Source of the DNA: a virus
Taxonomy: Duplodnaviria > Caudoviricetes
Strand: one strand, 5' to 3'
DNA: 36,454 nucleotides
Virus record (IMG/VR): IMGVR_UViG_3300028396_000019
Coordinates: 1 to 36,454 of that record
A program made the translations under genes and the position numbers. Of this stretch, positions 1 through 36,454 are shown in pieces. The notes under the pieces are model-generated. The model was not told the origin of the DNA. It saw nothing but the letters and a program-made list of their open reading frames with translations, and did not search any database. How positions within the stretch are numbered: the stretch's first letter is position 1; each line of letters begins with the position of its first letter.

Positions 1-75
1 TATTGAAATTTCGTTCATCCATTCTGGATAATCCTTACCTGCTTCCCACGCCGAGGTATCTACTATTGTGCTCAT
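1..75 (-). CDS. nrdA: Ribonucleotide reductase alpha subunit, N-terminal 25 codons (runs off the left edge)
   Basis: Not in the ORF track. ATG at 75 reads MSTIVDTSAWEAGKDYPEWMNEISI, open to the edge, 19 nt downstream of nrdB. The W..G.DYPEW start resembles short NrdA N-termini; identity is mainly from context. Confidence 0.65.
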   Translation of the reverse strand, partial: MSTIVDTSAWEAGKDYPEWMNEISI

Positions 76-94
76 ATGTCTTTTAGTTGTTTTT

Positions 95-1072
95 TTAAAA
101 TGCTGTGGACCAGTCCATTGTGCCCTTACTGTAATTTGTAACTCTATTTGCAAAGAAATCAGTTTGCTGTTTTCCTGCTATAACTGCATCAAACCATTTC
201 ATAGTCTTTAATGCGCCTTTATCAATATCTTCAGATGGGATTAATGGTGCAAGCCCTAAATCTCCCATTTTGGTATTAACTCTATGACGTATAAAGTTTT
301 TTAGATCTTCTTTAGATAAATTCTCTAAATCTCCTTGCTCAAAAACCTTATCAATAAAGCCAAATTCTAGATTAATTGCTGCTGTTGCTGCTTCTCTAAT
401 ATCTGCTTCTAGTTTATCGGTTTTTAATTCTGGATGCTCTTTCATGAGTGTTCTGAAAAGCCAGCAACCTGCGTTACTATGTAAGGATTCATCCCTTACC
501 GACCATTCTACTATTTGACCTACTCCTTTAAGTAGATTTCTCATCTTAAATGATAGTAGTACTGCAAAAGAACTAAAAAGGTTAACTCCTTCTGTAAATG
601 CTGAGAAGATAGCTAATGATACAGCTCTGGAATGCCAATCAGGAGTACCGTCATGTGCGTCTCTAACTTTCATCAGGTTTTCAATTTTAGCTAATGTAGC
701 TTCATCTTCTAAGAATTCAGCAAAATCATCTAATCCTAATTCTTCATTTAGTAAAGAGTAAGCTTCAGCATGTATAGTTTCGAATGCACCAAAGGTTACA
801 CCCATCATAATAACTTCTGGTTTCCGGAACCAACTAGTAACTAAATTAGTCCAGTAATCGTTTACTACAGTTTCGGTTTGAGCAAAACCTTTCAGTATTC
901 CACCTATTAAATTCTTTTCGTGCGGCTTCAAATTAGACTTCCAATCTGTTACGTCTTGTGCCATAGGTACTTCTGTATGTAACCAGTGTGCTTGTTGCTG
1001 TTTTAACCAATAATCGAATGCTTGTGGGTATTCAAATGGCTTATAAACCACTCTTTCATCTTTTAAACTCAT
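95..1072 (-). CDS. nrdB: Class I ribonucleotide reductase beta subunit
   Basis: YKPFEYP N-terminus, W30, metal ligands E67, E98-x-x-H101, E161, E195-x-x-H198, radical-site Y105, C-terminal TDFF..RVTNY tail. Confidence 0.97.
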   Translation of the reverse strand: MSLKDERVVYKPFEYPQAFDYWLKQQQAHWLHTEVPMAQDVTDWKSNLKPHEKNLIGGILKGFAQTETVVNDYWTNLVTSWFRKPEVIMMGVTFGAFETIHAEAYSLLNEELGLDDFAEFLEDEATLAKIENLMKVRDAHDGTPDWHSRAVSLAIFSAFTEGVNLFSSFAVLLSFKMRNLLKGVGQIVEWSVRDESLHSNAGCWLFRTLMKEHPELKTDKLEADIREAATAAINLEFGFIDKVFEQGDLENLSKEDLKNFIRHRVNTKMGDLGLAPLIPSEDIDKGALKTMKWFDAVIAGKQQTDFFANRVTNYSKGTMDWSTAF

Positions 1073-1105
1073 ATATCTTTATATATTAATAATTAATTTA
1101 GACAG

Positions 1106-1146
1106 GATATCCCCAAGAGCGTAAATTGCTTTCTCTTGAGGATACC
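1106..1146 (-). other. 14-bp RNA stem-loop between helicase and nrdB
   Basis: Minus strand GGTATCCTCAAGAG-(13 nt)-CTCTTGGGGATATC; 12 Watson-Crick plus 2 G-U pairs; no U-tract follows. Confidence 0.6.
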
Positions 1147-1148
1147 AT

Positions 1149-1156
1149 TATAAATA
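1149..1156 (-). promoter_or_regulatory. TATTTATA motif (putative late promoter) upstream of nrdB
   Basis: One of 8 exact intergenic copies in the same orientation. Confidence 0.5.
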
Positions 1157-1161
1157 TGGCG

Positions 1162-2520
1162 TTATGCAGTATCTAGACGTTCAACACTAAAAAACTTTTT
1201 TGCTAACTCTTTATGAGTAGAGGTAACTCCGTTTTCATTAGGGATTAAATCATCCATATCAGCTTGCCCTTCAAATTCTATATGACCGTTATTAGTATCC
1301 ATTTTTAAGTTATATGTCATACCGTCCATACCGTATCTATTCTTCATAACATGCCATCTTCCTGTTCCTAGTACTTTATCTTCTTTCATTCGTGATAAAG
1401 AGAAACACATATCTGCTACCATCATTTTATCGTAACTACCTGCTGCTTTGTCTCCTTCAATAACTGAATCTTTAGCTCCCATTCTATTAACTTGAGAAGG
1501 AGTAATGACAGGTATTTTAAATTCTTTAGCTAATCCCTTAGTTGCAATAAACACATCATCAATTTCATCTTTACGTTCGGAGAATTTACCTTTAGAAGGT
1601 GCTTTTAAATAGTCAACATAATCTATAACGATTAAATCTGGTTTATGATCCATATCTATACACTTCTGTATATGTGACTTTACCGTGTTAACAGTAGCTC
1701 CTTTCGGTGGATATTCTTTTACAATCAACCTACCTTTAAGCCCGTTAACGTGATCTTGTACTTCTTTTCTATGTTCATTAACTTCGTCAATTGAGTACCC
1801 AGTTAAGTAGCAATCAAAACGTTTACCAACATAATCTTCTCCTAATTCTAAAGTATAGTAGTTAACTTTATACCCCATCTTTACAGCATGAGCTGCCATT
1901 GCTACACAAGTCCAACTCTTACCACCTCCAGGGTTACCGAATACAATAGCTAAATCTCCAGGTCCAAATCCTCCTTGAATACCTTCGTTTAATACAGGCC
2001 AAGGAGTTGGTATCGTAGGTCTATAGTCTGTTCTATATCTGGACTCTATATCTTTGTTGTATTCATGCCCGATATTTTTATCCATTCCAGCTTTCATAGC
2101 TTTCTCTACCATATTACGAATTCCATCAAAATCTCCTTCCTTTAAAAGATCCGCAGAACTAAGAATTGCGTGTTTCATTTCCTGGTTCTTACAAAACCCT
2201 AGGAACTCTTCTTGAACGTATTCTAAATCGTCTTGGGATGCTTGATAAGAGTTTCGTAACTCCTCCTTTAATGCTACCTGTAGTATTTCATTTTCTATCT
2301 TCTGTAGCTCTACCTTTAACACATCCATAGTAACAGTTGTGTGGTACTTATCAAAATATGTAGTAATTTGAGTTATTATCCACTTATGTGAATCGGCGTC
2401 AAAATATTCTTCTTTTAGTACATCTCTTACGTTAAGTAGAAACTTCTTATCTGTAAGTAGAGATCCTAAAACTTTTAATTGAAATCCTTTGCCGTACTGC
2501 TGTAAACTCTTTAGTGTCAT
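1162..2520 (-). CDS. Replicative DnaB-family (SF4) helicase, T4 gp41-like
   Basis: Walker A GNPGGGKS, YYTLE, Walker B IVIDYVD, SQVNR and KNRYG motifs. Confidence 0.95.
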   Translation of the reverse strand: MTLKSLQQYGKGFQLKVLGSLLTDKKFLLNVRDVLKEEYFDADSHKWIITQITTYFDKYHTTVTMDVLKVELQKIENEILQVALKEELRNSYQASQDDLEYVQEEFLGFCKNQEMKHAILSSADLLKEGDFDGIRNMVEKAMKAGMDKNIGHEYNKDIESRYRTDYRPTIPTPWPVLNEGIQGGFGPGDLAIVFGNPGGGKSWTCVAMAAHAVKMGYKVNYYTLELGEDYVGKRFDCYLTGYSIDEVNEHRKEVQDHVNGLKGRLIVKEYPPKGATVNTVKSHIQKCIDMDHKPDLIVIDYVDYLKAPSKGKFSERKDEIDDVFIATKGLAKEFKIPVITPSQVNRMGAKDSVIEGDKAAGSYDKMMVADMCFSLSRMKEDKVLGTGRWHVMKNRYGMDGMTYNLKMDTNNGHIEFEGQADMDDLIPNENGVTSTHKELAKKFFSVERLDTA

Positions 2521-2539
2521 ATTGTAACCTTTATTTATT

Positions 2540-2570
2540 TAAATATAATGAAAATCAACGTAAGAAGCAA
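2540..2570 (-). promoter_or_regulatory. Putative Bacteroidota-type promoter upstream of helicase
   Basis: Minus strand TTG-N20-TATATTTA, 19 nt before ATG; one of six copies with the same spacing. Confidence 0.65.
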
Positions 2571-2598
2571 CTAAAAGATGCTTTATATTTACGTTTTT

Positions 2599-3633
2599 TT
2601 ACTCCTTTTTGTAGGTAGTTAAACCTCTAAAATTCTCTAGCCATGCTTCAGTATTTTTAGTAATACCTTCAATGCCGTCTAGCTCTAACATTCGTAAAAA
2701 AGCACCTGTTTGTAAGTTACTTACTGGTGATTTAATTACGTCTCTTACGTACTGCTTTTCTTTGTCATCTAAGCTTGTTACATGTAGATCCATTAGTTGA
2801 AAGTTTGTTTCGACTCTATCCCATTCCATTATTATCTTAGGAAAGATTTTCTTTACTTTCTTTTCATCTAATTTTGCTTCACATATATCATAAACGTACT
2901 GTAGAGTAGTACCAGGTTTATCAATTAAATCCGGAAATTCAGATAATATAGTTTTTATACCTAATCCTTTTACTCCTGCTAAGTTATCAGAATTATCTCC
3001 TAGTAATGCCTTTACTACATTATAGTTTTCTGGTATTACTTGTAATTCCGCATTTATATTATCCTGTGTAAAGGTTTTCTTTTTGACAGGTGCATAGACT
3101 TCTACTGTATCGTCTACTAACTGTAAAAAGTCTTTATCTGAAGATATAATTGTACATTTCTTAACGTTTGAGTGAGAAGCTAATTTAGCCATATACGCTA
3201 TTATATCATCTGCTTCTAATTTCTCTAACATCATAGATTGCATAGGTAAACACTCTAAATAATCCTGAACTCTATGTAGCTGTCCTATCAGAGCTTCCAT
3301 CTCTTGCTCTTTAGTATCATAAAGTCCCCAGTGAGTAATCCTGCTTGTAGCTCTTTGAGCTTTATAGTTTGGATCTACATTTTTTCTGTTAGCAGATCCT
3401 CCTTTACCGTCCCATACTATTACCACCCTAGTAGGATCAAAGATCCTCGTTACGTACCCTAATGAGCGAAGGAAGCCCACCAAGCCGCCAACATGGGCGC
3501 CTGATGGGTTCATCGCTTTGAGTAGAGAGAAACTACGAATTAACATATTCATAGCATCTACGACCAAGATATGATCGTTTAACTCACGGGGTGGGGTTTC
3601 TTTTAAATTGTTGAGTATGTTTTCGTACGCCAT
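2599..3633 (-). CDS. 5'-3' exonuclease / flap endonuclease (T4 RNase H / Pol I 5'-nuclease family)
   Basis: VVDAMN, VWDG, YKAQR, EADDII, SSDKDFLQL and GDNSDNLAGVKGLGIKT (helix-3-turn-helix) motifs with acidic residues intact. Confidence 0.95.
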   Translation of the reverse strand: MAYENILNNLKETPPRELNDHILVVDAMNMLIRSFSLLKAMNPSGAHVGGLVGFLRSLGYVTRIFDPTRVVIVWDGKGGSANRKNVDPNYKAQRATSRITHWGLYDTKEQEMEALIGQLHRVQDYLECLPMQSMMLEKLEADDIIAYMAKLASHSNVKKCTIISSDKDFLQLVDDTVEVYAPVKKKTFTQDNINAELQVIPENYNVVKALLGDNSDNLAGVKGLGIKTILSEFPDLIDKPGTTLQYVYDICEAKLDEKKVKKIFPKIIMEWDRVETNFQLMDLHVTSLDDKEKQYVRDVIKSPVSNLQTGAFLRMLELDGIEGITKNTEAWLENFRGLTTYKKE

Positions 3634-4706
3634 TAGTCTAGTAGGTTTGGAGATATTGGTGTTTCTTCTAAATCTCCTTCTTCGATTAAATCAAAGTCTA
3701 CTGAACCTACTAGTTTTAACCAGTGTTCTTTATGAGCATCTCTATACTTATCAATTGCTTTTTTATCATCTTCGATAAATCCATGGGACGTCATAACAAC
3801 TCTTCCTCTTGACTGTACTCCTCCAATATGGTTCTTTTCAATCTGTATATTCGTTCTTTTAGCAAATTCTACTTGAAGACCGTTCTTTACAGCTTTAATT
3901 TTTGAAGTACCTGGGTTAGTAATATTACCAAAAGTAACTACTAGTGTTGCATCATACCACATAGACATTCCTCCTTTGTTCTGCAACTTAGGTTGACCCA
4001 TTGGATGCTCTGGTTTCATAGTCCATACCTTATTAATAGCTACTAACGTATTTGTATAAGGTGAATTCTCTTTTCTAGATAACAGAATCTTTTGATTTAA
4101 GTTGTTTCCGAATTGAGTAGACATAGCTCCTGCATTCCATTCGTTATTGTTCTTATTAGAACGTACCGATAAGTCACAAGGAATAGATCCAATAGAATCC
4201 CAAAAGAAACACATATCATAAGGTAGGTTACCTTTGGCTTGTTCGTCCATTAAATCAGCCATGTATACTGCTACTTCTTCAATAGTGTTTAATGAACCTC
4301 TATCAGCATAGAGGAAGTGTCCTTCATAATCTACAACGTTTCCATTTTCATCTTTAACTTCGTTAAACTTCAAGCCCATCTCTTTAGCATGTTCCCATGA
4401 CCATTTCATCTCTGAGATTACAAAGACAGGTAGTATCCCCATCTTTTGAGCGTTTACCGCCGCTTCTAATAAAGCTGTTGTCTTACCGGTATCACTATGC
4501 CCTCTTAGTAATGTAATATGACCTGTAGGTATGCCGGGTAACGAAGTAATATCTACAAAAGCTTTAGAAAGAGGTATCCATCCTTGCTCTTTAAACTTAA
4601 CAGATGAGGAGGAGTACCCTTTCTTCTTCTTAAAGTTTCCTAAGTTAAACGATTTCTGTACAGATGCGGTTGCACGTGCTTTTGTTTCTTCTTTCTTTTT
4701 TGCCAT
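3633..4706 (-). CDS. uvsX: RecA/UvsX-like recombinase
   Basis: GIPTGHITLLRG leading into Walker A GHSDTGKT, Walker B FFWDSIG, GG motif, KNH; TAATG overlap with next gene. Confidence 0.92.
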   Translation of the reverse strand: MAKKKEETKARATASVQKSFNLGNFKKKKGYSSSSVKFKEQGWIPLSKAFVDITSLPGIPTGHITLLRGHSDTGKTTALLEAAVNAQKMGILPVFVISEMKWSWEHAKEMGLKFNEVKDENGNVVDYEGHFLYADRGSLNTIEEVAVYMADLMDEQAKGNLPYDMCFFWDSIGSIPCDLSVRSNKNNNEWNAGAMSTQFGNNLNQKILLSRKENSPYTNTLVAINKVWTMKPEHPMGQPKLQNKGGMSMWYDATLVVTFGNITNPGTSKIKAVKNGLQVEFAKRTNIQIEKNHIGGVQSRGRVVMTSHGFIEDDKKAIDKYRDAHKEHWLKLVGSVDFDLIEEGDLEETPISPNLLD

Positions 4707-4708
4707 AT

Positions 4709-5515
4709 CTATTCGTTGAATAAGTCATCAAATTTATTAACTGTGTCTTTGTTGCCAGCCGTAGCTGTTTCCAAAGTAAAGTCAGTTTTTTGTTGACCTA
4801 AGCTTTCTGGCAGGGTATTATCATTTCCTCCAGGAGTTGCAGTTGTATTTTCTTCTGCTGATCCAGGATTTAAGTAGTTCTGTAATTGTTTCTTGATAAA
4901 CTCATAATCATATTGAGTATGAACATCTACAGGGTTTGGTTGTGTCTTTAACCATGAATCTACTAACGTATTGTTATCTGATAATGGTGTTTGTTTTGGT
5001 TTAATTCGTACAGTAGTAGTTGGGTAAGGATTACCTTGTTGTTGCTCTACAACTAAATCCCATCCGTTAATTACGTCTGTGAAATCACCTACATCTTCAT
5101 CTTCAGCTAAAGCTAAAAGGGCTTTGTAGATAGTTACACCGAATCCCCATAATCTAACTCCTTTATCTTCTTCTCCTCTAACTACTACAGGAGCAAATAC
5201 TCTAGTTTTAGGGTTAATTTTACCTGATAAAGACCAATTGTCTTTGTCATTAGTTTTTCTTAATTCCTTAACAAATTCCTCAATAGGATCTTGTTTACCA
5301 AAGTTAGATAAAGCAACCATAGGGTATTTTCCAATCCCATAGTGAAACTTTAACTCCTTAAAAGGAAAAGCAGGGTCATAAGCAGATGGTACAATACGTA
5401 CTGTCTGTTTCCCTAGTTCCGGTTTCCAAAAAATCTTTGAATAGTCAGTCTTTTCTCCAGTCTGACCGTTGTTGTTTAAGGCATCTAGCTTAGCCTTGAT
5501 CGCATTTAAATCCAT
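4709..5515 (-). CDS. Single-stranded DNA-binding protein, T4 gp32-like
   Basis: FWKP..GKQTVRIVP, LWGFG..IYK, DFTD...G.DL motifs; acidic C-terminus KFDDLFNE; adjacent to recombinase. Confidence 0.85.
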   Translation of the reverse strand: MDLNAIKAKLDALNNNGQTGEKTDYSKIFWKPELGKQTVRIVPSAYDPAFPFKELKFHYGIGKYPMVALSNFGKQDPIEEFVKELRKTNDKDNWSLSGKINPKTRVFAPVVVRGEEDKGVRLWGFGVTIYKALLALAEDEDVGDFTDVINGWDLVVEQQQGNPYPTTTVRIKPKQTPLSDNNTLVDSWLKTQPNPVDVHTQYDYEFIKKQLQNYLNPGSAEENTTATPGGNDNTLPESLGQQKTDFTLETATAGNKDTVNKFDDLFNE

Positions 5516-5547
5516 ATAACTTATTTTTATTTATTTGTAACTTATTA

Positions 5548-5578
5548 TCAATATACGAAAAATATATTAACTCTCCAA
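5548..5578 (-). promoter_or_regulatory. Putative Bacteroidota-type promoter upstream of SSB
   Basis: Minus strand TTG-N20-TATATTGA. Confidence 0.6.
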
Positions 5579-6022
5579 CTCTATTATATTAAAAAGTTTA
5601 GTATTTATTCTTCTTAATTCTGGACCTTTGGTCAGAAGTATGCAGTTTCTGAAATCTGACCAGTTCACTCTATACGAAGTATCTAACTTGCCATCGTTAA
5701 GTTCTTTTATTAACGTATTTAAGGCATTTATAGTGTATAGGGTATTAGTTTCTTTCTTTCTATGTACTAGTATGGTATTATCTAAAAAATTTGATACATT
5801 TCCAAAATCTACGTTGTAGGTACAAATGTATTCGTTTTGACTTTTTGAATAAAGTACAAATATTTTACTGTATACTATTTTATATTTCTCCTGTATGGAA
5901 GTAAGTACATCATCTAGAGTTTCCTCTGTAGAAAATGTACAAAACAGTTTATTGCTCATATCATCATTATAATAGGTTGCGTCGAGATCGTAATCGAACG
6001 TGGGTGCTGTAACTAATTGCAT
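5567..6022 (-). CDS. Hypothetical protein between polymerase and SSB
   Basis: 151-aa ORF filling the gap in the operon; NKLFCTF and HRKKETNTLYTINALN segments; alternative start M22 at 5959. Confidence 0.85.
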   Translation of the reverse strand: MQLVTAPTFDYDLDATYYNDDMSNKLFCTFSTEETLDDVLTSIQEKYKIVYSKIFVLYSKSQNEYICTYNVDFGNVSNFLDNTILVHRKKETNTLYTINALNTLIKELNDGKLDTSYRVNWSDFRNCILLTKGPELRRINTKLFNIIELES

Positions 6023-6026
6023 TTTA

Positions 6027-6034
6027 TATAAATA
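6027..6034 (-). promoter_or_regulatory. TATTTATA motif
   Basis: Exact copy in a 22-nt intergenic gap, 4 nt before the first ATG. Confidence 0.5.
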
Positions 6035-6044
6035 TTAAACTGTT

Positions 6045-7370
6045 TTATAAACCTAAATCTTTACTGTATTTAAATTTTACTGGGTATTTGTTATCTTTTT
6101 CTAGTATTTTTTTAATACCTTCTAATGTTTCTTTACCATCTTCCTTACTAAAGTCAAAAAGCAAAGCATCATATGTATAAAGTACCAATTTAGTCTTTTT
6201 ATCAACTAGGTACCTTAATATATCTTTCAATATAAGAATATTATTTGAGGTTTCCAACGATTGCATCATATAATTCATTAATTTTGCTGGATGCATCTCT
6301 TTTAGGTTAGTAGTAAATGGTTTTCCTGATTGAGGATTACACACTATTCCTGTTTCTTTGTAGACTGACCACATATTATCTATGAATTCCTGTATCAGTA
6401 CAAAAATTTCTAAGTCTTTATGCTCTTCTGGTATTTTTCCATATATTGCTTGGAAGTTAATTTGTTTAGCTTCTTTATATTGGTCGTCAGTTATATTTTC
6501 TGTACCAAAATAGTGTTTTGCTAGTTGCTTGTGGGCAGATTCGTCAGTAAGTCTGTACCCAATCTGATCGCAAAGTAACCTAAGGTGATAGCCATCGAAA
6601 TCGAACTCAACAAAATAGTCTTGGGTTGGAACGAAACATTTGCGGTGTTGTTCACTCTTAGGAATAGCAGCGAAATTAACAGAATTAAAAGCATTAGTAG
6701 GTCTAGAAGTAGCATTGTATAAATTATAATAGGTTAGTACTTTCTTGTTATATATATTATATTCAGGTTCTCTTGGATTAAAGTTCTCTACAAAAGTATC
6801 GTGCTGTATACCTAATCCACTTTGTTCTATAAGGTAGAATACTGATATTGCTGTATGATTATAGAATTCAAATCCGTCTGGTATATCATACTCTAATACA
6901 TGTTTAACTTTATTAAATACTTTTTCACAGCTTTCATATAATTTAGATATAGGTATTATCTGATTTATATTACTGTTAAGTCTATGTTTATTATAAAAGT
7001 AGTTTAACGTATTAGTTTCTCTTTCGTACTCTAACCTTTGGTATTTAACCATTGAATAAAGTAGTGCTATATCAATTACTCCAGGTATATTAATATGGTA
7101 GAGCAGTTTTTTCTTATCTAAGGTATATACTTTATTGGCTTTACTTAGAATAGCTATAACACGTTTTATATCTACATTTAAACCTTCATCGTGTTTTATA
7201 GGGATTATATAACCATGAGTACTTTGTAGTAATCTTATATAAATTGCTACAGTGGAAGTTAACTTAGGATGGTAGTTATCATTAGAACTGATTATGTCGA
7301 CATAGCAACCTAACCTAACTAATTTTTCTAATGATTGAAGCTTTGCTTCTTCTTCTACTATATAAAACAT
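6045..7370 (-). CDS. Small, divergent family-A DNA polymerase
   Basis: TSRPTN..VNFAAIP (TGRLSS..PNLQNIP), motif A EFDFDGYHLRLL, motif B AKQINFQAIYG, NYMMQS, motif C YTYDALLFD; only 441 aa. Confidence 0.88.
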   Translation of the reverse strand: MFYIVEEEAKLQSLEKLVRLGCYVDIISSNDNYHPKLTSTVAIYIRLLQSTHGYIIPIKHDEGLNVDIKRVIAILSKANKVYTLDKKKLLYHINIPGVIDIALLYSMVKYQRLEYERETNTLNYFYNKHRLNSNINQIIPISKLYESCEKVFNKVKHVLEYDIPDGFEFYNHTAISVFYLIEQSGLGIQHDTFVENFNPREPEYNIYNKKVLTYYNLYNATSRPTNAFNSVNFAAIPKSEQHRKCFVPTQDYFVEFDFDGYHLRLLCDQIGYRLTDESAHKQLAKHYFGTENITDDQYKEAKQINFQAIYGKIPEEHKDLEIFVLIQEFIDNMWSVYKETGIVCNPQSGKPFTTNLKEMHPAKLMNYMMQSLETSNNILILKDILRYLVDKKTKLVLYTYDALLFDFSKEDGKETLEGIKKILEKDNKYPVKFKYSKDLGL

Positions 7371-7386
7371 TATTATAACCTTTAAT

Positions 7387-7416
7387 ATAATATATGAAAA
7401 ATATTTTAAGCTACAA
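7387..7416 (-). promoter_or_regulatory. Putative Bacteroidota-type promoter heading the replication module
   Basis: Minus strand TTTG-N19-TATATTAT at the structural/replication boundary. Confidence 0.65.
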
Positions 7417-7417
7417 A

Positions 7418-8401
7418 CTAATAATAGTTATTACTTGAAATATTATTATTGTTCGAAGTATAATTTGTTTCTGAGATGTCACCATCTGGTATGTTGAATT
7501 CTTGATTATTACCTCCTCCGCTGTAACCTCCTCCAGAGCTTGTGTTTGAAGTGGTGTTATTCTCTGCTGCAAGTAGGTAGGGTATTAACTGTCTATGTGG
7601 TTCAGTTGTATGTACTGCTCCTTCCATTGCTCCTTTGGTTGGATGAACGTGATAAAATCCTTTATAATCTTGATTAGAACCTTTAATTTTATATCTACCT
7701 CCAGATGTATATAGGTTAGTTTTAGTCTTTATAGGTATAGGCTTATTAGGTTTAAACCTTGGTTTTGCTTTCCGGATAGGATGCTGTTGCACCGATGGTG
7801 TTTGTTTTTTAATAATCCTCACTTGTTCCCTTGGAGGAAGTTCTTCAAACTTGTAACCTTCAACGTCTGATTCTATATCTGCAAATTTACCATAGTCGGT
7901 TATATATTCATCTACATTTGGAACCTCTAATGATAGTTTAAGTATACTTTCTCTATTTCTAGATGCTGCTCCTTTAAAGTTGTACCCTTGATTAAATATA
8001 TCTTTAACAGGTTTTTCTAACACCCAATTTACTTCACCCTGTTTAATATACAGTAGTGTTTTAGCTAAATCGTAATTCTTCTTTAATACTTCAGTTACGT
8101 TTCCGTTTCTAGTATCATGTATAAAGTACCTCTTAAAGTACCCTGTTTTATAGTTTTGAGGTGTAGGGAAAGTATTTTCTGCAGTAAATGTGCTTCCTTC
8201 TCCTACAAACTCCTCATCATGCTCATGATCAGGAACTTTTTCTATTTCTTCAGAAGATTCAGTAGGACCTGTCCCCGTAAATGTCTTTCCTTGAGGTGTT
8301 TCGTAATAAGGTCCCTCATAAGGTGCTCCTGATGATGCAAGTGTAAATTGCCCTAGAAGTGCAAATAGTCCTTTAAGTACTTTAAACGCTGGTAACCACA
8401 T
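7418..8401 (-). CDS. Hypothetical, probably baseplate-associated protein
   Basis: 327-aa ORF 1 nt after the hub gene; duplicated Y.G.Y(Y/H) module; N/S/G-rich tail. Confidence 0.8.
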   Translation of the reverse strand: MWLPAFKVLKGLFALLGQFTLASSGAPYEGPYYETPQGKTFTGTGPTESSEEIEKVPDHEHDEEFVGEGSTFTAENTFPTPQNYKTGYFKRYFIHDTRNGNVTEVLKKNYDLAKTLLYIKQGEVNWVLEKPVKDIFNQGYNFKGAASRNRESILKLSLEVPNVDEYITDYGKFADIESDVEGYKFEELPPREQVRIIKKQTPSVQQHPIRKAKPRFKPNKPIPIKTKTNLYTSGGRYKIKGSNQDYKGFYHVHPTKGAMEGAVHTTEPHRQLIPYLLAAENNTTSNTSSGGGYSGGGNNQEFNIPDGDISETNYTSNNNNISSNNYY

Positions 8402-8402
8402 A

Positions 8403-11240
8403 TTATGCTGTATAAGTTTTTATTTTTCCTGCTGTTGCTAATCGTTTTGCTTCAGCTAATTCTGCATTTCCTTCACTTCCTCGACCCCATGAGAAGTGGA
8501 AATGTACACCAGTTGCTTTTACTGTCATTCTTTTATATTCATCTTTAAACCTAATTGAACTGGAAGAAGAACCTGCTGCAAACCCTTGTATTATAGCTAG
8601 TACTTTTTTGTAGTTACTAACTGAATATGGTACTATTGTAAAGTCTAAAGCTCTTCCGCTTTTATGTCTACTGGTATACTCTGTAATATTCTGGTGGAAC
8701 TTGTCATTTCCTGAGGTAAATCTTAATTTGATTCCAGGTGCTTCTGATTTAACTGTGTTAATTAAAGCAGTTCCTATTTTTAAAGTATCAGAAGTTATAT
8801 CTCCTCCGTTAGCTAATTCTGTTCCTTTTTCAGAGAAGCCAGCTGATTTAATTACTGCTCTTAATTTATCTGCATTTGGTGTATCACCGGTAAATTCTGT
8901 TGCTACTGGATCATTATATCCCTCTGGTTCTGGTTGTTCGGTCAAATCTACTAAAGTTGAAATATCTGGGACTATTCCTGATATTGGCAACATAAACATA
9001 TTAGTTTTTAAATCCACATACCACTTATTATCTGATCCTATTTTATGTGAAACTCCGGTAATAACAAATCCAACTCTTCCTCTATACCTTTGTGGAAGTA
9101 TTTCTTCAGTAATGGTAAATGCCTCACCAATTTTTAATCCAGCGATACCTTGCATTGTTAGGCTCATTTCAATAGGTAGTAATATATTAGTAGGTTCAGG
9201 TTTCTTTTTCAGTCTGCTTTTAAGTTGAAACATTTTTAAACAAAACTGCATTGCCTCTCTATGCGAAGTATATATAGATGCAAAGTTACTGTTATCATTA
9301 GTTTTCACTGTTCCGTAACTATAGTATGCTTTTGCTATCTCAATCTTATTCTTTTGCCGTGTTTCTGCATTCCTTAAACTATCTTTAGGAAATTCTTTTT
9401 TATCTTTTTCTTCTTCAGATTCTTTTGCATTATTCCACCTATCGACTGCTCCGTTATTGAACTGCACTAAGTTATCTTGTCCTTTTAACTTAGAACCACC
9501 TGCTGCTGCTGCTATTGCTAGCATTGATGCCATATTACCTGAGATTTTGCTTGATAAACTGTAAGATGTTACCATTGATCCTAATCCCATAATATCTATT
9601 AATGGTAATTTATCTTTATGACTAATTGGGTTGTATAGATTCCTATCTACTACCATCCATTCGTCTTTTGCTTTGTTTAAATGTAAATCTAAACTATTAA
9701 CTCCTCCTAAATTAGTACTTACGTCTCTTAGCACAGTTTTAACTAATTGAAATACAGATGTTTCTGTATCACTATCTTTTACTTTTTTTACTGCTGCACG
9801 CTGTAAGCTTTGCAGGTACGCTAAGTTTATTAATATATTTAGAGGTGCTTTAGCTTTAAGGTCTTTTGAATCTTTTAGTTCTTTCGGTATTTTAGCGTTA
9901 GCTTTGTATCCATATCCGGTAAAAGATTTTACATCAGGCATTTGTCCTCCTTCAAACTTTGTATTCCCTGATTTGTAAGGGATTCCACATATGTAAGGGT
10001 CTGCTGAAACATGTCCAGGGAATGTTATGTACTCTTGTGCGTCTATATTTAAATCAAACCTTGTTTTGTCTGCTCCAGATTTTTCTTTTGATAGTACTTG
10101 AGTATTTAGTATATAGAGCAAATCTCTTATAGTAATGAAGTATTGATAATCCGTACTACTGTCTTCGCTGTTATCTGCTGCTTGGGCTAAACCGGACTTA
10201 TATACTTTTATATTATTGTCTTTAGGGTATAGTTTTTTTAAGTATTCGTCTAATTTAGAAGTGTTAGTTAAGGCTTTAAATATTTCTAACAGAAGATCAT
10301 TATCATCTTTCTTTGCTTTTCCTGAAGAATTTCCTGATGAACCTTCGGCATATTTTCTATGTCCATTTTTTTCATCGTAACCTGTGTAGTATGTTGATTT
10401 AACCGATTCTATAACTTCACCTTTACTCATAAGTTTAATAGAACAATCATAACTACCATCTGTTCCATAGTCCCAACTAAAATTAATAACTTTACCGATC
10501 ATTGCATCGTAGTTATTTCCAGAATCTTTCTTTTTCTTTTTTATCTCCGCTGTTAGTTCCGGTAGTGTTTTTGTAGCTTTTAAAAAATCTTTGGTTACCG
10601 ATCCAACTCCGGTTTCCATTTGACCCGTATAATTAAGGTACACACTATTCCCCCATTCAACCAACATTGTAAACCCAGGTTTAAAGTACAGTTTTTCTAT
10701 TATATCTAATTGTTCAATAGACCATGCTTTTATCTTTACTTCTGCTTCTCTAAGTGTTCCGTATTGACTTTTAGACCTTATTGAAAAGTCCGTAATACCC
10801 ATCATAGGTACGTACCCTCCAATTTCACTAAACTCATATGAACTTCTAGTAGGTACTTCTGTAGCTCTGCTTACATCAAATCCGGTTTTTCTATATTCCT
10901 GTAATTTTCCGTTAGTTACTTTGTTATAGACTGTACCTCCAGACAGAATATTCTGTGATGCTAGTATACTGCTTTTATTATCCTCGAGGTTATAAAATGT
11001 TTCTAATTCGGTTTTATAAGATGGACTTTTTTGTGCAGCTATTATACTTTTCATATAATCTTCTGTAGAGTCATCCAAACCATTGACTCCTGAAATCATC
11101 CTTATATAAGAACTATCGTTATTAATAAAGGTTGTTCTTAATACATCTTGTCTTTCGTTCTCATCAGTTAACAGCAGTTTGCGGTACTTAAGCTGATAGG
11201 ATACGTTCTCGTCTAATGGTACGCCGAATGTTTTTGCCAT
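8403..11240 (-). CDS. Baseplate hub-like protein with C-terminal M15/LAS-type zinc peptidase domain
   Basis: Position after LysM-like wedge gene; hub-like LTMQGIAGLKIGEAFTI...FVITGVSHKI...W segment; C-terminal SRHKSGRALD...HFHFS (H-x6-D...H). Confidence 0.75.
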   Translation of the reverse strand: MAKTFGVPLDENVSYQLKYRKLLLTDENERQDVLRTTFINNDSSYIRMISGVNGLDDSTEDYMKSIIAAQKSPSYKTELETFYNLEDNKSSILASQNILSGGTVYNKVTNGKLQEYRKTGFDVSRATEVPTRSSYEFSEIGGYVPMMGITDFSIRSKSQYGTLREAEVKIKAWSIEQLDIIEKLYFKPGFTMLVEWGNSVYLNYTGQMETGVGSVTKDFLKATKTLPELTAEIKKKKKDSGNNYDAMIGKVINFSWDYGTDGSYDCSIKLMSKGEVIESVKSTYYTGYDEKNGHRKYAEGSSGNSSGKAKKDDNDLLLEIFKALTNTSKLDEYLKKLYPKDNNIKVYKSGLAQAADNSEDSSTDYQYFITIRDLLYILNTQVLSKEKSGADKTRFDLNIDAQEYITFPGHVSADPYICGIPYKSGNTKFEGGQMPDVKSFTGYGYKANAKIPKELKDSKDLKAKAPLNILINLAYLQSLQRAAVKKVKDSDTETSVFQLVKTVLRDVSTNLGGVNSLDLHLNKAKDEWMVVDRNLYNPISHKDKLPLIDIMGLGSMVTSYSLSSKISGNMASMLAIAAAAGGSKLKGQDNLVQFNNGAVDRWNNAKESEEEKDKKEFPKDSLRNAETRQKNKIEIAKAYYSYGTVKTNDNSNFASIYTSHREAMQFCLKMFQLKSRLKKKPEPTNILLPIEMSLTMQGIAGLKIGEAFTITEEILPQRYRGRVGFVITGVSHKIGSDNKWYVDLKTNMFMLPISGIVPDISTLVDLTEQPEPEGYNDPVATEFTGDTPNADKLRAVIKSAGFSEKGTELANGGDITSDTLKIGTALINTVKSEAPGIKLRFTSGNDKFHQNITEYTSRHKSGRALDFTIVPYSVSNYKKVLAIIQGFAAGSSSSSIRFKDEYKRMTVKATGVHFHFSWGRGSEGNAELAEAKRLATAGKIKTYTA

Positions 11241-11542
11241 TACCTATTGTTATTAAGTTCTCTGTACTCGTCTTTAATAGCTTGTATGTCGGAAGGAATT
11301 CTTAATTGTTTACCGGGCTCAACTACTAGTGAATCTCTTTTACTATTATTAACAGAAGCTATAACCCACCATAGCTGTGGATCTTTATAGTACTCCAATG
11401 CTAATGTATCATACCTATCTCCTGCTGTTGATATTACATATATATCATTAAAAGACGGTTTTATTATTGGGAATATTACATTTCTCCTGTACCTAATACC
11501 GTTTTTAGATTGTTTTAATAGTATGTCTTTATACCTGTTCAT
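11240..11542 (-). CDS. LysM-like baseplate wedge protein (T4 gp53 / P2 gpX type)
   Basis: GDRYDTLALEYYKDPQLWWVIASVN...PGKQLRIP pattern. Confidence 0.85.
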   Translation of the reverse strand: MNRYKDILLKQSKNGIRYRRNVIFPIIKPSFNDIYVISTAGDRYDTLALEYYKDPQLWWVIASVNNSKRDSLVVEPGKQLRIPSDIQAIKDEYRELNNNR

Positions 11543-13100
11543 CCTCTTTATTTGCTGTTACTACTACTTCATCTAACTCAACTTCTGGTTTTGTTAATCT
11601 ATTTTTTCTCCCAATAAACTTATTTCCAAATTGAGGCGCTACTGTATGTATAGGTGTGAATGTTATACTGACGTCTAATATAGTAGGTACTTCAGGTATA
11701 CCCTCTATTCCTTTATCTAAGTCAGTTAAGCGTTCAAAACTACCAGAATCATCTGTACCGTATGCTGAGGTTTGCCAGGTGTAATCTGTACTCCAGTCAA
11801 AGGTTACTTGTTCTACAATACCTGGTTCCTGTATTAAGTAATCCCCTACTGTAACCGCTGCAAAGTTACCTCTCATGAAATTATTTGCTGTATAGGTAGG
11901 TGCTGTTACTCCTGCTAATAAATTTAGCTTAGCATATAAAGGTTTTAATTCATCTACTGAACTAGCTGCTACTTTAAATCCAAAAGTAATTGCTCTGTTA
12001 AAGCCTTCATAGTTGCGGAAGTCTTCTGCTCTACCTAAATACTTAAAAGACCCCCAAGTCCCTGTATAAGCGTCATTGAAACTAGTTAAATATGCTCTAA
12101 AAGGTAAAATTGTTACATCTGGCAGCGCATCACGTGAGTTTTGAGGTGTGATTATCTTAAAGTTAAATTCAATTAAGTCTTTAAAGGCTTCTTTTGTTTT
12201 TTCTTCTATTGCTCCTGTATCTAATGCATCTACTATTCCTATAGACCCTCTTTTTGGAAACTTAGCAGTAATCCTATCTTTTGGTTTTAATTTATAAGTC
12301 TCACCGTTTTTATCTTTTGGGGATTCTACTTCAGTAGGAGTTAAGCTTATTTGTTCGAATCCTTGAGCAACTCTAGTATATAAACCTTCTGCTCTTGTAT
12401 TTTGAATTAATTCTGTTGCTTTAAATCCTACAGGTTCAGTTCCGACTCCTGATGCGTAGTATTCTGTGTCTAAATCTTCTGGTTTTGCAGGAGTATTGTT
12501 AGATAAGGTATCTTGTCTTCTTTGCTTTCTCGATCTTTTAGCATCTTCCAATGTTGTTTTACCTGCATCTGTGATAGATAAATTAGCTGTTGTTGTGCCG
12601 AAGTCATCAAACTTAGTTAGAAGAGCTCCTCGTTCTTCTTGTCTCTCGTCTCCTTCAATCTTAGTATTAATTAATTCTCCGTTTAGTGATGCTCTATGTC
12701 CTTGAACTTTAGGTAAGTAACCTCTCTTCCCCATAAATCCTTCAACAAAGTGAGTACCTGTTCCATTTACTGGAACTTGTGCAACCATCGATGCAATTGC
12801 TTTTGCTGATGACCATCCTCCTGAAAGTACTTTACCTATAAATGACCTACCTTTTGATTTTGACTGTATGCTTTTTTCAACTACACTTAATGCTGTTTGA
12901 TTTGCTATATGTTTTAGACCTGGTCCAGTAGCTAGTAGCGATGTAATTCTCTTTAAATCATCGGTTCTACGAGTTACTTCCATAGCAAGACTGTTAGTAC
13001 CAGGAGGATTATTTATATCCTTTGTTACTAAAGGAGCTTCTGCACCAAAGTCCCCATACTTAAGATCTCTTAAGTCTGTTTCTAGGTCTATTAACGGCAT
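11529..13100 (-). CDS. Baseplate / tail-tube initiator-like protein
   Basis: Between tape measure and LysM gene; C-terminal W...KYLGRAEDFRNYEGFNRAITFGFKV...VTVGDY tube-fold-like segment. Confidence 0.65.
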   Translation of the reverse strand: MPLIDLETDLRDLKYGDFGAEAPLVTKDINNPPGTNSLAMEVTRRTDDLKRITSLLATGPGLKHIANQTALSVVEKSIQSKSKGRSFIGKVLSGGWSSAKAIASMVAQVPVNGTGTHFVEGFMGKRGYLPKVQGHRASLNGELINTKIEGDERQEERGALLTKFDDFGTTTANLSITDAGKTTLEDAKRSRKQRRQDTLSNNTPAKPEDLDTEYYASGVGTEPVGFKATELIQNTRAEGLYTRVAQGFEQISLTPTEVESPKDKNGETYKLKPKDRITAKFPKRGSIGIVDALDTGAIEEKTKEAFKDLIEFNFKIITPQNSRDALPDVTILPFRAYLTSFNDAYTGTWGSFKYLGRAEDFRNYEGFNRAITFGFKVAASSVDELKPLYAKLNLLAGVTAPTYTANNFMRGNFAAVTVGDYLIQEPGIVEQVTFDWSTDYTWQTSAYGTDDSGSFERLTDLDKGIEGIPEVPTILDVSITFTPIHTVAPQFGNKFIGRKNRLTKPEVELDEVVVTANKEDEQV

Positions 13101-13113
13101 ACTCTACTGTGAT

Positions 13114-13353
13114 TTATTGGGTTAAATCTTGTGCTCTCTGATCAATTCCTACTTCCGGAAGATTATCTAAATAATTATTAGCAGGTTTTTTACCTTTCAA
13201 ACTTAATGTAGTTTGTGCTGCTAAAATATCTGGATCGTCTGTGATTGACGACTTATAGTGCAAAGTAGATGTTGTTTTAGCAGCATCTCTTTGAGCAGGA
13301 GTCTGTCCTTTTAATCCGTGTACTGAATCTTTTAAATTGTTTAATATTGACAT
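13114..13353 (-). CDS. Small hypothetical protein
   Basis: 79-aa ORF with TATTTATA upstream; short internal repeat LKGQTP / LKGKKP. Confidence 0.75.
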   Translation of the reverse strand: MSILNNLKDSVHGLKGQTPAQRDAAKTTSTLHYKSSITDDPDILAAQTTLSLKGKKPANNYLDNLPEVGIDQRAQDLTQ

Positions 13354-13374
13354 TATTATAGTGTTTAGTGTTAT

Positions 13375-13382
13375 TATAAATA
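13375..13382 (-). promoter_or_regulatory. TATTTATA motif
   Basis: Exact copy 21 nt before ATG at 13353. Confidence 0.6.
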
Positions 13383-13387
13383 GTTTA

Positions 13388-15775
13388 TTATGTACTTAGT
13401 CTAGAACTTAATACTAAAGCTTCACCTACTTTACTTCCGTCAAGGTAAACATCACCTCCTGATCTTACTAAACTAATTAATTCTTCTAGGAGTTTTTCTA
13501 CATTCCCACCTAGTTTTGTTCCACCAGCCATGGTTATTGTATCCTTAGGATTAGATCTAATTGTAAAATCATCTACCTCCATAGAATCTGCAGAACGTGA
13601 TTTGGATTGTTTTATATCTCTTACTGCGAGTCCAGCATCTATTGCTACGGATGCTGCTGTTCCTATACCAGGTATAAGGCTTGCTCCACCGGATGCTAAT
13701 TCTAGTGCTGCTCCTGCGTAATCGCCTTTTGCTGCTCTGCTTATAGCAAATCCGACTCCTGCTAGTGCTCCAATTATAGGTATTTTTTTAAGTAACGATT
13801 TACCAACTGCTTTTGCTCCTATTTTACCAGCTGTCTTTGCTAAGTTTTTACCTCCTGTTTTTGCAACAGTTTTTGTAAGTGTTTTAGCGCCTGCCTTACC
13901 CCCCATACCTAATACACTTTTAAGACCTTTTGCTCCTTTTGTTAAATTTTTAAAAACCTTTAAAAGGCCTTTAAATTTTTTGAATATAGAAAGAGCTCCA
14001 ATGGCGCCAACAGTAGTTAATATAAGTCCTGAATATTCTGTCATCTTAGAAAAGAATCCTGCTATTGTTTTTAATGGATCTCCTAAAGCTTTAACTGATT
14101 CAGTCATTTCTTGCTGTAATTCTAGTTGTGCTTCTGCTGCAGTTTTTGTTTCTAATTGGCGCAGTAGTTCCTCTGCTCCTGCTGTTCCTCTAATTTTTGC
14201 TAATGCTGCTTCTCGCTTTTCTTCATCTTTTATAAGAAGTGCTTTTTCATATTGCTTCCTAACTGCTTCATCTAGAGATTTACTTTGATCTCCACCTAAT
14301 TTATTTATTGCCTCTTGTTTTATTAACGTTGCTGCTACTTCCTCTCTAGACATCCCCATTGACTTAGCTAAGGCGTTTTGCTGTAATACGTTTAAAGCTC
14401 CAAATTCTTTTGCAGAACCCATTTCTCTAGCTAGCTCTGCTGCTAAAGTAGCTTGGTCTCCTGACAGGGCTGCAGCACGTGCTTTATCTAGGTTAATATC
14501 TCTACCTAGCAGTAATTCAGCCTCCATTTCACTAGCTAACGAGCTTTCAAAATCTAATAAGTTATCAGCTGCACTATTTAATTGATTGAAGTTTAATCCT
14601 AATTTCCTTGCTTGGTAAGCTGCTTTTGCAATTCCACCTGGGAATTTCTGAGTTGTTAATTGTGTTGCTGATGATGCTGATGCAACATCTTTCATTATAT
14701 CTTGATACCTAACAGCAGATTTATTGCTGACGTTCTGTAGTTTTACTTGTCCTACTAAATTATCGTTAAAAGTTTTTAAATCTGTTCCGGATGCTGCTGT
14801 GAATTGTGCTAGTTTTGCTGCTTCTTCAGCAGAAATGCCTAACTTCTTTGTCATTGTACCGAAAGCAACTAGGGTATCGTCAGATAAGTCAGCTGTTACT
14901 CCCATTGCGTCGGACATTGCATGTTGAGTTGCAAGCATTTCTTTACTAGTAAGACTCTTTGTTGCTTTTCCTAGAGCAATAAACCTATCATCCAGTTTAT
15001 CTGCTTCCTGGTATGACATGTTAAAATTCCTTTGCATGTCAACTAAAGTCTCATTTGTTCTAATAAGTCCTTTGGTGACTTTACCTACAGTAAACGCAAG
15101 TGCCATTTTTGAAACAGCTCCTAGAAGGGATTTACCGCCTGCAACCATTGCATTTCCTCCTTCTGCTGCTGCTTCTCTTGCTGATTTGGCAGCAGTTTCA
15201 AACTCCCCAAATACTTTACTCAAGCCAGGTATATCTTTAGCAAACCCAGCCATTTTATCAAAGAAGTTAGATTCCTCGTTTATTTTTTGTGCGGCATCGG
15301 CTACTTCTTCAAAATTTTGTGCTAATCTTGATGCTTCAGATGTAGCGGCATTAAGTTGCTTTAAAGTTTTATTAATAGCTCTACGTTCTTTATCTGAAGC
15401 GGTGACTCTAGCATCTGATAATACTTTAATTTGTGAATCTAACTCTGCTATTTTACCTTTTAAACGTGCTTGTGCTTTAGATGCGGTTGCTAATGCTTTT
15501 TCAGATTTTAGTTTATCTTTATCTAGTCTTGCAATAATTTTTGCTTCGTTCTGAATGCCTTTTACTGCGCTTGCGGAGTTTTTCATTGCAGAAGTAAACT
15601 CTTCTCCGTCTTTAGCTGCTTGGCTAATATTATTAACCATGTCCGCAAATGCGTTATTCGATACAATAGCATCTTCTCGTAAGTCAGCCAATCGTTCCCC
15701 AGCCTTAGCTAAATTTTCTGCTAATATTGCTGCTTCTTTTGGATCTGGTATATTTTTATTTACTTCTTCAGCCAT
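13388..15775 (-). CDS. Tail tape measure protein
   Basis: 795 aa, Ala/Lys/Leu/Glu-rich helical composition, downstream of tube and chaperone genes, Gly-rich hydrophobic segment near the C-terminus. Confidence 0.88.
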   Translation of the reverse strand: MAEEVNKNIPDPKEAAILAENLAKAGERLADLREDAIVSNNAFADMVNNISQAAKDGEEFTSAMKNSASAVKGIQNEAKIIARLDKDKLKSEKALATASKAQARLKGKIAELDSQIKVLSDARVTASDKERRAINKTLKQLNAATSEASRLAQNFEEVADAAQKINEESNFFDKMAGFAKDIPGLSKVFGEFETAAKSAREAAAEGGNAMVAGGKSLLGAVSKMALAFTVGKVTKGLIRTNETLVDMQRNFNMSYQEADKLDDRFIALGKATKSLTSKEMLATQHAMSDAMGVTADLSDDTLVAFGTMTKKLGISAEEAAKLAQFTAASGTDLKTFNDNLVGQVKLQNVSNKSAVRYQDIMKDVASASSATQLTTQKFPGGIAKAAYQARKLGLNFNQLNSAADNLLDFESSLASEMEAELLLGRDINLDKARAAALSGDQATLAAELAREMGSAKEFGALNVLQQNALAKSMGMSREEVAATLIKQEAINKLGGDQSKSLDEAVRKQYEKALLIKDEEKREAALAKIRGTAGAEELLRQLETKTAAEAQLELQQEMTESVKALGDPLKTIAGFFSKMTEYSGLILTTVGAIGALSIFKKFKGLLKVFKNLTKGAKGLKSVLGMGGKAGAKTLTKTVAKTGGKNLAKTAGKIGAKAVGKSLLKKIPIIGALAGVGFAISRAAKGDYAGAALELASGGASLIPGIGTAASVAIDAGLAVRDIKQSKSRSADSMEVDDFTIRSNPKDTITMAGGTKLGGNVEKLLEELISLVRSGGDVYLDGSKVGEALVLSSRLST

Positions 15776-15795
15776 TTGTAGGGTGCTTTATATAA

Positions 15796-15803
15796 TATAA
15801 ATA
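15796..15803 (-). promoter_or_regulatory. TATTTATA motif upstream of tape measure
   Basis: Exact copy 20 nt before ATG. Confidence 0.6.
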
Positions 15804-15834
15804 GCGAAGGCCTCTTTTATTTAGAAGCCTTTGC
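15804..15834 (-). terminator. Possible terminator hairpin over the stop of the gp51-like ORF
   Basis: Minus strand GCAAAGGCTTCT-AAATAAA-AGAGGCCTTCGC (one mismatch, one G-U) followed directly by TATTTAT. Confidence 0.45.
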
Positions 15835-16110
15835 TGAATAATTAGGTTTTATATTAGGTCTTGCAATTTGCGGTTTAGATTTTGTGGGTTCTGGGGTTGA
15901 TTCTTCGTTAATTTGTTGGAAGTGTTCTCTTATTTTATTATAAGTAAATTTTCTAAGCCAAATTGGCATATTATACACTGTATGCCAGTCGTATCCTCCG
16001 TTTCCATGAAATACTATGTCGTGTATTATACTAAATACATTTAACCTATATTCAGGCGTCAGGCCAAAAAAAGTTAAGCCCAATGGGCAAATCAACTTCC
16101 TCCTCTCCAC
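15817..16110 (-). CDS. T4 gp51-like tail/baseplate assembly domain, probably the frameshifted extension of the upstream gene
   Basis: H...GYDWHTVYNMPIWLRKF resembles the gp51-type H.YS..E.ENM.PWER pattern; track start is a GTG inside the upstream gene; overlap spans a T7 run. Confidence 0.7.
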   Translation of the reverse strand: MERRKLICPLGLTFFGLTPEYRLNVFSIIHDIVFHGNGGYDWHTVYNMPIWLRKFTYNKIREHFQQINEESTPEPTKSKPQIARPNIKPNYSAKASK

Positions 16111-16795
16111 CTTCTTCTTCTTTAAGGTTAAATACCATTTTTACATCTGGGTTAATTAATTGATATTCTGCTCTTAATGCTCTTGCGTCTTTAGCTAAAA
16201 GATATTCGTCAACAAAAGATCTAATGTCCTTTTGTTCTGATAATCCGTTGACTGAGGTTATTATTTTTTTAAGTCTAGTTGTAACTTCAGGAGAAGAATT
16301 TTTATTTATTTTCTTAAGACCCGTCAATTCTCTCTCTATACTTGTTTCATCACTATGTGTAAGTAACTTAAAAGTAACCGTATTACCTGTTGTTGGTAGA
16401 GCAAAGCTAAACTTATTTTCTTTTTCTTTAACTAAACTTTCATCTAAGTATTTTAATTCCAATTTAGATAAGTCAACTGTATGGTTTGTTCCACCTCTAG
16501 AAAAGGTATAGTCCTTTCCATAAGAAAGTACTCTAGCAGCAAACATGATTGCATTTTTATCGCCTACTAAAAGTTGATTGTAATCTACTCCTTCAGTTAC
16601 AATTAGAGATTTAAGTAACCTATCAATTACAGTTCCGTTTTTAATGTAATTTTGGTTAGTTAAAATATCCTCCTCTTTAGCGGTCATATACTTCATTTCC
16701 ACTTTGCCTGAAGCTAAAGCTGAACCTTCTGGGTATAGCAGCCCTTTAGATGGTAATTCTACTAATTCTGTAGGGACTTTAAATTGTGATTCCAT
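16052..16795 (-). CDS. T4 gp26-like baseplate hub / tail assembly chaperone
   Basis: VELPSKG..YP, MTAKEEDIL, second LP.TG..VTFKLLT repeat, C-terminal NFFWP; lies between tube and tape measure. Confidence 0.85.
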   Translation of the reverse strand: MESQFKVPTELVELPSKGLLYPEGSALASGKVEMKYMTAKEEDILTNQNYIKNGTVIDRLLKSLIVTEGVDYNQLLVGDKNAIMFAARVLSYGKDYTFSRGGTNHTVDLSKLELKYLDESLVKEKENKFSFALPTTGNTVTFKLLTHSDETSIERELTGLKKINKNSSPEVTTRLKKIITSVNGLSEQKDIRSFVDEYLLAKDARALRAEYQLINPDVKMVFNLKEEEGGEEEVDLPIGLNFFWPDA

Positions 16796-16828
16796 AAATT
16801 TTATTTAGTTATAACTTGTTTATACTAA

Positions 16829-16859
16829 TAAATATACGAAGAAAAAAGTTTAGAGCCAA
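16829..16859 (-). promoter_or_regulatory. Putative Bacteroidota-type promoter overlapping a TATTTATT variant
   Basis: Minus strand TTG-N20-TATATTTA immediately after the tube terminator; TATTTATT at 16827-16834. Confidence 0.6.
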
Positions 16860-16860
16860 C

Positions 16861-16884
16861 AAAAAACCCGGATAAAATCCGGGC
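16861..16884 (-). terminator. Rho-independent terminator after tail tube gene
   Basis: Minus strand CCCGGAT-TTT-ATCCGGG followed by TTTTTT. Confidence 0.9.
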
Positions 16885-16907
16885 CTTTATAATAAGTAAG
16901 TAATTTC

Positions 16908-17393
16908 CTAGTAATTTAATACGCAGTAGTCCATTGCAACTGTAATTCCAATTTCTACAGCTTCATCTGAAGTCCAGTCGTATTGTCCAAAGTCTCCATT
17001 TGTTAGGATAGCTCCTTTAATGATCCATTCACCTACAATGTCTCCTACAGGTCCTAATATGTTTAAAGTTAAATCTTTTTTATAGAAGTCAGAATAACCA
17101 GCTCTACCTGTTACCGATTCGTATCCTAATCTTGCCCATTCCATTACGGCTTGTGCTCCAGAAGGAGTTACTGGATCGTATAGAGTCATGGTCATATCGT
17201 CCCATTCTCTTTTTCCTCTAATTTTTCTATATGAATTGATGTGGTCTAACTTGATAACGTTATCGGTAAAGGAAGGTGCTTTAACATTCTTAACCATGAA
17301 GGAAGGAATGTTATCGATATACATTACAAATCTGTTCTGTACCTTTGGTTCAAAGGCTTTAAACATTATTTCGTTTGGATCTAATACTGCCAT
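16908..17393 (-). CDS. Tail tube protein (T4 gp19-like)
   Basis: 161 aa directly after sheath; FEPKVQNRF, GKREWDDMTMTLYD, YKKDLTL, W.IKGA motifs. Confidence 0.93.
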   Translation of the reverse strand: MAVLDPNEIMFKAFEPKVQNRFVMYIDNIPSFMVKNVKAPSFTDNVIKLDHINSYRKIRGKREWDDMTMTLYDPVTPSGAQAVMEWARLGYESVTGRAGYSDFYKKDLTLNILGPVGDIVGEWIIKGAILTNGDFGQYDWTSDEAVEIGITVAMDYCVLNY

Positions 17394-17409
17394 GTTGTAT
17401 TTACTTTAT

Positions 17410-17417
17410 TATAAATA
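17410..17417 (-). promoter_or_regulatory. TATTTATA motif upstream of tail tube
   Basis: Exact copy 16 nt before ATG. Confidence 0.62.
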
Positions 17418-17430
17418 TATTGTTTTTAAA

Positions 17431-19176
17431 TTATCCGTTAAAAGTTGCGCCTGTTGGTTCAACTGTAAAGTCTAGCACAATAAATTCTGCTGTTCTTGCT
17501 GGCTGAATAAATATCTGACCAATTAACTGATTCCTGTCTACTACGTCTGCTGTGTTATTCGTATCGTCCATTACAACTCTAAAAGCATAAAGACCTTGTC
17601 TCTGTACTACTGATTCTAAATAAGGATTAACGATTGATAAGAATTTGTTTCTAGTAGCTACTGTGTTCTGTTCGAATACTAAGTTTCTAGCTTGATCTCC
17701 TAAGAATTTCTTAAGTTCAATTAACAATCTTCTAACGTTTACTCTATCTAAAGCTGATGCTTTAGTTTGTAATGTCTTTTGACCAAATACTGCAATACCT
17801 TGTCCAGGGAAAGTAGCGATTGGATTAACTTTTCCATCATACAATAAGTCTCTTTGACCTCTTGTTAATTTCTGTTCTGCTTGAATGATTCCTACTACTC
17901 CACCTCTTACTAGTCCTGCTGGTGCGTACCACGGTGCTGAACTATTATCTGTGAATGCATATACTCCTGGTATTGCTACTGAAGCTGGTGACCATACATT
18001 TCTACCTGTTGCAGATTTAACTTGTACCCAAGGCCAGTAAGCAGCTGCATAAGAACTATTTAATCCTGTTGCTGTTGAAGTTACATCAGCTACTCCAGAA
18101 CCATAGTTATCTAAATCTACTACTGCGATACAATCTCCTCTTTGCTCTGCTAAAGTAATAATACTGTCTAATGCGCTTCCTTGTGCTGCATTGCTGTATA
18201 TAAGACCTGGTGCTGATACTATATTAAAGATATATTCATCCTTATTGCTTAGTATTGAAATTGCTGTAGAGTAATCTGATCCGTTTACACCTTGTGAATC
18301 TGTATTTGAAATAGATCCAAAGTAGTTAGCAGAAGCAGGTGCTATGTTCCCTGTAGCTCCGTGGAATGAACCTGATTCATTAATCGGTAATGACCCTGTA
18401 TATTCGTCGCTCCTAACTGTTATTCCGTCATTTAATAAGTACCCTGGTAAAGGACTATTAACAGCAGATACATAAACATAGTTTGATTTGTTAATGTAGT
18501 CTCCAAAAGTCTTAACATAGTCTTTAGATCCATCTGTTGCTGGAGCTTTATATTGTGTACCAATTTTAGACTCTATGTAATTAGATGATTGTGGATCTAA
18601 TGATACATTATTAAATGTTTCTAATACTACCTTAGCATTATGACTATCTGATCCTTTTCTGATCAATAAGGTAAATGTACCTTTTTTCTCATCTACATTA
18701 GTTATTTCCCATCTGATGTTATCCTCTGATCCGCTTACTAAAACTCCACCACTGTTTGTGATTTCGTCTCCTGCAGTATTTACTCCTGTTGAGCCATTGA
18801 ATAAAGTACCTTTACCTAGTGTTTTAAGGACAAAAGGCTGTATAGCATCATTATCTGAAGATGAAACGTGTGTGCTAGTAGCTGGAGCAAATGTTCCGTT
18901 TACTACTCTAGTAACCAGCATAGTATTACCTCCTTGTTGGAAGTAGTTCTTAACGGCTATAGATGTTAAAAATTCTTGATTAGTTGATGCTGAAATAAAA
19001 GTCTCTCCGAACTTTCTTTTGTACTCATTATAAGATGTAACAATAGTTGGTTCAAGAACAGGACCTTTAACGGTTGGGCCTAAAATAGCGGCGCCTGCTT
19101 CAACTGGAGCTGGATTGATGAAAGAGACATCATTCTCTCTTGCAAATACACCTGGGGAAATAATTGATTCTGCCAT
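17431..19176 (-). CDS. Contractile tail sheath protein (T4 gp18-like)
   Basis: SPGVFAREND, GPTVKGP, YWPWV, WYAPAGLVRG, RVNVRRLL, FEQN, PARTAEFI motifs. Confidence 0.97.
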   Translation of the reverse strand: MAESIISPGVFARENDVSFINPAPVEAGAAILGPTVKGPVLEPTIVTSYNEYKRKFGETFISASTNQEFLTSIAVKNYFQQGGNTMLVTRVVNGTFAPATSTHVSSSDNDAIQPFVLKTLGKGTLFNGSTGVNTAGDEITNSGGVLVSGSEDNIRWEITNVDEKKGTFTLLIRKGSDSHNAKVVLETFNNVSLDPQSSNYIESKIGTQYKAPATDGSKDYVKTFGDYINKSNYVYVSAVNSPLPGYLLNDGITVRSDEYTGSLPINESGSFHGATGNIAPASANYFGSISNTDSQGVNGSDYSTAISILSNKDEYIFNIVSAPGLIYSNAAQGSALDSIITLAEQRGDCIAVVDLDNYGSGVADVTSTATGLNSSYAAAYWPWVQVKSATGRNVWSPASVAIPGVYAFTDNSSAPWYAPAGLVRGGVVGIIQAEQKLTRGQRDLLYDGKVNPIATFPGQGIAVFGQKTLQTKASALDRVNVRRLLIELKKFLGDQARNLVFEQNTVATRNKFLSIVNPYLESVVQRQGLYAFRVVMDDTNNTADVVDRNQLIGQIFIQPARTAEFIVLDFTVEPTGATFNG

Positions 19177-19204
19177 GTCTGGTCTATTTTGTTTTTTAGT
19201 TTAT

Positions 19205-19269
19205 TATAAATATCGTTTAGGAATGTAAAACAGATAATGTATTTTGTTTTAACTTCTCTTATATAAATA
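19205..19269 (-). promoter_or_regulatory. Two TATTTATA motifs upstream of sheath (19205-19212, 19262-19269)
   Basis: Exact copies 57 nt apart in one intergenic region. Confidence 0.6.
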
Positions 19270-19300
19270 GGAAAGGAGGATCTAAACCCTCCTCTCTATT
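19266..19300 (-). terminator. Probable terminator after the 98-aa gene
   Basis: Minus strand AGAGGAGG-GTTTAGAT-CCTCCTTT followed by CCTATTTAT; AATAG/CTATT extends the stem. Confidence 0.6.
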
Positions 19301-19318
19301 CAAGTATGTTTGAAATAT

Positions 19319-19615
19319 TTACTTTACTTCTTCAACAACTTCATCTTCAGCTCCTTTTTCCTCTGCAGGTGCAGGGATAAATTCACCTTCTTTAAGGTCG
19401 ATTGACCCTACTCCATATGCATCTTCTAATTCCTTAACAACCTCTTGTTCAGAAGTTCTTAATTCCTCTAGAAACTGCTCTGCGCTTTCTTTTCTTTGCT
19501 CTAGGTTAATTTCAGCTAATGAAATTTGTCCTAACTCTTGAATTAGTGCAGCGTTTTTGTTCTGCAGATCTTGTAACTTTCCAAGCTCTTCTTTACTTAG
19601 TTTTGTGTTTGCCAT
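19319..19615 (-). CDS. Small acidic coiled-coil protein
   Basis: Heptad L/E/Q pattern, YG.GSIDLKEGEF near the C-terminus; own upstream promoter motif and downstream hairpin. Confidence 0.82.
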   Translation of the reverse strand: MANTKLSKEELGKLQDLQNKNAALIQELGQISLAEINLEQRKESAEQFLEELRTSEQEVVKELEDAYGVGSIDLKEGEFIPAPAEEKGAEDEVVEEVK

Positions 19616-19659
19616 TTTCTTTTTAATTTAAAACTTTAATTTAATCGATTAATTATTAT

Positions 19660-19690
19660 ATAATATAAGAATAAATAGTATACGAAACAA
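19660..19690 (-). promoter_or_regulatory. Putative Bacteroidota-type promoter
   Basis: Minus strand TTG-N20-TATATTAT; TATTTATT variant in its spacer (19670-19677). Confidence 0.58.
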
Positions 19691-19716
19691 CTATTAAGGT
19701 AAATAGTTTATAACTT

Positions 19717-20256
19717 TTACACTCTTATCCATTTTTTTGAAACAGGTAAGTATATAGCACCTCCTGTATTAAGGTTATCTGTATATCTTGTTACAAGGTT
19801 GTTCCATTGTTCCTCTGTCATTTCTTGATCTAACCATATAGTATCTATAATAATTAAATCATATGTTGCTGAGGTTGTGTATGTATGAATATCTCCTTGT
19901 ATTAGATTAATACTACTATTTAAATGTCCAGATGAATTAGTGAAGTCAATAACTTCTTGGTCTATTTCTACTACATCTACTGTGCTACAGTTTTCTACTT
20001 CGTATAAGTCTTGAGGAATTAAACCTAAACCTAAACCTGCTACCAGTACAGAATCATATGTAAACCCATCAAATGTATCTCTATAAAAAGATGTACAGCT
20101 ATCACACTTACCTAAAAATAACTTTGAGTAAATTTCTACATTAGATACCCACATATCATTGCTAGTAAATTTCATAACTGTAACTCCTTGTTCGTTTTTA
20201 TATACATTGAAGTTAGTTCCTGTGTAATCTATTATACTGTTGTCTAAAAATTTCAT
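19717..20256 (-). CDS. Class I SAM-dependent methyltransferase-fold protein (spermidine-synthase-like)
   Basis: VLVAGLGLG (motif I), VDVVEIDQEVI, IQGD, YDLIIID. Confidence 0.88.
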   Translation of the reverse strand: MKFLDNSIIDYTGTNFNVYKNEQGVTVMKFTSNDMWVSNVEIYSKLFLGKCDSCTSFYRDTFDGFTYDSVLVAGLGLGLIPQDLYEVENCSTVDVVEIDQEVIDFTNSSGHLNSSINLIQGDIHTYTTSATYDLIIIDTIWLDQEMTEEQWNNLVTRYTDNLNTGGAIYLPVSKKWIRV

Positions 20257-20272
20257 ATTTTAATTTTATAGT

Positions 20273-20683
20273 TTAAAATCCACAGAACAGTACTGCAGTG
20301 CATACTCCCGAAGAATTAATTGTTACAACGTTAAAAGATAATCCACTACTTGAAGTACTTGCTGGATAGTTACCTGCACTCATTGTTGTAATATTTTGAC
20401 CTGTTGTACATGTATCCCCAACTGCTGGTAGTAGACCTGTTCCAGTATGGTATACTGTAGTGTTAAGATCTTCTTCACATCCGAATACAGGTTTACCGAC
20501 TGCATCTCCATGGTACCATACCTGGTATGTAACGTGACTATACCCGTAAAATTCAGATACTGCATCTGGTACTGATTTACCTGCTGTAGCACTCATAGAA
20601 CGTAAGGAGACATTTGTTGATCCTGCTCCTACTTCTGTTTTAATGTCATTTAAACTTATTTGCCCTGATAATTGTAATGCCAT
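20273..20683 (-). CDS. Small fibre-associated / adhesin-like protein
   Basis: MALQLSGQISLNDI...SEFYG N-terminus, a pattern typical of small genes accompanying phage fibres; T/S/G-rich with four Cys. Confidence 0.65.
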   Translation of the reverse strand: MALQLSGQISLNDIKTEVGAGSTNVSLRSMSATAGKSVPDAVSEFYGYSHVTYQVWYHGDAVGKPVFGCEEDLNTTVYHTGTGLLPAVGDTCTTGQNITTMSAGNYPASTSSSGLSFNVVTINSSGVCTAVLFCGF

Positions 20684-20698
20684 ATTAAATATTTACTA

Positions 20699-20729
20699 TT
20701 AATATATGAAACTTTTTTTTATATTCCAA
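20699..20729 (-). promoter_or_regulatory. Putative Bacteroidota-type promoter
   Basis: Minus strand TTTG-N20-TATATTAA, 15 nt before ATG at 20683. Confidence 0.58.
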
Positions 20730-21927
20730 ATCTATTTTTATATGCGTTATAATTCTGTTGTATTTCTTTAAATGTTAAGCGTTTTTTAAATATCTTTGCT
20801 ACTGGTATTTTAGCTTGAGCAAAACCTCCAGTACTTCCTGAGAATGAATTTCCTCCGCCAATATTAATATTACCGGTGTTATCACAGTCTGTACCGGCAA
20901 ATGTGTTTACTTCGTAATGTGCTAGTACTCCATTTACATATAAGTTAGCTCTATTAGATCCATTCCAAGTAGCTACTATATGGTAATATTTATCTCTTTC
21001 AATAGTTGTGCTTATATCATATGTAGTAGAACCACTGCCTGTTCTCATATAAAACCCTAATACGTTATTTGTTGTGTATCTACATAATCCCCATACTCCT
21101 GCGTAGCCTCCTCTTGCTAATATAGTAGTGTTTCTTGCTGGTGAAACACCACTCCAGTTAGCTGCTGCAGGTACATAGTAGATTACCTCTATAGAGAATT
21201 CTTGATTAAAGTCTCTAGGGAAAGTTCCTGGGTCATGTGATATTTTATCGTCTGTTCCATCAAAAGTTGGTTGACCTGTAGAATCAAAAGAGATGTTACT
21301 AGTCTCTATAGTTCCGCTAGTACCTATATTTATTAACGAATTAGTTGATGCTCTACTGCTCTCTGTGTAAGGCGTAGCGTGACTGTTAAGCTCTACTTGT
21401 AGATTTCTAACGTATATAGTATCAGTTAAACCTGCGCTGTCGGTACCTCTAACTCCTAAAGCTAACTTACTATCTGAATTAGCGGTCCAAGAAGCGGTTT
21501 TTCTAATCCATTCACCAGAATTTATCTCAGCATTTGTACCGTTACCTAACGCATTTGTATAACTACCTAGTTGGGTACCATTTAAATTTAAAGTATACGA
21601 ATTTGTATTCTCAATTGATTTAGCTTTATATTCATATGACATAGTTACAGTTCCTCCGCTTGTTATTCCAGTATCTATACAATAAGTTCTCCAACCATTA
21701 GTTGCTGTAAATTCTAAAGTATTGGGGTAATCTGTAGAAACATTTAAAGCACCGGACCAACCGTGTCCTGACCAATTACTGGTGTTTAGAAAGTCTGATA
21801 GCGGTACAGCGTTTGTAGTAGATTCTCCTTTAAAGTATCTAGTTGAAGTATGATTATCTGCGATTCCATACCCTGAATCATAACCGAATAGTAATTCGTC
21901 TTTTATTAAGTGTGGTCCTGTGTACAT
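20719..21927 (-). CDS. LamG/concanavalin-A-like domain virion protein, paralogue 3
   Basis: FDGTDD, FSIE, YYHIVATW, LYVNG, IQQNYNA; CBM-like middle domain. Confidence 0.85.
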   Translation of the reverse strand: MYTGPHLIKDELLFGYDSGYGIADNHTSTRYFKGESTTNAVPLSDFLNTSNWSGHGWSGALNVSTDYPNTLEFTATNGWRTYCIDTGITSGGTVTMSYEYKAKSIENTNSYTLNLNGTQLGSYTNALGNGTNAEINSGEWIRKTASWTANSDSKLALGVRGTDSAGLTDTIYVRNLQVELNSHATPYTESSRASTNSLINIGTSGTIETSNISFDSTGQPTFDGTDDKISHDPGTFPRDFNQEFSIEVIYYVPAAANWSGVSPARNTTILARGGYAGVWGLCRYTTNNVLGFYMRTGSGSTTYDISTTIERDKYYHIVATWNGSNRANLYVNGVLAHYEVNTFAGTDCDNTGNINIGGGNSFSGSTGGFAQAKIPVAKIFKKRLTFKEIQQNYNAYKNRFGI

Positions 21928-23138
21928 TATAAATCAAATCTATTTTTATACGCGTTAAAATTTTGGCTTATTTCTGGTTCTGACAATGGTACGCTGTATA
22001 TAGCTAACCTAGGCATATGGCCGGCTCCGTAAGCATTAGATGGATCTCTTCCGATTCTCAACTTATCAATGTCGTGTGTATTAAAAGATAAGCTTCCGTT
22101 TGCTTTAAATACCCCGTTAACGTAGCATTTAACATTATTTGATTGTCTGCCATTTATTACCATTGCTACATTAATATATTCACCATTTGGATAGTCTGTA
22201 GAATTTGCTACAAACATTGGTTTTACAGAGTTTATGTTAGTCTGAAAATCTATACCTCTATCGGATCCAAACCATGTATGAAATTTCTGTGTTCCATTTT
22301 TATCCATTAGTGTTACAAATGGAGACCAACTTGTTGACCAGTTCATTTTAAACCAATACGAAATTGTTAATGATGTTGCATTTGTTATAGAAGGAACTAT
22401 TGCATTTATAAAATCGTTTGTTCCGTCAAAAAATGGTTGTGCTGTTGAATCAAATGATAAATTCTGGAGCTCCACTGCTGCCGTTCCATGTAAATCTAGT
22501 AAACATTTATCCGTTCCTCTTACACCGTCTGTGAAAGGTGTTACGTGTCCTTTTTGTTCAAATTGTAGATTAGCAACTTTTATCGTAAAGTTAGAAGCTG
22601 TCCTGTAAAATCCACCTGCATTAAAACTTGTCAGTGTTCCAGTAGGCATTGTAATTTGGTTATCCACTCTATGCCATTCATTTGCTACTGTTGGTTTAAA
22701 TAGGTGATTACATTCTACTGTAGAAGTTGACCAAGTATTGCTGTTTGTTAACCAGTGTCTAACGCCGTTAACATATACTGATACTTGTGATTTTAATTTA
22801 CTTCCTGTTGATGTTGAATGTATATAACTACTCCAAGTATACGTCCCACCACTAACTGGTGTTGTAGGTACTGCTGGTGCAAAACTTAAAATAGGGCTAG
22901 TGCTTGCTTGAATAAATCGTACTCCTTTTAATCCACCGCCAAAATCTTCCTTAACTATCGAGGTTGTACTACTAGTAGCATCTGTATGGTTAGAGAGATA
23001 AGGGTACGTAAATAAATTTGTTGTAAATTCACCTGTGTATAGCCTGGTAGGAGTATCATTATCAGCAATGCCGTAGCCGGTGTCATAGCCAAAAACTAAG
23101 TTTTCTTTTATATTATCTATACCTACATTTGTTGCCAT
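21927..23138 (-). CDS. LamG/concanavalin-A-like domain virion protein, paralogue 2
   Basis: FDGTND, TISYWFK, YVNG, IYSVPLSEPEISQNFNA. Confidence 0.85.
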   Translation of the reverse strand: MATNVGIDNIKENLVFGYDTGYGIADNDTPTRLYTGEFTTNLFTYPYLSNHTDATSSTTSIVKEDFGGGLKGVRFIQASTSPILSFAPAVPTTPVSGGTYTWSSYIHSTSTGSKLKSQVSVYVNGVRHWLTNSNTWSTSTVECNHLFKPTVANEWHRVDNQITMPTGTLTSFNAGGFYRTASNFTIKVANLQFEQKGHVTPFTDGVRGTDKCLLDLHGTAAVELQNLSFDSTAQPFFDGTNDFINAIVPSITNATSLTISYWFKMNWSTSWSPFVTLMDKNGTQKFHTWFGSDRGIDFQTNINSVKPMFVANSTDYPNGEYINVAMVINGRQSNNVKCYVNGVFKANGSLSFNTHDIDKLRIGRDPSNAYGAGHMPRLAIYSVPLSEPEISQNFNAYKNRFDL

Positions 23139-23157
23139 ATTGCTTTTTGTCTTAGAT

Positions 23158-23490
23158 TTACTCTTCTGTTCCGCTGAGTGACCATGCGTCTGTGTTTAAC
23201 AGTTCTAATATTTCTGAATGTGTATATTCTGTGTAGTCTTCATTATATATAGAAGGTCTTCCGTACACGCCTGCTAAATGTTCTACATTTACATCTTCTC
23301 CTGTTTCCGGATTTTCGTAAGTTTCTGTATAGGTTTCTTCTATAACCTTAACATCATACTTAACAAAAGTCTTTGTTTCATCCACAGATTTCCTTAATGA
23401 GTCTGCATTAGGTTCTAATACTTGGTTAAAATCTATATTACTTATTATATCTGTCGGTATTACTAACCATCTTCTATTTTCGAATCTCAT
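23158..23490 (-). CDS. Small acidic hypothetical protein within the LamG cluster
   Basis: 110-aa ORF in operon spacing; IDFNQVLE...LRKSVD.TKTFVKY...YTHSEILELL...W. Confidence 0.8.
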   Translation of the reverse strand: MRFENRRWLVIPTDIISNIDFNQVLEPNADSLRKSVDETKTFVKYDVKVIEETYTETYENPETGEDVNVEHLAGVYGRPSIYNEDYTEYTHSEILELLNTDAWSLSGTEE

Positions 23491-23493
23491 AAT

Positions 23494-24624
23494 TTATATG
23501 TTAAATCTATTTTTATATACGTTAAAATTATCTTCTATTTGTTTTACGCTCAATGCTTCATTATGTATTTTGAATACAGGTATTAATCCATTCCAATAGT
23601 AACCTCCTCTACCACCAAAGTTGATTTGCTGTAATACATAAGATGTGTAGTTTCGTGTGCTATGTTGTGCACCATTATTATATAGCTTAGCAACAGATCC
23701 ATCCATTACTATTACATAGTGGTGAAAATCCGTATCACTTACTCCGTTACTGTCCCATGCTGTACCCTGTATGCCCATTGGATTACCGGTACCTGTTGCT
23801 GCGTGAGCGCAGTACAGTCTTTGGTTAGTTCCATTGTTGGTTGCATCTAACCACATACGAGCACCTGATGTTGTATCTGACTTTACTATTGCTTCTATAG
23901 TAAATGGATCTGTATGTGGATTTCTACCAATAAACATCCCTGTATTAACTATATCATTAGTTCCATCAAAAGCAACAATCCCGTCACTATCAAAAGAAAC
24001 GTTTGCTGTGTTTATGTTTGTTGTTCTTTTAAGATCGATTAAACTTTCTGTCGTAGACCGTGATGTAGCTGTCCATGGTGTAGCTGTACCTACATTAACT
24101 TCAACTTGAGGCATAGTCATTTCTATATAGGTATCAGCATCATTAGTGTACGGCCTTAACTCTACATAGTCGTTATTCATAGCAGACTGGTTGACTGTCC
24201 ACTGTAAACGTTGCCAATCTGAGTTCACTTGAATAGTTCTTGTACTACTAAAATCATGTCCTATATATGCGTAAAAAGGTACTTCTGCATTAAAATTATT
24301 TCTAATCCAACAACTCATGGTTACTGTTCCGTTTGAACCTGCTGCAGTTCTGAGTCCTGTTATTGTGGTATCAATACCTTGATAGCTGGCTCCTACGGTA
24401 GCCCTACAGTTAAATGTTGGTTGGTTTTTATATGTATTACCAGTGGCGATTCTTTCTGCAGTATTTTCTGTTCCCCAGTTTGCTAAAGACGGAGGTGCTA
24501 AATTAGTAGTCGGTTTCCCTTGGGCAAATCTAGTAGATACATCGTTACTTGCGATTCCGTAACCGTTATCTATCCCGTATATAAGATTTTCTCTTCTTAA
24601 GTTTGGTCCTCTGTTTATACCCAT
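23494..24624 (-). CDS. LamG/concanavalin-A-like domain virion protein, paralogue 1
   Basis: FDGTND, FTIEA, HHYVIV.DG...LYNNG, ALSVKQIEDNFN; TAATG-coupled to the fibre gene. Confidence 0.85.
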   Translation of the reverse strand: MGINRGPNLRRENLIYGIDNGYGIASNDVSTRFAQGKPTTNLAPPSLANWGTENTAERIATGNTYKNQPTFNCRATVGASYQGIDTTITGLRTAAGSNGTVTMSCWIRNNFNAEVPFYAYIGHDFSSTRTIQVNSDWQRLQWTVNQSAMNNDYVELRPYTNDADTYIEMTMPQVEVNVGTATPWTATSRSTTESLIDLKRTTNINTANVSFDSDGIVAFDGTNDIVNTGMFIGRNPHTDPFTIEAIVKSDTTSGARMWLDATNNGTNQRLYCAHAATGTGNPMGIQGTAWDSNGVSDTDFHHYVIVMDGSVAKLYNNGAQHSTRNYTSYVLQQINFGGRGGYYWNGLIPVFKIHNEALSVKQIEDNFNVYKNRFNI

Positions 24625-27600
24625 TACTTATTGTCTTTTAAATTCATAACTAAATCTTTTAATTCATCGATTTGTTTTTGTTGCTCTTTAACTGCTTCGA
24701 TTAATACAGCTGTAAGTCTAGCATAGTTTACTGTTTTGTATTCTTCTCCAGACTTGCTTGTAGCATTTCCATCTTCATCGCTCCCTATATCAAAAGGTGC
24801 TAGTTGAACTAACTGAGGTAATACAGCTTCAACATCTTGAGCTATAACTCCAACGTCATTTATTTTTGTTGTTGGCTCAAAACCTAACTTTTCAGACTTC
24901 TCGTTCCAATCAAAGGTTACCCCTTTCAGTTGTTTGATTTTGTCTACTGCGTTCTCTATAGGCTTAATATTATCTTTTAACCTTTTATCCGAAGAGTAGG
25001 CTATTACATCCCCCGTAGCGCTAAGAGTTCCTGTTACCTTGATACCACCTGTAGAGTCAGACTCTAAAGTTGTTGCTCCATTGTACTTTATTTCTACACC
25101 ACCGGTTCCGTCGTACAGTGCTATACCATTAGACTGTTGAGTGTTATAAATAGCGTAATCTCCTGCTCCAATATTCTTAATCTGTATACTGTCAGAATCC
25201 CCTTTAAACTCTGCAATTACTGCAGATGTGCTACTATTAGGGTTTCTTACATATAGTGCAGCGGAATTGGTGTTGAGTGCATCATTATCTACATGTAGTC
25301 TATAAGAAACAGTACTAGTACCTATCCCAACCTGACCGTTGCTGTTCATTCTAAATTTAAGACTACCAGCGCTATATATATCAAACTCAGCTGTTGAATT
25401 ATTTGTAATGTAGACCCCGTCGCCAAGTTCATCTGTATCTCCTAATTTGAATTCACCAGTAGAAGAGTTTGCTTCAAGAACAGGTACTCCTCCGTCACCT
25501 ACAAATATACCATTACCTGCATTTACTTCTAATTTATATAAAGGATTAGTCGTTCCAATTCCAATATAACCGTCGTTCTTTACTGTTAATTTAGCATCTG
25601 CTGGAGTAGCACTGTTCTGATTGGCATCGTTATTTACACATAAATGTAATTTACCTCTTGAGTAACTTACCCCTATATCTTCAAATAGAACGGCTGACTT
25701 AGTATTGTTAACTTCACCGCCTATTCCTAAACCTGTCCAAACACCTGATCCGTTATTAGTGCTACCTTCTATTCTTATAGCGTAAGCGTTGTCAGTATTC
25801 GTGTGTACGTGCAACTGGTGAGTAGCGCTAGCAATTCCTATAGCTACTTTTCCATTTACAGTTGTATTGCCTTGAAAAGTTGCGTCATTATTACCTAGTA
25901 GAAGTACTTCTGTTCCTCCTGTAAAAAACTTAATAGCATTAGATGAGCTTTCTATTATATATGTATCGCTTTGACCATCAAGATAAAATTTCCTACCTGC
26001 TGCAATAGCAAAATCGGTACCGCTTAATACATGAACATCACTACCAACTTGAAATCTAGGATTACCGTTGGCAAAAATCTTTAATGCACCAGTGCCGTTA
26101 TCAACTAATAAACTATCAGTTCCATCATGATATATTTCTAGATCTTGAGAATCGCCTAATTGTACTTTATTATTATCCCCTAATTGTACGTTGCCATCAA
26201 AAGTAGAAGTACCTGAAGCATTTACATTAAAGATTGGAACTCCTGATATATCTGAAACTGAAAATAAGTCTCCTGATAAATCGTCTGTTATTGAAAATAA
26301 CTGTCCTTGTGAACCTTGTATGTCTAATACTGTAGAACCAGATGCGTACATGCTTACTGTACTCGATTCACCGTTTAGTACCATAAGGGGTGTATCGTTT
26401 TCATCTATTCCATCTCCGACTATAAAACTTAGACCTTGAGTTTGTGTGCCTGGAGCTATCATTCCATAGACTTCATCACCTAGCCCGATAGCTATATTAC
26501 CCCCGTCGATGTGTAAACGTTGCTGTGGGTTTGAAGCTCCAATACCTACTCTGTCGTTAGAAGCTTGTGTAAATATTAAGTGTGTTTCTGCATCTCCTTC
26601 TACTCTAAAATCTGTATCGTTTCCGTCCTCGTTAATTACCATGTAATCTTGAGTACCGTCTTCTTTTAACCTAATAAAGTCTACACCTCCTGCTATAAGT
26701 CTTGTTTCATCTGCTAAGAATCTTATGTACGTATTGGTATCATCGTTGTGGTATATATACTGGTTGGTGTATATGCTTCCTTCAATCTCTACGTTACCAA
26801 CAACGTGCAGTTTTTGGTTTGCAGTTGTAGTACCTATACCTACGCTATTCGTACTAGCATCGATTCTCATTATTTCAACTCTAGGGTAAGTAGATAATTC
26901 TGCTTCAGTAAAGTCTTGATTTGAATCTGTGTTTGTAGAGGATCCGTATCCAAATATAATATCAGAACCTCCAGCATCTGCAGTATCATTTACATCTGAT
27001 ACTATTTTAACTTCACCATCTGCCTGTAATCCTAAATTAGCTCCAGAGTGTACAAAGTTATTTGTATTATTAGGACCTAAGTATATATTACCTTCTATAT
27101 GTAGCTTCTGTTGAGGGTCAGTTGTTCCGATTCCAAGTTTACCGTCGTAGTCGAGAGTCATCAAATTTGCGGTATAGGCGCCGCTTGTCCATTTCTGCCA
27201 TATTAAACCTTCAGTTTGTCTAATATTTTGAAGAATTTGAAATCCGCTAGCTTGAGAAGTATGTTGTAGTAGTAATCCATTATTACTATCTGAATGAGCA
27301 AGGTGTAGCTTCACATCAGGAGTTTCAGTACCTATTCCTACACCGTAGAGAGAACCGTTTGATGCAGATTTTTGCCTAAGGGTTATTACTCTTGTATTTG
27401 TACCATTACTTTGTACTAATCCCAAATGAGAAACAGCATCGTCATCAGGGATAGTTCCTGCTCCTCCTCTACCACCTTCTATTAATAGACCGCGATCATT
27501 ACTGTGGTTAATTAATATAGCACCTCCTGTATCATTAGCGTCACTTCCTGCTTGAAAACGAGCTACAAGATTAAATTCTCCTGAAGTATCACTCTGCTGA

Positions 27601-29579
27601 ACGTGTAGTTTAGGTGCTAATGTACCTACATCTGTATTAGTAGGTGTTGTTGTTCCTATACCAACTGAACCGAGTGTATATGCTACTGTACTAGCATCTC
27701 CTATTTCTACTTTGTCAGGATCAGTACCTTCATCCATTCTCATGATATTTCTACCGCCGGCAACTAACTGTAAATCATCTCCTCTGAATCTAAGGTATGT
27801 GTTTGAATCTCCTGCATGATATAGGTATTCTGGTATTTGTAAGTTACCGGTTAACGTGCCTCCGTCTATTGGTAGCACACCGTTATCAGAAATAGCAGTA
27901 TTTAACTCTGCTAGAGTAAACGATCCTAATGTTGTTGCTCTATTTGTAGAGGTTATATGCCCCGTTAAATCACCTATGCTTGCTACTGTTGCTGGTTTGG
28001 TGGTTTGTATATCTGGTGTTTTTAAGTAAACGCTGTTTGTTCCTATACCTGACCAGTTTAAAACTACTAAACTTATATATCCATCTGCTGGTGCTGTGTA
28101 TTCTCTTTCAAATGTTACCCAGGATGTAGTAATAGCACTGTTTTCATACCAACCAGAATCTCCTCTATCATCTTCCTGAACATAGGTACCGGTAGCATCG
28201 TTAGAAACATGAGTTTTACCGTCAGGAAGGTTTCCATCGTGTTGGTAAAGTCTAAGGTATAATCCATTTGATGCAGCTGCTGATCCTTTTACCATTATAG
28301 TAAATCTAACAGTTTCACCGTTTTCTATTCTTCGTGCTTGATAAACTGCACCTGTTGATGTATCTGAATCGCTTTGTAATTCTAAAGCATCTTCTGTTCT
28401 ATTCCATCTTACTGAGGTATCATCTGAATTATTATATCCGGGTACCCAGCCTCTAAGGTGTGCTAAAGTTTCGTTTAAAGTTGTATTTTGGGCAATAATT
28501 TCAGTTTCAGTATAGAACCCACTTAGGTCTTGATCACCAGTGTTTGTACCTGAAGATGTACCTGAAAAGTTGTCTGCTGTAAGATCTCCTACAATGTCTA
28601 CATCTCCATTTGGGTCTAAAGACATTATCGTTTGAGTTGTTCCTTCTGAATCATCCTTCCATTGAAATAGTCCTTGGTTAGCACCTGCTCTTACTCTAAA
28701 TCTATCAGCTGTGTCTGTAAAACTATTGGTGTCTACAAAGTCAAGGGATGGTACTGTACTTGAAATAGTTATCCCTGCTGAAAAAGTTCCTCCATTTGCA
28801 GCAGAAACATAGTCTGTAACGTTTGAATTTAAAATATCACTATCGTTACCTACGTAATAAATGTTATTACCTTTATATTGAAATGCATTATCTTGAGCTC
28901 TAAATACATCTGTCCAGGTAATAGATGTTCCACCTGCACCTGCAGTACTTGTAAATACGCGTATTCCTCTATGTAAGTCAACTCTTGTAGGTATATCGTT
29001 AAACACCCTATTGTGTGTGCCTGAGGTTGTTGTAAATTCAATATTATATCCAAATTGACCGTAATTACCGCCACTATACCCCATAGTAACAGCTCTTGGG
29101 TCTCCGCTATACTCTCCTGCGCTTAAATCCCAATGTACGTAAGACCCTACATTTAAATTACCAGATATATCAGCATTACCGTTTATATCTAGACTAGTTC
29201 CTTCTAATTCAGTACCTGTAATTTTACCTGTGCTTGTAATAGCACCTGCGTCAATTGTTCCTGAAAAAGTTGCATCTGGGTCTATATTAAATGTTGATCC
29301 TGAGATTATTACATCTGTATCACTGGATCCTAAAGTTATATCTACAGAAGAGCCGTCTTCACCTCGTATAGATCCATTTTGTTCAAAAACAATATCTACA
29401 TTGGCTGCACCATCTCCTATATAAACATCAGTAGTACCGTCCCCTATTAGTATATCACCAACAGCATTAGATAGTACTAGGTCATCTCCTGATTGTTCTA
29501 TTTTACCCGCTTCTGTTCCAGTTGAATTTTCAAATTGTATATCACCGTCTGAAGGGGTTATTATTACATCTTTTGCCAT
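24624..29579 (-). CDS. Long tail/virion fibre with C-terminal peptidase S74 intramolecular chaperone
   Basis: Eight G.VGIGT..P...LHV-type repeats; SDKRLK...GVIAQDVE.VLP.LV...VNY..L...LIEAVKE followed by a coiled coil. Confidence 0.9.
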   Translation of the reverse strand: MAKDVIITPSDGDIQFENSTGTEAGKIEQSGDDLVLSNAVGDILIGDGTTDVYIGDGAANVDIVFEQNGSIRGEDGSSVDITLGSSDTDVIISGSTFNIDPDATFSGTIDAGAITSTGKITGTELEGTSLDINGNADISGNLNVGSYVHWDLSAGEYSGDPRAVTMGYSGGNYGQFGYNIEFTTTSGTHNRVFNDIPTRVDLHRGIRVFTSTAGAGGTSITWTDVFRAQDNAFQYKGNNIYYVGNDSDILNSNVTDYVSAANGGTFSAGITISSTVPSLDFVDTNSFTDTADRFRVRAGANQGLFQWKDDSEGTTQTIMSLDPNGDVDIVGDLTADNFSGTSSGTNTGDQDLSGFYTETEIIAQNTTLNETLAHLRGWVPGYNNSDDTSVRWNRTEDALELQSDSDTSTGAVYQARRIENGETVRFTIMVKGSAAASNGLYLRLYQHDGNLPDGKTHVSNDATGTYVQEDDRGDSGWYENSAITTSWVTFEREYTAPADGYISLVVLNWSGIGTNSVYLKTPDIQTTKPATVASIGDLTGHITSTNRATTLGSFTLAELNTAISDNGVLPIDGGTLTGNLQIPEYLYHAGDSNTYLRFRGDDLQLVAGGRNIMRMDEGTDPDKVEIGDASTVAYTLGSVGIGTTTPTNTDVGTLAPKLHVQQSDTSGEFNLVARFQAGSDANDTGGAILINHSNDRGLLIEGGRGGAGTIPDDDAVSHLGLVQSNGTNTRVITLRQKSASNGSLYGVGIGTETPDVKLHLAHSDSNNGLLLQHTSQASGFQILQNIRQTEGLIWQKWTSGAYTANLMTLDYDGKLGIGTTDPQQKLHIEGNIYLGPNNTNNFVHSGANLGLQADGEVKIVSDVNDTADAGGSDIIFGYGSSTNTDSNQDFTEAELSTYPRVEIMRIDASTNSVGIGTTTANQKLHVVGNVEIEGSIYTNQYIYHNDDTNTYIRFLADETRLIAGGVDFIRLKEDGTQDYMVINEDGNDTDFRVEGDAETHLIFTQASNDRVGIGASNPQQRLHIDGGNIAIGLGDEVYGMIAPGTQTQGLSFIVGDGIDENDTPLMVLNGESSTVSMYASGSTVLDIQGSQGQLFSITDDLSGDLFSVSDISGVPIFNVNASGTSTFDGNVQLGDNNKVQLGDSQDLEIYHDGTDSLLVDNGTGALKIFANGNPRFQVGSDVHVLSGTDFAIAAGRKFYLDGQSDTYIIESSSNAIKFFTGGTEVLLLGNNDATFQGNTTVNGKVAIGIASATHQLHVHTNTDNAYAIRIEGSTNNGSGVWTGLGIGGEVNNTKSAVLFEDIGVSYSRGKLHLCVNNDANQNSATPADAKLTVKNDGYIGIGTTNPLYKLEVNAGNGIFVGDGGVPVLEANSSTGEFKLGDTDELGDGVYITNNSTAEFDIYSAGSLKFRMNSNGQVGIGTSTVSYRLHVDNDALNTNSAALYVRNPNSSTSAVIAEFKGDSDSIQIKNIGAGDYAIYNTQQSNGIALYDGTGGVEIKYNGATTLESDSTGGIKVTGTLSATGDVIAYSSDKRLKDNIKPIENAVDKIKQLKGVTFDWNEKSEKLGFEPTTKINDVGVIAQDVEAVLPQLVQLAPFDIGSDEDGNATSKSGEEYKTVNYARLTAVLIEAVKEQQKQIDELKDLVMNLKDNK
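26211..26342 (-). repeat. Module shared with the fibre gene at 35805-35936
   Basis: 38/44 aa identical; 23-nt exact match 26314-26336 / 35908-35930. Confidence 0.9.
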
Positions 29580-29595
29580 ATGTTTTTAACTTTAT

Positions 29596-29603
29596 TATAA
29601 ATA
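29596..29603 (-). promoter_or_regulatory. TATTTATA motif upstream of the S74 fibre
   Basis: Exact copy 16 nt before ATG, directly after the upstream stop codon. Confidence 0.6.
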
Positions 29604-32132
29604 TTACAATCTACCACTAATTCGTTTCTTTTGTTGCGTAAATGAATTTCGTACTTTTATTTTTTTACCAGTAGGTGAATGGGTACTACCTTTGGGTGCT
29701 TTATCAAATAGTACATCAACCGTTTCAAATTTAAATCTTTCTTGATGGGCATTGCTATCTAAGGTTATACCGTAAACCAGCATATATGAATAATTTTGAG
29801 CTGTGATTGTCAAGTGTGCTTCTTCTGTTGCTCCTCTCATAGCTGAAGTAAACTGTACTCTATCTGAAAATCCAAGGTGTGGTGAATTTATAACTTCCGA
29901 ATCTGAGCTTGCCTTAAAATCTGTTTGACCAGTATATGCTGTTTGATAGCGTCCTCCGTTATATCCATTCATTAATTTCCTACCGAACAGATGTGGGAAA
30001 TTATAACTACTGTTATTCTCTCCTTCCATACGACATTTCAGACGTACAGTTGTTCCTGCTGGTATATACATGCTGTCTATGAATGCAGGATCGTCTGTAG
30101 TCCCTAAGCCGTATAAATGTTTTGTACCTGCTAATGAATCTGTAAGCACCATTCCGTCTTGATGTGATACCATCATTTTACCTATTTCGAATTGTAGATC
30201 ATACCAAGTTGATTTTTGATTGTGTCCTGCATTTCTTTGGTAATGGTTTCTGGAGGAACCACCTGATGAACACCAGAATGATGTAGAACTTACTACACCG
30301 TTGGTTTCTCCATCTAGGGACTTATACCATTTATTTCCTACATACGAATCTGTAAAGATTACTGATGATCCTCTATCTCCGATATAAGGATGCTGTCTAA
30401 AGCCGTCCATATATATTCGATTAAATTCGTTATTATTCTGCCCCCAGTATATATACATTGGTCTCTGCTCATGGTGGAGTAGTATAACATGACGTATAGG
30501 AATAGGTTCAGCATGATGATGGCACATAAATCCATAATCATCAGATCTTGTTCCGTACAGGTACGCATATTCACTATAAGGTTCGTATATAGCATCCGGT
30601 TGAAATGAAGAGTATGAATTTCTGGTAGTATAGTTGTTATAGAACTTTACATTGTGGTTAGACGACCACAACCAATATCCTTGCTGTCCGGTATCGTAAC
30701 ATATGTTGTTTCTTACTGCTATACCGTGAGAATGTCTAAGACTTAAGCCCATGTAACTAGTGTCATAATTCATACTATGCCAGGTACATCCTTCTATTCT
30801 AGATTGAAATTTATATCTTTCATCAGATGATTCATCTTCTCTATACTCACTATTATACCCAGCGATCATAGTACCTCTATAGTACGTACTTTTTGTATTA
30901 CCGCCCCATTGTGTAAATTCTACATTTTTTAGGTGTATATGTCTTGTGTGAGCATCATTAAAACTAGTCCAATACTGTACATATAAAAAACATCTAGTAT
31001 CAGAACTATTATCGACTCCTCTTATTTTAAACTTTCTAGTCAATACGGTTACTATTGATCCTACCTTTCTATCATGTTCTAAATTTGTATCTAAAGTAAG
31101 TGTATTACCGCTTTTGCTACTAACTGTATAGTGTGCTCTATAATCCCAATTTGTGTTTGTATCATTATTAACGTCTACAACTATAGTGTCTCCAACATTT
31201 ATGTCATTAGCCGAACCTACTGTTATTTGATTTGTTGTATTTGCTGTAACAGCTGTTGTTAAGGTAGTTGCCATTTTTAATACAGCTCTTCCTACTGGGT
31301 GTTTCTTTTCTATACCGGTCTGGTAAACAATTTCATCTGCTACATTACCGGTTACATTGCTATCTAAAGTTATCTTATTATTTCTATACCCTATATTTGT
31401 TATAGTCTTTACATTTCTGTTACTACCTGTTCCAAATATAATTTTATATCCTACCCTAAACACTTTAGCATTGTCTACCTTAATTTGGTTACCACTAGCT
31501 TTTGTAATTATAGCAGTGGGAGAAACGTACTGTCTAATATACAACCTATTATTACTTGCGTCTACATCATGTACCCACATTCCTTCATCTCCAAGTACTC
31601 TATTATCTTGATTACCATCTAAATATATTGAAATCCAATCTCCTGCGGCAAATCCACCATCGTTCGCTACAGTAATGTACTCATCTCTTATATTAGCAAT
31701 ACTAGATATAGTTGAATTAGTTCTCCCTTCGTCTCCTACAAGTTTTAGAGATGCAAATCTTTCATTTTCTACCCATATTCCGTGTTGAGCGTCATTGTTT
31801 CCTCTAAATTCTAATTCTATATTGTTACCTGTTCCTGATAATAGACCACCACTAGTGCTTGAGCCTTCTGTAAACTGAGTACCTGTAGCATACGCTTCAT
31901 TGGACCCTTCAATGGTTATTCTTCCATTCATTCTAAATTTAGCATTTGTTGCGAAATGTAAATTACCGAATACTGTAATGTCACCATATCCGTTAGTAGG
32001 TCTGTTATCTGAATTAACAGTGACTTTGTGTCCAGCTGTTATTGTGAAGGTATCTCCGTCTGCAGGAGTTGATCCTCCCCAAGTAGAGGAACTAGTCCAG
32101 TTACCGGATTGTGATGAAGTTAGTGCTGCCAT
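29604..32132 (-). CDS. G8-like / right-handed beta-helix protein (possible tailspike or depolymerase)
   Basis: SGNWTSSSTWGG.TP..GD..TI..GH.VT N-terminus; LKNVEF..WG and IAVRNNICY/VKFYNN beta-helix-like rungs. Confidence 0.65.
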   Translation of the reverse strand: MAALTSSQSGNWTSSSTWGGSTPADGDTFTITAGHKVTVNSDNRPTNGYGDITVFGNLHFATNAKFRMNGRITIEGSNEAYATGTQFTEGSSTSGGLLSGTGNNIELEFRGNNDAQHGIWVENERFASLKLVGDEGRTNSTISSIANIRDEYITVANDGGFAAGDWISIYLDGNQDNRVLGDEGMWVHDVDASNNRLYIRQYVSPTAIITKASGNQIKVDNAKVFRVGYKIIFGTGSNRNVKTITNIGYRNNKITLDSNVTGNVADEIVYQTGIEKKHPVGRAVLKMATTLTTAVTANTTNQITVGSANDINVGDTIVVDVNNDTNTNWDYRAHYTVSSKSGNTLTLDTNLEHDRKVGSIVTVLTRKFKIRGVDNSSDTRCFLYVQYWTSFNDAHTRHIHLKNVEFTQWGGNTKSTYYRGTMIAGYNSEYREDESSDERYKFQSRIEGCTWHSMNYDTSYMGLSLRHSHGIAVRNNICYDTGQQGYWLWSSNHNVKFYNNYTTRNSYSSFQPDAIYEPYSEYAYLYGTRSDDYGFMCHHHAEPIPIRHVILLHHEQRPMYIYWGQNNNEFNRIYMDGFRQHPYIGDRGSSVIFTDSYVGNKWYKSLDGETNGVVSSTSFWCSSGGSSRNHYQRNAGHNQKSTWYDLQFEIGKMMVSHQDGMVLTDSLAGTKHLYGLGTTDDPAFIDSMYIPAGTTVRLKCRMEGENNSSYNFPHLFGRKLMNGYNGGRYQTAYTGQTDFKASSDSEVINSPHLGFSDRVQFTSAMRGATEEAHLTITAQNYSYMLVYGITLDSNAHQERFKFETVDVLFDKAPKGSTHSPTGKKIKVRNSFTQQKKRISGRL

Positions 32133-32133
32133 G

Positions 32134-32322
32134 CTATATTAAATTTTCCGGTATATTATCTACCATATTATCTCTTTCATACTGTGTTGTATCTACAGCT
32201 ATTTCAAATGATAATTGATTTGATGAATCTACTACCTCATTTTTTGTTATCAATATAGATTTAATATCATTTATCAATTCTATATCCCCTGTCTCTTTAT
32301 TGTAAGTAACTTTTATTATCAT
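32134..32322 (-). CDS. Small hypothetical protein
   Basis: 62 aa; ATGA overlap with upstream stop and a 1-nt gap to the next start. Confidence 0.7.
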   Translation of the reverse strand: MIIKVTYNKETGDIELINDIKSILITKNEVVDSSNQLSFEIAVDTTQYERDNMVDNIPENLI

Positions 32323-35219
32323 TGTACAGTTATTAGCGGTTCTACATCCTTACGTGTTGCTTGGACATAATAAAAATAATGTTTTTCTTGCGGACCTCCA
32401 ACTATTATTGAGTTATTTTCATATGTTTTATAGTAATATATGTCTGGAGACCCTATGGATGTAAGTTGTACTGTTATAGTGTCTTTGTCAATCAATCCTT
32501 CCCATTCCTCAGGTAGTATCACCGTATCTTCTTTACTTTCTCCTCTTACATAAACAGCATGTTCAGGTCCCTCTAACACACCGTAGACAAGACGTTTACC
32601 TACCTGTGTTGGGTGTTCTATATCAAATGACTTTACAGTAGCGCTTAATGTTCCATCTATATTTACTGATCCAGTAAAGTCGTGGTTATCATCTGAGGTA
32701 TCACCGAATTTGGTAGAACCAGATTCATATATAATTGAAGCACTAACAAATTCAGTATGGAATTCTTGTGCTGTTAAAGTCCCTGCTACCACTACATCTC
32801 CTGCGAAAGAAGTATCTCCTTTAATGTATGCTGTAGCATCTCTAAAGTATGCCCATGTATTAGTCAACGGTGCTGTTGCTGAGTTAGCAATTGTTCCGGT
32901 TTCTATATCTGTAGTACCCATATAGGTACCAGTATCACCTGCAACTATAATACCATGTCCTCCAGTACCGTTTCCTGCTGCTTTTAAATAAGTGTAGTCA
33001 CTAACGGTGCTATTCCAGCCATTATATAGTATATCATGAGTCTGAACGCCTGTGTTCCACCCAGATACATACTTTTTTAATAAGGCAGCAGATGAATTAA
33101 CTTGGAAGTATCCGCTTACTTCTACATCTCCTGTTGTACTTATATTAGGTACATTTAGTGTATCTGTTGCTCCTGTCACTGTTAACCATGAACTACTATA
33201 AACATCTGCTCCATCATGCCACAATAGGCTGTAAGTTCCACCAAACCCGTCATTTGCTGAAACAGCCAAGTCTTGTGCTGCTCCGTAAATATTGTCTGCA
33301 TAGATATTTTTATACCTAAGAGTGTTAGTACCTAAATCAATATCGCTATCCGTTTGTGGATTTAGTGCTCCGTCTATAAGTTTTACCTGTGTTGCACCAT
33401 TAGCTCTAAACTTAATTTGGTTATCAGTTTCAAACCCTATGTAGTTATCATCATCTCTACCGATATGGTTAGAATTTACATTTATATCACCTGCAAAAGT
33501 TGTAGCATTAGTAGATGTACTAATAGATATTAAATCTGTACTATCGGAATTTTTTCTTATTACAAATTGACTAACGTTATTTGATGAAGTTGAGTCTGTT
33601 TGAAATTTTAACCACTCTCCTGATGCATCTCCTCTTTTAACGTTAATAAAAGACTCTTTTGCATTATTATTGCCACCAAGGATATTTAGGTTACCGGCAA
33701 AGTTATCAGTTGTGTTAAGTAAATACCCACTTAAATCATTGGACACCAAATAGGTACTTGTATCTACACTACCATCTGCTTTTAAAAACTCTGTGCTAGC
33801 TCCTCCAGATTTTACCAACGAAGTTGCTGTTAAATTCCCATTAACTACTGCTTCTCCGTCATGTATCTTAAACCCATCTATTACAGTACCATCTTTTCTG
33901 TACCTTATTCCTACTTCAAAATCAGTTAAATCAGTACCTGTTTCACTGGTCGCTTCCATGTAAAATTCACCACCAACTATATTAACATCAACATCATCGT
34001 CATAAGACTGTAACTGGATCTTAGCAGGTTCAACTCCAGTAGCAGGGTCATTTCTAGATCCTCTTACTACTAGTATTTGATCTTGTCCACTATTTCCACT
34101 ACTCTTAACAATTAAGCCTGGTTTTGTGCTTGTATTTATTGTGATAGGTCCATTAAAAGTTCCACCACTTGCTTTTGACACAAAGTCTGTTTGGTTCACT
34201 ACTGTGTCAGCAGCAGCACCCAATTCTGCTAAGGTAGGCTTGTGACCTTCGTGATAAACTTCGTGAGTACCTGATGGATCTTGATAATATAAGTCACCAA
34301 TTTGGTTTCCTATATAAACATTATCATCTGTACCGTATCTTATTAATCTTCTACTAGCTCCAGAACTGTCTTTAGCGTAATATGATTCATTATTATCTGC
34401 TCTAAATGTTACTCCAGTTACATCACCATCAAAAATTGCGTCACCTGATTGATTGATTGAAACTACTACGTTATTGGCGTCATACGTGGTTGTATTTGAT
34501 AATATTTGGAATTTATGAGAAGTATCATCACCATTGGCGTCTACATAAAATCTATGTCCTTGATTAGATATATAATTTATATAAGCAGCTGTATTATTTT
34601 GTAATTTATCTTTAACGTGTAGATTATCAAAATAACCATTCAAGTACCTGAGGTCATTAGTACCTATATTATGTGAGCTATCACTATCTGGTCTTATATC
34701 TCCGGTAAATATAAAATAATTATCTTCGTGTATAGTAAATCTGTTGCTTTCTGTTCCTGCTGCTAATGATTTTATTAAAAAAGACTGTTTGCCTGCAAAA
34801 TTTCTAGTCTCCATTAAAATTCCATGGGTTCCATCATCATGCAACATCTTTATTGAAGAATCTAATTGTCCTGCATCTCCGGAATTTCCACTGTCCCCTC
34901 GTAAAATAAGAGTTGCAGTTGATGCTGCTGTTACTGTTAAGCTATCACCTACGCTAGCTGTTCCTGTGGAGGAGAATGTACCCTCGATATCTACACTATC
35001 AGAGTCAACTCTAAAGACTCTATTCCCACCTGAATAAAGTGATAAGTTTTCACCATTAACACCATGTGTTCTAAAATAATGTTCGGTGCCAGTACCTTTT
35101 GTACTGTTAATAGTTAAAGCCCGTATAGATTCGTAATCTCCAATGAGTGTTAAAGATCCGGTTACTTCAGAAGAGGCAAGGGATTTATATCCCTTCCTTA
35201 TTATAAATTCATTTGCCAT
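32319..35219 (-). CDS. Tail/virion fibre protein
   Basis: G/T/S/D/N-rich; fibre modules (GGTFNG.ITI, FLKADGS.D, P.TDS..DLG...LRY); C-terminal KSFDIEHP...LEGPE..VYVRG domain. Confidence 0.82.
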   Translation of the reverse strand: MANEFIIRKGYKSLASSEVTGSLTLIGDYESIRALTINSTKGTGTEHYFRTHGVNGENLSLYSGGNRVFRVDSDSVDIEGTFSSTGTASVGDSLTVTAASTATLILRGDSGNSGDAGQLDSSIKMLHDDGTHGILMETRNFAGKQSFLIKSLAAGTESNRFTIHEDNYFIFTGDIRPDSDSSHNIGTNDLRYLNGYFDNLHVKDKLQNNTAAYINYISNQGHRFYVDANGDDTSHKFQILSNTTTYDANNVVVSINQSGDAIFDGDVTGVTFRADNNESYYAKDSSGASRRLIRYGTDDNVYIGNQIGDLYYQDPSGTHEVYHEGHKPTLAELGAAADTVVNQTDFVSKASGGTFNGPITINTSTKPGLIVKSSGNSGQDQILVVRGSRNDPATGVEPAKIQLQSYDDDVDVNIVGGEFYMEATSETGTDLTDFEVGIRYRKDGTVIDGFKIHDGEAVVNGNLTATSLVKSGGASTEFLKADGSVDTSTYLVSNDLSGYLLNTTDNFAGNLNILGGNNNAKESFINVKRGDASGEWLKFQTDSTSSNNVSQFVIRKNSDSTDLISISTSTNATTFAGDINVNSNHIGRDDDNYIGFETDNQIKFRANGATQVKLIDGALNPQTDSDIDLGTNTLRYKNIYADNIYGAAQDLAVSANDGFGGTYSLLWHDGADVYSSSWLTVTGATDTLNVPNISTTGDVEVSGYFQVNSSAALLKKYVSGWNTGVQTHDILYNGWNSTVSDYTYLKAAGNGTGGHGIIVAGDTGTYMGTTDIETGTIANSATAPLTNTWAYFRDATAYIKGDTSFAGDVVVAGTLTAQEFHTEFVSASIIYESGSTKFGDTSDDNHDFTGSVNIDGTLSATVKSFDIEHPTQVGKRLVYGVLEGPEHAVYVRGESKEDTVILPEEWEGLIDKDTITVQLTSIGSPDIYYYKTYENNSIIVGGPQEKHYFYYVQATRKDVEPLITVQ

Positions 35220-35257
35220 ATTGCTGTTCTTTTTTCACTGTCCAAAAGACGCTCTTT

Positions 35258-35265
35258 AATAAATA
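35258..35265 (-). promoter_or_regulatory. TATTTATT variant motif upstream of fibre gene
   Basis: One mismatch to TATTTATA, 38 nt before ATG. Confidence 0.45.
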
Positions 35266-35280
35266 GTGTTTTTATCTATA

Positions 35281-35454
35281 TTACGTTTTTACTACTTTAA
35301 ATTCTCTGCTAGTATCTTGTTCTTTTAACTCTACTATTCTTGCTGTTGCTGCTTTTTTAGTAGAAAACTGTTCTACATTATCTTCTGTAGTAAGTTTTTC
35401 AACCCAAACAGTACTAGAATTTAGGTTAAATTGTTTCAATATCTTCCAAGCCAT
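35281..35454 (-). CDS. 57-aa hypothetical protein missing from the ORF track
   Basis: MAWKILKQFNLNSSTVWVEKLTTEDNVEQFSTKKAATARIVELKEQDTSREFKVVKT*; starts 2 nt after the upstream stop and fills the gap. Confidence 0.8.
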   Translation of the reverse strand: MAWKILKQFNLNSSTVWVEKLTTEDNVEQFSTKKAATARIVELKEQDTSREFKVVKT

Positions 35455-35456
35455 AA

Positions 35457-36454
35457 TTATAATGTTCTTATTAATGTTTTTATTATCCAGTCATTAGTGT
35501 TTGTTGAAGCTCTTAACCTCATGCTACTACCTGATAGGTCTACACTCAATGTTACTCCTGAGGTATCACCTATATCTTTAGTAGAATTATCTGTAAATTC
35601 TATTGATCCATCTACCGATATTGCCATGACTGTTCCTACTCTAGCATTAGATCCGCTTACGCATGTATAGTCAAAGAATGCTCCTGTATATTCACCGGTA
35701 TTTACTGTAGCTATCGTTTCTGTTGCTGCAGAATCTACATCTACATTTTCTTGATAAGTTATGTTGGCAGACTTAATTTTTAAATCGCCATCTATAGACA
35801 CTTCTCCATTTGCTTCAACTTCAAAAATAGGTACACCTGATATATCTGAGACTGCAAAAAGTGTTCCTGTAAGGTCGTCTGTTATAGAGAATAATTGTCC
35901 TTGAGATCCTTGTATGTCTAATACTGTAGAGCCAGACCCATAGACTTCTAGTTTACTACTAGGAGTAGTCGTACCTATACCGACGTTACCATCAGTATCT
36001 AGAACCATTTTAGTAGTTAGTGTTGAAGATGTTGTATTGTAAGTTTGAAAACCAAGTTTATAGCTTCCTTCATTCTTAATTGCAATATCCCCGCTATTCC
36101 ACCTAATGTATCCTCCTGTGCCAGATATATTTACATTCCCAGCAACATCTAGTTTATAAGTAGGGTTAGTTGTGCCTATACCTACGTTACCTGTAGAATT
36201 AATACGCATAGCTTCAGACCTATTCGTTTCAAAACGCATACTGTTGTTACTGTGTTGGTATTTTATTCTACCAGCATCATTGTTATTATTATCTGCAAAG
36301 AAAATACCTGCTGTGTTTGAAGCTCCGGTTACAATAGTTAACCCGTGGTCTCCTGTTGTAGTTTTACCTATAGTTAAATCACTAGCCGCTGCGTTTGATG
36401 GGTAATTACTGTTGATATATACATCTCCATTTACATCAAGTTTAGCTCCAGGAC
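35457..36454 (-). CDS. Tail/virion fibre protein, C-terminal part (starts beyond the right edge)
   Basis: Frame is open upstream of 36239 to the edge (PGAKLDVNGDVYINSNYPS...GRIKYQHSNNS-MRFET); GNVGIGTT.P..KL.V repeats. Confidence 0.88.
   Translation of the reverse strand, partial: PGAKLDVNGDVYINSNYPSNAAASDLTIGKTTTGDHGLTIVTGASNTAGIFFADNNNNDAGRIKYQHSNNSMRFETNRSEAMRINSTGNVGIGTTNPTYKLDVAGNVNISGTGGYIRWNSGDIAIKNEGSYKLGFQTYNTTSSTLTTKMVLDTDGNVGIGTTTPSSKLEVYGSGSTVLDIQGSQGQLFSITDDLTGTLFAVSDISGVPIFEVEANGEVSIDGDLKIKSANITYQENVDVDSAATETIATVNTGEYTGAFFDYTCVSGSNARVGTVMAISVDGSIEFTDNSTKDIGDTSGVTLSVDLSGSSMRLRASTNTNDWIIKTLIRTL
35805..35936 (-). repeat. Second copy of shared fibre module
   Basis: SGSTVLDIQGSQGQLFSITDDL.G.LF.VSDISGVPIF.V.A.G in both genes. 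Confidence 0.9.

What the first reader, a model, noticed from the sequence alone, without database searches (positions are those of the whole stretch)
6045..7370. Apparently thumb-less mini family-A polymerase with a His steric gate
Seen, by eye alignment to E. coli Pol I: both catalytic Asp are kept (D257, D401), as are R223, H280, K302, F306, Y310, N366 and Q370. Motif A DYSQIE reads DFDGYH, so steric-gate E710 is His262; R754 is Tyr298; motif C HDE is YDA. Only ~30 aa separate IEQSG from the pre-TSR strand, where Pol I has a thumb of roughly 100 aa. The N-terminal domain lacks recognisable Exo I-III motifs. Established: E710 excludes rNTPs and the thumb grips duplex DNA. Inference: not a normal replicase; possibly a distributive gap filler, an enzyme with altered sugar or base selectivity (primer extension with rNTPs, modified nucleotides), or a subunit needing a partner. 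Retained catalytic residues argue against decay.
Basis: partly seen in the sequence, partly recalled or inferred. Interest (0 to 1): 0.78.

Follow-up and report, generated by a model that had tools for sequence, protein, structure and literature searches.

The report
Thumbless second phage polymerase (divPolA1)
This phage gene encodes a small relative of DNA polymerase I that lacks most of the DNA-gripping thumb and has histidine where a glutamate normally keeps ribonucleotides out; it belongs to a family described by computation in 2024 (divPolA1) and likely works as a short-patch helper polymerase beside the phage's main replicase, probably together with a small, tightly linked partner protein.

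Summary
Observation confirmed. The 441-aa ORF (6045-7370, minus strand) folds like Klenow (pLDDT 97; VIA Z 24.1), lacks about 85 thumb residues and has no Exo I DxE motif. It is 58% identical to gp1 of Flavobacterium phage immuto and meets the description of divPolA1 (Yutin 2024): truncated thumb, dead exonuclease, intact palm, a regular polymerase elsewhere in the genome.

Not in that paper's text:
- His at the E710 gate (137 of 139 diverse relatives, none with Glu), plus an invariant Glu373.
- A conserved 151-aa neighbour: downstream in 102 of 102 distant loci with room, and divPolA1 upstream in 65 of 65 partner loci.
- Natural 332-aa forms that drop most of the exonuclease-like domain.

dN/dS is 0.05-0.08, so the gene is not decaying. 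A regular PolA or PolB was found in 15 of 16 related records and a DnaG primase in 6 of 6, so it is probably neither replicase nor main primase. His need not open the gate, since it is the gate in PolD. Best reading: a distributive, primer-dependent helper DNA polymerase (about 45%). Rival: a CCPol-MP-like two-subunit primase (about 25%). This scan has reported the family before on other DNA.

The parts
6045..7370 (-). divPolA1, 441-aa thumb-truncated family-A polymerase
   Evidence: ORF; Pfam PF00476 E=1.8e-9; 58% identical to immuto gp1; AF2; VIA
6876..7370 (-). N-terminal exonuclease-like domain (residues ~1-165), DnaQ/RNase D fold without a conserved Exo I DxE; keeps conserved H34, H60, E/D62, K87, D100, K143, E146
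6735..6815 (-). thumb remnant (residues 186-212); about 85 residues shorter than in Klenow
6585..6602 (-). motif A D257-F-D-G-Y-H262; His at the E710 steric-gate position
   Evidence: H 137/139, Q 2, E 0; 201/201
6441..6479 (-). motif B Y298..K302..F306..Y310 (R754 replaced by Tyr)
   Evidence: K 139/139, F 132, Y310 137, Y298 102
6252..6254 (-). E373, invariant acid at the position of Klenow A852; candidate partner of H262 (inferred)
   Evidence: (139/139)
6165..6173 (-). motif C Y400-D401-A402 (YDS in 104 of 139 relatives)
5567..6022 (-). 151-aa conserved companion gene (p151); ferredoxin-like beta-alpha core, invariant TIxxHRK and LYxxN segments; likely partner (binding not shown by any search)
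4709..5515 (-). gp32-type single-strand DNA binding protein
   Evidence: PF08804; phrog_1192
3633..4706 (-). RecA/UvsX-like recombinase
2599..3633 (-). 5'-3' exonuclease (Pol I N-terminal / RNase H type)
   Evidence: PF02739 E=3.8e-32
1162..2520 (-). DnaB-like replicative helicase
95..1072 (-). ribonucleotide reductase small subunit

Best explanation
This is divPolA1, a Klenow-fold protein with an intact catalytic palm, almost no thumb and no conserved proofreading motif, which likely acts as a distributive, primer-dependent helper DNA polymerase that adds short dNTP patches beside the phage's separate main replicase. Shown: the fold, the thumb and finger deletions, the catalytic residues, the His gate, purifying selection, the fixed order divPolA1 - p151 - SSB - RecA - 5'-3' exonuclease - DnaB in close relatives, and a regular PolA or PolB plus a DnaG primase elsewhere in related genomes. 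Inferred: (1) it is catalytically active; (2) without a thumb it holds primer-template weakly and falls off after few bases; (3) p151 binds it or the DNA and stands in for the thumb; (4) His262, held by Glu373 and flanked by Tyr261 and Phe306, is a rebuilt gate that still favours dNTPs; (5) its substrates are the primed junctions made by its operon neighbours, that is gaps left when the 5'-3' exonuclease removes primers (the two genes together would be a split Pol I) and 3' ends invaded by RecA, after which whichever replicase the phage carries takes over.
For: D257, D401, R223, K302 and E373 are kept in 139 of 139 relatives at 30-48% identity. dN/dS of the palm/fingers is 0.020-0.039. Closest folds are DNA Pol I types (Z 17.5-24.5 for the top 12), with single-subunit RNA polymerases far lower (Z 7.3-8.8). 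A regular polymerase with intact Exo I, motif A Glu, RxxxK and HDQ is present in immuto and G001-G004; PolA also in G010; PolB in 9 other records. So the replicase changes family while divPolA1 stays. A DnaG-type primase is in immuto (with EGxxD and DxD) and in 5 of 5 records searched. F306 is kept in 132 of 139. His is the steric gate of PolD (PMC7708050, passages). Thumb-truncated Klenow keeps activity with lower processivity (stated in PMC10061031, passage). Linkage to p151.
Against: No call shows activity. E710Q and E710A Klenow mutants are slow mutators (PMC3715850, passages), and R754 is also lost, so catalysis could be weak or rerouted. T4- and T7-type replicases fill their own gaps (recalled), so the need for a dedicated filler is not obvious. 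No ATP-dependent ligase (PF01068) was found in 5 of 5 relatives, so a phage-encoded maturation pathway is incomplete unless a host or NAD ligase is used (not tested). p151 is directly adjacent in only 33 of 102 distant loci. The window is a 36-kb fragment, so this phage's own replicase was not seen.
Confidence: 0.45

Rival explanations
1. divPolA1 and p151 form a two-subunit PolA-type primase, like staphylococcal CCPol-MP: p151 would hold single-stranded template and the thumbless palm would start chains de novo next to the DnaB helicase, for origin firing or restart, while DnaG serves the lagging strand.
For: Of the relatives I read about, CCPol-MP is the only biochemically studied truncated PolA with a small partner and a helicase in one operon, and it primes de novo (PMC7581432 passages; PMC10061031 passages and Discussion). 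It has a short thumb and partial exonuclease domain, as do the natural 332-342-aa divPolA1 forms (11 of 201 ORFs). The last thumb helix, proposed there to be one turn shorter in initiating enzymes, is short here: N232-R243 is 11 residues in 137 of 146 rows against 15 in Klenow and Taq, and the model has a 4-residue helix at 240-243. Motif C is YDS in 104 of 139. In immuto DnaG lies about 100 kb from DnaB, whereas divPolA1 shares its cluster.
Against: A DnaG primase is present in 6 of 6 genomes checked. The helix register is ambiguous: HMMER places only a 2-residue gap there. I recall that apicoplast/Aquifex-type primer-dependent PolAs have an equally short link (not tested here). p151 is modelled with a ferredoxin-like core, not the OB fold of MP. 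CCPol keeps the Glu gate.
Confidence: 0.25
2. The His gate relaxes sugar discrimination, so the enzyme adds ribonucleotides or mixed RNA-DNA, for example lengthening DnaG primers before hand-off.
For: No Glu at the gate in 139 of 139 representatives (137 His, 2 Gln). E710 is described as universally conserved in family A and as the rNTP gate (PMC3715850, passage). The neighbouring I709 position is Tyr/Phe (135 of 139), and R754 and the motif C His and Glu are also changed, so the whole pocket is rebuilt.
Against: Gates that open are usually small residues: PolD H931A loses discrimination, while His itself blocks rNTPs. F762 is kept. The fold search ranks RNA polymerases far below DNA Pol I.
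Confidence: 0.13
3. It is a specialist for modified bases (7-deazaguanine DNA) or for lesions.
For: immuto encodes DpdA, QueC/D/E/F and FolE and replaces its guanines fully (bioRxiv 10.1101/2023.04.13.536721, passages). An exonuclease-dead, open active site would suit bypass.
Against: An immuto-type DpdA homologue was found in only 2 of 5 divPolA1 genomes searched (other DpdA subtypes could be missed), and that pathway modifies DNA after synthesis.
Confidence: 0.1
4. It is the main replicase (with p151 as processivity factor), or it is a non-catalytic scaffold.
For: It sits in the conserved replication cluster whereas the regular polymerase moves and is swapped (PMC11348598, passage).
Against: No proofreading motif in genomes of 155-484 kb; an intact regular polymerase in 15 of 16 records; invariant catalytic Asp, Lys and Arg argue against a mere scaffold.
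Confidence: 0.07

Closest known systems
divPolA1 (Yutin et al., Virol J 2024;21:200, PMC11348598; preprint 10.1101/2024.04.26.591309); type genome Flavobacterium phage vB_FspM_immuto
   Same: 58% identity over the full length to immuto26A_1, same length (441 aa), same downstream gene order, truncated thumb, inactive exonuclease, conserved palm, second regular polymerase in the genome.
   Different: Nothing of kind. The paper's text has no mention of 'steric' or 'gate', and the section I read does not discuss the 151-aa neighbour or the short forms; its figures were not visible to me. It lists 14 phages; here 1096 clusters at 50% identity score E<=0.001 (only the best 150 were seen).
CCPol-MP primase of SCCmec and related PolA-SSB pairs (PMC7581432, PMC10061031)
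   Same: Truncated family-A polymerase with short thumb and vestigial exonuclease domain, a small neighbour gene and a helicase in one cluster; short last thumb helix.
   Different: CCPol keeps E710 and an MCM/D5-type helicase context on mobile islands, and MP is an OB-fold SSB. Here the gate is His, the helicase is DnaB, p151 is modelled as ferredoxin-like, and a DnaG is present.
E. coli Pol I Klenow fragment (PDB 1d9d, 8oo6)
   Same: Overall fold (Z 24.1, rmsd 3.4 A, 427 of 441 residues aligned), D705/D882/R668/K758/F762/Y766/N845/Q849 equivalents.
   Different: About 85 thumb residues and 10-14 finger residues missing; E710>H, R754>Y, H881>Y, E883>A/S, A852>E; no Exo I DxE.
TV-Pol family (Iyer 2008, PMC2579912)
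   Same: Minimal superfamily-A core on viral genomes, near a helicase.
   Different: TV-Pols have a two-helix coiled-coil thumb and the RxxxK motif; both are missing here, and an exonuclease-fold domain is present.

Membership tests
divPolA1 | Full-length homologue of the divergent PolA of immuto-like phages | tested here: met
   58.3% identity, 100% coverage to immuto26A_1. That this gene is the paper's divPolA1 is inferred from its size and position, since immuto's other PolA is canonical.
divPolA1 | Palm with main catalytic residues conserved | tested here: met
   D257, D401, R223, K302 in 139/139
divPolA1 | Truncated thumb | tested here: met
   33 versus 118 residues; model
divPolA1 | 3'-5' exonuclease domain present but catalytic aspartates replaced | tested here: met
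   Fold kept; no conserved Exo I DxE. Exo II/III positions were judged by eye; the model could not be superposed residue by residue.
divPolA1 | Conserved replication genes downstream | tested here: met
   SSB, RecA, 5'-3' exonuclease, DnaB, NrdB
divPolA1 | Same genome also encodes a regular DNA polymerase | tested here: inconclusive
   The window's record is only 36 kb. Met in 15 of 16 related records, including G001 at 72% identity; G008 (48% complete) was searched for PolA only.
Canonical family-A DNA polymerase | Glu steric gate in motif A, RxxxK motif B, HD[E/Q] motif C, full thumb | tested here: not met
   H262, YxxxK, YDA, no thumb
CCPol-MP / PolA-SSB primases | E710 and F762 equivalents kept | tested here: not met
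   F kept, E replaced by His
CCPol-MP / PolA-SSB primases | OB-fold SSB partner | tested here: inconclusive
   p151 model (pLDDT 86) has a beta-alpha-beta-beta core; best matches are ferredoxin/ACT-like at Z<=5.9
CCPol-MP / PolA-SSB primases | Last thumb helix one turn shorter than in Pol I | tested here: inconclusive
   2 to 4 residues shorter depending on register
CCPol-MP / PolA-SSB primases | Primer-independent DNA synthesis | not testable with these tools
   needs purified proteins
TV-Pol | Two-helix coiled-coil thumb and RxxxK motif | tested here: not met
   definition; R at that position in 7 of 139; thumb remnant
T7-like single-subunit RNA polymerase | Closest fold and N-terminal promoter-binding domain | tested here: inconclusive
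   Z 7.3-8.8 against 24.5 for Pol I; the N-terminal domain is exonuclease-like

The most novel reading that the evidence does not exclude
divPolA1 plus p151 is a two-subunit PolA-derived primase of a large, abundant lineage of aquatic myoviruses: a thumbless palm with a His-Glu rebuilt nucleotide pocket starts chains de novo (DNA or mixed RNA-DNA) on a template held by a non-OB partner, and hands them to an interchangeable PolA, PolB or PolC replicase. That would be an independent origin of priming from Pol I and would explain why these phages can swap replicases freely.
Probability: 0.25. Interest if true: 0.72.

Novelty: new member of a known kind. Interest (0 to 1): 0.38.

Why it matters
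The family itself is published, so the gene is not a discovery. It remains a good experimental target. It is a natural family-A polymerase with a fixed non-Glu steric gate, a position the literature calls universally conserved. It is shrunk to as little as 332 aa, kept under strong purifying selection across hundreds of sequence clusters, and tied to an unknown 151-aa protein. A cultured phage (immuto) carries both genes, so sugar selectivity, priming and the partner can be tested directly. The result would say what a minimal Pol I core can do and why these phages keep a second polymerase while swapping the first.

Tried and rejected
Complex prediction of divPolA1 (A1) with p151 residues 20-151 (A2) gave 'no answer' (score 0.11, mark 0.32); it is not used either way.

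p151 identification led nowhere:
- Pfam gave only a weak FecR_C below cut-off; PHROGs none.
- The PDB sequence profile gave nothing under E 0.1.
- The ESM Atlas returned only unnamed or sub-0.9 hits.
- Foldseek PDB gave no E<=0.001; BFVD only one uncharacterised phage homologue; VIA best Z 5.9, a common fold. Weak hits to SV40 origin-binding and RRM domains are not significant.

Other readings and dead ends:
- Decay or pseudogene: rejected.
- Cellular origin: p151 hits in species genomes were 24 contigs, 23 of MAGs and one Prochlorococcus record, which I take to be mis-binned phage DNA (not checked gene by gene).
- The promoter/terminator scan was at chance level (22 versus 18.1 +/- 4.5).
- Attempts to view apicoplast/Aquifex PolA alignments as a control for the short thumb helix returned none or only Taq, G20c and Klenow.
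- Comparing A1 with immuto's canonical PolA was weak (E 0.2).
- Literature: 'divPolA1' occurs only in the Yutin paper and its preprint; a search for an accessory/primase follow-up from 2024 on found nothing; Czernecki 2023 has no 'Flavobacterium' and the passages seen describe no such cluster; Iyer 2021 passages show none.

Full report
1. What is there. The window is a 36,454-base phage fragment (its record is no longer). All its long ORFs are on the minus strand: tail genes, then a replication cluster. The finding is ORF 6045-7370, 441 aa, followed by a 151-aa unknown (p151), gp32-type SSB, RecA/UvsX, a 5'-3' exonuclease, DnaB and NrdB. HMMER alignments to PDB Klenow chains confirm the register: D257=D705, H262=E710, Y298=R754, K302=K758, Q370=Q849, E373=A852, and YDA opposite HDE.

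2. Shape. AlphaFold2 on a 147-row alignment gave pLDDT 97.0 and pTM 0.93. Foldseek's top hits are apicoplast and bacterial Pol I. VIA aligns 427 of 441 residues to Klenow 1d9d (Z 24.1, rmsd 3.4 A); its top 12 rows are all family-A DNA polymerases, and single-subunit RNA polymerases score Z 7.3-8.8. The thumb span E182-Y215 is 33 residues (15-35 in 146 other rows) against 118 in Klenow (counted), with one 8-residue helix left. A stretch of 10-14 residues after motif B is also missing. The N-terminal domain keeps a DnaQ/RNase D fold without a conserved Exo I DxE. It does keep its own conserved residues (H34, H60, E/D62, K87, D100, K143, E146), which I cannot explain.

3. Conservation. A word-indexed search found 2198 homologues among 6252 candidates of 242-772 aa. 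The full HMMER scan found 1096 cluster representatives at E<=0.001 and listed 150; I aligned the 139 of these with at least 395 aa. Counts of 139: R223, D257, K302, E373 and D401 139; Q370 138; H262 137 (2 Gln, no Glu); Y310 137; Y400 136; F306 132; Y298 102; position 402 Ser 104 and Ala 34. All 120 close homologues have H262, as do 201 of 201 ORFs of at least 300 aa from fetched loci (these are related, not independent). dN/dS against three loci (two of them near-identical to each other) is 0.045-0.079 for the gene, 0.020-0.039 for palm/fingers and 0.020-0.029 for p151. The substitutions are therefore a fixed family design, not decay.

4. Identity. Among 50,697 phage records only 6 match: four immuto records (58%), a 484-kb uncultured phage and Microcystis phage Mel-JY01. 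immuto has two genes annotated as PolA: this one and a canonical 777-aa enzyme with Exo I, DYTSLE, RxxxK and HDQ. Yutin et al. describe this case as divPolA1: 14 phages including immuto, palm intact, thumb truncated, exonuclease inactivated, replication genes downstream, and a regular PolA, B or C elsewhere. I read preprint sections 14 and 15, passages of the journal version and supplementary file 2 of 3; the figures and files 1 and 3 were not seen and may show the His. The words 'steric' and 'gate' do not occur in the journal text. Earlier notes of this scan reached the same family on other DNA; I had identified it before consulting them.

5. Genome context. A regular polymerase was found in 15 of 16 related records: PolA in immuto, G001-G004 and G010; PolB in G005-G007, G009, G011-G013, W01 and W02. 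G008, 48% complete, had no PolA and was not searched for PolB. W02 also has a PolC alpha match. A DnaG-type primase is in immuto, with EGxxD and DxD, and in 5 of 5 records searched (open frames, motifs not checked one by one). An ATP ligase was found in 0 of 5 and an immuto-type DpdA in 2 of 5.

6. The companion. p151 is adjacent in 78 of 79 close loci with room (83 examined). In the distant set, 136 loci were examined, 5 had no complete polymerase ORF and 29 had under 2.5 kb downstream; all 102 others carry p151 downstream, 33 adjacent and 69 at 0.6-5.2 kb. Conversely, 65 of 65 p151 loci with at least 1.5 kb upstream have divPolA1 (80 examined, 79 positive overall). The same 6 phage records hit with both proteins. 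p151 folds with pLDDT 86 into a beta-alpha core with invariant HRK and LYxxN segments. Linkage alone does not show binding, and p151 is as often next to SSB.

7. How it most likely works. E710 is the rNTP gate of family A and is called universally conserved (PMC3715850, passages), so its replacement is notable. But His is the proven gate of PolD, where shrinking it to Ala opens the gate (PMC7708050, passages), and F762 is kept. I infer that H262, probably positioned by the invariant E373, is a rebuilt gate rather than an open one. With a replicase and a primase supplied by other genes, the simplest role for a thumbless, exonuclease-dead, catalytically intact PolA among SSB, RecA, a 5'-3' exonuclease and DnaB is short-patch, primer-dependent synthesis (45%). 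The main rival is de novo priming as in CCPol-MP (25%). It is favoured by the operon layout, by 11 natural 332-342-aa forms that lose most of the exonuclease-like domain and by a short last thumb helix (criterion from PMC10061031 Discussion). It is weakened by DnaG, an ambiguous register and a non-OB partner model. Relaxed sugar choice (13%), modified-base or lesion bypass (10%) and replicase or scaffold (7%) follow. None of these has been tested by experiment in any paper my searches found.

8. Verdict. The feature is real and well conserved, and it is a member of a published but, as far as these searches show, unassayed family. Interest 0.38; novel case (two-subunit primase) probability 0.25, interest 0.72 if true.

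Noticed in passing
L196, L197, L207, L210, L213, L217-L221, L228: 11 of 201 divPolA1 ORFs are natural 332-342-aa forms lacking about 100 residues of the exonuclease-like domain (in L197 the thumb span is only about 15 residues), with all active-site residues and the His gate kept.
   Followed up: partly
window 6876-7370 (-): The 'dead' exonuclease domain keeps H34 (141/146), H60, an acid at 62 (146/146), K87, D100, K143 and E146; this could be a structural core or a new binding site.
   Followed up: no
L181:7266-9317 and relatives: In 54 distant loci a variable protein of up to about 680 aa lies between divPolA1 and p151; function not examined.
   Followed up: no
L086 / LR756508.1 (W02), 260623-266900 and 47415-48068: The 484-kb phage has divPolA1, a PolB whose Pfam match is split over two frames, and a PolC alpha match.
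   Followed up: no
G001:C1:1101-2327 and 166339-167562: The canonical PolA appears at both ends of this 168-kb record, probably a terminal overlap of the assembly.
   Followed up: no
window 19717-20256 (-): A 179-aa SAM-methyltransferase / spermidine-synthase-like ORF sits among tail genes (weak Pfam hits).
   Followed up: no
window 20719-24624 (-): Three LamG-domain virion proteins lie in a near-tandem array, followed by a 1651-aa fibre with a peptidase S74 chaperone and a G8-domain protein.
   Followed up: no
L320-L343: p151 homologues in species genomes occur on 24 contigs, nearly all from MAGs of unrelated taxa; likely phage contigs binned with cells.
   Followed up: no
L085 / PP395634.1 50397-58192: A phage recorded from Microcystis carries the same divPolA1-p151-SSB-RecA-exonuclease-helicase cluster, unannotated for the first two genes, so the module may not be limited to Flavobacteriia hosts.
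   Followed up: partly
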